From Pirellulales bacterium (GTDB taxonomy: Bacteria; Planctomycetota; Planctomycetia; Pirellulales; JAEUIK01): 64,000 nucleotides of DNA. Below, piece after piece: positions 1-64,000 of this stretch. The position numbers and the translations under genes were made by a program. The stretch lies in NCBI GenBank assembly GCA_019694435.1, contig JAIBBZ010000001.1, positions 461,508 through 525,507 of the forward strand. The letters are read 5' to 3'. Numbering within the stretch: position 1 is the stretch's first letter; the number at the start of each line of letters is the position of its first letter. The notes below the pieces were generated by a model. It saw only the letters and a program-made list of their open reading frames with translations. It was not told where the DNA came from and did no database searches.

Positions 1-1
1 T

Positions 2-454
2 CTCTGGGTCAACGGCACCAACGATTTCGCCTACCCGCTCGACAGCTATCAGAAGTCGTATCGCCTGACGCCCGCCACGCGCCAGTTGTGCGTCCGCGTG
101 CGCATGCCGCACAGCCATCCCGACGGTTGGGCGCCTGCCGAGATCGGGCTGTTTGTCGATAGCGTGCTCACGGGCGGCGCGCCGCTGCCGCGCGTGGGCG
201 AGATGATCGTCCGCGAGGGGCGCGCCACAGCCGCGGTCGTGAGCACCGTGCCGCTCAAGCTGGCCGAGCTGCATTACACGACCGACGCGGGCCCCTGGCA
301 GATGCGCAACTGGCAAAGCCAGCCCGCTGCGCTGCGCGACGGTCAGATCGAAGCCGAATTACCGCCGGCCCGCCCGCTGGTGTGCTACCTGAGCGTCACC
401 GACGAGCGCGGGGCGCTGGTGAGCGCCGAACATGTGGTACTCGAGGCCCCCTAA
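2..454 (+). CDS. C-terminal fragment of a hypothetical protein (gene begins upstream of the window)
   Basis: Frame 2 is open from the window edge (LWVNGTNDFAYPLDSYQKSY...), continues into the listed 86..454 ORF and ends at TAA 452-454. I cannot name a family motif with confidence. Confidence 0.55.
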   Translation, partial: LWVNGTNDFAYPLDSYQKSYRLTPATRQLCVRVRMPHSHPDGWAPAEIGLFVDSVLTGGAPLPRVGEMIVREGRATAAVVSTVPLKLAELHYTTDAGPWQMRNWQSQPAALRDGQIEAELPPARPLVCYLSVTDERGALVSAEHVVLEAP

Positions 455-680
455 CCGCTTCCGGCGCCTTCGACAGTTCTCGGACCAAGCCAGACCGCGG
501 CGTAGCTGAAAACAGCTCCAGAGGCGCGGCCGAGCAACGTGCCGGCCGGTTTTTCGCTTTGGCGCTTGGCCCGGCTACAATGGAAGCTTGGCCCGGGCCG
601 GTCCTTGGGGCATGCTCGGGCTCCCGCCTGATCGATCCTGCCCTGCCCCTTCGCCCGGACGGTCGCCGAGGTTGCGTCAC

Positions 681-3197
681 ATGGCGAAAACGCTGCTGCC
701 GCTGGCCCTCTTGCCGTTCGTGCTGTGGTCCTGCACGGGCACGGCCCTGGCGGACGACGCGCTCGATCTGTCGAAGCTGCCGCCGGCGGCGACCGTGGCG
801 GTCGATTTTACCCGCGACATCCAGCCGCTGTTGGCGGCCCGGTGTTACGAATGCCATGGGCCCAACACGCGCGAGTCGGGCCTGCGGCTCGACGATCGCA
901 CCGCCGCACTCGACGGCGGCGATCAGGGGCGCGACATCCTGCCCGGCAAGAGTGCCGAGAGCCGCTTGATTCATCTCGTGTCGGGGCTCGTGGCCGACTC
1001 GATGATGCCGCCCGAGGGCGAACCGCTGACAGCGGTCGAAGTCGGCCTGCTGCGAGCCTGGATTGATGCGGGCGCGCCGTGGAACGCCGACGCCAACGCG
1101 GCGACCGACGAGCAGCCGAAGCATTGGGCCTATGTCGCGCCGGTGCGCCCGTCGCTGCCGGCGGTGCAAGACCTGAGCTGGCCGCGCGGCGAGCTCGACT
1201 ACTTTGTGCTGGCGCGGATCGAGGCCGCCGGATTGAAGCCCTCGCCCCCGGCGCCGCGCGCGAGCTGGCTGCGCCGGGCGAGCCTCGACTTGATCGGCCT
1301 GCCGCCGACGCTCGAAGAGCTCGACACGTTTCTGGCCGACGAGTCGCCGCAGGCCTTCGAGCATGCGGTCGATCGGCTGCTCGCCTCGCCGCATTACGGC
1401 GAACGCTGGGCGCGCCACTGGCTCGACCTGGCCCGGTATGCCGACACCCAGGGCTACGAAAAGGACAATCGCCGGGTGATCTGGCCGTATCGCGATTGGG
1501 TGATCCGTGCGCTGAACCGCGACCTGCCGTTCGACGAGTTCACGATCGAGCAACTGGCCGGCGACTTGCTGCCCGAGGCGACGGTCGACCAGCGCGTCGC
1601 CACGGGGTTCCATCGCAACACGATGTGCAACACCGAAGGCGGCACCGACAACGAGGAATTTCGCAACGCGGCCGTGGTCGATCGGGTGAACACGACGTTC
1701 GCCGTCTGGCTCGGCACGACGTTCAACTGCTGCCAGTGCCATTCGCACAAGTACGACCCGTTCACGCAGCGCGAGTATTACCAGTTCTTCGCCTTCCTGA
1801 ACAACACGGCCGACGCCGACACGGACGACGACGCCCCCAGGCTGCCGGTGCCGACGCCGGAAGAAGAACAAGCCCTGGCCGCGCATCAGGCCGCCGTGGC
1901 CCAACTCGAAGCGCAGCTTCAGGCCGTACCGGCCGAGCTGACCGGCGGCGACATGGCGCAACTTCCCGAGTCGATTCGCGCGATCGCCGCGGTGCCGGTC
2001 GACCAGCGCACGCCCGAGCAACGGGCCGAGCTGGCCAAGTTCAACACGGAGCGCGACCCCGCCTTGGCCCGCGCCGCCGAAGAGCTCGACAAGTTGCAAA
2101 AGAATCCGCCAGCCGTCACCTCGACGCCCGTCTATGAAGAGCTGGCCGAACCGCGCACGACGCGGATTCAATTGCGCGGCAATTTCCTCGACCCCAGCGA
2201 CGAGGTGAGCGCCGGCGTGCCGGCCGTGTTGCATGCGCTCCCCGAGGATGCGCCGAAAAACCGCCTGACGATGGCTCACTGGCTCGTCGATCCGCGCAAT
2301 CCCTTGGTCGCGCGGGTCCTCGTGAACCGGCTCTGGGAGCAGTATTTCGGCCGGGGCATCGTCGAAACGTGCGAGGATTTCGGCACGCAGGGCGACCGGC
2401 CCACGAATCCCGAGCTGCTCGACTGGCTGGCCACCGAGCTGGTGCGGTTGGATTGGAGTCTGAAGGCGATGCATCGCACGATCGTGCTTTCGGCCACGTA
2501 TCGTCAATCGTCGCACGTCGCGCCCGAACTGGCGGCGCACGACCCGGACAACCGCCTGCTGGCCCGGGGTCCGCGGCTCCGGCTCGAGGCCGAAATGGTC
2601 CGCGATCAGGCGCTGGCGGCCAGCGGGCTGTTGAGCGCGAAGATGTATGGCCCCAGTGTGATGCCGCCGCAGCCAGACGGCGTGTGGCAGGTGGTCTACA
2701 GCGGCGACACCTGGAACACCAGCGCCGGCGAAGACCGCTATCGCCGCGGCATCTACACGTTCTGGCGCCGCACGTCGCCGCACCCGATGATGACCACCTT
2801 CGACGCCCCGAGCCGCGAGGTGTGCGTCGTGCGGCGGTCGCGCTCGAACACGCCGCTGCAAGCCCTGGTCACGCTCAACGATCCGGTGTTCGTCGAAGCG
2901 GCACAGGCCCTGGCGCGGCGCATGCTGCTGGAGTCCGGGGCTTCGCCGGCAGAGCGGATCGAACGCGGCTTCCGGTTGTGCGTCGCGCGGCGGCCCGAGG
3001 CCGACGAGACGGCACGGCTCGTGGCGCTGGTTGAGTCCGAACTGGCCGCCTATCGCCAGGACCCAGAGGCTGCCGCCCGTATGGCAACCGAACCGCTGGG
3101 GCCTGTGCCCACGGGTTTGGACACGGCCGAGCTGGCCGCGTGGACCGTCGTGGCCAATGTGCTGTTGAACCTGGATGAGACACTGACCAAGGGTTGA
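681..3197 (+). CDS. PSCyt1 / DUF1549 (PSCyt2) / DUF1553 (PSD1) domain protein, secreted
   Basis: Signal peptide [24 protein letters not shown] starts at ATG 681, internal to the listed 588 ORF. It has the [17 protein letters not shown] heme-c-like PSCyt1 motif and the DUF1549-type [27 protein letters not shown]. The long C-terminal region ending in [11 protein letters not shown] is DUF1553-like. Confidence 0.9.
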
Positions 3198-3227
3198 TGC
3201 GCACAGGGCGCTACAGGAACTTCGGCC

Positions 3228-4697
3228 ATGAACCCCATCGCGCGCGAGTCGCTGCTGAACATTACCCGCCGGCATTTCTTTCGCGATTGCCGGCTGGGCG
3301 TCGGCAAGGTCGCCCTGGCCTCGCTGCTCGGCGAGGAGCTGCTGACCCGGGCCACGGCCGCCACGCCGCAGGCGACGACGGGCACGCACCCACTCGCGCC
3401 GCGCGTGGGCCACTATGCGGCGAAGGCCAAGCGGGTCGTTTACCTGCACATGGCCGGTTCGCCATCGCAGTTGGACCTGTTCGATTACAAACCCAAGCTG
3501 ATCGAGCTCAACGGCCAGCCCTGCCCCGACGAGCTCTTGAAGAACGAGCGGTTCGCCTTCATCAAGGGACATCCCAAGATGCTCGGCACGCCGCACACGT
3601 TCACGCGCCACGGCGCGTGCGGCACCGAGATCTCGAGCATGCTGCCGCATATCGCCTCAGTGGCCGACGACCTGGCCGTGGTCCGCTCGATGTACACCGA
3701 CCAGTTCAACCACGCGCCGGCGCAACTGCTCCTGCACACCGGCAGCCCGCGCCCCGGGCGGCCCGGCATGGGCGCCTGGGCCACGTATGGGTTGGGGACC
3801 GAAAACAGCGACCTGCCGGGCTTCTCCGTGCTCGTCTCGGGCAAGACGCCCGACGGCGGCGCGTCGCTCTGGGGCAGCGGGTTCTTGCCGAGCGTTTACC
3901 AGGGCGTGCAACTGCGCTCGCAGGGCGATCCGGTGCTGTACGTGTCGAACCCGCGGGGCATGGACGCCGCCGGCCGGCGCCGCTCGCTCGACGCCTTGGC
4001 CGACCTGAACCGCCGGCAACTGGCCGCGATCGGCGACCCGGAAACGCTGACCCGCATCGAGCAGTTCGAGCTGGCCTATCGCATGCAGACCTCGGTACCG
4101 GAGCTGATGCGGATCGACGACGAGCCGGCCTGGGTCCACGAGCTGTACGGCACTGAGCCGGGCAAGATTTCTTTCAACAACAACTGCCTGCTCGCGCGCC
4201 GGCTGCTGGAGCGCGGCGTGCGGTTCGTGAACCTCTACCACTGGGGCTGGGACAGCCACGGCACGAGCAAGGACAACGACCTGATCGACGGGCTGCCCAA
4301 CATTTGCGGCCAGACCGATCGCGGCAGCGCGGCCCTGGTCAAAGACCTCAAGCAGCGCGGCTTGCTCGACGATACGCTTGTCGTCTGGAGCGGCGAGTTC
4401 GGCCGCACGCCGATGAACGAAGAGCGCAACGGCTCGAAGCTCTTGGGCCGCGACCATCACCCGCACGCGTTCTCGCTCTGGCTGGCCGGCGGGGGCATCC
4501 GCCCGGGCATCACCTATGGCGCGACCGACGAGCTGGGATATCGCGCCGTCGAGAACCGCGTCGGCGTGCACGACTTGCAGGCCACGATCCTGCATCTGCT
4601 GGGCTTCGACCACAAGCGGCTGACCTTCAAGTTCCAGGGCCGCGAATATCGGCTGACCGATATCGCCGGCGAGCTGGTGCCGGGCCTGCTGGCCTGA
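3228..4697 (+). CDS. DUF1501 domain protein (sulfatase-like fold, TAT signal)
   Basis: Twin-arginine leader ITRRHFFRDCRLGVGKVALASLLG. DUF1501-type motifs are HMAGSPSQLDLFDYKP, GWDSHG, SGEFGRTP and GRDHHPHAFSLWLAGGG. It starts 30 nt after the PSCyt/DUF1553 gene. Confidence 0.9.
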   Translation: MNPIARESLLNITRRHFFRDCRLGVGKVALASLLGEELLTRATAATPQATTGTHPLAPRVGHYAAKAKRVVYLHMAGSPSQLDLFDYKPKLIELNGQPCPDELLKNERFAFIKGHPKMLGTPHTFTRHGACGTEISSMLPHIASVADDLAVVRSMYTDQFNHAPAQLLLHTGSPRPGRPGMGAWATYGLGTENSDLPGFSVLVSGKTPDGGASLWGSGFLPSVYQGVQLRSQGDPVLYVSNPRGMDAAGRRRSLDALADLNRRQLAAIGDPETLTRIEQFELAYRMQTSVPELMRIDDEPAWVHELYGTEPGKISFNNNCLLARRLLERGVRFVNLYHWGWDSHGTSKDNDLIDGLPNICGQTDRGSAALVKDLKQRGLLDDTLVVWSGEFGRTPMNEERNGSKLLGRDHHPHAFSLWLAGGGIRPGITYGATDELGYRAVENRVGVHDLQATILHLLGFDHKRLTFKFQGREYRLTDIAGELVPGLLA

Positions 4698-4707
4698 GCG
4701 GCTCGGG

Positions 4708-4733
4708 CCGCGGAAAAACGCACCGGTCCGCGG
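4708..4733 (+). terminator. Weak GC hairpin after the DUF1501 gene (possible terminator)
   Basis: CCGCGGA (4708-4714) and TCCGCGG (4727-4733) form a 7-bp inverted repeat with a 12-nt loop, 11 nt after the stop. No T-tract follows. Confidence 0.2.
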
Positions 4734-4911
4734 ATCTTGGCCACCACCCTCGGGCCAATCGCCGGGCGCGAAGCGCCGCCCGCGCGCGGGATCGATGCTT
4801 GACCGCATGCGCCGCGCGGCACCGTGCGTGTGCAACTTGCCGCGACGTGCCGTATCATCACGCGCTTGCCGGGGGCGCAATCTTTCCTCGTTGCTGCAGG
4901 CGGATCGATCG

Positions 4912-7335
4912 ATGGGCATGCGTTTGCTGAAGGTGCTGGGCGCGTTGCTGTTGGTGCTCGTGCTCGTGATGGCGGGCACCGCCTACTGGGGCTATCGCCA
5001 GATCGCCGGCAGCCTGCCCGAGCTCGACGGCGAGCTGCCGGCCAAGGGGCTCGTGGCGCAGGCAACCATCGAGCGCGACGAGCTCGGGGTGCCGACCATC
5101 CAGGCCAAGAGCCGCCGCGACCTGGCCTATGCTCTCGGCTATACCCACGCGCAGGACCGCTTCTTCCAGATGGACCTGCTGCGGCGCAACTCGGCTGGCG
5201 AGCTGTCCGAGTTGGTCGGCAAGGCCGCGCTCGACCACGATCGGCAGACGCGCGTCCACCGGTTTCGTGCCCGGGGCAAGCGCGTGCTCGACGCCGGCAA
5301 CGATCAGCAACGCGAGCTGGTGCTGGCCTACACCGATGGCGTCAACGCCGGCCTCGAGGCGCTCGGTCAACCGCCGTTCGAATACGTCATGTTGGGCGCC
5401 GCTCCGGCCCCGTGGCGGCCCGAGGATTCGTCGCTGGTGCTCTACTCGATGTACCTCGACCTGCAATGGGACGATTTCGACCACGAGTGCAAGATCGGCG
5501 TGATGCGCGAGGCCTACCCGCCGGCGATGTTCGACTTCCTGCTGGCGGCCGGCTCGGAATGGGACGCCCCGATCGATGGCGACGACTTCACGCTGCCGCC
5601 GACGCCGGGTCCCGAGGTCATCAACCTGCGTAACCCGCCCGGCGCGCAGCCCGCCGCGGCGCCGGTGGGCGAGGCGGCGCCCTCGATCGACCACCTGCAA
5701 GACACCTGCAGCCTGATGCGCGGGAGCAACTGCTGGGCCGTCGCCGGCAAGCACACCAAGCACGGCGGGGCGCTGTTGGCCGACGACATGCACCTGGGCA
5801 TTCGCGTGCCCAACATCTGGTACCGCGCACAATTCCAGTGGACCGACGAGGCCGGCGATCACGCGATCACCGGCGTGACCTTGCCCGGCACGCCGGCCAT
5901 GGTCGTCGGCTCGAACGGCCAGATCGCCTGGGGTTTTACCAACAGCGAGGGCGACTGGCTCGACGTGGTGCTGCTCGACACTCCGGCCGACAATCCCGAC
6001 GCGTATCAAACGCCCGACGGGCCCCAACCGTTCGAAAAGCACGCGGAACAAATCCTGGTGAAAGACGCCCCGGCCGAAACGCTCGAAGTCCGCGAAACGA
6101 TCTGGGGTCCCGTGATCAACCGTTCGCCGGCCGGGCAAGATCGCGTGGCGCGGTGGGTGGCGCACGACACCGAAGGTGTCAATCTCGGGTTGATCGCGCT
6201 GGAAAGCTGCACGGAACTGGAACGCGCCCTGGAGCTGGCCAACCTGGCCGGTTCGCCGGCGCAGAACTTCGTCGTGGCCGACAAGCAGGGCCGCATCGCG
6301 TGGACCATCCTCGGCCGCATTCCGCGCCGTCCCGATTTCGACGGCCGGCTGCCGGCCTCGTGGACCGACGGCCAACGCGCCTGGCAGGGCTATCTCGAAC
6401 CGGGCGAGTATCCGCGCGTCGTCGATCCGCCGACGGGCCGCATCTGGACCGCCAATGCCCGCGTGGCCAATCCCGAGATGCTCAAGATCGTGCGCGACGG
6501 CGGCTACGACCTGGGCGCGCGGCAAAGCCAGATTCGCGACGACTTGCTGGCGCTCGAACAAGCGTCCGAGGCCGACATGCTCGCCATCCAGCTCGACGAT
6601 CGCGCGGTGCTCCTGGAGCGCTGGCAGAAGCTGCTGCTCGACACGCTCGACGAAGCGGCTACGAAAGACCAACCCCAACGGACCGAGGCCCGCGCGCTGG
6701 TCGAACAGTGGGGAGCGCGCGCGGCGATCGACTCGGTGGGCTTTCGCATCGTGCGCAACTTCCGCCTCAAGACGGTCGACCTGGTCGGCCACATGCTGGC
6801 GGCCCCTTGCCGGCAGCAGGACCCGAGCTTTCGGATGCCGTCGGCGAATCGACTCGAGCCGCCCGTCTGGCGGCTGGTCACCGAGCGGCCCGAGCATTTG
6901 CTCGATGCGAAATACGCCGACTGGCAAGCCCTGCTCCTCGAATCGCTCGATGCTGTGCTGGCCGAGTTGACCGCCGACGGCCAGCCGTTGGCGCAGAACA
7001 CCTGGGGCGAGGCCAACACCGCGCAGATCCGCCACCCGATCGCCGAAGCCGTGCCGCAACTGGCCGACTGGTTGAACATGCCGGCCGAGCCCCTGGCCGG
7101 CGACACGGTGAACATGCCGCGCATTCAGCGGCCCAGCAGCGGCGCCTCGGAGCGGCTGTGCGTGTCGCCGGGGCGCGAGGCCGAGGGCTATTTTCACATG
7201 CCCTGCGGCCAAAGTGGCCACCCGCTTTCGCCGCACTACCGCGACGGACATGCGGCCTGGACCGAGGGTCGCCAGACGCCGTTTTTGCCCGGTAAGGCCG
7301 TCCACCGGCTGGTGCTCTCGCCGGCCGGAGGGTGA
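4912..7335 (+). CDS. Penicillin/AHL acylase family protein (Ntn hydrolase), N-terminal membrane anchor
   Basis: N-terminal TM segment MGMRLLKVLGALLLVLVLVMAG from ATG 4912. The autoprocessing and nucleophile site is MRGSNCWAVAGKHTKHGGALLADDMHL. Family-typical HMPCGQSGHPLSPHY lies near the C-terminus. Confidence 0.9.
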   Translation: MGMRLLKVLGALLLVLVLVMAGTAYWGYRQIAGSLPELDGELPAKGLVAQATIERDELGVPTIQAKSRRDLAYALGYTHAQDRFFQMDLLRRNSAGELSELVGKAALDHDRQTRVHRFRARGKRVLDAGNDQQRELVLAYTDGVNAGLEALGQPPFEYVMLGAAPAPWRPEDSSLVLYSMYLDLQWDDFDHECKIGVMREAYPPAMFDFLLAAGSEWDAPIDGDDFTLPPTPGPEVINLRNPPGAQPAAAPVGEAAPSIDHLQDTCSLMRGSNCWAVAGKHTKHGGALLADDMHLGIRVPNIWYRAQFQWTDEAGDHAITGVTLPGTPAMVVGSNGQIAWGFTNSEGDWLDVVLLDTPADNPDAYQTPDGPQPFEKHAEQILVKDAPAETLEVRETIWGPVINRSPAGQDRVARWVAHDTEGVNLGLIALESCTELERALELANLAGSPAQNFVVADKQGRIAWTILGRIPRRPDFDGRLPASWTDGQRAWQGYLEPGEYPRVVDPPTGRIWTANARVANPEMLKIVRDGGYDLGARQSQIRDDLLALEQASEADMLAIQLDDRAVLLERWQKLLLDTLDEAATKDQPQRTEARALVEQWGARAAIDSVGFRIVRNFRLKTVDLVGHMLAAPCRQQDPSFRMPSANRLEPPVWRLVTERPEHLLDAKYADWQALLLESLDAVLAELTADGQPLAQNTWGEANTAQIRHPIAEAVPQLADWLNMPAEPLAGDTVNMPRIQRPSSGASERLCVSPGREAEGYFHMPCGQSGHPLSPHYRDGHAAWTEGRQTPFLPGKAVHRLVLSPAGG

Positions 7336-7420
7336 GCCGGACGGCCCCGTCGCCCCCCGGCGACGCGCCCGCGGCTAGAATGCCAGCGGTAGATTCCTTC
7401 CTGGTGGGTCTGGCCCCGCG

Positions 7421-9349
7421 ATGCGTTCCCTCCGCAGCAGCCGGCTGCGCTATCTCGAATATCGTCGCCGCTTGATCGAGCGGCGACGCGCCGGCGAGTT
7501 CAAGGTCTCGGCCCCGGCCCACAGCACGCGCGCGGCTTCGCATCCGCGCCATCGCTCGGCCCGCGAGCTGCTGCGCGAATTCTGGCGGTTGGCCGCCGGC
7601 AAGCGCGTGGCCATCGGTTTCGCGCTGGCCACGGTCACCGTGTCGACGCTCGTCAAGCTGGCCCCGCCCGCGGCGACCAAGGTGGTGGTCGACAACGTCC
7701 TGGGCACCGCACCGCTGCCGCCCGTCGTGGCGGCGTGGTGGCCGGAAGCGTGGGGCCGGCTGTGGCTGTTGGCCGCCATCGGCGCGATCGTGCTCGTGCT
7801 GTCGTTGCTCGACGTGGGACTGCACCTCTGGGGCCGCTGGTACGCGACCTTGGCCACGCGGCGGATGCAGCTCGATCTGCGGCGGCGCGTGTTTGCCCAC
7901 GCCGTGCGGCTGCCGCTCGATCGCGTGCATGCCCTGCGCTCGGGTGGCGTCACCAGCGTGCTCCGCGAGGACGCCGGCGGCGTGGCCGAGCTGGTCTTCA
8001 GCATGATCTACAACCCCTGGCGCGCGATCGTCCAGTTGATCGGCAGCCTGGCGATTCTGACCGTCGTCGATTGGCGCCTGCTGCTCGGGTCGCTGGCGCT
8101 GATCCCAGCCGTGTATCTCACGCACCGCACCTGGATCGTGCGCATCCGTCCGCTCTACCGTGACATCCGCAAGCAGCGCGAAGACGTCGATGCCCACACG
8201 ACCGAAGCCTTTGGCGGCATGCGCGTCGTTAGGGCCTTCGGCCGGCAGCGCGCCGAGACGGGCCGCTTTATGCGCGGCAATCACCTGATGACGCGCCAGG
8301 AGCTGACCGCCTGGTGGTGGGCTCGGTGCGTCGAACTCGTCTGGGAACTACTGCTGCCGACCGCCACGGCGGGACTGTTGCTCTACGGCGGCTGGCAGGT
8401 CATGCAAGGCGTGCTCTCGCTGGGCGATTTGACGATGTTCATGGCCTACCTGGCCATGCTCCTGGGGCCCCTGGCCGTGCTGGCGACGACGGCCACGCAG
8501 TTGCAGAACAATCTGGCCGGCCTGGAGCGCGTGCTCGACCTGCTCGAGGAGCCGCCGGAAATGCCGCCCTTGCCCGGCGCGGTCGCCGTGCGCCGCGACG
8601 AAGTCCGGGGACGGATCACGCTCTGCGACGTGTCGTTCCAGTACCCGCGCTCCGAGCGGCAGGTCTTGCGCGACGTGAACCTCGACATCGCGCCCGGCCA
8701 GACGATCGCGCTGGTGGGCCCCAGCGGCTCGGGCAAGACGACGCTCTGCAACCTGGTGGCGCGGTTCTACGATCCGACGACCGGATCGATCCAACTCGAT
8801 GGCCGCGACCTGCGCGAGATCGACGTCGAGAGCTATCGCAACCTGCTGGGAATCGTCGAACAGGACGTGTTCCTGTTCGACGGCACCGTGGCCGAGAATA
8901 TCGCCTATGCCCGCCGGCACACGCCGCGCGAGCTCGTCGAGCACGCGGCCCAGGTGGCCAACGCGCACGATTTCATCGAGGCCCTCGACCACGGCTACGA
9001 CACCGTGATCGGCGAACGCGGCGTGCGGCTCTCGGGTGGTCAGCGGCAGCGGCTGGCGATTGCCCGCGCCGTGCTGGCCAATCCCCGAATCCTGATTCTC
9101 GACGAGGCCACGAGCAATCTCGACACCGAAAGCGAGCGGCTGATCCAGGACAGCCTGCGCTCGCTGATGCGCGGCCGCACGTGTCTGGTCATCGCGCACC
9201 GGTTGAGCACGATTACGCACGCCCATCGTATCGTGGTCATCGAAAACGGCGAGATCCTCGAAGTCGGCCGCCACGAAGAACTGATGGCCGGCGACGGGCG
9301 TTATCGACGCATGGTCGAACTGCAGATGGGCACCACGAGCGCCGTGTAG
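7421..9349 (+). CDS. ABC exporter, fused permease/ATPase (MsbA/type I exporter-like)
   Basis: TM-rich N-terminal half. Walker A is GPSGSGKTT, the ABC signature is LSGGQRQRLAIARA and Walker B is ILILDEAT. Confidence 0.9.
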   Translation: MRSLRSSRLRYLEYRRRLIERRRAGEFKVSAPAHSTRAASHPRHRSARELLREFWRLAAGKRVAIGFALATVTVSTLVKLAPPAATKVVVDNVLGTAPLPPVVAAWWPEAWGRLWLLAAIGAIVLVLSLLDVGLHLWGRWYATLATRRMQLDLRRRVFAHAVRLPLDRVHALRSGGVTSVLREDAGGVAELVFSMIYNPWRAIVQLIGSLAILTVVDWRLLLGSLALIPAVYLTHRTWIVRIRPLYRDIRKQREDVDAHTTEAFGGMRVVRAFGRQRAETGRFMRGNHLMTRQELTAWWWARCVELVWELLLPTATAGLLLYGGWQVMQGVLSLGDLTMFMAYLAMLLGPLAVLATTATQLQNNLAGLERVLDLLEEPPEMPPLPGAVAVRRDEVRGRITLCDVSFQYPRSERQVLRDVNLDIAPGQTIALVGPSGSGKTTLCNLVARFYDPTTGSIQLDGRDLREIDVESYRNLLGIVEQDVFLFDGTVAENIAYARRHTPRELVEHAAQVANAHDFIEALDHGYDTVIGERGVRLSGGQRQRLAIARAVLANPRILILDEATSNLDTESERLIQDSLRSLMRGRTCLVIAHRLSTITHAHRIVVIENGEILEVGRHEELMAGDGRYRRMVELQMGTTSAV

Positions 9350-9353
9350 CGGT

Positions 9354-10685
9354 TCATGAGCCTGCGGGCTTCGGGCCCTGGCCCGGCTGCGCAGCTTGCG
9401 CCTCGGGCCAATGCGGCTGGGCCGGCAGAACGAACTCCCGCAGGGCGGCGTTGATCTCGGCCTCTCCCCAGAGCAAACGGGCGTCGCGCCGGGTACTGAA
9501 TCGGCCCGCGCGGCCTTCGGCCAGGACTTGCAGCGGATGGCGCAGTCGCGACCGTCGGGCCACGGCCAAAGTCACGGCCAACTGCGTGCGTCGCTGCGGA
9601 TAGAGCGGCGCACGGCGCACTTCCAGCGACCAGCGATCGAGCCGCAGACGATACCAATCCGGTTCATCAGGCTGCGCCGCCAAAAACTCTCGACACCCGG
9701 CCGGCAGCCGCGCGCGATCGTCTTCGTGGACCAGGACGGTGACGCGCTCGGCCCGAGTCGCATACAACCCCCAGGCCGGCCAGTTATCGCACCAGCCCCA
9801 CCGATCACCCAGGGGCCAGAGGATCGCCCCCAAGGTCACCAGCTCGGCAGCGTAGCCCCGCAGACGCGCCCGCGCGGTGGCCGGTTGCAGCGCGTCGAGC
9901 GGTTCGGTCTCGATGGGTTTTCGCCCGGGCCAGTACAAGATCAGCCCCTGCGTGGCGAACGACAGATTCCAGAGCAACACTCCCGGCCGATGGTCGAGGC
10001 CCCACGGCGAGAGCGCCAGGATGGTCAGGCCGTGCATGGCGCAAGCACCCCCGATGGCCCAGGTGCGCAGCCGTGGAACACAAAGCCCCGCACCGACGAG
10101 CAATTCGAACCCGGGAAGGGCGAGTGCCGCTACCCGCTCGTAACCGGCCGGCGCCAAGTCGATCGTCAGGCCCAACAGCCCGGCGAGCGCCGCGACCAGT
10201 TGTGGCCCCAAGGTGGTCGCAAAGGTCGCATCGAGCTTGGCCAGCGCGGCGTAGACATAGATGCTCGCCACGAGCAGCCGCAATAATCGCACGGCGCGCT
10301 GCGGCGCCGCCGTGGCCAACACGACCGACCAAAGCCAGGCTTGATAGATCCAGGGTTGAAACCGCTGTTGATCGTCGAGGACCAGCGCCATCAAGCCGGT
10401 CGTGCCGACGACCAGCGCGATCGCCCTGGCGGGCCCGCGCGCGACCAGCGACGCAACCAGCCCCGCGAGTGCCACGCCGATCAGCAGCCAGGCGCCCGCC
10501 GATGGCCAAGGCACGATCGGCACCCGGGGAAACTCCGTCAGCGGCGTCCACAACGGCCAGGTTGCCGCAACCAGCGCCAAGGTCCCGGCGGCCGTGGCGC
10601 GCCGCGCAAGATCGGCCCGCGCAGCGGCATTCGACGCCGGTGCGGCAAAGCGGTCCGTCAATTTGTCCCAGGCGCGTCGCAACAT
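9354..10685 (-). CDS. Polytopic membrane protein with a soluble C-terminal domain, family uncertain (possibly MauE/DoxX- or HTTM-like)
   Basis: Start taken at ATG 10685 (MLRRAWDKL), preceded by GGAGG 7 nt upstream. Several hydrophobic segments are followed by a roughly 150-aa non-hydrophobic tail. It is convergent with the ABC exporter (4-nt gap) and divergent from the MutS-like gene. Confidence 0.6.
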   Translation of the reverse strand: MLRRAWDKLTDRFAAPASNAAARADLARRATAAGTLALVAATWPLWTPLTEFPRVPIVPWPSAGAWLLIGVALAGLVASLVARGPARAIALVVGTTGLMALVLDDQQRFQPWIYQAWLWSVVLATAAPQRAVRLLRLLVASIYVYAALAKLDATFATTLGPQLVAALAGLLGLTIDLAPAGYERVAALALPGFELLVGAGLCVPRLRTWAIGGACAMHGLTILALSPWGLDHRPGVLLWNLSFATQGLILYWPGRKPIETEPLDALQPATARARLRGYAAELVTLGAILWPLGDRWGWCDNWPAWGLYATRAERVTVLVHEDDRARLPAGCREFLAAQPDEPDWYRLRLDRWSLEVRRAPLYPQRRTQLAVTLAVARRSRLRHPLQVLAEGRAGRFSTRRDARLLWGEAEINAALREFVLPAQPHWPEAQAAQPGQGPKPAGS

Positions 10686-10770
10686 CGGGGGCCTCCATTG
10701 TAGGCTTGTGGCTTCCCGTATGAGTTCCCCCCTTTTCACCAGGCCTGTGAACACGACTGCGACATCGCCG

Positions 10771-12630
10771 ATGGCCGAACGTGCCGCCGACTACGAGGCC
10801 CGCGCTGCGCGTTGCGCGGCCGACGCCGACACGCTGCGCCGCCGGGGTGAGCGATTGACGGCGGCCCGGTTGGCGACCTTCCTGCTCGCCGCGGTCTTCG
10901 CGGTGGTCGCCTGGACTCAAGCTCCGCCGCTGCGCGGCATCGCGATCGTCGCGGCGGTGATGTGTGGCGCGGTGTTCTCTCGGCTGGTGACCCAGGACCG
11001 GCGCCTGCGGCGCGAGTGCCTGCAACTGCGCCGCTTGTCCGAACTGAACCAGCGCCAGGCGGCGCGCGTGCGGCGGCAATGGAATCGGTTGCCCCCCTTG
11101 CGCCTGCCCGAGCTGAAAGGCGACCTGGCCACGGCCGGCGATCTGGATCTGTTCGGACATGCATCGCTCGCTCAGCTCTTGAGCAACGTCGGTTCGCCGT
11201 CGGCCCGGGCCACGCTCGCCGCGTGGCTGCTCGCGCCGGCCGATGTGCCGGAGATCGTGCGCCGCCAGGTCGCCGTGTCCGAGCTTGCGCCGCAGCTCGA
11301 TTGGCGCCAGGGACTCGAAGTCCGCGCGGTACCACTGGCCGATCACGATCCGGACAGCGACCCATTCATCGCCTGGGCCGAAGGCCCCTGCTGGTTGCAC
11401 GCCCGGCCCATGCTCTGGACCTTGGTGCTGGCGACCCCCTTGCTCTCGCTGGTTGTGGGCCTGGCGGCCTACGCAGGCCTGATCGCGCCGGGCTGGTGGA
11501 TGTTGCCCTTGGTCGTGGGTCTGACGGTGAGCTTCTTCGGCTGTGGCCGCGTGCACGCCGTGTTCAACCAGGTAGCGCAGCGCGAAGGGGCCGTCGCACA
11601 TTACGCCGAGCTGTTCGCCTGGGCCGCGACCGCGTCGACCCGGTGCCCGAAGTTGGAGTCGCTCGGCCAAGCGCTCCGCGCCCAGGGCACGGCTGCCGAC
11701 GCGGCGCTGGACCATTTGCACCGCGCGATGGAACTGGGCGAGCTGCGGTTTTCGCCCATGGTCTGGCTGCCGCTGCAGTTCTTCACTCTGTGGGACTTTC
11801 ACGTACTGGCGCTGGTCGAGCGCTGGCAGCGGCGTCATGGCCATGCCGTGCGCGGCTGGTTCGCGGCGCTGGGCGAATTGGAAACGCTCGCTGCCTTGGC
11901 CGGTCTGCGGCACGACGAGCCGGCCTGGTGCTTTCCCGAGTTTACGGCCGACGCACCGCGCCTGGCGGGCCGCGCGCTGGCGCACCCCCTGCTCGCGGGC
12001 GAGCGCCGCGTGGCGAACGACGTCGAGCTCGGTCCGCCGGGCAGTTTTCTGCTCGTTACCGGCTCGAACATGTCGGGCAAGAGCACGCTGCTGCGCTCGA
12101 TCGGTGCAAACGTCGTGCTGGCGCAATGCGGCGGCCCGGTGTGCGCGGCGGCGCTCGAATTGCCGCCGCTGGAGGTGGCCAGCAGCATGCGCGTGCAGGA
12201 CTCGCTCGAAGACGGCGTGTCGTTCTTCCTGGCCGAGCTGAAACGGCTCAAGGAAATCGTCGATCGCGCCCAAGGTGCGGCCGGCTCGCCGCGCGTCCTG
12301 CTCTACCTGCTCGACGAGATTCTGCAAGGCACCAATTCGGCCGAACGGCAAACGGCCGTGCGCGAAGTCGTGGGCCACCTGCTGCGCTGCCGCGCGCTGG
12401 GCGCGGTGACCACGCACGATCTGCACCTGGCCGACGCCGAGCCGCTCCGCTCATGCAGCCGGCAGGTTCATTTCCGCGAACAGGTCGACCGCGATCAGCA
12501 CGGCGCGGCGCGGATGACGTTCGATTACCAGTTGCGCCCCGGCGGCGCCACCACAACCAACGCTCTGCGGCTCTTGGAGTTGATCGGCCTGCGGGCAGTG
12601 CCGCAAATCGAGCCCAAGTCGCCGACGTAA
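10771..12630 (+). CDS. MutS-family ATPase with transmembrane segments (MutS core/domain V only; no mismatch-binding or Smr domain)
   Basis: MutS domain V motifs are LLVTGSNMSGKSTLLRSIGANVVLAQCG, SFFLAELKRLKEI, LYLLDEILQGTNS and AVTTHD. A core-like DLDLFGHASLAQLL...TLAAWLLAP is present. Hydrophobic stretches are LATFLLAAVFAVVAW, IAIVAAVMCGAVF and MLWTLVLATPLLSLVVGLAAYAGLIAPGWWMLPLVVGLTVSFF. The start is ATG 10771, or alternatively ATG 10720. Confidence 0.8.
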   Translation: MAERAADYEARAARCAADADTLRRRGERLTAARLATFLLAAVFAVVAWTQAPPLRGIAIVAAVMCGAVFSRLVTQDRRLRRECLQLRRLSELNQRQAARVRRQWNRLPPLRLPELKGDLATAGDLDLFGHASLAQLLSNVGSPSARATLAAWLLAPADVPEIVRRQVAVSELAPQLDWRQGLEVRAVPLADHDPDSDPFIAWAEGPCWLHARPMLWTLVLATPLLSLVVGLAAYAGLIAPGWWMLPLVVGLTVSFFGCGRVHAVFNQVAQREGAVAHYAELFAWAATASTRCPKLESLGQALRAQGTAADAALDHLHRAMELGELRFSPMVWLPLQFFTLWDFHVLALVERWQRRHGHAVRGWFAALGELETLAALAGLRHDEPAWCFPEFTADAPRLAGRALAHPLLAGERRVANDVELGPPGSFLLVTGSNMSGKSTLLRSIGANVVLAQCGGPVCAAALELPPLEVASSMRVQDSLEDGVSFFLAELKRLKEIVDRAQGAAGSPRVLLYLLDEILQGTNSAERQTAVREVVGHLLRCRALGAVTTHDLHLADAEPLRSCSRQVHFREQVDRDQHGAARMTFDYQLRPGGATTTNALRLLELIGLRAVPQIEPKSPT

Positions 12631-13543
12631 TGTCGCCCGGGAAGCTGCGATTGACGCCGCGTCTCCGGCGGTGGTATGGCTGCCGCACCTATTCTTGGAA
12701 TCCGCGGAAGGAGCCGAATCATGACGGGGCGAGCTTGCTGGCAGCTAGCGTTTGCGGTGGCTCTGTTCTCAATCGCGGTGCCGGCCGCCGCGCAGCAACC
12801 TCCGCTGACGCGTGAACAGCACCTGCAGATCGCCGCGCAGCACTTGAGCGCGGCTGGCCTCGAGGAGCAGGCGGTCCGATTGCTCACTGGCCAGGTCGAG
12901 CAACTTGAGCCACCCGGCGAGCTGTTCCAATTCGACGTCGACATCGTCGACCTGAACCGCACCAAGATGCAGGCCCTGGGCGTCGGATTTGCCGATGCCG
13001 TCGAACCCGGTGAAGGTAGCATACTGGTTGAGAATGTCCCGGCCCAATTGCTGACGTCGCTTCGCGAGGCCAACGTGCTTCGCGTGCTTAAGGCGCCGCG
13101 GGTAGCGACGAGTTGCAACCGGACGGTGCACTACCATGTCGGTGGCAGCTACCCCGCGTTTGTGCAACTGCCCGTTGGGCCGGCGGTAACCGAAATGCGC
13201 CCGTACGGCACAATCCTCACCTTGACGCCACGGCAGGTTGGTGCCGATCGGCTGCGCATCGAGATCGCCGTGGAGCTCAGCGAACCGATGCGGGTGGAGA
13301 AAGTCGATCCCGCTGACTCGACGCCGCCAGCCCTGCGCATTCGCGCGTTTGAATTCTCGGCGGAAGTAAACGTCGGAGAGACGCTCTTGATTGGCGGCCC
13401 GTCGTCCGAGCGGATCGAAGTGCGGCGCGGACCGCTCGGCACGAATCAGCGCGCAACGAGTGAGATCCAGCTCTGCGCGCTGGTCACGGCCCGCCGCCCG
13501 GCCAGCGCGCCGGCGCAGCAGCCGGCTGAGGTCCCGGCGACGG

Positions 13544-15229
<1,686 letters not shown>

Positions 15230-15273
15230 TTCGTCTTACGTCGGCTGCGCGTGGTTCGAGACGGTTCCATCAA

Positions 15274-16095
15274 TCAGTCGAGGAAAAAGTCGGGCATCAG
15301 CTCGTGGCCGGGCACGACGGCGTACTGTTCGAAATCCTTGACGCCGCGCTCGCGCAGCAGGTCTTCGTCGATGAAGAAGTTGCCCGTGCACTTGCGGCTG
15401 TCGCTGGTCAGGATGGCATAGGCGGCGTCGGCCATGATCTCCGGCTTGCGGCATTGGTTCATCGCCGCGTCGCCGCCGAGCATCTTCATCGCGGCCGTGG
15501 CGATCGCCGTGCGCGGCCAAATCGCGTTGACCGCGATGCCCGCGTCGGCCAACTCGGCCGACATCCCCAAGACGCACATGCTCATCCCGTACTTGGCCAT
15601 CGTGTAGGCCACGTGGTTCTTGAACCAGCGCGGGTGCATGTTCAGCGGCGGCGAGTTGTTCAAGATGTGCGCGTTGGCGGCCTTCTTCAGATGCGGAATG
15701 CAGGCCTGCGAGCAAACGTAGGTGCCGCGGGTATTGATCTGATGCATCAGGTCATAGCGCTTCATCGGCGTTTCGAGCGTACCGGTGAGGCTGATGGCGC
15801 TGGCGTTGTTGACCAGGATATCGATCCCACCGAAACGGCCGACGGCCTGCTCGACCGCCGTGTAGACCTGATCCTCGTTACGAATGTCGACGACCAACGG
15901 AAACGCCTTGCCGCCGGCCGCCTCGACTTCGTTGGCCGCCGTGTAGATCGTGCCCGGCAGCTTCGGATGCGGCTCGGACGTCTTGGCGGCGATCACGATG
16001 TTGGCCCCGTCGCGGGCAGCCCGCAGGGCGATCGACAGCCCAATGCCGCGGCTGGCACCGGTAATGAACAAGGTCTTGCCTGCAAGCGTGGCCAT
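15274..16095 (-). CDS. SDR family oxidoreductase (HSDL2-like)
   Basis: Start at ATG 16095 (MATLAGKTLFITGASRGIG, the Rossmann TGxxxGIG motif). Catalytic YTMAK (YxxxK) is present. The upstream part of the listed 334-aa ORF has no SDR similarity. Confidence 0.9.
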   Translation of the reverse strand: MATLAGKTLFITGASRGIGLSIALRAARDGANIVIAAKTSEPHPKLPGTIYTAANEVEAAGGKAFPLVVDIRNEDQVYTAVEQAVGRFGGIDILVNNASAISLTGTLETPMKRYDLMHQINTRGTYVCSQACIPHLKKAANAHILNNSPPLNMHPRWFKNHVAYTMAKYGMSMCVLGMSAELADAGIAVNAIWPRTAIATAAMKMLGGDAAMNQCRKPEIMADAAYAILTSDSRKCTGNFFIDEDLLRERGVKDFEQYAVVPGHELMPDFFLD

Positions 16096-16491
16096 GGAAA
16101 CCTCGATATGACAGTACGGAATGACAGATTTGCGCGCCCCTTCGCACACCCCCTCCGCATCGGCGGAGGACGACGATTGTAGATCAGGCCAAGCCGTCTC
16201 GCCAATCGGCCGCTGCCGGCGCCGCGCCACGGGGCAGGCTGCCGCGTGAGAGCCTCGCCGGGTGAGTCCCGTTTGCATCCACCTGCGCGGCGGTTGATTC
16301 GACGCCGCAGACCGGCAACGGGCTCGCGCGAAAGCACAGCCGTGGAGGCGCCAACTGGCTGAGCGCGACCCGGAAGGCTCCGGGAATGTCCTGTTGGTTG
16401 CTGGTGAACGTCCGCGTTCCTAGCATGCAGGTGGGCTCGTGCGGCGGCATGAACGTGAAGACGAGGCGGCGGTCGTGTACCCAATGGGTAG

Positions 16492-17727
16492 ATGTCTAAT
16501 CAGGCGCCAGTCGCAAAGGAGTCGCTCGTGACGATTCGCGCATCGGTTCGCTGGGGCGCGTCAATCTCTGCTTTGGTGCTTGTCGCAATCGCTGGCCCGG
16601 CCCGCGCCACCGACTATAACGACGGCGGTACGCACACGGTATCGGGCTCGGACACGTATGTCGGGATCAGCAACGGAAGCACGGTAAACGTGGTGACCGG
16701 CGCGGCCATTACGGCGCCGGACGTTGACCCGTTCGCCCCCAACGCGATGAGCCTCACCGGACCCACGTCGGTCCTGAACGTCAGCGGGGGAACGATCGCC
16801 GGCGGCAGCGGCAGTTACGCGGGCGGCTCGGGGCTGGTCGCCGACGGCGGCCAGATCTCGATCTCCGGCGGCAACTTCATCGGCGGAGACTCGAGCGGCT
16901 TCTTCGCCTACCGCTACGGCGGATTCGGCGCCGATATCTACAGCTTCACATCGCTGCATGTGAGCGGTGGGAATTTCTCGGGCGGGATCGGCTGGCCGGG
17001 TGGCGACGGCATGCGCATCGGCCTGTACGGCGCCTCAAACACGGCCTACATCTCCGGCGGCAACTTCTATCCCGGCAACAGCCCCTACGGCTACGTCTTC
17101 GGCAACGGCCTGTCGATCTACAACACCCAGCACGCCGTGATCACCGGGGGCGGTTTCTACGGCGGTTGGAACCCGACCAACCGCTCCGGCTTTGGGCTCC
17201 ACGCGGCCAACTCCTCCGTTGACGCCAATGGCGGATATGCCGGCGCGACCCTGCTCGAGGCCGGCGCCGTGCTACATGTGAACGGCGCCGCCATCGGCCC
17301 CTTGGCGATGTTCGACAACGCCATCGCGACCATCAAGAGCGGCTACGTCGACTGGCCCGACTTCCACGACTCCGCGGTGGTCAACATGAAAGGAGGCTAC
17401 ATGACCGGGGGCGGATTCATCGCCGACAACGCCGTGGTGAACGTGCGCGGCGGCCACTTCGGCCGACTCGATAGCCCCAGCGACCTCACGCAAAACGCGG
17501 TCTTGAACGTCTACGGCATGGGACTCTCTTTCGAGAACGACCTGCTCCAGGGAACCTTGCAAGACGGCACGCCCGTCGAGGCCTGGCTGCGGGTCTACGA
17601 CAGCGCCACCATTCACCTCTTCGAAGTTCCCGAACCGTCCGGGTTCGTGCTGGCGCTGGCCGGCCTGCTCGGGCTCGCCTGGTTTCGTCGCCGCAACCTC
17701 ACACCACCCGGCAGATCAGGCACTTGA
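16492..17727 (+). CDS. PEP-CTERM sorting-domain protein with Gly-rich repeats
   Basis: Signal peptide ends ...LVLVAIAGPARA-TD. The C-terminus VPEPSGFVLALAGLLGLAWFRRRN is a PEP motif plus TM plus Arg cluster. The body has repeated SGGNF/GGxF units. Confidence 0.8.
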   Translation: MSNQAPVAKESLVTIRASVRWGASISALVLVAIAGPARATDYNDGGTHTVSGSDTYVGISNGSTVNVVTGAAITAPDVDPFAPNAMSLTGPTSVLNVSGGTIAGGSGSYAGGSGLVADGGQISISGGNFIGGDSSGFFAYRYGGFGADIYSFTSLHVSGGNFSGGIGWPGGDGMRIGLYGASNTAYISGGNFYPGNSPYGYVFGNGLSIYNTQHAVITGGGFYGGWNPTNRSGFGLHAANSSVDANGGYAGATLLEAGAVLHVNGAAIGPLAMFDNAIATIKSGYVDWPDFHDSAVVNMKGGYMTGGGFIADNAVVNVRGGHFGRLDSPSDLTQNAVLNVYGMGLSFENDLLQGTLQDGTPVEAWLRVYDSATIHLFEVPEPSGFVLALAGLLGLAWFRRRNLTPPGRSGT

Positions 17728-18925
17728 GATATTGCGTCTGCAGACAGGTGACGCTGGTGGGATGGTCCGGCGCGGCACCGCGCGATTCGAGCACCTGGAT
17801 CTCGCGGCCCGACTTCTGGGCCACGCCGGCCAGCAGGATCAAGAAGTCGTCGCGGCTGACGTGGCCCGAGCAACTGCAGGTGACCAGGATCCCGCCCGGC
17901 GGCACCAGGTCGAGCGCCCGGCGGTTGAGCCGGTGATAGGCCCGCAGCGCATCGTCGAGGCTCTCGCGCCCCTGGGCAAACTTGGGCGGATCGAGCACCA
18001 CGAGATCGAATTTCTCGCCCGCCGCGGCCAGTTGGTCGATCGCCGCAAACACGTCGGACTGCTCGAACCGCACCTGGTTCAGCCCGTTCAACTCGGCGTT
18101 GGCCCGGGCCAGGGCAATGGCCTTGTCGCTGGTGTCGATCCCGAGCACCTCGCGGGCCCCGCCGAGCGCCGCGGCCGTCAGGCCAAAACCGCCCGAGTAG
18201 CAGAACAAGTCGAGCACGCGCGCGTCGCGGGCCAGGGCCGCCACCGCACGGCGGTTGTCGCGCTGATCGAGATAGAAGCCCGTCTTGTGACCGGTCACCA
18301 GGTCGACGCCGAAGCGCAGGCCGTTTTCGCTGATGAAGATCGGCCCGTCGGGCAGCGCGCCGCGCAGCAAACCGTCGCGCAATGACAAGCCCTCGCGGCG
18401 GGCCACGCCTTTTTCGCTGCGGAGCACGATCCCGCGCGGGCGGAGCAACTCGTCGAGCACTGCGACGAGCGATTCGCTGCGGCGCTCGAGCCCCAAGGAG
18501 TTGATCTGCACCGAGAGCCATTCGCCATAGCGGTCGACCACCAGGCCGCTGAGGCCGTCGGCCTCGCTGAACACCAGCCGGGCGGCACCGCTCGGGTCGT
18601 CGAGACCCAGCCGGTGGCGCAGGGCGACGGCCGCTTCGAGCTGGCGCCGCCAGAAGGCGTCGTCGAGCGCCTCGTCGGCCCGCCACGTGTACAGCCGGAC
18701 GCGAATCTTGCTGCTGCTGTTGTACAGTCCCCGGGCCAGCCAATCGCCGCGGTCGGCAATCAGGTCGACCACGTCGCCGTCGGCCGGCTCGCCCTCGACG
18801 CGCGCGACGGCGGTGTCGAGGACCCAGGGATGGCGCCCGACGAAGGGCCCGGCCTTGCGCGGCTTCAACCAGACTTGTGCCGTGGCGGCGGCGAGTTGCT
18901 CGGTCGACGGTTCAGGCGATGACAT
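17699..18925 (-). CDS. rlmI: Class I SAM-dependent rRNA methyltransferase (RlmI/YccW-like, PUA N-terminus)
   Basis: Start at ATG 18925 (MSSPEPS). It has VWLKPRKAGPFVGRHPWV, the SAM motif VLDLFCYSGGFG and DLVVLDPPKFA. It overlaps the PEP-CTERM gene 3' end convergently by 29 nt. Confidence 0.85.
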   Translation of the reverse strand: MSSPEPSTEQLAAATAQVWLKPRKAGPFVGRHPWVLDTAVARVEGEPADGDVVDLIADRGDWLARGLYNSSSKIRVRLYTWRADEALDDAFWRRQLEAAVALRHRLGLDDPSGAARLVFSEADGLSGLVVDRYGEWLSVQINSLGLERRSESLVAVLDELLRPRGIVLRSEKGVARREGLSLRDGLLRGALPDGPIFISENGLRFGVDLVTGHKTGFYLDQRDNRRAVAALARDARVLDLFCYSGGFGLTAAALGGAREVLGIDTSDKAIALARANAELNGLNQVRFEQSDVFAAIDQLAAAGEKFDLVVLDPPKFAQGRESLDDALRAYHRLNRRALDLVPPGGILVTCSCSGHVSRDDFLILLAGVAQKSGREIQVLESRGAAPDHPTSVTCLQTQYLKCLICRVV

Positions 18926-19016
18926 GCGGAGACACTCGCGTAGCAGCGGCACGGCGGGGCGAAACCGCCATGATAGCAGAGCGCAACGGGCAGCCGAGCG
19001 TGCGAAACGCCGGAAC

Positions 19017-20795
19017 TTAGCGCCGGGCGGCGGCGGTGGGCTGCGCGGCGGTCGCGGCGCGGCGGCCGAGCAGCACGATTTCGCCCTTGCGCAGGAAGCG
19101 CCGCTGCCGCGCCAGAATGGTCACGTCGGCCGGCAGCTCGCCGCGCAACGCCTCGAATTGATCGGCCCGGGTCAGGACGCACGCCGTGGGCGAGGCGGCC
19201 AAGAACTGCTGCACGTCGGCCGGGCGTTGCAGCTTGGCGACCGGCCGGCCCGCGTAGAAGACCAGGCTCGGTACGAAATACTCATAGGCCGCGACCTGCG
19301 CGTCGGGGCCCAGTGCGTCGCGCGCCGCGGCGATCAGCGGTTGCGCATTCTGTTGCCGGCTGATGCGCGGAGCGACCCAACCGAACGCCAGCGCGCATAG
19401 CACGACGGCCGTGGCGGCGAAGACGTGCATCGCACGCTCGAACTGGCCGCGGCCGTAGCAGACCAGACACAAGCTGCCGCCGACGAGCGGTACGAGCCCC
19501 ACGAGCGCCACAACCACGTCGCCCGGCTGCAACACGGACATCGCGATCGCCAACCCCACGCACAACGCCACGCCGACCGCGGCGACCGTGACCAACGACG
19601 GATGCACTAGCCGCCGGCTGAACTGTTGCGGCGCGGCGATGAAACGATCGACGAATGCGCCGACCAACAGCGCCAGCGCCGGGTACGACGGCAGCACATA
19701 GTTGGGCAGCTTCGTCGCGGCCAGCGAGAAGAAACCAATCCACAGCCCGGCCCAGGCCACGACGAACAGGTACGCCGGGCGATCGGCCTCGGCCGCGCGC
19801 AAGCGCCGCGTCGCGCTCGCCAGGCTCGGCGTCAGGAACACCGACCAGGGAAAAAACCCGGCCAGGATCGCGACGACGTAATACACGATCGGGCCGCGAT
19901 GGTTTTCGAGCGAGTTGAGAAAGCGTTCGGCATTGTGCTTGCCGAGAAACCCGACCAGCCAGTCGCCTTCGGTCGCCGTGCCGACGGCCACGTACCAGGG
20001 CAGCGCGACCACGGCCAGTGCGGCCAGGCAAATCAGCGGCCGCAGCGACAGCGCCGCGCGCACGACACGCGCGGGCGCCACCGTACGAGCGATTTCGACA
20101 GCCAGCCAACGAACCAGGGCCCACCAGCCCGGGCCACGCGGCAATGGCTCGGGCCTCGTCAGCAGCAGCAGGAACAACCCCAGGATGCCCACCGGCAGCA
20201 CGATGCCCACCGGCCCCTTGGCCAGGACCGCCAGTGCCCACGCGGAGTAGACGGCGATCCACGCCGCGCGGCTGCGCGGAGTGAACTGCGCGAGCAAGTC
20301 CGCCGCGCCGCCGACGGCCGCAGCGCGCCAATCGCCCACCGCCCGGACGTAGAGCGTCATCCCCAAGGTCATGCAGCAGATCAGCGTGGCGTCGGGCGTG
20401 GCGGCCCGGGCCACGACGTCGAACATCAGGCAACTGGCCATGGCCAGGCCGGCCCAGAAGCCCGCGCGCTCGGAAAATAGCGTTCGACCCAAGTGGCCCA
20501 CGAGCAGTACCGTGGCCAGGCTCAGCAAGGCCGACCAGAAGCGCGCGGCAAACTCGTTGACGCCCAGCCCGTGGTACGCCAGGAGCATGAGCCAATAGAG
20601 CAGCACGGGCTTGTCGGTGCGCAGCTCGCCGTTGAACATCGGCACGATCCAATCGCCGCGCGCCAGCATCTCCTGCCCGCAGGCGGCGTTCTTGGGCTCA
20701 TCCTCATCAAATAAGGCACCGCCGCCCAGATTGGCGAAGAAGATCAGACCTGCGATCAAGGCCAGGCCGCCGAAGCGCCACCGCGCCGTGTGCAT
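19017..20795 (-). CDS. ArnT/PMT-type membrane glycosyltransferase (GT39/GT83-like)
   Basis: Start at ATG 20795 (MHTARWRFGGLALIAGLIFF). The first-loop motif is FDEDEPKNAACGQEMLARGDWIVPMFNGELRTDKPVLLYW. There are many TM segments. Confidence 0.85.
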   Translation of the reverse strand: MHTARWRFGGLALIAGLIFFANLGGGALFDEDEPKNAACGQEMLARGDWIVPMFNGELRTDKPVLLYWLMLLAYHGLGVNEFAARFWSALLSLATVLLVGHLGRTLFSERAGFWAGLAMASCLMFDVVARAATPDATLICCMTLGMTLYVRAVGDWRAAAVGGAADLLAQFTPRSRAAWIAVYSAWALAVLAKGPVGIVLPVGILGLFLLLLTRPEPLPRGPGWWALVRWLAVEIARTVAPARVVRAALSLRPLICLAALAVVALPWYVAVGTATEGDWLVGFLGKHNAERFLNSLENHRGPIVYYVVAILAGFFPWSVFLTPSLASATRRLRAAEADRPAYLFVVAWAGLWIGFFSLAATKLPNYVLPSYPALALLVGAFVDRFIAAPQQFSRRLVHPSLVTVAAVGVALCVGLAIAMSVLQPGDVVVALVGLVPLVGGSLCLVCYGRGQFERAMHVFAATAVVLCALAFGWVAPRISRQQNAQPLIAAARDALGPDAQVAAYEYFVPSLVFYAGRPVAKLQRPADVQQFLAASPTACVLTRADQFEALRGELPADVTILARQRRFLRKGEIVLLGRRAATAAQPTAAARR

Positions 20796-21036
20796 CCTTG
20801 CACCCCCTCGGAGGGAATCGTCGCTCGCGCCGCTTGCGCGCGGCGCCGGCGAGGAGTGTAGCGCCGCCGCACGCCGGCTCACAACGCCAGTTCCTTTCTC
20901 CACTTTGGGACGCGGACAGCATCGCTAGCAGTGTCTGAAAAACGGCCGGTTGATCTGGCCACAAGTCGGTAGCGAGCGATACAAGAGGCCACCAGCGTTG
21001 CGGGTGGTCGAGACGCCAGCAGGAGTGAGCGCCAGC

Positions 21037-21846
21037 ATGGAAGCTGCGGTTCGCAAAGAAGCGCCCGGTGCCGCCGATCCGCGGCCCGTCTGGCGGTTGT
21101 TCGATTCGCGCTGGGGCTGGCTTTTTCCGCCGGCCCTGCTGCTGCTGGCGCTGGCCGCGATTCCGACGATCGACGCGCCGCTGGCGCGCTGGTTTTTGCA
21201 AGAAAAATGCCCCGACAACCTCCGGCACGTGTTCGAAGAGGCGGAACCGTTCGGCAACGCCGTCGGGGCGATCGTGTTGACGCTGATCATCTGGCGCGTC
21301 GACCGCCGGGTGTGGCTGGCCGATCTCGCGCTGCTGCTGGTGTCCTCGCTGGGCGCCGGCCTGGCGAGCAACGTGTTCAAGCTGTGTTTTGTCCGTGCCC
21401 GGCCACGGATCTTTTCGTTCGAGGGGACCGCCTGGCAATCGTTCCAGGGCTTGTTTCCGCCGCTAGGTCACAGCAGCGATTTGCAGAGCTTTCCTTCGGC
21501 TCACGTGGCCAGCGCGTTCGGCCTGGCCTTGGCCCTGGCGCTGCTCTATCCACGGCTCAAAGACGTGTTCCTGATCCTGGCGATCACCGTCGGCTTGCAG
21601 CGGATGGAATGCGGTGCCCATTTCGCCAGCGACACCCTGGCCGGCGCGGCGGTCGGCATCTTCGTCGCCCTGTGCACGACCAAATGGCATCTCCGCGTGT
21701 GGCGCATGAAGGGACGCGCCGGTCAACCGGCTTTCGCGGCTCCCGCCGCCGCGGCGAACTCGCATCTCCGCGGCCCGAAACTGCGGTCGCTGCTACGGCC
21801 CAACGCAACCGCCGGCGAGCAGGCAAGCGCGCGAACGCCGAGCTAG
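21037..21846 (+). CDS. PAP2 family phosphatase (membrane)
   Basis: ATG 21037 follows AGGAG. PAP2 motifs are SFPSAHVASAF and R-x5-H-x3-D (RMECGAHFASD). It has multiple TM segments. Confidence 0.8.
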   Translation: MEAAVRKEAPGAADPRPVWRLFDSRWGWLFPPALLLLALAAIPTIDAPLARWFLQEKCPDNLRHVFEEAEPFGNAVGAIVLTLIIWRVDRRVWLADLALLLVSSLGAGLASNVFKLCFVRARPRIFSFEGTAWQSFQGLFPPLGHSSDLQSFPSAHVASAFGLALALALLYPRLKDVFLILAITVGLQRMECGAHFASDTLAGAAVGIFVALCTTKWHLRVWRMKGRAGQPAFAAPAAAANSHLRGPKLRSLLRPNATAGEQASARTPS

Positions 21847-21924
21847 AATGGTGTTGGTGGGCACCGGCGCGGGGGACTCTCGCGCCGCGCCGCCCCGCAA
21901 GACACACCCTTCGGCGAAGTAGCG

Positions 21925-22632
21925 ATGTACCGCACCTTGATCCTGGCCCTGCTCTGCATCGTCAGCAGCGGCAACGTGGCGTCGGCGCAATTGTTCGGGG
22001 CGCGCAGCCTGGGCAATACGTTGCGGCGCCAACCCTCGCCCGGCGCCATGGCCGACGGCACCGTCAACGGCAATGAGCGATTCATTCGCGGTGCGCGCCG
22101 TCGGGACGATTTTGTCGGCGCCGACGTGCTCGAAACACCGAACTTCATCGGCATTCAACAGGGACGCAGCCGCGGGCCCATTCGCTCGGCCATCGGCAAT
22201 CTGCCCGACCGCAGCGATGCCAACGTCAACCGCCCACAGCCGTCCGATGCCGGTGGCCGCGCGCGGCCGTATCCGCCGCGGCTGCGCGTCGATTTTGAAG
22301 TGCCGCCCGTTGCGCCGGCGGCCGCCAGCCGGGCGCTCACTGCGCGGCTGGAGCAAAGCCTGGGTCCACGGGCGACGGGACCGTTGCAGGTGTCGCTGCA
22401 GGGGCGGGTTGCCACCCTGGAGGGTGAGGTCGCATCAGCGCACGATCGGGACGTGGCTGCGCTATGGGTCCTCCTTGCACCCGGAGTTGACCAGGTTCGT
22501 AACTTGCTCTCGGTAAGGCCTGCCGAACCTCTGCCGCCCGCTGGCGACGGTACTCGTCCCAACCCTGAGCCTGATACTGGTTCCAGCGTTCCCGAGGATC
22601 ACTCGGCGCCGGAGTCGGGGGTATCGATCTAG
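21925..22632 (+). CDS. Secreted BON-domain protein
   Basis: Signal peptide MYRTLILALLCIVSSGNVASAQ. The C-terminal BON-like segment is LQVSLQGRVATLEGEVASAHDRDVAALWVLLAPGVDQVRNLL. Confidence 0.7.
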   Translation: MYRTLILALLCIVSSGNVASAQLFGARSLGNTLRRQPSPGAMADGTVNGNERFIRGARRRDDFVGADVLETPNFIGIQQGRSRGPIRSAIGNLPDRSDANVNRPQPSDAGGRARPYPPRLRVDFEVPPVAPAAASRALTARLEQSLGPRATGPLQVSLQGRVATLEGEVASAHDRDVAALWVLLAPGVDQVRNLLSVRPAEPLPPAGDGTRPNPEPDTGSSVPEDHSAPESGVSI

Positions 22633-23473
22633 CCGCCGGCGCGCTCGCCGGCGCAGCGACGGCAGTCGCCGTTGTCTGAGGCACCGCGGCGGGTTGCGCG
22701 AACGGCGCGACGAACGCACCACCTTGCACTGGAAGACTCGCGCCCCCCAGGCGGCTCAACCCCAAGGCGGGCGGCACCTGAATCGTGGTCGTTTGCAAGG
22801 TGGCCGGCATGGCGGCGGCCGGGTTCACCGGCGATTGTGCCGCCGCGAGCTGCACGGCTGGCTGGGGCGCCGACCCGGCGACTTGCGCCTCTTTGGGTGG
22901 CAACCCCGGCAGCACGTGCTCGCTCATCTCCGAGGTGATCGTCGAGCCTTCCTTCGACTCGAACTTGACCATCAGCGAGATGCGTTTTCGCTCGCCGCCG
23001 GCCGCGTCCCAGGGAAGCCAGAAGCTGTACGAGTGGCCCAGCGACGAGCGGCTGTAATGCTTGGGCAATTGTTCCGACGTGAACACGAAACGCCGGTCGG
23101 GTACATGATTCTTCTGCTGGCTGCCGTGCTCTTCGAAGGCATACACCGTCAGCTCGCCGTCGACGCAGACCGGCTTGTCGGCATCGGCCCCATAGAACAA
23201 CAAGCGCCCGCCAAAGCCGCGCGTCGAAGGCTGGCCGGCCTGGGTGAGCACGGTGTCGGTCCAGACGGCCGTGAGCCTGGCCGGCTGCTTCGGTTTGGTC
23301 GTGTTCGAGTCGTCCCAGGGAATGGCCCGGCGCAAGTCGAACTGCGCGCAGCCGCAAAGCCAGGGCGCGAGCAGCAACGCGCCGAGCACGATCGGCCGGA
23401 CCACGACGAATCGCGGTCCGCGCGCAGCAAGTCTCGACATCCGCGGCATTCCAAGCTGTGAGCTGGCGTTCAT
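22337..23473 (-). CDS. Lipoprotein, Ala/Pro-rich C-terminal half, downstream partner of the giant secretin
   Basis: Lipobox LLLAPWLCGC after a basic n-region. ATG 23473 lies 6 nt after the secretin stop, with alternative in-frame ATGs at 23449 and 23440. The last ~296 nt overlap the BON gene on the other strand. Confidence 0.6.
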   Translation of the reverse strand: MNASSQLGMPRMSRLAARGPRFVVVRPIVLGALLLAPWLCGCAQFDLRRAIPWDDSNTTKPKQPARLTAVWTDTVLTQAGQPSTRGFGGRLLFYGADADKPVCVDGELTVYAFEEHGSQQKNHVPDRRFVFTSEQLPKHYSRSSLGHSYSFWLPWDAAGGERKRISLMVKFESKEGSTITSEMSEHVLPGLPPKEAQVAGSAPQPAVQLAAAQSPVNPAAAMPATLQTTTIQVPPALGLSRLGGASLPVQGGAFVAPFAQPAAVPQTTATAVAAPASAPAARSIPPTPAPSDPRERWNQYQAQGWDEYRRQRAAEVRQALPRASYEPGQLRVQGGPIAQPRPDRALMRPHPPGWQPAPAATPATVPSPVDPGFAPAAQ

Positions 23474-23479
23474 CGGAGA

Positions 23480-26400
23480 TCAGCGACTAGGAGCAAGGTA
23501 GGCGGCGCGGCGCACGCCGGGAGCGGCCGGCGGCTGCGCGGTATGTGCATCGGGGGCCACGGCCGTGGCCGACCGCGGCTGCACGATCGGAATTCGTCCC
23601 CCGGGCGCGCCCGGTGCCACGGCCGACGTCGGTGGGACAACCGGCGCAGCGCTGCTCAACGGATCGCCCCGCGGCGCCTGCGCGGGCGGCGCGGTGCCCG
23701 GCGGGATCACCAAGGGTCCGTCGAAGCCATCGGCCGGAGTCGGTACGCCGGGGCTCGGCGGCACGACCTCGTAGGCCGGACCTTCGAGCGTGCCTTCGAC
23801 GGGTTGGCCGTCGGGATAGATCACCGCGCTGCCCGAGTCGAACTCGGCTTGCGTGGCCCGCTGCATGTGGGCCTGGTCGCCGTGTACGGTTTGCACGTCG
23901 GCCAGGCACCAGTTGATGCGCGACTCTTCCGCCTGGCGCAGGGCCTCGGCCTCGGCCTCGTTGCGCACGACGTGCGGCGTAAGGATGATCAACAGCTCGT
24001 TGCGCCGGTTCAGATTGGCGTCGTAGCGGAACAACATCCCCAGCACCGGGATATCGCCCAACAGCGGCACCTTGCGATGGATCTGCGTCGTGGCCTTGAC
24101 GATCAGGCCGCCCAGGATGATCGTCTGGCCGCTGGCGGCGCTGACCGTGGTTTGGGCCGTGGTGGTGTTGATCCGCGGCGAGCGAATCACTTCGCCGGTC
24201 GAGGAGATCGACACCGGAATGCCCTCGGCGTCCGGGCCCAGCTCCGATTTTTCGGCGTCGATCTCCATGACCACCAGGCCGTCGGGGCTGATCCGCGGCG
24301 TGACGCCCAGGATCAGGCCCACGTTTTCCAGCGCGATCGTGTTGACCTGGCTGAACTGGTTGATCGTCGTCCCGGTGATCCGCGGTACCCGCTGGCCCAC
24401 CTGAATGAAGGCCGGCTGGTTGTCGAGCGTCATCACCTGGGGCCGGCTGAGCACGTCGAGGCGGCGGTTTTCCTTGAGCGCCCGAATCAGCATGCTCACG
24501 CTTTCGCTGCTGGCCGACAGCACCAAGCCGCCGTAGCCCAGCTCGTTGTTTTGCCGGCCGACGGAGAAATGCGTCAGCCCCTGTGCCGCGACCTTGTCGC
24601 TCCGGGTCAGGGCCTTGTCGCTGCCACTGTTGCCCAGCGCCTGGTTGTTGAAGTTGAAGCCGGGCGTGTTTGTGGCACCGACGATCTGCTGCGTCGTGGT
24701 CACGACGCCGGTCGCCGGGAAATTCTGCGTCGACGTAATCGTGGTCAGGTCGCCCAACAGGCTGCGGTCGAACAGCAGCGAGTCTTGCAGGCCCAGCTCA
24801 ACGCCGAACTCGTCGGTCTTGTTGAGCTGAACCTCGGCGATCAGCACCTGAATCAACACCTGCGGTCGCTGGGCGTCGAGATCCTCGATGATCCGCAATA
24901 CCTCGTCGTAATACCGCGGCGTGGCGCTCAGAATCAGCGTGTTGCTCACCGGCTCGGGCACCACGACCACTTCCGATTCGATCTGCTCAAAGGGGCTGAA
25001 CGAGCCCGGCGCCGCGATCTGCAACTGGCGCTCGCTGCGCAAGAACTCGTTGATCGCGATGGCCACGTCGATGGCCGGCGCGTTCTTCAAGCGGTAAACC
25101 GTGCTGCGCCGGTTCTCGATCTGACCTTCGTCAAGCCGCAACAGAATCGCCTCGACGATCGTCAGGTCGCCCGCCGAGCCGGTGGCAATGATGCTGTTCG
25201 TGCGGCTGTCGACCGAGAATCGCAAAGGAGCCAGCGACGTCTCGCCTTCGGCCTGCGGCAGGTCGGGGCCCGGTACGGCCGTGGCCTGCGTGCCCAACAG
25301 CGATTGCAGCATGCGCACCAGCGACTCCGCGTCGCCGTTGACCACCTTGAAAACCTTGATCTGCGCCGTCGTGGCGGGCAGCGAGTCGAGCTGTTCGATC
25401 ACAGCCGCCAGCAAATCGAGGCTTGCCGGCGGGGCCGACACGACCAAGGCATTCGTGCGCGGCTCGGCGGTGATTCGCACGTCGGACAGGATGCCCGAAC
25501 GCAGCAGGCGCTCGCCGCGCGGATCGACCGTCAGGAACTCGAGCACCGTCGACTTGGCCCCCGGCGGACCCGCGGCGGCACCGGCGCCGCTGCCCGTGCC
25601 GCTCAGGGCGGCTTGCAACACCGGCGCCAGGTCGCTGGCCAGCGTGTTGCGCAACGGGAAAATCCGCAACTCGTTCACCGCGGCGCTTTCGCCGACGTCG
25701 AGCCGCGTGACGATCGCCTCGACCTCGGCCAGGTCGCGCGGCGCGGCGTGCACAATCAGCGTGTTGGTGCGGGCATCGGCCGTCACCAGCACGCTGCCGC
25801 CGACCCCGGTCCGATTGGCAAAGAACTGCTGAATCGTCTCGCGCACCGTCGTGGCGATGGCATGCTTCAGGGCGAAGATCCGCATCACGGCCTGCGGGTC
25901 GACCGGCTGATCGAGCTTGGCCACGATGTCGCGCACGACCTGCAACGCCTCGCCGCGGCCGATCAGCAAGATCGCATTGGGCTTGAGCAGCGCGGTCGCG
26001 CTGACCTGCCCTTGCCGGCTCGTGATCAGCGTGGGCAGCAATTGCGTCAACAGCTTGCCGACCTGTTCGCTGGGAGCGTGCTCGAGCACGACGACTTCGA
26101 CCTGCGGCTGTTCCAAGGCGCTCAGCCGTTCGATCTCGTCGATGATCCGCAGAATCTCGTTCACCTCGCGCTGATCGCCGCGCAGAATGATCACGTCCAG
26201 ATCGGGCAGTACCTCGACCTCGACGTCGCCCGAAAAATCGCGCGCCGCGTCGGCGGCCGGTTCGTGTGGCTGTTCCTCGTTGGGCACTTGCTGCAGCAGC
26301 ATGTGCGCAAACCGGAAGGGTCCGCGCCCCACGGGGCGACCGTTCCAGGCGGCCGGCTGCACGGCGCCCTTGCCCGGGGCCGGCCAGGTGGCGCCGTCTC

Positions 26401-27151
26401 GCGCGCCGGGCGCATCGGCCTGGGCATCGCCGCGATAGGCATCGACCGCGCGGCGGACCTTACCCAGGTCGGCCTTGTCGAGCGGGTAGAGCCGCACCGA
26501 TTCGCCCGGTTCCTCGGGCGGACTGTCGAGCACTTCGATCAGCCGCACCACCTGGCTCAACATCGGCTCGGGACCCACGACGGCGACCTGGTCGTGCGCC
26601 GCATTCAGCGCGATGCCGACCTGCACGCCGCCGCGCGTGGTGACCCAATAGCCAGGCAGGCCAATCAGCACGGCGTCTGCCGGCGCGAGCTTGCGCGCCA
26701 GCATCTGCTGCAGCCGCGTGTCGATCTGTGGCACGCTGGCATAGCGCAGTTGTACGAATCGCGGGGCGCCGCCGGCGACCGGCTGCGCGACGCGCGCCTC
26801 AGTGCGCGGCGCGGCGGCCATCGCAGCACGGCCCGAGCCTACCGCCGGCCGGTCGAGCTGCACCAAGAGCTGCCGCGTGATCTCGTGGACCTCCGGCGGA
26901 CCGGAGACGAGCAGTTGATTGTGTTCGGCATCGACGACGAGTTGCGCGATGGCGCCCAGGCCGGGCAGCAGCGGCGCCAGCAACGGCTTGACGTCTTCCG
27001 CCCGCGCCGAACGCAGCGGATAGGACTGAAAGCCGACGGGGGCTTGCGCAGCCGCTGTCGCGGAGGCCAACCCCAGCGCAAAGCAGCACGCCCACCAGAA
27101 GTGGCGCGCCGGCAACCGATTTGACCGGACTCGAACCTGATCCACGGGCAC
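23480..27151 (-). CDS. Giant secretin (GspD/PilQ superfamily) with about eight N-modules and a Pro-rich C-terminal extension
   Basis: Signal peptide ARHFWWACCFALGLASATAAAQA. Repeated secretin-N-like modules end in xxLD (LLVQLD, LIEVLD, IVAKLD, IVTRLD, VIEQLD, ILLRLD, IIEDLD). The secretin domain has SRPQVMTLDNQPAFIQVGQRVP, VPLLGDIPVLGMLFRY and ELLIILTPHVV. Confidence 0.9.
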   Translation of the reverse strand: MPVDQVRVRSNRLPARHFWWACCFALGLASATAAAQAPVGFQSYPLRSARAEDVKPLLAPLLPGLGAIAQLVVDAEHNQLLVSGPPEVHEITRQLLVQLDRPAVGSGRAAMAAAPRTEARVAQPVAGGAPRFVQLRYASVPQIDTRLQQMLARKLAPADAVLIGLPGYWVTTRGGVQVGIALNAAHDQVAVVGPEPMLSQVVRLIEVLDSPPEEPGESVRLYPLDKADLGKVRRAVDAYRGDAQADAPGARDGATWPAPGKGAVQPAAWNGRPVGRGPFRFAHMLLQQVPNEEQPHEPAADAARDFSGDVEVEVLPDLDVIILRGDQREVNEILRIIDEIERLSALEQPQVEVVVLEHAPSEQVGKLLTQLLPTLITSRQGQVSATALLKPNAILLIGRGEALQVVRDIVAKLDQPVDPQAVMRIFALKHAIATTVRETIQQFFANRTGVGGSVLVTADARTNTLIVHAAPRDLAEVEAIVTRLDVGESAAVNELRIFPLRNTLASDLAPVLQAALSGTGSGAGAAAGPPGAKSTVLEFLTVDPRGERLLRSGILSDVRITAEPRTNALVVSAPPASLDLLAAVIEQLDSLPATTAQIKVFKVVNGDAESLVRMLQSLLGTQATAVPGPDLPQAEGETSLAPLRFSVDSRTNSIIATGSAGDLTIVEAILLRLDEGQIENRRSTVYRLKNAPAIDVAIAINEFLRSERQLQIAAPGSFSPFEQIESEVVVVPEPVSNTLILSATPRYYDEVLRIIEDLDAQRPQVLIQVLIAEVQLNKTDEFGVELGLQDSLLFDRSLLGDLTTITSTQNFPATGVVTTTQQIVGATNTPGFNFNNQALGNSGSDKALTRSDKVAAQGLTHFSVGRQNNELGYGGLVLSASSESVSMLIRALKENRRLDVLSRPQVMTLDNQPAFIQVGQRVPRITGTTINQFSQVNTIALENVGLILGVTPRISPDGLVVMEIDAEKSELGPDAEGIPVSISSTGEVIRSPRINTTTAQTTVSAASGQTIILGGLIVKATTQIHRKVPLLGDIPVLGMLFRYDANLNRRNELLIILTPHVVRNEAEAEALRQAEESRINWCLADVQTVHGDQAHMQRATQAEFDSGSAVIYPDGQPVEGTLEGPAYEVVPPSPGVPTPADGFDGPLVIPPGTAPPAQAPRGDPLSSAAPVVPPTSAVAPGAPGGRIPIVQPRSATAVAPDAHTAQPPAAPGVRRAAYLAPSR

Positions 27152-27434
27152 TCGCCGAACTGCGGGTTCCCCCCCTGCAGCAGCGACGCAAGCAGCGCGC
27201 GCACCCTTTTAGGGCGCATGGACTGCGTGGCCCCTTTAATCGGCAAAGTCGGCGACCATCTCCAGTCATTCCCGGCGTGGTGGTGGTATTCCCCCCCAAA
27301 AAAGTGCGACACGCTTGCCGCCAGCCAGCAGACTGCAACCTAAATTTGGCGGAGTTCCGCCTTGCCAGCGTAACGAGCAAGCCCGGCGGTGATCGAGATT
27401 TGCACCCTGATTTGACTACGTCCTGGCTTAGCCC

Positions 27435-29732
27435 ATGCGACTGCAAACCAAGATTCTGACCGTCACCGGACTGGGTGTCGCGGCCCTGTTTGTGCTGCTG
27501 TTCGCCGTGTCGGGCGTGATCCTTTGGTATGGCCTGCACCAGGTTGAATATCGGGGCATGCAGGACGACGCCCGGCGCGTTCGCGATCAGGTCGTCGAGA
27601 CGTCCAACTGTCTGCGGGCCAAGGCCGGCGAATGGGGCATCTCGGACGAGACCTATCGCTTCGTCCTCGACGGCAATCTGGCTTTCGTCATCGCCAACTG
27701 CTCGGATGAGCAGCTCCGCACGCTGCGGGTCGATTACCTGGCCGTGCTCCGCAACGACGGCCAGGTGACCTTTCAAGGCTCGGTCGACCGCCACACGGGC
27801 GAAAGCCGCATCGTGCCGCACGACCTCGCCTCGCGAAATTGGAAAGCCGATCGACTGTTGATCCGCCCGGACGATAAGCAGCCGCGGGCAGGGGTGCTCA
27901 TGCTCGACAAGGGCCCCCTGCTGGTCGCCTCGCATGCCGTGCTGCCCAGCACGGGCAACGGCGAGGTGCGCGGCACCGTGGTGATGGGCATCTGGCTCGA
28001 CCAGTTACTGATCGAGCGGATTGCCGAGATCGAACGGGTCGGCTTTCGCGTGGTGCGCGTCGACCGGCGGGTGCCTGGTTCGCCGCTCGATCAGCTTTGC
28101 GGCCGACTCGACGAGGTCTCGGAGCCGCTCGTGCGGCTAGCCGATTCGCACAAGGCGCGGGTCGATTTCTTGCTGCGAGACCTGCAAGGGAGTCCCGCGC
28201 TCATCGGCGAGCTCGAGCTACCTCGCCCGATTGCTGCCCAGGCCCGGTCCAGCCTGCGTGCGCTGCTGATCTGCCTCGGCGCCGCCAGCCTGGTGTTTGG
28301 TGCACTACTCTGGCAGTCGCTCGACGGCCTGGTGCTGTCGCGATTGTTTCGACTGTCCCGCGAACTGAAAGAAGTTGGCGCGCAGCGGAATTCCATCCAG
28401 CCCATCGAAGTCGGTGGCAACGATGAACTGTCCGAACTGGCCCTGGCTGCCAACGAAATGCTCCTCGGCCTAGAACGTAGTGAGCGCGACCTGCGGGCGG
28501 CAACCGACGCCGCCTGCCAGGCCAACCGCGCGAAGCGCGATTTCCTGGCCAACATGAGCCATGAAATCCGCACGCCGATGACGGCCATCCTGGGATTTGT
28601 CGACCTGTTGCTCGACGACCCCGACGTCTACCTCCACGAAGGGCGGCGCCATGAAGTCGGCGCCACGATTCGCCGGAATGGCGAATACCTGTTGTCCTTG
28701 ATCAACGACGTGCTCGATTTGTCGAAGATCGAGGCCGGCCAGATGATCGTCGAACGGATCGCCTGCCAGCCCGTGACCATTGCCCGAGACGTCGTGAGCA
28801 CGATGGAAGTGCGCAGTAAGGAGCGGCAGATCAAATTGCGGCTCGCACTCGAAGGCCCGGTGCCCGAGACGATCCAGGCCGACCCGACGCGGCTACGGCA
28901 GATCCTCATCAACCTGGTCGGCAACGCGATCAAATTCACTCCCGCCGGCGAGGTGGCCGTCGTGTTGACCTGCGCCGATCGGGAAAGCGCGAACCCGCAA
29001 CTGGTGATCCACGTCCGCGACACGGGCATCGGCATGAACCGCGAGCAGATCGCGAAGCTGTTCAAGCCGTTTACCCAGGCCGACACTTCGACGACGCGGC
29101 GCTACGGCGGTACGGGCCTGGGCCTGTCGATCAGCCGCAGCTATGCCCGCCTGATGGGCGGCGACATCTCGGTCACCAGTTGGCCCGGCGAAGGCAGCAC
29201 GTTCACGGTGACGATCCCGACGGGGCCGCTCACCGGCGAGCCCTGGCTCGAGCAGCTACCGGCGATCGACCGCTCGCGAGCCCTTGCCGCCGCGCCGGCC
29301 AAACCCGGCCAACTCGATGGAGTAAGGCTGCTGCTGGCCGAAGATGGGCCCGACAACCAACGGCTGATTTCCCACGTCCTGCGCCGGGCCGGCGCCGATG
29401 TGACGATCGTCGACAACGGCCAGGCCGCCGTAGATGCGGCGTTGGCCGCCTGGCAATCCGGCCACTGCTTCGACCTGGTGCTGACCGACATGCAAATGCC
29501 GCTGCTCAGCGGCTACGAAGTCGCCGAGCAATTGCGCCAGCGGCAATTCCCGGCGCCGATCATCGCCTTGACGGCGCACGCGATGGCAGGCGATCGCGAA
29601 AAATGCCTCGAGGCCGGCTGCGACGACTACACAACCAAACCGATCGATCGCGCGCGGCTGATCGCCGTGATCACCCTCCAGCTCGAACGCAACGCCGGCC
29701 GCTCGGAACACGCCGAGCCCGCCGAGCTGTAA
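27435..29732 (+). CDS. Hybrid sensor histidine kinase/response regulator (CHASE4-like sensor, HAMP, HisKA, HATPase_c, REC)
   Basis: N-terminal TM followed by an extracytoplasmic region. The H-box is [16 protein letters not shown]. The ATPase has the N-box [11 protein letters not shown] and G-boxes DTGIGM and GGTGLGLSI. The receiver has [11 protein letters not shown] and [10 protein letters not shown]. Confidence 0.9.
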
Positions 29733-29742
29733 TCGACGCGGT

Positions 29743-29760
29743 GCGCGTTCCCCAACGCGC
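29743..29760. terminator. GC hairpin in the convergent gap between the histidine kinase and the hemerythrin-like gene
   Basis: GCGCGTT (29743-29749), loop CCCC, AACGCGC (29754-29760). No T-tract follows on either strand. Confidence 0.25.
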
Positions 29761-29804
29761 CCGTGGGCCGTGGCCTGCCGAGGGCCAGTCGGCCCCCTCG
29801 AGGT

Positions 29805-30260
29805 CTAATCAGCACTGCCGACGTCGCGCAAGAACGCCTCTTGCATGATGTCCGTCTCGTGCTGGCTGTGCTCGTCGATGCGCTGCAGGAGTTGCCCCAG
29901 CGAATCGCAAACCTCGGCCAAGGGTTGCTGATCGCCCGGCTTCATGTTTTCCAGCCGGTGGACGATCTCGCGCAAAGTCACCCGGAACTCGTCGTGTTCC
30001 GCGCGCAGCTTGTCGATTTGCGTGGCAAATTGCGGTGCCGAGCTGAGGGCGATCCGCATATAGCCGTCTTGCTCCTCGATGGCCATCAGCCGCGACAGAT
30101 GGCGCTCGAGCGACTGCGCGACAAACCCCAGGCTGGACAGCTTGCGCGTGCCGTGTGGACCCCGCGGCTCCCAATCGATGATGGCGCGCAAGGTACCGGT
30201 GATGCTGTTGAGCATCGAATACTCGATCATGGCCTGTCGAGCGATGTCCTGGCGATCCAT
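29805..30260 (-). CDS. Hypothetical helical protein, possibly a hemerythrin-like metal-binding domain
   Basis: 151-aa ORF with His/Glu-rich helices (LERHLSRLMAIEEQ, RAEHDEF, IDEHSQHETDIMQE). The coding call is reasonable. The family call is tentative. Confidence 0.55.
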   Translation of the reverse strand: MDRQDIARQAMIEYSMLNSITGTLRAIIDWEPRGPHGTRKLSSLGFVAQSLERHLSRLMAIEEQDGYMRIALSSAPQFATQIDKLRAEHDEFRVTLREIVHRLENMKPGDQQPLAEVCDSLGQLLQRIDEHSQHETDIMQEAFLRDVGSAD

Positions 30261-30417
30261 GGCTGCTCTCCGTTCGTGAAGGGCCGATGTTTACCGAGCC
30301 TGGCCCGCGGCGAGCCGTGCGGAAGTGCGTCGCGTAAGCGCATTCTCACCCTCTCCCCCGCACGGGGTCAACCCGCCGCATTCCGTCGCAGGGCGGCGGC
30401 CGGCGGACGATGCAGAC

Positions 30418-30945
30418 TCACGCCGGACGCAGCAGAAAATAGAGCCCCGCGTATGCCATCGTCGCGACCAGCCGGCCGGCGCGGGAATGCTCGTCGAGCC
30501 AGCGGTGGCAATCGGCCAAGGGAATCGCGTGGAGCGTGATTTGCTCGTGTGCATCGCCGCCACCGGCACCGAGCCGGCGCAGGCCTTCCGCGCGATAGTA
30601 CGAGATGATCTCGTTGGTCAATCCGGATGAACTCGGCGCGTCGGCCAGGTGCGTCATGCGCTCGGCCGCGTAGCCCGTCTCTTCCAGCAGCTCGCGCCGC
30701 GCGGCAGCCTCGAGTGATTCGTGCGTCGTGTCGTCGCTGTCGCCGGCCAGACCCGCGGGCAGTTCGATTGAGGTGCAGCCAATCGCCGGGCGAAATTGTT
30801 CGACGAACAGCACCTCGCCGTCCGCGGTGCGCGGCACGATGACCACCACGCCACTGGTGCGCCGGCGCTCGACAAACTCCCAGCGCCCGGTGCGTACCAG
30901 TCGCAACCAGTTGCCCTCGCCCAGCGTTTCACGCGGTTCAGACAT
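30418..30945 (-). CDS. NUDIX hydrolase (ADP-ribose pyrophosphatase-like)
   Basis: Nudix box is GLAGDSDDTTHESLEAAARRELLEETGY (Gx5Ex7REUxEExGU). Start taken at ATG 30945 (MSEPRETLGEG). Confidence 0.85.
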   Translation of the reverse strand: MSEPRETLGEGNWLRLVRTGRWEFVERRRTSGVVVIVPRTADGEVLFVEQFRPAIGCTSIELPAGLAGDSDDTTHESLEAAARRELLEETGYAAERMTHLADAPSSSGLTNEIISYYRAEGLRRLGAGGGDAHEQITLHAIPLADCHRWLDEHSRAGRLVATMAYAGLYFLLRPA

Positions 30946-31407
30946 CGCCCTGCTCCCAGAAACTCGCCTGGCTCCAAGAAACTCACGTTCGGAGTACAAG
31001 ATTTTTCACGCGGGGGGGTCCGAAGCGCGCCCTGCTAACTCAAAAAACCACAACTGCTTGCGCGATTGGTCTGGCCATTTTCCCGATATTTACCGCGTTT
31101 CGAGGCCCTCCAGCCGTTGCAATGAAGCCTCGAGCCAGTATCGTCGTTCTACATATGCCACCTCGCCCGAGGTTGTTTGCGGCATGCGGTTGGTATCCGG
31201 GCGAGCGTGAATGCCGCGAGTTCTTGAAACAACCTGCTGCTGCCGATTCCGAGTTGCCTTGAGCACGAGGAGTCGGTGCTGAGTCCCCGCTCGGCGCGAT
31301 CTGGGTTCCCGCACGGTGCGACCTGGTTCGTTCGGGCGCCCTAGCGGCCGCGCACCCAAGCGCGCCCCGTGCCGAGCCTTAAACCAGCCAGGCGGAGAAG
31401 ATCGACT

Positions 31408-32652
31408 ATGGACCTGACGCTCCTCGTGTTGTTGTCGCTGGTGGCCAGTGGTAGTGCAACCCCGGCCACTCCCGTGGCCGCTGCCGCGCCCGCGCCGCCG
31501 GTGGCTACCTTGCCACCGATGCCGCAATTGATGTCGGCCGAGCGCGACGCGCTCTACCGTCGGCTGCTGCCCAAGGTTGACGACCCGCAATTGGCCGCGG
31601 TGCTGGCCGGCCCCGACCTGCTGCTCTACACCGACGCGGAAATTCCACCGGCGTACCAGTTTTGGGACGGGTTGATGCCGGGCGTGCACTCGGTGAATTA
31701 CAACATCTCGGCCAACCACAGCGAACCGCACGGCAATGGCAACATCGAATTCCCATGGGGCCGTCCGGCCGGCACGCATCGCGCCGCCAGCGTGTCGTCG
31801 TTCCGCTTCGTGCATCTGCCGCGCGACGCCGAGGGCCGGCTGCTGCCGATCCTCTATTACCGCAAGGCGGGCGACGACGGCGCCATGGGCTATGGTTGGA
31901 CGTTTCCGGTGGGGGCCATCGTCGGCGAAGTCCTGTTCATGCGCGGCCCCGACCACAACGACTACACGTTCGAGCTGCGCATCCGCCGCCGCGAACGGGG
32001 TGAGTGGTCGGTCAATGCCTACCGTCCGTTCCCGACGGCCGCCGATCTCGCGGCGCGGATCGGCGAGCTGCGACCTGACTGGCAATCGCGGCCGCAGCTA
32101 GCCAAGCTGTGCACCCACCTGACCGGCAACGTCGAACTGCCGGCCCAGCAATTGGCCGACGCCCATCCCAACGGCAGCGTGTTCTCGCAGTCGATGGGAG
32201 TCGATACGCTGCCGGCCATCGACGACGACGTGCTCGTGGCCCAACTGCTGACGACGACCGTGTTCCGTTCGGCGCTGGGCGCCACCTGGCGCGACTCGTC
32301 CAACGGCACCCGCTGCATCGCGCCGACCACGGACGCCGCGTTCCACGTCGTTCCGGCGCGCTACGACGCCGGCTTCATCGACGTCGACCGTGTCTCGTGC
32401 CTGCGCTGCCACGAAACGACCAACCAGAGCGTGCGCCGGTTCGATGCCGGGCGCGACTGGTACGGGCGGATCCGCGGATCGGACGGCATCTTTTCCTTCC
32501 ACCCGTTCTCGCCCGGCGCGGTCAGCCACAATGGCAGCGGCACCGGGGCCTCGCTCCGCAGCGAATTCGTCAGCTCGGGGATGATCGCCCCGTATAGTGC
32601 CGCGAAGCACTCCAACGACATCTACAACGACGTCGAAGAGCTCGACGAGTAA
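31408..32652 (+). CDS. Secreted hypothetical protein with a single CxxCH motif
   Basis: ATG 31408 follows GGCGGAG. Signal peptide MDLTLLVLLSLVASGSA is followed by an Ala/Pro linker. A CLRCH motif lies near the C-terminus. I recognise no other family motif. Confidence 0.65.
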   Translation: MDLTLLVLLSLVASGSATPATPVAAAAPAPPVATLPPMPQLMSAERDALYRRLLPKVDDPQLAAVLAGPDLLLYTDAEIPPAYQFWDGLMPGVHSVNYNISANHSEPHGNGNIEFPWGRPAGTHRAASVSSFRFVHLPRDAEGRLLPILYYRKAGDDGAMGYGWTFPVGAIVGEVLFMRGPDHNDYTFELRIRRRERGEWSVNAYRPFPTAADLAARIGELRPDWQSRPQLAKLCTHLTGNVELPAQQLADAHPNGSVFSQSMGVDTLPAIDDDVLVAQLLTTTVFRSALGATWRDSSNGTRCIAPTTDAAFHVVPARYDAGFIDVDRVSCLRCHETTNQSVRRFDAGRDWYGRIRGSDGIFSFHPFSPGAVSHNGSGTGASLRSEFVSSGMIAPYSAAKHSNDIYNDVEELDE

Positions 32653-32702
32653 CGGCGCCGAGAGGTGCTGCCCAATGTCGAGCCCTCGGCTGGCACAGTG
32701 TG

Positions 32703-35700
32703 CTAGGCGGTCTGCGCCGCCGCGGCGATCGAGGCCAGCGCGCCGCTGGTGCGTTTGCGCTCCCGGGCCCGGACCAAACCGCCCAAGCGTAAGGCCCGGG
32801 CGATTTCGGCGGCGGTTTCCGTCGGCAGTTCGGCATGGAACTCGACCTGTCCGCCCTGCCGGGTCGCGACGAGCGCGCCTTGCCGCACCGCGAGCAACGT
32901 GGTGCGCTTGCTGGCGATTCGTCCGCCGTCGGTGACGATACCGAAAAGATTCACCGGGTCGGCCGCGCAGATGACCCACCAGCCGCCGGCGGCCATTTCA
33001 TCGCGCGTCTTGCGCAGCAGCTCGACGGCGGCCGATTCGGCATATTGCTCGCCGGCCACCTGGCCCACGAAGCGTCCGCCGTGAACCTCGCCGCGCGCCT
33101 CCAGGCGTCGATAGACCATCGCCAGGTCGCGCCAGGCGGGCGCGAGATCTTCGCGTGCGAGCACGTCGCGAAACACCACGCCATAGCGCTTCAGGAGCAG
33201 CCGTGCCCAGCGTTCGATGCGATCGCCCGGGCTGACCTGCGCGAGCGGGCCCGGATACAACGACCACCGCCCGCCGCGCCAGGCGCCGGCCGCTGAGACG
33301 CGTCGTCGCCGGGCCCTCCGGCGCCGAGCGTCGGCTTCGCGATGCCGGTCGGGCGCCACGAGCGGACGAATCGTGGCGAACCCATCGGCCGTGGCCCATC
33401 CGGTCGCGGCCAATTCGCTGAGCGCCATTTCCAAGTGCGCCGGCAACATGCTCGTCGCGCGCAACAGGTCGTGAAAGAACATCGCTCCGCCGGCCGACAG
33501 CACTTCGAGCACCTGCTGTGCATAGCCGGAGAGCGGCCGGCGCACGCGATCGCGATCGAGGGCCACCAGCCAAGGCAGGTCTTCGCGCGGCGCCAGCGAC
33601 AGCGGCACGGCGCGGTTGAGAGCCAGCGTGGTCCGCGCGACGCCGGCGCCGGGAGGCGGCGGCGACAAGCGTCCCCAGACCACCTCGCCGAATAGCGACA
33701 CCTCGTCGAGCCAGTTGCTGTCGTAGGGCTCGATGCGCGCGGCCAGGACTTCTTCTTCCCAGGCCCCGGCCGGCAGTTCGCACCCGGCCAACCGGGCGAC
33801 GACGTCGTTCACCGCGCGCCGACCGAACAACTGGTGGCCCGGGGCGACGTGCTGCCAGCGCGCCAAGAATTCGATGTAGACCTCCGGCGCCACCGGCCGC
33901 ACTCGGCTGCGCGCTCCGGCCAAGGTCAGCCGATGAATCCGCGCCAGCAACCGGCGTTCGCACCATTCGACCGGCGGATCGGCACTCGCGTTGACCCCAT
34001 TCGCTGTCGCGCGGCGCGCGGCGCGCGGCGTCATCTGCCCGCGCATCGCGATCCCTTCGCCCTCGAGCGACTCGAGCGCAGCTTCGACCGCCGTGGGGCG
34101 CAGCGCCAGCTCGTCGGCAATTTGCGCGGCTGTCGTCGGGCCGTGAATCGACAGGTACCCGCGCACCAATCCCAGATGCGCGGCCGTCGATTCGACCGGC
34201 TGCCGCAGTGCCTCGGGCAGCTCCAGCGGCGGATCGAGTGCGGCATCGGTATACACGGCCCGCGCCGACGTCAGCCGTTCGGCAGCGCACCACATGTTCT
34301 TGCCGGCGGGCAATTGCAGCCGCGTCGCGCGGCGCTCGGCCCGCAGCTCGTCGAGCCAGGGCCGCCAGGGGGTGCCCTGCTCCTCGGGCAGGATATCGGC
34401 CGACAACAACACGTCGTGCAGCTCGTCTGCCGAGCGCACCAGCGGCCAGGCTTCCTGGCTCACCTGAGCGATCGCCTCGGGATCGAGCCGCGCCAGGTCG
34501 CGCACGTCTTCCGGCAGCAGGCTGCGGCGCGTCGCCACGGCCCGGGCCCGGCGCTCCTCGAGCGGGGCGTCGTCGAGGAACGAATAGGGGTTCGCGTTGA
34601 GGATTTCATACGCGAACGGCGACGGCTCGCGTGTGTCGCGGGCCGTGAAGCGAATCGCGCTGCGCTCGACCGCCCCGAGCAGGTCTAACCAGCGCGGCAG
34701 GTCCATCGCCTCGTGCAGGCAATCGTAAACGGTCTGGTAGACCAACGGGTGATCGGGAATCTCGATATCGCCGACGATGTGCTCCAGGCAGGCCGTGCTC
34801 TGTGGAAAGACTCCGCTGAGCAGGTCGTCGGCCCGCATCCGCTGCAGTTGGGGCGGCACCTTTTTGCCACCCTGGTTGCGCAGCAGCACCAGCGCCCGGC
34901 TGACGTTCCACCGCCAGCGGACCTGAAACATCGGTGCCGCCAGCAGGGCCTGTTTGAGCAACGGTTCGGCGTTGGTCGTGTTGAGCATGCCGAACATGGC
35001 CGACAACGGGAAGCTGTGCTGCGGGCCCAGCGACAGCACGATGCCGTTGTCGTCGGCGCTGGCCTGCAGCTCGAAATTGAACGAGCGGCAGAACCGCTTG
35101 CGCATCGCCAGGCCCCAGGCGCGATTGATGCGCCCGCCGAACGGCGCGTGGATGACCATTTGCATCCCGCCCGATTCGTCGAAGAAGCGTTCGAAGACGA
35201 CTTCTGCCTGCGTGGGCAGCACGCCGACGGCCGCCATCTGCGCCGCGGCATAGGTGGCCGTTTGCCTGGCGGCCCAATCGCCGGCGTTGCACTCGCGCTG
35301 CAACCAGGCTGCGGCCGCGGCGATGTGTTCATCGAGCGCCGGCTGTGGCTGGCCGTCTTCCGTCACGACGTGGCGCAGCACCTCGGCCAATTCGCGGCGC
35401 AGGTCGGACACCTCGCCCGACAGCTCAAACGTCCGCCCCGGTGCCTCACCCAGCCAGAACGGGATCGTGGCCGGCGCGCCTTCGGCGTCGTCGACCAGGA
35501 CCTCGCCGCCGCGGACCGCGCGAATCCGCCACGAGGTGTTGCCCAGCAGGAACACGTCGCCCGCCAGGCTTTCGATGGCGAAGTCTTCGTTGACCGTACC
35601 AATGAACACCCGCTCGTCGGCGGTCAGCACGCGAAAATCGGCCGTGTCGGGGATCGCACCACCCGAGGTGATGGCCGCCAGCCGCGCGCCACGGCGGGCC

Positions 35701-37142
35701 CGCAGGCGCCCGTTCATCTGGTCGCGATGCAAATGCGCCCCGCTGCGGCGCCGCGCACCGATACCCTCACTCAGCAAGCCGACCATCTCGCCGAATTCGG
35801 AGCGCGACAGATTGCGATAGGGCCACGCCTGCCGGCAGACGTCGTACAACTCGTCCTCGCGCCATTCGTCGGCCGCCACCGCCGCCACGATCTGCTGCGC
35901 GAGAATATCGAGCGGCTGGCGCGGAATCTCGATCCGGTCGAGCGTCCCGCGCCGCACGGCGCGAATCAGCGCGAGCCCTTCGAGCAGATCATCGCGCGTC
36001 AACGGGAACAATCGTCCCTTGGGCACGGCCCGGAGCGAGTGGCCCGCGCGCCCGACGCGCTGGAGCCAGGTCGCAATCGATCGCGGAGAGCCGATCTGGC
36101 ACACCAGGTCGATATAGCCGATGTCGATACCCAGCTCGAGCGAGGCCGTCGCCACGATGGCCCGCAGCTCGCCCGACTTCAACCGCTGTTCGGCCGACAG
36201 CCGAATTTCTCGGCTCAAGCTGCCGTGGTGGCTGGCGATGTGCTCGGGCCCCAGCAACTGGCCCAGCATGTGCGTCACGCGTTCGGCCATCCGCCGCGTG
36301 TTGACGAACACCAGCGTGCTGCGATGGGCGCGGATCAAATTGCACAGGCCTTCGTAGACTTCGCGCCACTGCTCGTTCGAGCAGACGGCCGACAATTCGC
36401 TCGGCGGTACCTCGAGCCCCAGGTCCAGGTCGCGCAGGTGACCGACGTCGATCACCTCGCAGCCGCGCGGCTGGCCCGCCAGATCGCAGCCCACCAGAAA
36501 ATTGGCAATCTCGTCGAGCGGCTTCTGCGTGGCCGAAATGCCGATCCGCACGGGCGGCCGCTCGCACAACGCGCTCAGCCGTTCGAGGGACAACGCCAGG
36601 TGCGAGCCGCGCTTGTCCCGGGCCAGCGCGTGAATCTCGTCGACGATCACCGTGCTCACGCCGCGCAGCGTCTCACGGCTCTTGGCTGCCGTCAGCATCA
36701 GGTAGAACGACTCGGGCGTAGTCACCAGAATGTGCGGCGGCTTGCGCACGAGTTGTTGTCGCTGGCTGGCGGGGGTGTCGCCCGTCCGCACGGCGGCCCG
36801 CAGCTCGGGCAAGGCCCAACCCGTCGCGGCGGCTCGGGCACCGATCTCTTGCAGCGGCACCTCGAGGTTGCGACGGATGTCGTTGCTCAGCGCCTTGAGC
36901 GGCGAGACGTACAGCACCTGCGTCGTGTCGGGAAGCCGTCCCTCGAGGCCCTGACGCACGAGCCGATCGATGCAAAACAGAAACGCGGCCAGCGTCTTAC
37001 CGCTGCCGGTGGGAGCCGCGATGAGCGTATTGCGGCCCGCCGCGATACTGGGCCAGCCGTGGCGCTGCGGCTCGGTGGGCTGGCCAAATCGCTCGGTGAA
37101 CCAGTCGGCAACCAGCGGGTGAAAGACGTCGGGCTTCATCAC
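32703..37142 (-). CDS. lhr: Lhr-family ATP-dependent helicase (full length, 1479 aa)
   Basis: Lhr-type N-terminus FHPLVADWFTERFGQPTEPQ. Walker A is IAAPTGSGKT and the DEIH box is VIVDEIHAL. It also has SHHGSLSREIR and a long C-terminal extension typical of long Lhr proteins. Confidence 0.9.
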   Translation of the reverse strand: MMKPDVFHPLVADWFTERFGQPTEPQRHGWPSIAAGRNTLIAAPTGSGKTLAAFLFCIDRLVRQGLEGRLPDTTQVLYVSPLKALSNDIRRNLEVPLQEIGARAAATGWALPELRAAVRTGDTPASQRQQLVRKPPHILVTTPESFYLMLTAAKSRETLRGVSTVIVDEIHALARDKRGSHLALSLERLSALCERPPVRIGISATQKPLDEIANFLVGCDLAGQPRGCEVIDVGHLRDLDLGLEVPPSELSAVCSNEQWREVYEGLCNLIRAHRSTLVFVNTRRMAERVTHMLGQLLGPEHIASHHGSLSREIRLSAEQRLKSGELRAIVATASLELGIDIGYIDLVCQIGSPRSIATWLQRVGRAGHSLRAVPKGRLFPLTRDDLLEGLALIRAVRRGTLDRIEIPRQPLDILAQQIVAAVAADEWREDELYDVCRQAWPYRNLSRSEFGEMVGLLSEGIGARRRSGAHLHRDQMNGRLRARRGARLAAITSGGAIPDTADFRVLTADERVFIGTVNEDFAIESLAGDVFLLGNTSWRIRAVRGGEVLVDDAEGAPATIPFWLGEAPGRTFELSGEVSDLRRELAEVLRHVVTEDGQPQPALDEHIAAAAAWLQRECNAGDWAARQTATYAAAQMAAVGVLPTQAEVVFERFFDESGGMQMVIHAPFGGRINRAWGLAMRKRFCRSFNFELQASADDNGIVLSLGPQHSFPLSAMFGMLNTTNAEPLLKQALLAAPMFQVRWRWNVSRALVLLRNQGGKKVPPQLQRMRADDLLSGVFPQSTACLEHIVGDIEIPDHPLVYQTVYDCLHEAMDLPRWLDLLGAVERSAIRFTARDTREPSPFAYEILNANPYSFLDDAPLEERRARAVATRRSLLPEDVRDLARLDPEAIAQVSQEAWPLVRSADELHDVLLSADILPEEQGTPWRPWLDELRAERRATRLQLPAGKNMWCAAERLTSARAVYTDAALDPPLELPEALRQPVESTAAHLGLVRGYLSIHGPTTAAQIADELALRPTAVEAALESLEGEGIAMRGQMTPRAARRATANGVNASADPPVEWCERRLLARIHRLTLAGARSRVRPVAPEVYIEFLARWQHVAPGHQLFGRRAVNDVVARLAGCELPAGAWEEEVLAARIEPYDSNWLDEVSLFGEVVWGRLSPPPPGAGVARTTLALNRAVPLSLAPREDLPWLVALDRDRVRRPLSGYAQQVLEVLSAGGAMFFHDLLRATSMLPAHLEMALSELAATGWATADGFATIRPLVAPDRHREADARRRRARRRRVSAAGAWRGGRWSLYPGPLAQVSPGDRIERWARLLLKRYGVVFRDVLAREDLAPAWRDLAMVYRRLEARGEVHGGRFVGQVAGEQYAESAAVELLRKTRDEMAAGGWWVICAADPVNLFGIVTDGGRIASKRTTLLAVRQGALVATRQGGQVEFHAELPTETAAEIARALRLGGLVRARERKRTSGALASIAAAAQTA

Positions 37143-37299
37143 GGCTGTATTGTATCAGCGGCCCTCAAGCGGCAAGTTTTTGCTGGCATGGCCCAGCCAG
37201 ACGCGGGCGTTTCGCCGGGTACTCGCTGCCCGGTATGCTGGGGCCGTTTGGCGAGGGACGCTGGCGGCGCCTTGCCCAGACCCCCGGGGGAGCTGTGTG

Positions 37300-37803
37300 A
37301 TGAATGCCGAACCGCTGAGCCGCGAGCAATGTTTACGGACGTTGAGCATCATCGTTGGCGCGCTGTCGGCCGGGTCGCTGTTGTTCATCATCATGTGCGT
37401 GGCTGTCTGGCTCGGGCAGCAGCAGCAGTTTTCGTCCGATCTCGATCTGTTCGGCATGATTATGCTCGGTTTCGGGGCGCTGGCCGTGGTGAATTCCTTG
37501 GTGGTGCCCCGCATCGTGCATGCCGCGGGATTGAAGGCGCTCGACAAGTCTGCCAGCGAACCCCAACTGCTACAGGTCTATCAATCGGTCACCATCGTCG
37601 GTGCCGCGTTGCTCGAGGGGGCTGCGCTCGCCAATGCCGTAGTCATTTTCATGTCCGGATCGCTGGTCAATCTCGCCGCGGCCGTGCTGTTGGTCTTATT
37701 GCTGCTGGTCCTGTTTCTGCCGACGTCCGGCCGGCTCGAGAGCTTTCTGGTCGACAGCCGCCGACAAATCGCTGATCGAAGGTCAATCGAGAGAATTCGA
37801 TGA
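37300..37803 (+). CDS. Small membrane protein (about 4 TM), unknown function
   Basis: ATG 37300 follows GGGGGAG. Hydrophobic segments are LSIIVGALSAGSLLFIIMCVAVWL, MIMLGFGALAVVNSLVV and LVNLAAAVLLVLLLLVLFL. Its TGA stop overlaps the ATG of the next gene (ATGA at 37800-37803). Confidence 0.55.
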   Translation: MNAEPLSREQCLRTLSIIVGALSAGSLLFIIMCVAVWLGQQQQFSSDLDLFGMIMLGFGALAVVNSLVVPRIVHAAGLKALDKSASEPQLLQVYQSVTIVGAALLEGAALANAVVIFMSGSLVNLAAAVLLVLLLLVLFLPTSGRLESFLVDSRRQIADRRSIERIR

Positions 37804-39386
37804 ATCTGCGCAGGTTCTGGTCGGCCGCCTGGTGTGTCTACGGGGTGCTCGGCTACGCGCTCTCGGCCCCGGCGGCCGAGCCGTCGCTCTGGCCCTTTTT
37901 CCAGCCGGTCGTGCCCGCGCGGGACGTCCAAGTGATGATTCACCGGGGCCTCGCCCGCCAGGCTCCCGAGAACACGGCCCCCGCGATCGAGCTGGCCATC
38001 GCCGATGGCCTCGAATGGGTCGAGGTCGACGTGCGGCTCTCGCGCGACGGGCAGCACGTGCTGTTTCACGACGGCACGCTCGACGGCAAGACCAATGGTC
38101 AGGGGGCCCTGGCCGATCGGACCCTCGCCGAGCTCAAGCAGCTCGACGCGGGCGCCTGGTTCGCACCGCAATACTCGGGAACGCGGTTGTTGACGCTCGC
38201 CGAGTGTCTGCAGCTCGCACATCAACGGGTCAATCTCTATCTCGACTGCAAGACGGTCGACCCGGCGCGGCTGGTCGAGGAGATCGACGCCGCGGCGATG
38301 CCTGCGCAAGTGGTCGTCTACGGCGACGCGGCGCTCGCGGCGCAGGTGACCGAGCGCTCGCAAGGTCGCGTGGCCGTGATGGTCAAATGGCGGCCCGGCA
38401 CGCCGCCGGCGCGGCTCGTCGAACGCGTTTCGCCGGCGATCGTCGAGATCGATGCCGACGACGTCACGGCCGACGTGGTCGCCGCGTTTCACGCGCTGAA
38501 GGTCTACGTGCAGGCCAAGGTGCTGGGCGCAGACGATCGGCCGGAAACCTGGGACCGCATGACGGTCGCCGGCGTCGATTTTCTACAGACCGATTTGCCC
38601 GAGCGGATCGTCGCCCGGCAGACCCTGGCCAGGTTGCCGCGACGCCCGGTGCAGATGACGTGTCACCGCGGGGCGTCCCGATATGCGCCGGAGAACACGC
38701 TGCCGGCGCTCGAGGAGGCGGCCGCCCTCGGCGCGGATTATGTTGAGATCGACGTGCACACCTCGGCCGATGGCCGCCTGTTCCTGATGCACGACGGGCG
38801 TTGCGACCGCACCACGAACGGTCACGGCGCCATTCGCGAACTGACCGGCGAAGCGATCCAGCAGCTCGACGCGGGCAGTTGGTTCGGCGCGCCATTTCGC
38901 GGCGTGCACGTGCCCGAACTCGACAAGTTCCTCGCGGCCGTGCCGCCAGGACTGCAGATCTATTTCGATGCGAAGGCCATCGCGCCCGAGCGGCTCGTCG
39001 AGGCCGTCCAGCGCCATGGCCTCGCCGAGCGCACGATCGTTTACCAGGGCCCCGGCTACCTCGACCGTGTGCGCCGCTTGGAGCCGCGGCTGCGGCTGCT
39101 GGCGCCCCTGGGCCGGGCCGCCGACCTACCCAAGCTCGCCGAGAAACTGCGGCCCACGGCCGTCGATGCCCGCTGGGAGGATGTCTCGGCCGAGTTGATC
39201 GCCACGGCCCATGGCCTGGGCGTGCAAGTCTTTGCCGATGCCAAAGACGACACGACAGTCGAACAGCTGCGCGAGGCGATTCGTTGGGGCATCGATCAGA
39301 TTCAGACCGATCACCCGCTGCGATTGCTGCGGGCCATGGAGCTCGAAGCCGCGGCGGCCGACGCGCCGGTCACGCCCGCGCCGTAA
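37800..39386 (+). CDS. Secreted tandem glycerophosphodiester phosphodiesterase (two GDPD domains)
   Basis: Signal peptide is present. There are two copies of the GDPD signature: IHRGLARQAPENT...WVEVDVRLSRDGQHVLFHD and CHRGASRYAPENT...YVEIDVHTSADGRLFLMHD. Confidence 0.85.
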   Translation: MNLRRFWSAAWCVYGVLGYALSAPAAEPSLWPFFQPVVPARDVQVMIHRGLARQAPENTAPAIELAIADGLEWVEVDVRLSRDGQHVLFHDGTLDGKTNGQGALADRTLAELKQLDAGAWFAPQYSGTRLLTLAECLQLAHQRVNLYLDCKTVDPARLVEEIDAAAMPAQVVVYGDAALAAQVTERSQGRVAVMVKWRPGTPPARLVERVSPAIVEIDADDVTADVVAAFHALKVYVQAKVLGADDRPETWDRMTVAGVDFLQTDLPERIVARQTLARLPRRPVQMTCHRGASRYAPENTLPALEEAAALGADYVEIDVHTSADGRLFLMHDGRCDRTTNGHGAIRELTGEAIQQLDAGSWFGAPFRGVHVPELDKFLAAVPPGLQIYFDAKAIAPERLVEAVQRHGLAERTIVYQGPGYLDRVRRLEPRLRLLAPLGRAADLPKLAEKLRPTAVDARWEDVSAELIATAHGLGVQVFADAKDDTTVEQLREAIRWGIDQIQTDHPLRLLRAMELEAAAADAPVTPAP

Positions 39387-39437
39387 GTGCGCGGCGCCGG
39401 CAGCACATCGCGGAGCAGTATTCACGCCGATCGCTGG

Positions 39438-40070
39438 CTACGTGCTCTCCATGCTCGGCACTTTCGCCACCTGCACCAGCCAGGGGCGCAGGGCCTCGAT
39501 CGCCCGGCCGCGGTGGCTCAGCCGGTTCTTCGCCGCCGCGCCTAGTTCGGCAAACGTCAGGTGATACTCGGGCAACTCGAACAAGGGGTCATAGCCGAAG
39601 CCACTGCCGCCGCTTTCGGCCACGCCGATGCGTCCGCGGCAAATCCCCGTGGTCTCGGCCCGGATCGCGCCGCGCGCGTCGGCCAGGGCCAGCGCACATT
39701 CGAATCGCGCCATGCGGCGCGCAAGCGGTATCCCGTCGAGCGCAGCGAGCAACTTGGCGCGGTTGGCCCGCGCATCGGCCGCCGTGCCGGCGTAACGCGC
39801 CGTGTGCAGCCCGGGCTCACCCCGCAACGCGTCGACGAACAGGCCGGTGTCGTCGGCCAGCGTCCAGCAGCCCGTGGCCCGGGCATAGGCCACGGCCTTG
39901 ATGCGGGCATTCTCGGCCAGCGACGCGCCGGACTCATCGGGCTCGCGCGCGGCGTCGAACCCGGCCAGCGAACGCAACTCGCAGGGCAATTCGCCGAGCA
40001 GCTCCGCAAACTCACGGAACTTACCGGCGTTGGTCGTGCCGAGCACGAGGATCAGCGGTGTGGTCGTCAC
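39438..40070 (-). CDS. rdgB: Non-canonical purine NTP pyrophosphatase (RdgB/HAM1 family)
   Basis: GTG start at 40070 (VTTTPLILVLGTTNAGKFREF). Motifs are DDTGLFVDAL, FGYDPLF and RLSHRGRA. The start overlaps the U32 stop (GTGA). The listed 504-aa ORF is an unsupported upstream extension. Confidence 0.85.
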   Translation of the reverse strand: MTTTPLILVLGTTNAGKFREFAELLGELPCELRSLAGFDAAREPDESGASLAENARIKAVAYARATGCWTLADDTGLFVDALRGEPGLHTARYAGTAADARANRAKLLAALDGIPLARRMARFECALALADARGAIRAETTGICRGRIGVAESGGSGFGYDPLFELPEYHLTFAELGAAAKNRLSHRGRAIEALRPWLVQVAKVPSMEST

Positions 40071-42598
40071 AAAAGGGCCAACGGGTTGCGGCGCTCTTCG
40101 AGCGTCCCGCGGGTCACGCCGAGACGATTGCTGGCCTGCAATTGTTGCCAGACTTCGCGACCCGTTCGCCGGCCCGCCAGCAGCTCGCGGTAGAGTTCGA
40201 TGATGTCGGCCAAACGCTGCGGCGTTTCGTCGTGCACCAGCTCGATCCGCAACTGGCGCACGCCGCGTTCGAGCAGGGCCGGCAAGATCTCGGCCGCGCT
40301 TTGCGGCACGGCATTGAACAGCGTGTTGCGGCAGCCGACGTCGGCCAAGAGCGGGTGTTCGCTGCCCACCCGATCGCGCAGCCGGACTTCGTGGCGATCG
40401 CAGGGGCGGCCGCAGTTCGTCGCGTTGGTGCCCGGCGAAAGCAAGGCACAAAACACGCAATGTTCCATGTGGAACATCGGCATGTGCTGATGGACGACCA
40501 CCTCGAACCAGGCCCCCGGCGCCGCGGCAAGCAGGTCGAGCGCCTGGTCGCGGTTCAAATCGTACGACATCGTGACCCGGCTCGCGCCGCGCTCGATCAA
40601 CGTGGCCGCCGTCAGTTCGTTGGCCACGTTCAGCGAGAAATCGGCAACACAAGCGATGCGCTCCGCGGCGAAATAGGCCAGGCCCGCCAGATTGCGGACC
40701 AAGAGAAAATCGGCCTCGTGCCGCGCGAGCACGCGGAAGATGCCTGCCTCGCCGGGTTTTTGGATCCGGGGCGTCGCCAGGCCGATCTGCGCCCCGACGG
40801 CTCGGGCCGCGGCCACGGCGTCGCGATACTGGCGAATGTCGGCGAAGTCGACCTCGACGTCGCGCTGGCCGGCGGCCAGCACGCCCTCGAGCTGCCGCAA
40901 CGACCGACAAAGCACCTGCAGCGTGGGCGCGTCGCCGATGGCCGACACGCACGTGGCGGGCAGTTCGCTGCGCAATTGTTCCAGCACGCCGGGCGGCGCG
41001 ATGCGCCGCGCAGGAGGATCGTCGAGCGAGCGGTCGAGCTGCTCGACCATCGCATGCCGGAGCTTACCCAACACCGACAGCGGCGCCATCGGCCGGCCGT
41101 CGATCCGGACCTCGAGCGAGCGCAGCTCGTAGGTCGTCTCGCCGAGCCGTCCCAGCTGCGCGCGCAACACCTCGGCGTCGAGCGGATGCTTGATCGCGTC
41201 AGCCAAGGGCGCTTCCGAAGTCACGTGGGCCTGCGCCCCGCTTGCGGCGCGGGCCGTGACGACGAGCACTCGCCCGACGCCCGCCTCGACCGTCACGTCG
41301 AGCGGCACGCGCCGTAGCGGTCGCGTACCGCTGAACGACTGCCGCAGCCGGCTGGTCAACTCGGGATCGTCGGTCTTCCACAACCGGGTGCCGGGCAGCA
41401 GACGCGCGAAATCGAGGCTGCCATACGCGAACCCCAGCTCGACGATGCCGCGATCGACCGGGTCCTGCTCGCGTTGGCCATCGCGAAAGACCTCATACAC
41501 GCGGCCGCCCATTTCTTCGCCGGCGACGCGGTCGCCGTCGAACACCACGCCGTCGCCCGGTTTGACGTGCGTGCGCAGCTCAACGACCACCCGTCCGCGG
41601 CGCACATCTTGGACGGTGCCCAACAGCACACCGCGCTTGGCACTCGAAGTCGCAGGCACGAGCCGCTTGTGATCGCAACCTTCGAGCCAGCCCGGCGAAA
41701 AGCCTCGCGAAAACGACAGCTCCATCTCTTCGACTTCCGCGGGACTGAACTCCAGCGGCTGGCCCGCGGCGGCCAGATCGATGGCCCGGCGATAGTGCCG
41801 GGTGATGTTGGCCACATACTCGGGCGTCTTCAACCGGCCTTCGATCTTCAGCGACGAGACGCCCGCCGCCAGCAGCTCGGGCACCAGGGCATATGCCGCC
41901 AGGTCCTGGGGGCTCAACAGGTAGCGCTGCGCGCCCAGCTCGACGTCGCGACCGTCGCACACCAGCTCGTACGGCAAGCGGCAGGCCTGCGCGCATTGAC
42001 CGCGGTTGGCGCTGCGCCCGCCGAGCGATTCGCTCGTCAGGCATTGGCCCGAGTAGGCCACGCACAGCGCGCCGTGGACGAACACCTCCAGGGGCAGCGC
42101 CGTCTGCCCACGAATCTGCTCGACCTCCGCAATCGACAGCTCGCGCGCCAACACGACTCGCTCGACGCCCAGCGCCTCGGCCATCGCGAGCGTCTCGGCG
42201 CTGGTCATAGTCATCTGCGTCGAAGCGTGCACGGCCATGTCGGGGCATACGGCCCGGACCAGGCGTACGGCGCCCAGGTCCTGCACGAGCACCGCATCGA
42301 CGCCGGCGGCGGCCAGTTGGCGCACGGTCGCTTCAAAGCCGGCCAGCTCGCCGGTAAAGACCAGCGTGTTCAGGGTGACGTAGCCGCGCACGCCGCGGCG
42401 CCGCAGATAGCGCATCACCGCCGGCACGTCGGCCAAGGCGAAATTGGCCGCCCGGGCGCGGGCATTGAACCCCGTCTGCAGGCCGAAATAGACCGCATCG
42501 GCCCCATTTTCGACCGCCGCGCGCACGCAGTCCCAATCCCCCGCCGGGGCGAGCAATTCGGGCACCTGGGTCCTCGGCGGGTTCGACATGCGGGCCAT
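40067..42598 (-). CDS. Fused double U32-family protein (peptidase U32 / RlhA-TrhP-UbiUV-type)
   Basis: U32 N-terminus is ELLAPAGDWDCVRAAVENGADAVYFG. The first Cys cluster is GALCVAYSGQCLTSESLGGRSANRGQCAQACRLPY. The second U32-like half has MEHCVFCALLSPGTNATNCGRPCDRH. Start is ATG 42598, or alternatively 42589. Confidence 0.85.
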   Translation of the reverse strand: MARMSNPPRTQVPELLAPAGDWDCVRAAVENGADAVYFGLQTGFNARARAANFALADVPAVMRYLRRRGVRGYVTLNTLVFTGELAGFEATVRQLAAAGVDAVLVQDLGAVRLVRAVCPDMAVHASTQMTMTSAETLAMAEALGVERVVLARELSIAEVEQIRGQTALPLEVFVHGALCVAYSGQCLTSESLGGRSANRGQCAQACRLPYELVCDGRDVELGAQRYLLSPQDLAAYALVPELLAAGVSSLKIEGRLKTPEYVANITRHYRRAIDLAAAGQPLEFSPAEVEEMELSFSRGFSPGWLEGCDHKRLVPATSSAKRGVLLGTVQDVRRGRVVVELRTHVKPGDGVVFDGDRVAGEEMGGRVYEVFRDGQREQDPVDRGIVELGFAYGSLDFARLLPGTRLWKTDDPELTSRLRQSFSGTRPLRRVPLDVTVEAGVGRVLVVTARAASGAQAHVTSEAPLADAIKHPLDAEVLRAQLGRLGETTYELRSLEVRIDGRPMAPLSVLGKLRHAMVEQLDRSLDDPPARRIAPPGVLEQLRSELPATCVSAIGDAPTLQVLCRSLRQLEGVLAAGQRDVEVDFADIRQYRDAVAAARAVGAQIGLATPRIQKPGEAGIFRVLARHEADFLLVRNLAGLAYFAAERIACVADFSLNVANELTAATLIERGASRVTMSYDLNRDQALDLLAAAPGAWFEVVVHQHMPMFHMEHCVFCALLSPGTNATNCGRPCDRHEVRLRDRVGSEHPLLADVGCRNTLFNAVPQSAAEILPALLERGVRQLRIELVHDETPQRLADIIELYRELLAGRRTGREVWQQLQASNRLGVTRGTLEERRNPLALL

Positions 42599-42671
42599 CG
42601 AATCGCGCAAAACCTTTGCGCGTAGCACTTCACGCCGTCGTGGACGGCTCGATTCCGGCCCCACTTCCAGC

Positions 42672-45302
<2,631 letters not shown>

Positions 45303-45608
45303 TTAGCGCACGGCACCCACCTTGAACCGCACGTCGACGATGCGTTCGTCGGGGAGTCGTCGGGCGAGTTCGTCGCGAATGCGTTGTTTCTGGAACACCA
45401 ATTCCTGCACCAAGGTCGAATTCGCCACGATCACCTCGATCGTGCCGCGGCGGATGCCCAGCACGCGCGTCGCTTTCCCGAATCGCTCACCTACCGCCGC
45501 GGTCCAGGCCTGGCTGTAGGCCGTCATCGCCTGCACTCGGCCGTATCCGCGACGGGCGAACAACTCTCCCAGCACGTCGCCTAGCGCTTGCGGCGGTCGG
45601 TTCGACAT
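45303..45608 (-). CDS. DUF721 domain protein (DciA-like)
   Basis: 101-aa ORF with the typical DUF721 layout (ALGDVLGELFARRGYG...AWTAAVGERF...RGTIEVIVANSTLVQELVFQK). It sits in the canonical position between dnaN and gyrB. Confidence 0.75.
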   Translation of the reverse strand: MSNRPPQALGDVLGELFARRGYGRVQAMTAYSQAWTAAVGERFGKATRVLGIRRGTIEVIVANSTLVQELVFQKQRIRDELARRLPDERIVDVRFKVGAVR

Positions 45609-45744
45609 TTGGGCTTCCTTTCCGCGTCGGCTCTTAGTTTCTCGACGTCGGTCTAGAGCGGCCCGACGCCTGGCCGCCGGCGGGGGGCAAACTTCATCCT
45701 CGCGACCGCCACGCTTCGGCCGGCATGCTCCCCAGTCAAACCGC

Positions 45745-46860
45745 TCAACGGTCGCGCGACAGGGGCATCAACAGGTAGCTGTAGCCATCGTCGACCTGGC
45801 ACACAACCGCCGCTTCGGCGTCTTTCAAATCGCAAACGAACGACTTTTCCGGATCGAGGACCTTGAGAAAATCGCTGAAAAATTTGGGGTTCAACGTGAT
45901 CGTGATTTCGGGGCCATCGTAGGCGATCGGCAACTCGACGCGCGACTGGCCCGTCTCGGCCGCCTGCGCGGTGAGCAGCAGCCGTCCGCCGCCGAAGGTG
46001 AAATCGACGCCGCTCGAATCGTCGGCCGCGACGATCGCCGCCTGGCGAATGGCCGCGTGCAACGGACCGACGATCAGGTCGATCTTCTGGCGATTGTTCC
46101 GATCAGGGAACACGTCGCGCCACTTGGGAAATCGGCCTTCGACCAGCCTCGAGAAAATCGTGACCCGCGGCGTCCGCACCAGAACGCCGTTGGGCTTCAC
46201 CGCCAGATGGACTTCGGCGTCGCCGTCTTGCACCGAGCGCTCGACGAGCGACATGGCGCGTTGCGGGATGATTGGGGCCGTCTCGTCGCTGCCGTGACCG
46301 TTCACCGCCTGCGCCGGGCCGCGCATCGTCGCCAAGCGCCGCCCGTCGGTGCCGACGGCAATGATCTCGCCGGGCAGCATTTCGAGCAGCACGCCCCCCA
46401 ACGCATAGCGGCTGCTTTCGTTGTCCGTGGCAAACACCGTTCGCCGCACCAGCTCGCGCAGCAGCCGCGCCGAGACCTCGTGATACTTGGTCTCGTTGAA
46501 GGCCATCACGGCCGGAAACTCTTCGGGATTCTCCGCCGGCAGGCGGAACTCGAAACGCTCGCCACGAACGAGCGTCCCGGTGCCGTCGGTCTCGAGCCGC
46601 AGGGTCTCGTCGTTGCTTTCCCGCAAGATCGAGCCGAACCGCCCGATGGGCAGGATCGCGCTGCCTTCGGCCGCGGCCTCGATGCCCTGCACGTCGACGC
46701 GAATGCCCACCTCCAGATCGGTAGCCAGCAATTCGGCCTTGCCGCCGCGAACGTCGAGCTTGACGTTTTGCAAGATCGGCTTGGGACTACGGCTCGGGAC
46801 CACGGGACTGGCCAACTGAAATGCGGCCAGCAGTTTTTCTCGACTGCAGGTGATTTTCAT
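45745..46860 (-). CDS. dnaN: DNA polymerase III beta sliding clamp
   Basis: Start at ATG 46860 (MKITCSREKLLAAFQLASPVVPSRSPKPILQNVKL). It has a three-domain length (371 aa) and a C-terminal YLLMPL motif. The upstream part of the listed 427-aa ORF is AT-richer and looks non-coding. Confidence 0.9.
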   Translation of the reverse strand: MKITCSREKLLAAFQLASPVVPSRSPKPILQNVKLDVRGGKAELLATDLEVGIRVDVQGIEAAAEGSAILPIGRFGSILRESNDETLRLETDGTGTLVRGERFEFRLPAENPEEFPAVMAFNETKYHEVSARLLRELVRRTVFATDNESSRYALGGVLLEMLPGEIIAVGTDGRRLATMRGPAQAVNGHGSDETAPIIPQRAMSLVERSVQDGDAEVHLAVKPNGVLVRTPRVTIFSRLVEGRFPKWRDVFPDRNNRQKIDLIVGPLHAAIRQAAIVAADDSSGVDFTFGGGRLLLTAQAAETGQSRVELPIAYDGPEITITLNPKFFSDFLKVLDPEKSFVCDLKDAEAAVVCQVDDGYSYLLMPLSRDR

Positions 46861-47248
46861 CGCTTCACTCTTCCGCCTGATGCCGCTGAACCGTGGGCCA
46901 TGCCGTAGGCGTCGACAGGGTTCGTTGCGGGTCTTGCCAAGGGTTTCGTCGTTGGTTGCTCTGTTGCTGCTGTAGTTCTGAATAAGAATGAGTAGTGGTA
47001 GTAATGGCCCGGCCGCGGGTGTCGACAACCGTGTGTCGGCCTGTGAAAAGTCGTTGAGGACCAGGCACTTAGCGCGCCAGATCGGGTGGGGATATCACGT
47101 TGGTGCAAAGTCCACCGGGTTGTCGATCGATGGGTCGCGGACAGCCGTGGTTGCGTGCGACACTCGATCATGCGAGGACCACGAACAGCGCCGGCGACAA
47201 GCGATCGACCACTTTTGCACGTCGCGTAAAAGAACAGGTTCGGTCGGC
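46861..47248. other. Candidate oriC (dnaA-dnaN intergenic spacer)
   Basis: 388-bp non-coding gap. It contains what I judge by eye to be the most AT-rich stretch in the window (46971-47007, tgtagttctgaataagaatgagtagtggtagtaatgg). GC-type DnaA-box-like motifs are TGTCGACAA (47020-47028), TTGTCGATC (47120-47128), CGTCGACAG (46910-46918) and AGTCCACC (47109-47116). Confidence 0.35.
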
Positions 47249-48457
47249 TCATGGACCTGTTCCCGTTGCCTGAAGGGCCGTGCGCAGCTCGCCGTAGGCT
47301 TCGCGGAGCACTGGGTCGGCCTCGACCGCGGCCGCGGCCTGGCGGCAGGCATGCATCACGGTCGTGTGATCGCGACGGCCGAAGTATTGGCCGATGGCCG
47401 CCATCGTGAAGGGTCCTTCCTCGCGTGCCAACAGCATGGCCAATTGCCGCGCGGCGCAGGTCGTGCGGCGCCGGCTCGGGCCGCGCAGATCGGCCAGCGT
47501 CAGGTGGAAACGCCGGGCGCACAGCCGCGCGATTTCCGGCAGTTTGACTTGCCGGCTCGCGCCTTGCGCCGCAAGCAGCTTGTCGATGGCCGTCACGTCG
47601 ATCATGCCGCTGCTGGCAAAGTCGAGCGTCATCAGCACGCCGCGCAGTTCCATGCAGGTTGTCCAGGGACCGGCTGCCAACCGTTCGACCGCCGCCGCCG
47701 ACAGCCGCAGCGCACGACGCTCGGCAAGCTCCCGTACCAGTTCTGCCTTGGCGGCCGGCCCGGGCAGCGCGATCGGCAGCACCAACCCGCCGCCCAGCCT
47801 GCTGCGCAGCCGCGGCGACAGCTCGCGCGAGTTCGCCGGCGATGCGGACGACGTGATGACGATGGCCCGGCGGCGGGCCGAAAGATAGTCGAGAATCTGG
47901 CAGAGCTGCTGTTGGGCTTCGACCTTACCTGCCAATTGTCCGAGGTCATCGAGCACCAACAGCGCCGCGGATTGCAAATCCTTGCGCCAGGCGGCGGTCG
48001 TATTGGTTTCGACCGCATCGGCGTACTGCCGCGCGAAATCGGCACCGCGAATCAAGACGGCACGCGGCGTGCCGGCTCGGCCAACCGGCCTGGCTTCGTC
48101 GCCCGTCGCGCCGAGACCGTGCTGCTGCGCAAACGCGGCGTACACGCCGAACGCAAGATGCGTCTTGCCCACGCCGCTGGGACCGTGCAGCACCAAGGCG
48201 CCGCTCCACCAGGGCTTGCCGCACACGGCGCGCAGGGCAATCAGCAGCCCGTGGTTTTCAGGACCGGCGACAAAATCGTCGAGCGGTTCGTCAGGCCCCG
48301 TGGCAGCGACCCCTGTCGCAACATTTGCAGGAGCAGCAGACGCCGACGGGGCGGCGCTGCGCGGCCACACGGCGCGGCGCCTGAACGGACCGGCCCAAGG
48401 GCCGGCCAGCGGCAGCGAAAACACGCCGGAGTTTGCGATGGCCAAGGGTCCGTCCAT
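47249..48457 (-). CDS. dnaA: Chromosomal replication initiator DnaA (short N-terminus, no recognisable domain I)
   Basis: Walker A is LHGPSGVGKTHL and Walker B is LLVLDDLGQLAGK. The box VII-like segment is LRSRLGGGLVLPIALPG. Domain IV has FGRRDHTTVMHACR. Start is ATG 48457, or alternatively 48520. An upstream in-frame stop caps the ORF at 423 aa. Confidence 0.85.
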   Translation of the reverse strand: MDGPLAIANSGVFSLPLAGPWAGPFRRRAVWPRSAAPSASAAPANVATGVAATGPDEPLDDFVAGPENHGLLIALRAVCGKPWWSGALVLHGPSGVGKTHLAFGVYAAFAQQHGLGATGDEARPVGRAGTPRAVLIRGADFARQYADAVETNTTAAWRKDLQSAALLVLDDLGQLAGKVEAQQQLCQILDYLSARRRAIVITSSASPANSRELSPRLRSRLGGGLVLPIALPGPAAKAELVRELAERRALRLSAAAVERLAAGPWTTCMELRGVLMTLDFASSGMIDVTAIDKLLAAQGASRQVKLPEIARLCARRFHLTLADLRGPSRRRTTCAARQLAMLLAREEGPFTMAAIGQYFGRRDHTTVMHACRQAAAAVEADPVLREAYGELRTALQATGTGP

Positions 48458-48601
48458 TCTCAGCTGACGAGGCCCTCTCACTTGACGAGCCCGTTTGGGC
48501 AGCCGCGGACACCGCGGCAAGCGGCTCCGCAGAGCCCTGCCAAGGGCCGTCCCACAGGCATCGTTCGAGGGTCTGAACCAGACCGCTGAATATACCGAAT
48601 T

Positions 48602-49813
48602 TCAGCCGTTGAAGCGACCGCCAACGGGCGTTTTTGCCGCAGTTTTTTCGTTGCGCAACTGCCGGCAAACGTTCAAGATACGCGCGGCGGCTTCGACCAT
48701 TTCTTCGCTCGTCGTTGCGCAGCCCAGACTGAACCGGAGCGACGAGTCGATTTCCCCCTCGGGACAGCCCATCGCCACCAGCGTCGGCGAGGGATCGCTC
48801 GACCCGCTGGCACACGCCGAACCGGTCGAGCAGGCAACTCCGACCAGATCGAGTTTGAGCAACAACTGTTGCCGGTCCAGGCCTGGAAACGACACGTTCG
48901 TCGTGTTCCCCACCCGCGCCGCCGCGAGGCCGTGAATCACCAGCTCCGGTTCCCCGGCCCGCAGTCGGGCCTCGAATTCCTCGCGCAAGCGCGTTTGTCG
49001 CGCAACCTCTACGGACAGGTTTTGCACCGCCGATTCGACCGCCCGATGGAAGCCCACGGCCAGAGCCACGTCTTCGGTGCCCGGTCGCAGGCCGAGCTGC
49101 TGCTGGCCACCGAACAACTGCGGTTCGAGCGGCACGCCGGCCCGCACGATCAGCACGCCGATGCCGCGCGGACCGGAAACCTTATGCGCCGTGGCGGTCA
49201 TCGCGGCCACGCCCAAGGCGCGAAAATCGAGCGGCAGCTTGCCGACGGCCTGTACCGCATCGGTGTGCACGAGCGTTCCCAGCGATGCGAGCCGGTCGAC
49301 AAGTGCTGCCACCGGCTGCACGACTCCCGTCTCGTTATTGACCAGCATCAAGCTGGCCAGACGCGGAACCGCGCCGGGCGGATCGGGCGCCGCGAGTTGC
49401 TCGATCGATTCGAGCTTGACGAGGCCGGTTCGCGCCGCGGGCAGCCGTTCGACTTGGTGACCGCGCCGTGCCAATTCGTCGGCCGCGCGCGAAACGCTGG
49501 GGTGCTCGATCGCCGATACGACCACGCGCGCCGGCGGCGCTCCGGCCAGGCCGAAAAGCGCCAGATTGTTCGCCTCGGTGCCGCCGCTGGTGAAAATCAA
49601 GCGGTCGGCGTCGCGGCCCGTGATCTGCGCGCCCAGAAGCTGGGCCAGACCCTCGCGGGCATCTTCTAGCGCAGCGCGCGCCCGGCGACCGGGGGCGTGC
49701 TGGCTTTCCGGGTTGACGTAGCCCTCGGCGTAGCAACGGGCCATCGCCTCGGCGACGTCGGCTGCCAAGGGCGTCGTGGCGTTGTAGTCGAGATAGATCG
49801 TCCGGGCGTTCAT
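48602..49813 (-). CDS. Cysteine desulfurase (NifS/IscS, class V aminotransferase)
   Basis: Start at ATG 49813 (MNARTIYLDYNATTP). The PLP lysine lies in TATAHKVSGPRG. The active-site Cys loop is CSTGSACASGS. Confidence 0.9.
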   Translation of the reverse strand: MNARTIYLDYNATTPLAADVAEAMARCYAEGYVNPESQHAPGRRARAALEDAREGLAQLLGAQITGRDADRLIFTSGGTEANNLALFGLAGAPPARVVVSAIEHPSVSRAADELARRGHQVERLPAARTGLVKLESIEQLAAPDPPGAVPRLASLMLVNNETGVVQPVAALVDRLASLGTLVHTDAVQAVGKLPLDFRALGVAAMTATAHKVSGPRGIGVLIVRAGVPLEPQLFGGQQQLGLRPGTEDVALAVGFHRAVESAVQNLSVEVARQTRLREEFEARLRAGEPELVIHGLAAARVGNTTNVSFPGLDRQQLLLKLDLVGVACSTGSACASGSSDPSPTLVAMGCPEGEIDSSLRFSLGCATTSEEMVEAAARILNVCRQLRNEKTAAKTPVGGRFNG

Positions 49814-50040
49814 CACAACGGCGATTATAGACCCCCGGCCATGCCGGCGGCCTTTGGCGCTGACAGCAAGAGCGCAGCGGAATGCATTACGCAACCCTTT
49901 GCTGGGACAGGCCTTCTGTCCAGTTGTCGAGATGCGATCCGGCCCCGCACGACTGGCGTTGCTTCGTCGTTGTCGCCGGTCTTATCATCTCGCGGCTTGG
50001 CACCGTGCCCGACCGACGATCGGCGGGCAATCCCACGAGA

Positions 50041-50682
50041 ATGCGCAGCGTCCCCATGAGCGGCATGCTCCGATTGCTGGTCATGCTTTTGTGCCTGGTG
50101 GCGTTGCCTGCCTTGGCCATCTGCGGGGCGCCCGTCTCGAAACTGTTCCGGCCGCTGGTGAATTGCGATTGGCAGAAAGAGGCCGAAACTTTCGTCAAGC
50201 GATTCAAGAAAGCCTGGAGCGATGCGTCGGTCGAAGAGCCGATTGAACTCGAGCCGCCTGCAGCCGTTGATCCGCCCTCGACTCTGAAACCCGAGACCAT
50301 CGCGGCGGCGCCTCAACCGGCCACCGGTGAGCTGGCCCTGGCGTCGCACACCGCGGACGCCTTGCCCCCGCCACACGGCGGCCAGGCGCAGCGTGCACAG
50401 GGCAATTCGCCCGGCGCGATCCAGCCTCCGGTGAGTTTGTCGGCCGCCGACGCCGATCCGTTTCAGGCTTTGCAACGGCAATTGCGCGATTGGGGTGCGA
50501 CGTACTACAAGCTGGAGACCTGGGGCGCCGGCGGCGAACTGTATCACTTCCATTGCCGGATGGCGATCGATCGCCAGGGTCTGGCCACGCGCCATTTCGA
50601 GTCGACGACGGCCGACCCCTTGGCGGCCATTCAACAAGTCGTTCGCGAGGTCGAAGCCTGGATCGCAGCCGGCCGGCAGTGA
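50041..50682 (+). CDS. Secreted hypothetical protein
   Basis: ATG 50041 gives the signal-like MRSVPMSGMLRLLVMLLCLVALPALAICG. A Pro/Ala-rich linker is followed by a roughly 70-aa C-terminal domain (DPFQALQRQLRDWGATYYKLETWGAGGELYHFHCRM...). I recognise no family. Confidence 0.5.
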   Translation: MRSVPMSGMLRLLVMLLCLVALPALAICGAPVSKLFRPLVNCDWQKEAETFVKRFKKAWSDASVEEPIELEPPAAVDPPSTLKPETIAAAPQPATGELALASHTADALPPPHGGQAQRAQGNSPGAIQPPVSLSAADADPFQALQRQLRDWGATYYKLETWGAGGELYHFHCRMAIDRQGLATRHFESTTADPLAAIQQVVREVEAWIAAGRQ

Positions 50683-50804
50683 TCCACGCTCGGCGCTGCG
50701 AAATCTTTGCCGCACGCACGGCGCGGCACTTGCGTCGGCGGTGGCGTGGCGTAGCTTGACGTTTCCCCCCTGACCCTCGCGATGCACGAACTCTGCGATT
50801 TCAA

Positions 50805-51965
50805 ATGCCATCGTCAGGCTTTGCGAATCGTCCTCTTTCCGTGGCGCAAGCTTTGCACAGCGTCGCGTGGCGCTATGCGCAGCCGTTGGCTTTGCGGACC
50901 CAGCGTCCGGGTGGTTTCTGGCTCGCCGGGGCGGCGTCTGCGCCAGCGCCGGCAACCCGCCGCAAGGCGCCGGCGGCGGCTGCCTTGCGCGATGCCCGCA
51001 TGATGCGCCTCGAAGCCGTCTTAATGCTTGCCCAGGAACCCGTTGCGGCGAGGAAATTGGCCCAATTGGCTAGCTTGGCGGACGCGACGGAAGCGCGTAC
51101 ATTAATCGGCCGGCTGAACGAGCTTTACGACCGCACCGCCACGGCGTTTTCGGTGGCCGAAATCGCCGGTGGATACCAGTTGCTGTCGCGAACGGCCTAC
51201 GGACCGTGGCTGCGCCGTTTACACTCCGGCGGCGCCGAAACGCGGTTGTCGACACCGGCCCTGGAGACCTTGGCCGTGGTCGCCTACCGTCAGCCGGTGT
51301 TGAGGGCTGACGTCGAGGCGATTCGCGGAGTACAGTGTGGCGAAATTTTGCGGCAGCTCATGGAGCGTGATCTGGTCCGCATCTGCGGCAGGTCACCCGA
51401 GTTAGGTCGTCCCTTTTTATACGGAACCACCAAGCGATTCCTCCAAATCTTCGGCCTGCGACATCTGGATGAATTGCCCCGCGCCGAATTGTTTCGGGCG
51501 AAGCCCTCGCAGCGGCTCGCCGACGATGTACCCGAGCAAGATCCCACTGCTGAACATGAACTGAAAGAGGAGCCTGCTGTGACCGTCGTATTCGATCGCG
51601 AGATTGCCACCGAGGATGAACTGCGTGAAGACGCCGCGGGCGGTGCCGCGGACCGTCTTCCCGGCGCTCGTCGTCCCCAGCTCGTCGGCGCCAAGCGCGA
51701 AGAGGAAGAAGAGGAAGAGGAAGACGAGGAATGGGAAGATGAGGACGAAGGCGACGAGGAAGACGACGATTGGGATGAAGAAGAGGACGACGAAGAGGAC
51801 GAAGAGGAAGACGAAGAAGACTTCGAAGACGCCGAATGGGAAGAAGTCGACGATGAAGGTGACGAAGAAGAAGGCGACGAAGAGGAAGATGAAGACTGGG
51901 ACGACGACGAAGAGGACGACGACGAGGACTGGGATGACGAAGAGGAAGAAGACGACGCAGAGTAG
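50805..51965 (+). CDS. scpB: Segregation and condensation protein B with an extreme acidic C-terminal tail
   Basis: The ScpB winged-helix core has RLEAVLMLAQEPV, LSTPALETLAVVAYRQPVLRADVEAIRGV and GRPFLYGTTKRFLQIFGL. An alternative start is ATG 51000. The tail is described in the findings. Confidence 0.85.
   Translation: MPSSGFANRPLSVAQALHSVAWRYAQPLALRTQRPGGFWLAGAASAPAPATRRKAPAAAALRDARMMRLEAVLMLAQEPVAARKLAQLASLADATEARTLIGRLNELYDRTATAFSVAEIAGGYQLLSRTAYGPWLRRLHSGGAETRLSTPALETLAVVAYRQPVLRADVEAIRGVQCGEILRQLMERDLVRICGRSPELGRPFLYGTTKRFLQIFGLRHLDELPRAELFRAKPSQRLADDVPEQDPTAEHELKEEPAVTVVFDREIATEDELREDAAGGAADRLPGARRPQLVGAKREEEEEEEEDEEWEDEDEGDEEDDDWDEEEDDEEDEEEDEEDFEDAEWEEVDDEGDEEEGDEEEDEDWDDDEEDDDEDWDDEEEEDDAE
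51699..51962 (+). repeat. Purine-rich GAA/GAG/GAC low-complexity tract encoding the ScpB poly-Asp/Glu tail
   Basis: 264 nt made almost entirely of GAA, GAG and GAC codons with occasional TGG, GGC and TTC. It is visibly distinct from the surrounding GC-rich sequence. Confidence 0.9.
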
Positions 51966-52002
51966 TCTGCCGCTGCTCGCCGTGGCGTGAATCGCCTGTT
52001 CG

Positions 52003-52033
52003 CCCCCCGTGATCTGTTCGCGGGGGTTTCTTT
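52003..52033 (+). terminator. Intrinsic terminator candidate downstream of scpB
   Basis: CCCCCG (52004-52009) pairs with CGGGGG (52021-52026) across an 11-nt loop. TTTCTTT follows at 52027-52033. Confidence 0.45.
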
Positions 52034-52038
52034 GCGCC

Positions 52039-52091
52039 GAGCCAGCGTCGCTGGCTCCCCTCCGTGTAGTCACCGGCCGCGCTGCGCGGCC
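52039..52091. terminator. Two further GC palindromic hairpins in the scpB/hemA convergent gap
   Basis: GAGCCAGC-gtc-GCTGGCTC (52039-52057) and GGCCGCG-ctg-CGCGGCC (52075-52091). Neither has a clear T-tract. They could act on the hemA transcript or bidirectionally. Confidence 0.3.
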
Positions 52092-52102
52092 GTTCGCACG
52101 CG

Positions 52103-53383
52103 CTATTCCGACAGGTGCGAGTGGAATAGCCGCTTGAGCGCGTCGAGCAAGCTATAGCTGAACGGTTGCCGCGTCTCTTCGCGCAGCGATTCCAGCGGCG
52201 GGTGCAAGAGCTTGTTGATCAGCCGGTCGAACGATTGACTGATTTCGCCGCGCGCCCGGTCGTCGAGTTCGGGCAGCTTGTTGAACAACCGCCGTAGCTC
52301 TTCGTCCTTGGGGCGCTGCCAGCCTTCGCGAAGCCGCTGGATGATTGGCCCCGTCGCGCGGTGCCGCAGATCGGCCATGAACTGCGCGGTTTCCTCATCG
52401 ACGATCGCCAGGGCGCGCGGCAGCGCCTGGTCGCGCGCGGCCTTGTTCTCTTGGCAGACGGCTTTGAGATCGTCGACCGTATAGACGTAAACGCCCAGGC
52501 AATCGCCGATCGCCGGCTCGAAATCGCGCGGTACGGCCAGGTCGAGCACGACCAACGGCCGCTGATAGCGCAGTGGTTCAAGCTGGCGGTAGTGCTCGAG
52601 CGTGACGATCGGCAGATTGGCGCCCGTCGTGCTGACCACCAGATCGGCCTCGACCAGCGCTTCCCCCAGCGATTCCCACGGCAGCGCCCAACCGTGCCAT
52701 TGCTCGGCCAGGGCGTGCGCCCGGGCCAGGTTGCGATTGATCACGGTGATCTCGCGCGCGCCTTCGTCCTGCAGATATCGGAGCGTCTCTTCGGCCATCT
52801 CGCCGGCGCCGATCACCAGTACCCGCTTGTCGTGGAAGCGTTCGAAGATCTGCCGGGCAAAATCGGCCACCGCCACGCTGGGAATGCTCACGCGCTTCTG
52901 GCTGATCGACGTCTCGGCCGCGATCCGCCGCGCCACCTTCAAGGCCGCCTGAAACACGGCATGCGTCACGGGCCCTGCGCTTTGCTGATCGGTGGCCAGT
53001 TGATACGCCTGCTTGACCTGCGAGAGGATCTGCGGCTCGCCCAGCACCATGCTGTCGAGGCTCGCGGCGACCAGGAACAAGTGCCTGACGGCCTCTTCGC
53101 CCGTGCGCTCGAACAGCTCGTCGAAAACCTCGACCAGCTCGAGCCCGTGGTACTCGGCCAGAAACTCGGCCAACTGCTCGTGCGAGGGGCTTTGCTCGGG
53201 CACCTCGGCGGCCGTGTACAGCTCGACGCGGTTGCAGGTCGAAAGCAGCACCGCCTCGACCTCGGGAAACCGCTCGCGCAGCCGGGCCAAGGCGTCGGCC
53301 GCCTGGCGGGCATCGAACGCCAGACGCTCGCGCACCGCGATCGAAGAGTGGTGGTGGCTGCACCCGACCAGTTGGAGGTTCAT
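52103..53383 (-). CDS. hemA: Glutamyl-tRNA reductase
   Basis: ATG 53383 follows GGAGG (MNLQLVGCSHHHSSIAVRERLAF). The catalytic Cys lies in LSTCNRVELY. The NADPH motif is VLVIGAGEMAEE. The ATG overlaps the upstream gene's TGA (ATGA). Confidence 0.95.
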   Translation of the reverse strand: MNLQLVGCSHHHSSIAVRERLAFDARQAADALARLRERFPEVEAVLLSTCNRVELYTAAEVPEQSPSHEQLAEFLAEYHGLELVEVFDELFERTGEEAVRHLFLVAASLDSMVLGEPQILSQVKQAYQLATDQQSAGPVTHAVFQAALKVARRIAAETSISQKRVSIPSVAVADFARQIFERFHDKRVLVIGAGEMAEETLRYLQDEGAREITVINRNLARAHALAEQWHGWALPWESLGEALVEADLVVSTTGANLPIVTLEHYRQLEPLRYQRPLVVLDLAVPRDFEPAIGDCLGVYVYTVDDLKAVCQENKAARDQALPRALAIVDEETAQFMADLRHRATGPIIQRLREGWQRPKDEELRRLFNKLPELDDRARGEISQSFDRLINKLLHPPLESLREETRQPFSYSLLDALKRLFHSHLSE

Positions 53384-54276
53384 GTCGTACCTCCGCGCGA
53401 CAGAGTGCCGTGGTCGCCGGTTCGGGCCACGGGCTTGGCGTCGTGCGGCACGGCGCGATGTTCGGTGAAGAACAGCCCGACGGTCAACGAGAACACCAGG
53501 AACACGAAACTGCCGATCGTCAGGTAGGCGACTTTGCGCCCCTGCCGGGCCGGCTTGTAGAAGGCGATGAACCCGCTGGCCGCGACCAGCCAGGCGAGCG
53601 TGAATGCGTTGGCCACGACGATCGGATCGGTCCAGGCGATGGCGGTCAATTGCCGGTGCTGGTTGACCAGGTTCAAGATGGTGCCCGAGATCAAGCCGGT
53701 CGCCAGCAACAGGATCGAGAACAGCACTGCGCGGGCATTCACGTGCTCGAGCGATTCGAGGCTGGGGAGCTGAAAACCCAGCCGCGGCGGCAGCTTGTGT
53801 TTCAGGCGCCAGGCCTGGGCCAGGTACATCAGCCCCGTCGCAAAGCCCACGAGCACCGCCACGGTGCCCAGCAGCAAGAACACGCCGTGCACCGTACCCC
53901 AGAACAAACTCGCGCGGTCGGCGGGAAACGGCGCGCGATCGGCCCAGCAGGCGGCGACCGCGACCAGCGCCAGCACCAAAGGCAGCGTAAACACCCCCAC
54001 CGCGGCACGCGGATATTGCCAACTGATCACCAGGTACACCACGGCAAGCACCCAGGCCGCCATCAGGTACCAATCGAAGCTGCTCGACAAGGGCGCCGTG
54101 CCGCCGGCCTGTGCCCGACCGATCAAGAACAGCGTATGCGCCACGACGCCGGCCAGGCCGAAGCCCAGCACCAGCGCGGTGCGAATCCCGCTGCGAAAGA
54201 ACAGCCGGGTGATTTCCAGCGCCAGGGCCACGCCGTAACTGGCGGCGAAGCAAAAGATATGCACGCCCGAGAGCAT
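53380..54276 (-). CDS. Cytochrome c assembly family membrane protein (CcsA/HemX-like)
   Basis: 298-aa polytopic protein (MLSGVHIFCFAASYGVALALEITRLFF..., WDWYLMAAWVLAVVYL). This is the classic hemA-adjacent ccsA-like family and position. Confidence 0.75.
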   Translation of the reverse strand: MLSGVHIFCFAASYGVALALEITRLFFRSGIRTALVLGFGLAGVVAHTLFLIGRAQAGGTAPLSSSFDWYLMAAWVLAVVYLVISWQYPRAAVGVFTLPLVLALVAVAACWADRAPFPADRASLFWGTVHGVFLLLGTVAVLVGFATGLMYLAQAWRLKHKLPPRLGFQLPSLESLEHVNARAVLFSILLLATGLISGTILNLVNQHRQLTAIAWTDPIVVANAFTLAWLVAASGFIAFYKPARQGRKVAYLTIGSFVFLVFSLTVGLFFTEHRAVPHDAKPVARTGDHGTLSRGGTT

Positions 54277-54282
54277 GGCGAA

Positions 54283-55374
54283 TCAACCCACGTCGCGGTC
54301 GAGGGAATCGGGTTCTTCGTCGTCGAGTCCGAACTCTTTGAGCTTTTTGTGGAGCGTGTTGCGATTGATGCCCAGCCGGGCGGCCGCCTTGATCCGCACG
54401 TCGCCGCAGGCCGCCATGACCTGGGCAATCAATTCGCGTTCGACCCGGGTGACAATCTTGCCGTACAGGTCGTCTTCGTCATCGTGGGCATCGCTCAGCC
54501 CTTGTCGCACCAGCGCCCCGGTCAGCGATTCGACGTCGGCCCCCTGGAAATTGTTCTGCGGCGAAGGTGCGGTGCTCGTGATCGCCTCGGGCAGCAGGTC
54601 GCAGGTCAGTTCGTCACCCGGCGCCATCACGACGGCCCGTTCGATGTAGTTCTGCAACTCGCGCACGTTGCCCGGCCAGCGATAGTCCTGCAGCGCTGCC
54701 AGCGCTTGCCGGTCGATGTGCACCACGTAGCGGTCGTTCTCCTCATTGTAGACGTTGAGGAAATGGCTCACCAACTCGGGAATGTCCTCGCGCCGCTCGC
54801 GCAGGGGGGGCAGCCGAATCGGCACGACGTTCAGCCGGTAGTACAAGTCCTCGCGAAACCGCTCGGCCGCCACCTCGGCCAGCAGATCGCGGTTGCTGGC
54901 GGCGATCACTCGGGTATCGACGCGGATCGTCGTCGTGTCGCCGACGCGCTCGAATTCCTTCTCCTGCAGCACGCGCAGCAGTTTGACCTGCAATTTGGGC
55001 GTGGTGCTGTTGATTTCGTCGAGAAACACCGTGCCGGTGTGCGCAGCCTCGAAGCGGCCGGTGCGATTGTCGATCGCCCCGGTAAACGACCCGCGAACGT
55101 GGCCGAACAATTCGCTCTCCAGCAGGCTCTCGCTCAGCGCGCCGCAGTTGACGCGGATGAACGGCCCCTGGCTGCGGGGGCTCAGCAGGTGCACGGCCCG
55201 GGCAATCAGCTCTTTGCCCGTGCCCGTCTCGCCGAGCAGCAGCACCGAGGCCTTCGATCGGGCGACCTGTCGCGTCAGCCGGTAGACCTCGCGCATCGCG
55301 GGCCCGGAACCGATGAGACCGGGAATCGGCGGGCCGGTTTGTGAGTTGTCGAAGGGGCGCATGGGGCGGTTCAT
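54283..55374 (-). CDS. Sigma-54-dependent transcriptional activator lacking an N-terminal sensor/receiver domain
   Basis: The AAA+ domain starts about residue 20 ([14 protein letters not shown]). Walker A is GETGTGKE, the GAFTGA-type loop is GSFTGA and Walker B is VFLDEI. The C-terminal Fis-type HTH is [21 protein letters not shown]. Confidence 0.9.
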
Positions 55375-55555
55375 CGGGGACCACGTTTGCCCGCGCGCTC
55401 GGCGCCGGTGGGGGCGCGCGGCCGCGAGGGCATCGGCATGCCGTGGTCGAGACAGCGTCGCTCCGCCCGAGCGCGCTCGACGGCGGCGGAAAGGTTGGCG
55501 TGTTGCGGCCGCCGCGCTCGATGCCTGACAAGCAGACCGCGCGGCGGACCGGAGG

Positions 55556-57802
55556 TTATTCGGGAGGGCTTCCTTCGGCTGCGGGGGGGTCTTCGTCGAC
55601 TGCGGCTCGCGCCTCGATCGTGTCGAGGATCGAGGCCAACAGCGCCTGGGTCGCTGCGTCCAAGTGTTCGCTGGCGTTATAGCGGTCGTATTGCGCCTGG
55701 ACTTCGCTCGGCGTGAGCAGCACGCCGTGTTCGGCCAGGCTCCAGCGCAGGGCCTCGGCCGCGGCGCTGCGCAGCTCGAGCGGCAGCGCCGTCAGGCTCG
55801 CGGCATCGGCCAGTGCCCGCTGCGCGGCCGGCGTAACCCAGCGACCCAACACGGCGGCGGCGTTTTCGGCCACGGCGGGCCGATACAGCGCCTCATGTGC
55901 TGCCTGCACGGCCGGCGCCAAAGCGATTGCCGTGCGCGGCGCGGCGCTCAGCCGCGCGAGCATCGCCAGCGCCGCCTGGCCGGCGGCGCGGCGCTCGTCG
56001 GTCGTCATCGCTCGGGCTCCCGGCAGAGCGGCCAACTGCGTAAGCTCGAATTCGAGTCCGGCCGCGTCTTGCGGACGCACAAACGCCGCCGTCAACGTGT
56101 GGCGATCGGCCAGGCGGCGGGCGTCTTCCAACCGTTCGGGCATCGCGACCAAGAGCACCGGCAGTTGTGCCGTGCGCCAGTCGCGGCGCAGCTCGGCCAG
56201 CACATCGTTGGCCGTGGGAAAACTGATAGAGACGTCGATCACCGCCAATTCGTAGTCGGCATTGGTCCGCGCGACGCGCAGCAGGTCGCGTACGTCGGAC
56301 GTCACATCGGCATCGTAGCCGGCGCCCACGACCAGCGTCCGCAATTCCTCGGCGTGATTCAGATCGTTGTCGACCACCACGGCGCGACGCTCGCCCCAAG
56401 CCGTGACGAAGTGGGCCAAGGCATCGCTTACGTAGCTGCTGCCCGGGAACTTGGCCGTCGGCTGCAGCCGCTCGATCGTCTCGAGCGCCGCAAACCGCAG
56501 CCGCTCGTCGCCATGGCGCAAGGCCAGCACCAGGGGTGCCGGTTCGGGCAGCGACGTATAGAGCGCGTCTCGATCAGTCAGGTGCCGGGCCGCCTGGGCA
56601 GCAGTCGACCAAGCGCCCTGCTTCAGGCTCTCCAGCAGCGCGCTTTCGAGTCCCGTTTGATCGGTGTAGGGCCAGGCCTGCGCGTCGACTGCTTCGCCCG
56701 GCGGACGACGTGCGTCGGTGGCCAGCCGCGTGGCGATGCTCAACCGTCGTGCGCGGCCGTCGTCGGGAGCCAAATGTTCTGCGTCGCGTGCCAGCCGCGC
56801 GGCCCAAACCAGCGCCGCATCTGCCGGCGGCAGCATGCGGGCCTGCGGTTCGGCGAGTTTGAAGTCCCAAACCTCCACGGGCGCTGCATCGGCCGCATGC
56901 GGCGCGAACGACTCGGCATACAGTTGCTCGCTGCGCGCCAAAAGCAGTTCCACGGCCTCGCCCAGCGAAGGCGCCTGTCCCCGAATCGCCCGGATTGCGG
57001 CCGCCGCTGCCTCGCGTTCGGCGGCGACGCGCTGAAACGCGCCCGGCTGTGGCGCCGCGTCGGGCGCCAGGTCTTCGTCGGGAACATGCAGACTCGCCAA
57101 GAGCGGTACAACGCTTTGCGGATCACGCATCCTGCCCAGCGCCCCAATCGCGGCGAGGCGGACGTTCGGATCGGGCGATTCGAGGGCGCCCCACAGCGGG
57201 GGCAGCGCATCGGTGCCGATGGCCAGCAGCGCCCGGCGCAGCGGTGCCGCGCCCTCGCCTGTTGCCGGATCGACAATTGCCCAAAGCAACGGCTTCACGG
57301 CCGCCGAGCGTGCCTCGCGCAGCCGCGCGGTCAGAACCACGTGCTGAGACGGCGGCGCCGTGCGCAGTTGTTCGACGAGTTGGGCGATCGACTGCGGATC
57401 GCGCGCCGCGCCGGTCTGCGCAGCGAGAATCGCCTTGGCCAGCTCGGCGCCTTGAGGCGCGAGATCGCGATCTTGCGACAGTTTGACCAGCGCGGCAGTG
57501 CCCAAGCGGTTGCCCAAGGCGGCCAGTTGCTCGGGCGCCAGTTGTGCGGCCAGCAATTGTTCGACCAGCGGCCGCGCGGCGAAGCCGTGCTTCAAATCGA
57601 TCATCACCAGCACGGCCCTCAGCCGGTCCAGCGGACTCTCGAATTTCGAGTCAAGCAGGGCCTGCACCGCCGGTTCGGTGACCGCGCGCGGCTCTTCCGG
57701 CTTGTCTTGGGCCACGGTCCACGGCGCAAAGGCGACCGCCAACAGCGCAAGGACCACAGCGAGCGCGGCCGGCCGCCGGCGGAAAGCGGGCAAAAGGCTC
57801 AT
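55556..57802 (-). CDS. Exported HEAT-repeat protein with an internal receiver-like (REC) domain
   Basis: ATG 57802 overlaps the argH stop (ATGA). The signal or anchor is [31 protein letters not shown]-like segment is [25 protein letters not shown]. The REC-like segment is [16 protein letters not shown]...[13 protein letters not shown]...LPVLLVAMP. Confidence 0.7.
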
Positions 57803-59223
57803 GTCTGGCTCCCCAGCTTCTTGCGCCACGCCGCAACTTGTGCGGCCACTTCGCCGGGCGCCGTCGAGCCGTAGGAGACAAATGCACGTAGCGCGCGGTC
57901 GACGCCCAGGACGTCGCGCAGGCTGCCATCGAGTTCGGCATGCACGCTGCGGAAGTCGTTGTCGCTGAGATCGGCCAGGCGAACCTCGCGATCGCGGGCC
58001 TTGCGCACCAGTTGGCCGACCACCTCGTGCGCTGAACGCTGTGGTATGCCTCGGCGGATCAGTTCTTCCATCAAGGTCGTGGCGTCGAGATAGCCGCGGT
58101 CGAGTCGGGCCTCGATGGCCGCGCGGTCGAGCTCGGCGCCGATCACGATCGGCGCGGCCAGCTCGAGACAGGCGGCCACCGTGTCAAAGGCGTCGAACAC
58201 CGGCAGCTTGTCTTCTTGCAGGTCGCGGTTGTAGGCCAGGGGTAGCCCCTTCACCAGCACCAACAGCGATTGCAGCGCGGCATAGACTCGGGCCGTGCGT
58301 CCCCGGGTCAGCTCCAGCACGTCCGGGTTGATCTTTTGCGGCATGATCGACGAGCCGGTGCAGAACGCCTGCGGCAGCTTGAGAAAGCCGAACTCGGTGG
58401 TCGACCAGAGGATCCACTCCTCGGCCCAGGTGCTCAGGTGGGCCGCGATCGTGGCACAGCAAAACGCAAACTCGAGGGCAAAGTCGCGGTCGCTCGACAC
58501 ATCGAGGCTGTTGGCCGCCACCGCGGCGAAACCCAGCCGGCGCGCCGTGTTGGCGCGGTCGATCGGCAGGCTGGTGCCGGCCAGCGCGGCGGCACCCAGC
58601 GGCGAGACGTTGACACGCCTGCGCGCGTCGGCCAGCCGCTGCCGGTCGCGCTCGAATTTCTCGCAGTAGGCCAGCCAATAATGCGCGGCGAGCACCGGCT
58701 GGGCTCGTTGCAAATGGGTGTAGCCGGGCATGACGACGTCCGCGTCGCGCTGGCAGCGATCGACGAAGGCTCGTTGCAGGTCGACGAGCAGTCCGTCGAG
58801 CCGGTCAATCGCATCGCGGACCCAGAGCCGCAGGTCGGTCGAAACCTGGTCGTTGCGGCTGCGGCCGGTATGCAATTTGCGGCCCACATCGCCGAGGCGG
58901 TCCGTCAGGGCCCGCTCGATGTGCATGTGGATGTCTTCGAGTTCGGTGCGGAACTCAAAGCGGCCGGCCTCGATTTCGCGACCGATCTCGGCCAGCGCGG
59001 CGACGATCTGACCGCATTCGTCCGCGGAGATCAGCCCCACGTCGGCCAGCATCTGGGCATGGGCGGATGAGCCCGTGATGTCGTGGGCGTAAAGCCGCCG
59101 ATCGAAGCTCACGCTCTCGGTGAACTTCTCCACACGGCGGTCCGTCGCCTGGTCAAAAACTCCGCCCCACGGTTTGTCGGCCACGCAGCACGTTACTTGG
59201 CGTCGGAGGGAACAGCCTGCCAT
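57799..59223 (-). CDS. argH: Argininosuccinate lyase
   Basis: KPWGGVF lies near the N-terminus. The fumarate-lyase signature is [16 protein letters not shown]. Start is ATG 59223, or alternatively GTG 59184. Confidence 0.95.
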
Positions 59224-59388
59224 TTCAGGCGACTAAGACATTTACCTTAAATGGCTTACGTCGAGCTGTCAAACGCTGGAATTGTGTCGCCTAGACCGTG
59301 CGCAGTCGTCTGCGCACGGTTTGCGCACCGCTACTTGCGTCTGACTCGGGTGAGGCTGGCCCAGTCCTCTGCGCGACACATGTGCCGA

Positions 59389-60144
59389 TCAGCGCACCGG
59401 AGCGAAATCGACAAACGGAACCCCGCCTCGGAGCACCGTCTCAATCTGTTCGGGCCGCTGGAGGTCGGAGAATCGGAACAGCCCCCCCTGCCCGTCGCAG
59501 GCCCAGAGCGCACCGTCCTCGCCAAACCGGAAGGCGTGGACCGGAATCGGCAACGTGGCAACCAACCGGGGTATGCCGCTTTCGGGCAATTCGTACAACC
59601 GCGCCGGGCCGTTCAGCGTGGCCACGTAGATGCGCCCCTGGTGGATATCGAACGCCCCCCACCAGTCCCGGCCCACGTCGGCCTGGGAAAAGGTTGCGAG
59701 CGTACGGGCCTCGCGCGTCACCTGGCTGTAGGCGTAGATGAATCCGTCGGGCAGCGGGCTGGCGTCTTGCGGCGTTTCGAGTCCGCTCCAATAGATTGTG
59801 TCGGCCGCGTCGCAGCGGACCTGTCGGGCCAGGTAACCGCCGTGGTGCAGCGTCCGCTCGCCCCGGGGATCGGCGATCATGATTCGCCGGTCCAGGCCGC
59901 TGCAAAACACCACCTGGCCGGTGCTGGTAGTGCACACGCTGCGGACCCGGGGAATGGTCTGATCGTCCTGCGAGAGCGGCCGCGTATACCAGAAGTCCTG
60001 GCGGGCATCGCGCTGGAGCAAGATCCGGCCGGGCCAGGCCTGTCCGTCGGCCAGGTACCACTCGGCAGCCTTTGCCGTACCGGCAAACAGGCAGCCCGAC
60101 ACCATCCAAGCCCAGACACAGGCGCGCAACACGACACGGCTCAT
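59389..60144 (-). CDS. Secreted hypothetical protein (possibly a beta-propeller-like repeat fold)
   Basis: ATG 60144 gives the signal peptide MSRVVLRACVWAWMVSGCLFAGTAKA. The body has repeated hydrophobic/Gly/Asp beta-strand-like patterns. I recognise no family motif. Confidence 0.5.
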   Translation of the reverse strand: MSRVVLRACVWAWMVSGCLFAGTAKAAEWYLADGQAWPGRILLQRDARQDFWYTRPLSQDDQTIPRVRSVCTTSTGQVVFCSGLDRRIMIADPRGERTLHHGGYLARQVRCDAADTIYWSGLETPQDASPLPDGFIYAYSQVTREARTLATFSQADVGRDWWGAFDIHQGRIYVATLNGPARLYELPESGIPRLVATLPIPVHAFRFGEDGALWACDGQGGLFRFSDLQRPEQIETVLRGGVPFVDFAPVR

Positions 60145-60466
60145 GTTCGAAGGTCCCCCAGGATAGAAGAGATCAAGACGAGAGCGAGAAATGGCCCTGC
60201 CCGGCGGCCCTTGGAGCCGCGCGGACTTCCGGCAGGGGAAACCTAGCTCAAAACGCCCACTCCCGTCGTCGTCGGCAGCCGTTTTTGCCGGTCCGCGGCG
60301 GGCCGTTGCACCGTGGCAACATCGCCGCGAAAGGGCAGCGCGCCCGACGGCAGAATGCCGCGCGGAGCAAGGGAAACGGCACTCCCTCACGCTGGGGGAC
60401 ATGGGCCAAGGCCCCCAAGTTCAGCGCCGTGCTTGCACGCTACTCCCGTCCTCGCCGCGCCGGTCC

Positions 60467-60496
60467 TTGAACCCTAGTCGGCTGCGATGGTATGGT
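60467..60496 (+). promoter_or_regulatory. Sigma-70-like promoter candidate upstream of carB
   Basis: TTGAAC (60467-60472), an 18-nt spacer and TATGGT (60491-60496), about 90 nt upstream of the carB GTG start. This is pattern match only. Confidence 0.25.
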
Positions 60497-60584
60497 CGAG
60501 AAATTTTACTCGCAACCCGACTCTTCCCCAGGCGCCGCGGGACCGGTACCCGAGCGCGCCGGGAGAATTGTGAGGAACTGGTAA

Positions 60585-63839
<3,255 letters not shown>

Positions 63840-63865
63840 GCGCACCCGCGCGCGGAAGGAATCGC

Positions 63866-64000
63866 ATGAACGCCGACGCGCTTTGGGTACGCATCGTGTG
63901 CGTTGCCGCGGCCGGCGCGGTGGGGGCCCTGGCCCGGTGGGGCGTCTCGCGCGGCAGCCACCTGCTCTTGGGCAGCGCCTGGCCCTACGGCACGCTGGCC
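63866..64000 (+). CDS. crcB: Fluoride channel CrcB/FluC, N-terminal fragment (runs off the window)
   Basis: ATG 63866 follows GGAAGGA. MNADALWVRIVCVAAAGAVGALARWGVS...WPYGTLA matches the CrcB pattern (GGxxGAxxRY ... FPxGTL). Confidence 0.7.
   Translation, partial: MNADALWVRIVCVAAAGAVGALARWGVSRGSHLLLGSAWPYGTLA

Follow-up and report, generated by a model that had tools for sequence, protein, structure and literature searches.

The window, by which we mean the entire 64-kb stretch of DNA that was analysed, carries on its forward strand an scpB gene whose reading frame runs on from a conserved ScpB core through a variable linker and into a C-terminal segment composed almost entirely of acidic residues. 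This segment, together with the neutral stretch that precedes it, is termed here the acidic module. The features of the locus are as follows.

50805..51965, + strand: fusion ORF of scpB and the acidic module, 386 aa followed by a TAG stop, as taken from the ORF list
50853..50876, + strand: N-terminal extension motif LHSVAWRY (family pattern L[RGH]S[VA]A[LW]RY), common to many Pirellulales ScpB N-termini
51006..51482, + strand: ScpB winged-helix core, aa 68-226 (PF04079, E = 2.8e-49; TIGR00281 above its cut-off)
51483..51578, + strand: non-conserved linker leading from the ScpB core to the internal start region, unalignable among homologues, pLDDT < 50
51563..51572, + strand: Shine-Dalgarno-like sequence GAAAGAGGAG, 6 nt 5' of an in-frame GTG, with GAGGAG at 51567-51572
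51579..51581, + strand: the in-frame GTG, putative start codon of an ancestral stand-alone acidic gene; GTG or ATG is conserved here in fused genes
51579..51965, + strand: acidic module as a putative independent product of 128 aa, its layout homologous to the separate ORFs of relatives
51699..51962, + strand: hyperacidic run, 88 aa, 86.4% D/E as counted from the ORF translation
51822..51857, + strand: core short linear motif F-E-D-A-E-W-E-E-V-D-D-E (W345 E346 E347 V348), its WEEV invariant in the family
52004..52036, + strand: terminator-like hairpin and T-tract, ~40 nt past the stop codon of the scpB-module gene

The acidic module is the predicted final coding element of its transcription unit, and in relatives the gene that follows it is convergent. 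That the tail sits on a genuine ScpB, as a preliminary description of this DNA held, is borne out by two profiles: PF04079 matches aa 68-226 with 167.2 bits (cut-off 27.4), covering positions 2-159 of the 160 in the profile, and TIGR00281 gives 115.5 bits, above its cut-off of 89.2. The NCBIfam model for the long form of ScpB, NF001106, reached 69.6 bits against a cut-off of 300, with a match only in its ScpB-domain part (positions 207-365). In an AlphaFold2 model the first winged-helix domain has pLDDT values above 90 and the second (aa 143-230) values of 43-66. The NCBI model of the gene (P0001, 321 aa, 100% identical) begins at 51000; the conserved N-terminal motif argues for a start at 50805, and the start codon has probably been mis-called in the source genome's annotation. 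This motif, in the form L[RG]SVALRY, was also considered as a counterpart of the acidic tail and rejected, as motif and module are not co-distributed. No ScpA or SMC gene was found in the 64-kb window.

The composition of the 88-residue tail, as first reported, was reproduced exactly on recounting (45 E, 31 D, 5 W, 1 F, 3 G, 2 A and 1 V), and the tail carries a charge of about -76 per chain. A spacing of 11-22 residues between aromatics had also been proposed; this is correct for the tryptophans (W-W gaps of 13, 22, 20 and 11), but the smallest aromatic gap falls to 5 once the phenylalanine is counted. At the DNA level, the tract is indeed purine-rich within GC-rich DNA (82% purine and 53% GC, vs 67% GC for the window), while the accompanying warning of replication slippage and triplex formation proved overstated: Tandem Repeats Finder returned degenerate arrays only (62-81% matches), no perfect repeat exceeds 2 x 9 nt, and uninterrupted purine runs reach 26 nt at most. 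With repeats so degenerate and short, slippage or triplex formation was rejected as the principal explanation of the tract. GAA accounts for 69% of Glu codons in the run vs 40% in the other genes of the window, and neither AGGAG nor GGAGG occurs inside it; by these measures, codon choice in the run is such as to avoid Shine-Dalgarno-like strings. When 816 kb of sequence (80 related loci plus the window) was scanned in six frames, scpB was the only place where ORFs reached 70% D/E or more over 30 aa; chance and a proteome-wide acidic bias were both rejected on this ground.

A tract that is low in complexity and rich in purines might be suspected of being an assembly artefact or a recent, functionless slippage expansion of a GAN repeat, the more so as some public gene calls of homologues read it in shifted frames, which marks the acidic tract as error-prone. 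However, dozens of species with ScpB cores of only 59-73% identity have tails of ~85 aa (range 45-106), and perfect repeats in the DNA extend to no more than 18 nt. The WEEV motif is present in 51/51 aligned fused proteins and in 64 of the 66 tails of fused forms among the best 120 homologue matches, within a position-specific profile of [LF]-[ED]-[DE]-[DE]-[ED]-W-E-E-V-D-D, and its tryptophan keeps a fixed distance to the C-terminus (family median ~42 aa); in the window F-EDAE-WEEVDD is likewise placed at 42 aa and is followed by two more tryptophans. Tryptophan leads the non-acidic residues of the tails (28%), ahead of L (14%), V (11%), F (9%) and Y (8%), while N, Q and H, each one mutation from D/E codons, account for only ~1% apiece and K for 5%; W and F codons are two mutations from D/E codons, yet these residues dominate the non-acidic positions. 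A penultimate tryptophan is frequent at the C-terminus. As judged from the invariant WEEV, the residue bias and the codon choice, the tail sequence is under selection at the protein level. Conservation of this kind already refutes the artefact or slippage reading, to which we attach next to no probability: of the refutations set out beforehand in the preliminary description (absence from close relatives, artefact, recent slippage), none holds, since the tail is conserved across many relatives. Its statement that typical ScpB proteins lack such a tail also stands, as ScpB proteins of other Planctomycetota end in short, non-acidic segments of 3-50 aa, and the module was not found in those Planctomycetota.

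The gene order in relatives identifies the tail as something other than a simple extension of ScpB. In a survey of 80 species-representative loci from Pirellulales and other Planctomycetota, the acidic module is fused to scpB in 27 and encoded by a separate ORF past the scpB stop in 24, where it lies in frames 0, 1 and 2 in eight cases each. The remaining 29 loci, which comprise all of the non-Pirellulales (Gemmatales, Planctomycetales, Phycisphaerae, Scalindua) and a few Pirellulales, some of them cut by contig ends, have no acidic ORF. Among Pirellulales species genomes that have the module, about half thus carry it as a separate ORF. An independent metagenome sample, chosen by the WEEV DNA pattern, gave 70 hyperacidic matches, 51 of them with an ScpB core on the same stretch; in the 49 analysable loci the separate arrangement predominates (41/49, with 8/49 fused). 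The stand-alone acidic ORF encodes ~120-180 aa and either begins 0-240 nt past the scpB stop or overlaps scpB, on the same strand; public gene calls, for example, give an ScpB of 186 or 224 aa, a gap of 120-140 nt and an acidic gene of 182 or 158 aa on the same strand. In the sampled data the module is fused to no protein family except ScpB. Some Pirellulales (L043, L045) lack the module and a few acidic WEEV ORFs (L195, L115) do not adjoin scpB; the association of module and scpB is therefore strong, not absolute. We consider it very probable that the acidic tail of the window's ScpB is a copy, joined to it by gene fusion, of a small acidic protein that is conserved but unannotated and whose gene in Pirellulales ordinarily sits directly 3' of scpB. 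The view of the tail as ScpB's own must be amended accordingly: the ScpB and its tail are both real, but the tail corresponds to an independent small protein that often has a separate gene downstream of scpB.

The stand-alone proteins, examples of which are found among Planctomycetota "hypothetical proteins" (P0270, P0319 and ORFs in L024, L027, L031 and L052), form an unnamed family. They show a common layout: a neutral N-terminal part of ~30-60 aa, ~85-100 aa of D/E with F, Y and L, the invariant motif [LF]xxxxWEEV[DE]D, and then W-acidic repeats as far as the C-terminus. The window module shares this layout, including the Shine-Dalgarno sequence and GTG, the WEEV motif and the W-acidic repeats; in its putative 128-aa product, 40 neutral residues at the N-terminus lead into the 88-aa acidic run. 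A large stand-alone clade additionally possesses a near-invariant 18-residue N-terminal helix motif, [DE]VFSW[SN]ELPELLAAEDLF; in the window module this motif is degenerate (VFDREIATEDEL; wider stretch MTVVFDREIATEDELRED), with only VF...EDEL remnants, and it is equally degenerate in crown and other fused forms. Pfam and NCBIfam scans of three module sequences, with E values up to 1, returned no family. When a complete stand-alone acidic protein served as the query, none of 8000 candidate homologues scored, a result attributed to the low-complexity acidic composition of that query, and a query that included the non-acidic N-terminal motif of the stand-alone protein did retrieve homologues. The literature on ScpB tails, on Planctomycetes and Rhodopirellula, and on disorder in Smc-ScpAB yielded no description of the module.

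Fused genes retain what appears to be the start site of a separate gene. The linker at 51483..51578 is the counterpart of the ScpB C-terminal end plus intergenic DNA in unfused relatives, and at its downstream edge an AAGGAG/GAGGAG equivalent is found in 23/23 fused genes read at the DNA level, the window included, as well as in stand-alone genes. The start position is occupied by GTG in 19/23 fused genes, among them the window's, and by ATG in 4/23. All of the Val codons at this position are thus GTG (19/19), although the share of GTG among the Val codons of the cores is 40% (P ~ 3e-8). Start-like sites have a background frequency of 0.1-0.3 per 100 codons; in the metagenome loci, the Shine-Dalgarno sequence and GTG/ATG are present in 45/49, and E256 is conserved at 90% or more in aligned fused proteins. 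The GTG/ATG start typically lies ~25-65 codons ahead of the acidic run in the family (40 codons in the window), and some public calls of stand-alone homologues begin at this very codon (MTIA.../VTIA...). Since the Shine-Dalgarno sequence and GTG/ATG are kept in 23/23 fused genes, a free 128-aa product is plausible beside the fusion: the 386-aa fusion is the probable product of the window gene, which may in addition give a free acidic protein of 128 aa from 51579.

How the two arrangements arose bears on whether the tail could instead be a lineage-specific ScpB extension that evolved in place, with the acidic ORFs of relatives as secondary fissions. Fused forms are indeed common in close relatives, as reflected in 66 of the best 120 matches and in the 27/80 species loci, and the direction of fusion or fission rests on a neighbour-joining tree of 160 aa. 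On this tree, parsimony requires 10 or more changes from the fused to the unfused state or back. The basal module-bearing lineages (L021, L036, L044, L050, L065, L041, L048, L051, L060, L061 and L074) all have separate ORFs, and the current tree suggests that fused forms occupy only derived positions. Separate genes also prevail in the unbiased metagenome sample, a Shine-Dalgarno sequence and GTG would be useless in a pure tail, and even with a fused ancestor the module would be an autonomous protein in many species. We therefore regard evolution in place as highly improbable. Gene order and phylogeny instead show a history of single origin, a usual separate state and repeated in-frame joining, in which the module arose once, in the Pirellulales lineage and beside scpB; usually stayed a gene apart immediately 3' of scpB, with a Shine-Dalgarno sequence and GTG of its own for translation; and was repeatedly joined in frame to ScpB through loss of the intervening stop or frame offset.

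Structure prediction describes the module as intrinsically disordered. In an AlphaFold2 model of the full-length fusion monomer, the tail has pLDDT values of 40-56 and no secondary structure, and neither the tail nor WEEV is docked confidently on the ScpB core or gives a contact signal there; in the stand-alone family, order is predicted for no more than a 13-residue N-terminal helix. The ScpB cores of module-bearing loci are more basic, with a net charge of +6.3 +/- 2.0 vs +2.8 +/- 3.4 in loci without the module, a difference confounded by phylogeny, and in the two crown lineages that lost the module the core charge is 0 and +1. The ~ -76 charges of the tail far exceed what neutralisation of ScpB would need, and a simple model of autoinhibition in cis is therefore incomplete. 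A bulk polyanion of this sort might act as a non-specific physical device that neither has a dedicated protein partner nor mimics DNA, whether as an entropic bristle or solubility tag, as a repeller of DNA on the ScpB side of the ring, or as a buffer of Mg2+ or polyamines. The net charge, the predicted disorder, the wide variation of length and exact sequence among species and the lack of predicted docking in the AlphaFold2 monomer would all accord with such a role, but the invariant W-E-E-V with its preceding hydrophobic position, the W punctuation and the penultimate tryptophan are hallmarks of specific binding, and the near-invariant 18-residue helix motif of the large stand-alone clade speaks against it as well; we consider a purely non-specific role improbable.

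The genomic surroundings offer a further possibility, namely that the acidic protein has a task outside Smc-ScpAB, such as chaperoning basic ribosomal or nucleoid proteins, or replication proteins near the origin, with co-transcription as its only tie to scpB and with fusions that are neutral. In the window's clade scpB lies 2.3 kb from dnaA, dnaN and gyrB; a fusion needs only the loss of a stop codon in a non-conserved spacer; and rare copies of the module lie away from scpB. Yet while scpB shares synteny with dnaN, dnaA, a cysteine desulfurase gene, an unknown gene and a ccsA-like gene whether the module is fused or separate, a distant clade keeps the scpB-module pair amid SurA-like and Ham1-like neighbours and not beside dnaA. 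Because that clade has different neighbours, only scpB, and no other neighbour, tracks the module. The conserved neighbour genes accordingly gave no candidate partner for the module. Moreover, fusions arose or persisted in many lineages, although selection would be expected against ~ -76 charges if these harmed condensin, and the sampled fusions involve no family other than ScpB. A role unrelated to the complex accordingly seems unlikely.

As the module gene normally lies just downstream of scpB and is fused to it here, its product is probably a hitherto undescribed partner of bacterial condensin, although operon linkage and fusion constitute association and not mechanism. We infer that the module would function as an accessory factor of Smc-ScpAB, in which a disordered polyanion is tethered to the ring at its ScpB/kleisin end, covalently in the window and presumably through a docking helix or motif elsewhere. 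There it would compete, in a DNA-like manner, for basic surfaces, with WEEV and the W residues supplying specific hydrophobic anchors. The surfaces in question might belong to the complex itself, as with the unusually basic ScpB core and N-terminus or the DNA sites of the SMC head and hinge, or alternatively to basic nucleoid proteins that the complex meets. The suggestion made at the outset, that the tail could mimic DNA, compete with it on SMC or ScpA, or bind nucleoid proteins, is compatible with all of the findings; the support for it is indirect and comes from the predicted disorder, the polyanionic make-up, the hydrophobic anchors that are conserved and the higher basicity of ScpB cores where the module is present. 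Taken as a whole, a fused module that acts as a polyanionic Smc-ScpAB accessory factor is the best explanation at hand, and we hold the chances for and against it to be evenly balanced. Competition by the polyanion as its mechanism is somewhat less probable and is offered tentatively. A more doubtful, though possible, elaboration is that Pirellulales condensin would have a clade-specific hyperacidic subunit, free or fused to ScpB, which acts as a disordered, tethered DNA mimic to gate the access of DNA to the Smc-ScpAB clamp or clear basic nucleoid proteins from the path of the complex, with WEEV as its docking site and with fused genes giving rise to both tethered and free forms.

Among the open questions about SMC complexes are how they discriminate DNA, keep from binding unproductively and deal with proteins bound to DNA, and the order-wide link in gene order between scpB and the module, combined with repeated fusion, makes the module a candidate condensin regulator. 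It also offers mutational handles in the form of the WEEV motif, the W repeats, the N-terminal helix and the fused vs free state. If the proposal is true, a tethered DNA-mimic subunit would represent the bacterial counterpart, on an SMC machine, of prothymosin-alpha and of histone-chaperone acidic tails. For annotation, hundreds of "hypothetical proteins" and "long ScpB" entries would be brought together as one module, and the acidic tract can be recognised behind frameshifted gene calls in public assemblies.

Among known proteins, the closest relation is to ScpB itself (PF04079/TIGR00281), the KITE subunit of Smc-ScpAB, which has two winged-helix domains and as a dimer binds the middle part of ScpA; the likeness extends over aa 68-226 of the window protein; core identity to other Planctomycetota ScpB is 47-75%. 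The ScpB models span 160 and 186 positions, in contrast to the 386 aa of the window protein, which adds to plain ScpB a basic N-terminal extension of ~65 aa and, at the C-terminus, a fused second gene product of 160 aa. The window module differs from members of the unnamed stand-alone family in being covalently joined to ScpB. Internal, in-frame starts are familiar from genes such as E. coli infB (IF2 alpha and beta), clpB and cheA, which have long and short forms. The window gene resembles these in having a conserved Shine-Dalgarno sequence and start codon inside a longer ORF, and differs in that its internal start would be a relic, or a still-used start, of a formerly separate gene.

For the core motif, two patterns of acidic short linear motif with a pair of hydrophobic anchors are pertinent: LIR/AIM motifs conform to [W/F/Y]xx[L/I/V], as in the WEEL of Atg19, and the C-terminal (I/M)EEVD of Hsp70 and Hsp90 binds TPR clamps. 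W-E-E-V-D fits both letter for letter and in its acidic context, which provides a lead on the type of pocket bound and not on family membership. To our knowledge, Atg8 is not expected in bacteria, and TPR-clamp ligands carry EEVD at a free C-terminus, whereas that of the window is internal, its D being 39 residues short of the C-terminus.

The literature searched describes no accessory factor of Smc-ScpAB that is polyanionic and disordered. AcpP, a small acidic protein that binds the MukB coiled coil, provides a precedent for a small accessory protein of a bacterial SMC complex. This acyl carrier protein has been found to bind MukB and to promote the action of MukBEF (PMC8602292). The resemblance is one of functional analogy only: AcpP is a folded four-helix protein with a separate main job in lipid synthesis, while the window module is predicted to be disordered, is far more acidic and non-homologous, and is tied to the scpB locus. 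Finally, polyanionic disordered regulators are represented by prothymosin-alpha, which acts with histone H1, the acidic tail of HMGB1, the acidic tails of FACT and Nap1 with their aromatic anchors, region 1.1 of sigma-70, and bacterial DNA mimics that bind HU. The module shares with these its long D/E runs, disorder, sparse aromatic or hydrophobic anchors, and occurrence in both tail and free forms; there is no sequence homology, its 86% D/E over 88 residues is extreme, and the resemblance is therefore one of composition and logic only.

The hyperacidic tail that ends the window ScpB is very probably a gene module that has been fused to the protein. The core to which it is attached (residues 68-226) is a ScpB domain, matching PF04079 in a profile search (E = 2.8e-49, 167 bits vs a cut-off of 27.4) and TIGR00281 with 115.5 bits vs a cut-off of 89.2; the score against the NF001106 'long form' model, 69.6 bits, falls below the cut-off of 300. 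The identical NCBI record is MAG-derived and named 'SMC-Scp complex subunit ScpB [Pirellulales bacterium]', and the first winged-helix domain of the full-length protein is predicted by AlphaFold2 with a pLDDT above 90. In the public gene model of this scpB, P0001, the protein starts at ATG 51000 and has 321 aa. The true start is probably ATG 50805, giving 386 aa, because homologues have a common motif upstream of the P0001 start, within an N-terminal extension. In the window this extension is basic (net about +10), and among homologues it shows no co-distribution with the acidic module.

Features of the window scpB gene
50805-51965, plus strand: scpB-acidic-module fusion ORF, 386 aa
50853-50876, plus strand: N-terminal motif L[RGH]S[VA]A[LW]RY
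51699-51962, plus strand: hyperacidic tail, the last 88 residues of the fusion ORF
51604-51990, +1 frame: hyper-basic K/R/T shadow ORF, 128 aa, reading of the acidic tract
51417-52073, antisense: F/V-rich shadow ORF, 218 aa, reading of the acidic tract
52004-52026: terminator-like hairpin, 3' of the stop codon of the fusion ORF

The 88-residue string quoted in the preliminary description agrees exactly with the ORF translation and comprises 45 E, 31 D, 5 W, 1 F, 3 G, 2 A and 1 V (86.4% D/E), with W-to-W gaps of 13, 22, 20 and 11 residues; within the full-length AlphaFold2 model it has a pLDDT of 40-56 and no docking signal. Its DNA tract is 53% GC and 82% purine, compared with 67% GC for the whole window, with a longest perfect repeat of 2 x 9 nt, a longest pure purine run of 26 nt, and only degenerate arrays (62-81% matches) in Tandem Repeats Finder. 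Assembly artefact and recent slippage, both raised in the preliminary description, are rejected as origins of the tail, since the repeats are degenerate and both tail and WEEV motif are conserved among homologues. Glu is encoded by 31 GAA vs 14 GAG codons (69% GAA, against 40% in other window genes; p = 1e-4), and despite 45 Glu codons the tail contains no AGGAG or GGAGG string, perhaps because internal Shine-Dalgarno-like sequences or G-rich repeats are avoided. The two shadow ORFs are unlikely to be genes. The public gene calls of some homologues (protein records P0141, P0159, P0189, P0271 and P0298) have K/R/T/M-rich ends, and therefore indicate frameshift errors in assemblies of the acidic tract.

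Among the 120 best homologues, 66 have an acidic region, with a length of 45-106 aa and a median of 85.5; 61 of these regions extend to the C-terminus, and 64 contain the exact string WEEV. Among the non-acidic residues of these tails W accounts for 28%, L for 14%, V for 11%, F for 9%, Y for 8% and K for 5%, with N, Q and H at about 1% each. The codons for N, Q and H are one mutation from those for D/E. The prevalence of W, L, V, F and Y, together with the rarity of N, Q and H, shows selection for charge and hydrophobic anchors, not GAN-repeat drift. The WEEV-anchored profile reads [LF]-[ED]-[DE]-[DE]-[ED]-W-E-E-V-D-D, its W lying at a median of about 42 residues from the C-terminus, as a rule with three further W behind it; W345, E346, E347 and V348 do not vary among 51 aligned full-length fused proteins, level with the invariants of the core. 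These comparisons show a module under purifying selection for charge and a few hydrophobic anchors. A less likely rival explanation, that the tail is a non-specific bristle or cation buffer, would fit the extreme charge but not the invariant WEEV.

Scanning a single genome for each GTDB species yielded 80 loci with ScpB cores 47-73% identical to that of the window. Within the tail clade, 'tail-less' Pirellulales ScpB are followed directly after the stop codon by a separate hyperacidic WEEV ORF, in the same frame, in either other frame, or overlapping the end of scpB. In total, 27 loci are fused and 24 separate, the latter split 8/8/8 over frames 0, 1 and 2; the 29 loci lacking an acidic ORF include every non-Pirellulales locus and a small number from Pirellulales, some of them truncated at a contig end. 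Public gene calls include ScpB of 186 or 224 aa with PF04079, a gap of 120-140 nt, and a same-strand acidic gene (182 or 158 aa, without a Pfam match), with the gene 3' of it convergent. The stand-alone proteins are labelled 'hypothetical protein' (Planctomycetota) and match no Pfam or NCBIfam model. An independent metagenome sample, chosen by a DNA pattern for [DE][DE]WEEV[DE][DE], gave 70 matches inside hyperacidic ORFs, 51 of them with a ScpB core on the same stretch and the other 19 mostly at contig ends; 41 of 49 analysable loci are separate and 8 fused. True exceptions to scpB linkage are few: in locus L195 the ORF follows a ketoacyl-synthase-like gene, and in L115 it is unlinked. Three further metagenome loci (L099, L100, L123) encode a protein with an acidic WEEV segment at its N-terminus and leucine-rich-repeat-like sequence at its C-terminus, L085 has a WEEV tail with mixed acidic and basic blocks, and L160 has an acidic WEEV segment in a small Cys-rich protein. 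These occurrences in other contexts may be coincidental, because the loci were selected by motif pattern.

Individual fused or separate assignments could be wrong, since the sequences are mostly MAGs and in some public assemblies the acidic tract causes frameshifts in the gene calls; the overall pattern is robust because the separate ORFs are spread evenly over the frames, the starts are conserved and gene calls were made independently. By Fitch parsimony, the NJ tree requires a minimum of 10 changes from fused to unfused or the reverse, and every basal lineage that bears the module has it unfused. The reconstruction, on a short and imprecise NJ tree, points to one origin as a separate gene, followed by repeated fusions. 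The alternative that the tail evolved in place is unlikely, and we favour a separate gene later fused to scpB. The window module fits the unnamed stand-alone family by position, start element, WEEV motif and W repeats, and does not match its N-terminal helix motif.

Read from its start codon, the module begins with a short alternating hydrophobic N-terminus, M-[KST]-[TVMI]-x-[LIVF], and continues with the segment [DE]VFSW[SN]ELPELLAAEDLF[DE], near-invariant in the large stand-alone clade and degenerate in crown and fused forms (PEE[LF]L; VFDREIATEDEL in the window). A variable spacer, a D/E run punctuated by F, Y and L, and the WEEV motif with its W-acidic repeats complete it, often with a penultimate W at the C-terminus. 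In a stand-alone member, AlphaFold2 predicts a helix only over residues 44-56, which form the WSEMPELLAAEDLF segment (pLDDT about 71), and disorder elsewhere.

The fused genes also retain the start of the stand-alone gene.

Internal start element of the window scpB
51567-51572, plus strand: internal Shine-Dalgarno-like GAGGAG, 6-nt spacer to GTG
51579-51581, plus strand: in-frame internal GTG, at the start codon position of stand-alone homologues

Stand-alone ORFs start with GTG, rarely ATG, 5-9 nt after AAGGAG or GAGGAG and typically about 25-65 codons upstream of the acidic run, and several public gene calls begin exactly at that codon. The element is in frame in 23 of 23 fused genes with DNA examined (19 GTG, 4 ATG) and present in 45 of 49 metagenome loci (41 GTG, 4 ATG). 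All 19 Val codons at the internal start are GTG, compared with 40% of Val codons in the cores of the same genes (P about 3e-8 from codon usage alone); background start-like sites number 0.1-0.3 per 100 codons. At the protein level the element corresponds to the sole conserved linker positions of the 51-protein alignment, E256 and V259 (each at least 90%). Because Shine-Dalgarno sequence and GTG are retained, the window gene may still yield a free 128-aa acidic protein (51579-51965) besides the 386-aa fusion.

Long hyperacidic C-terminal regions are restricted to Pirellulales-type records (Thermoguttaceae, Pirellulaceae, Blastopirellula, Rhodopirellula, Rubripirellula), and tail-bearing proteins all fall within one clade in the NJ tree of ScpB cores; ScpB of Gemmatales, Planctomycetales, Phycisphaerae and Scalindua end 3-50 aa past the core without acidity. 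Fused hyperacidic tails occur in 31 of 150 representatives (50% identity), 22 with exact WEEV and others with variants including WIEV, WVEV and WKEV. A six-frame scan of 816 kb, covering the 80 loci and the window, found ORFs with at least 70% D/E over 30 aa at scpB only, so these genomes show no general tendency towards such tracts. Phycisphaerae ScpB (loci L075, L077, L080 and others) are extended at the N-terminus by moderately acidic sequence (net charge -6 to -27), and acidic appendages on ScpB may thus have arisen more than once in Planctomycetota.

Neighbours of scpB in the window
42675-45302, minus strand: gyrB
45748-47094, minus strand: dnaN
47249-48520, minus strand: dnaA, 2.3 kb from scpB
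49882-50682, plus strand: ORF without Pfam match, 266 aa, directly upstream of scpB

With dnaA, dnaN and gyrB nearby, scpB is probably close to the replication origin, and more than 20 Pirellulales loci share the gene order dnaN, dnaA, cysteine desulfurase, unknown gene, scpB. The N-terminus of the 266-aa ORF resembles a signal peptide or membrane anchor and is followed by a P/A-rich linker; the conserved C-terminal domain, about 75 aa long, lies upstream of scpB in 17 loci. Its recurrence there even in a distant clade with different other neighbours (locus L201, 4544-5065; 29% identity, E = 2e-7) suggests that the unknown gene, scpB and the acidic gene form a conserved unit of three. The adjacency of scpB and module holds across clades of differing wider synteny.

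Covalent attachment to ScpB has been tolerated or favoured many times. From selection on the module, its adjacency to scpB and the repeated fusions, and because fused proteins tend to work together, we infer that the acidic protein works with or next to ScpB in Smc-ScpAB; the rival view, that its function is unrelated to condensin and the fusions are neutral, is less likely. For a role beside ScpB, our preferred though tentative model, drawn by analogy, would make the module a DNA mimic tethered where kleisin and ScpB sit on the ring, which would either control how DNA reaches basic surfaces of the complex or capture basic nucleoid proteins, with WEEV and the N-terminal helix as specific docking motifs. 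ScpB cores are more basic where the module exists: their net charge is +6.3 +/- 2.0 with the module vs +2.8 +/- 3.4 without it, a difference confounded by phylogeny, and is 0 and +1 in two crown lineages that have lost the module.

In the literature open to search, we found neither an acidic tail on ScpB nor an acidic protein linked to scpB described. A disordered chain with about -76 charges and sparse W/F/V anchors is the signature of polyanionic DNA competitors, which include histone-chaperone tails, prothymosin-alpha, the HMGB1 tail, sigma-70 region 1.1 and bacterial HU-binding DNA mimics. The letters W-E-E-V-D also match LIR/AIM motifs (such as WEEL in Atg19) and the (I/M)EEVD of Hsp70/Hsp90, a TPR-clamp ligand. 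Terminal position defines the latter, whereas the window motif lies 39 residues from the end; to our knowledge, no Atg8-type receptor is expected in bacteria. Both likenesses are leads to a type of pocket, not family assignments. AcpP on MukB is a precedent for a small cofactor that assists an SMC complex in bacteria (PMC8602292). In the Pirellulales, the known Smc-ScpAB system would have an extra, clade-specific polyanionic module.
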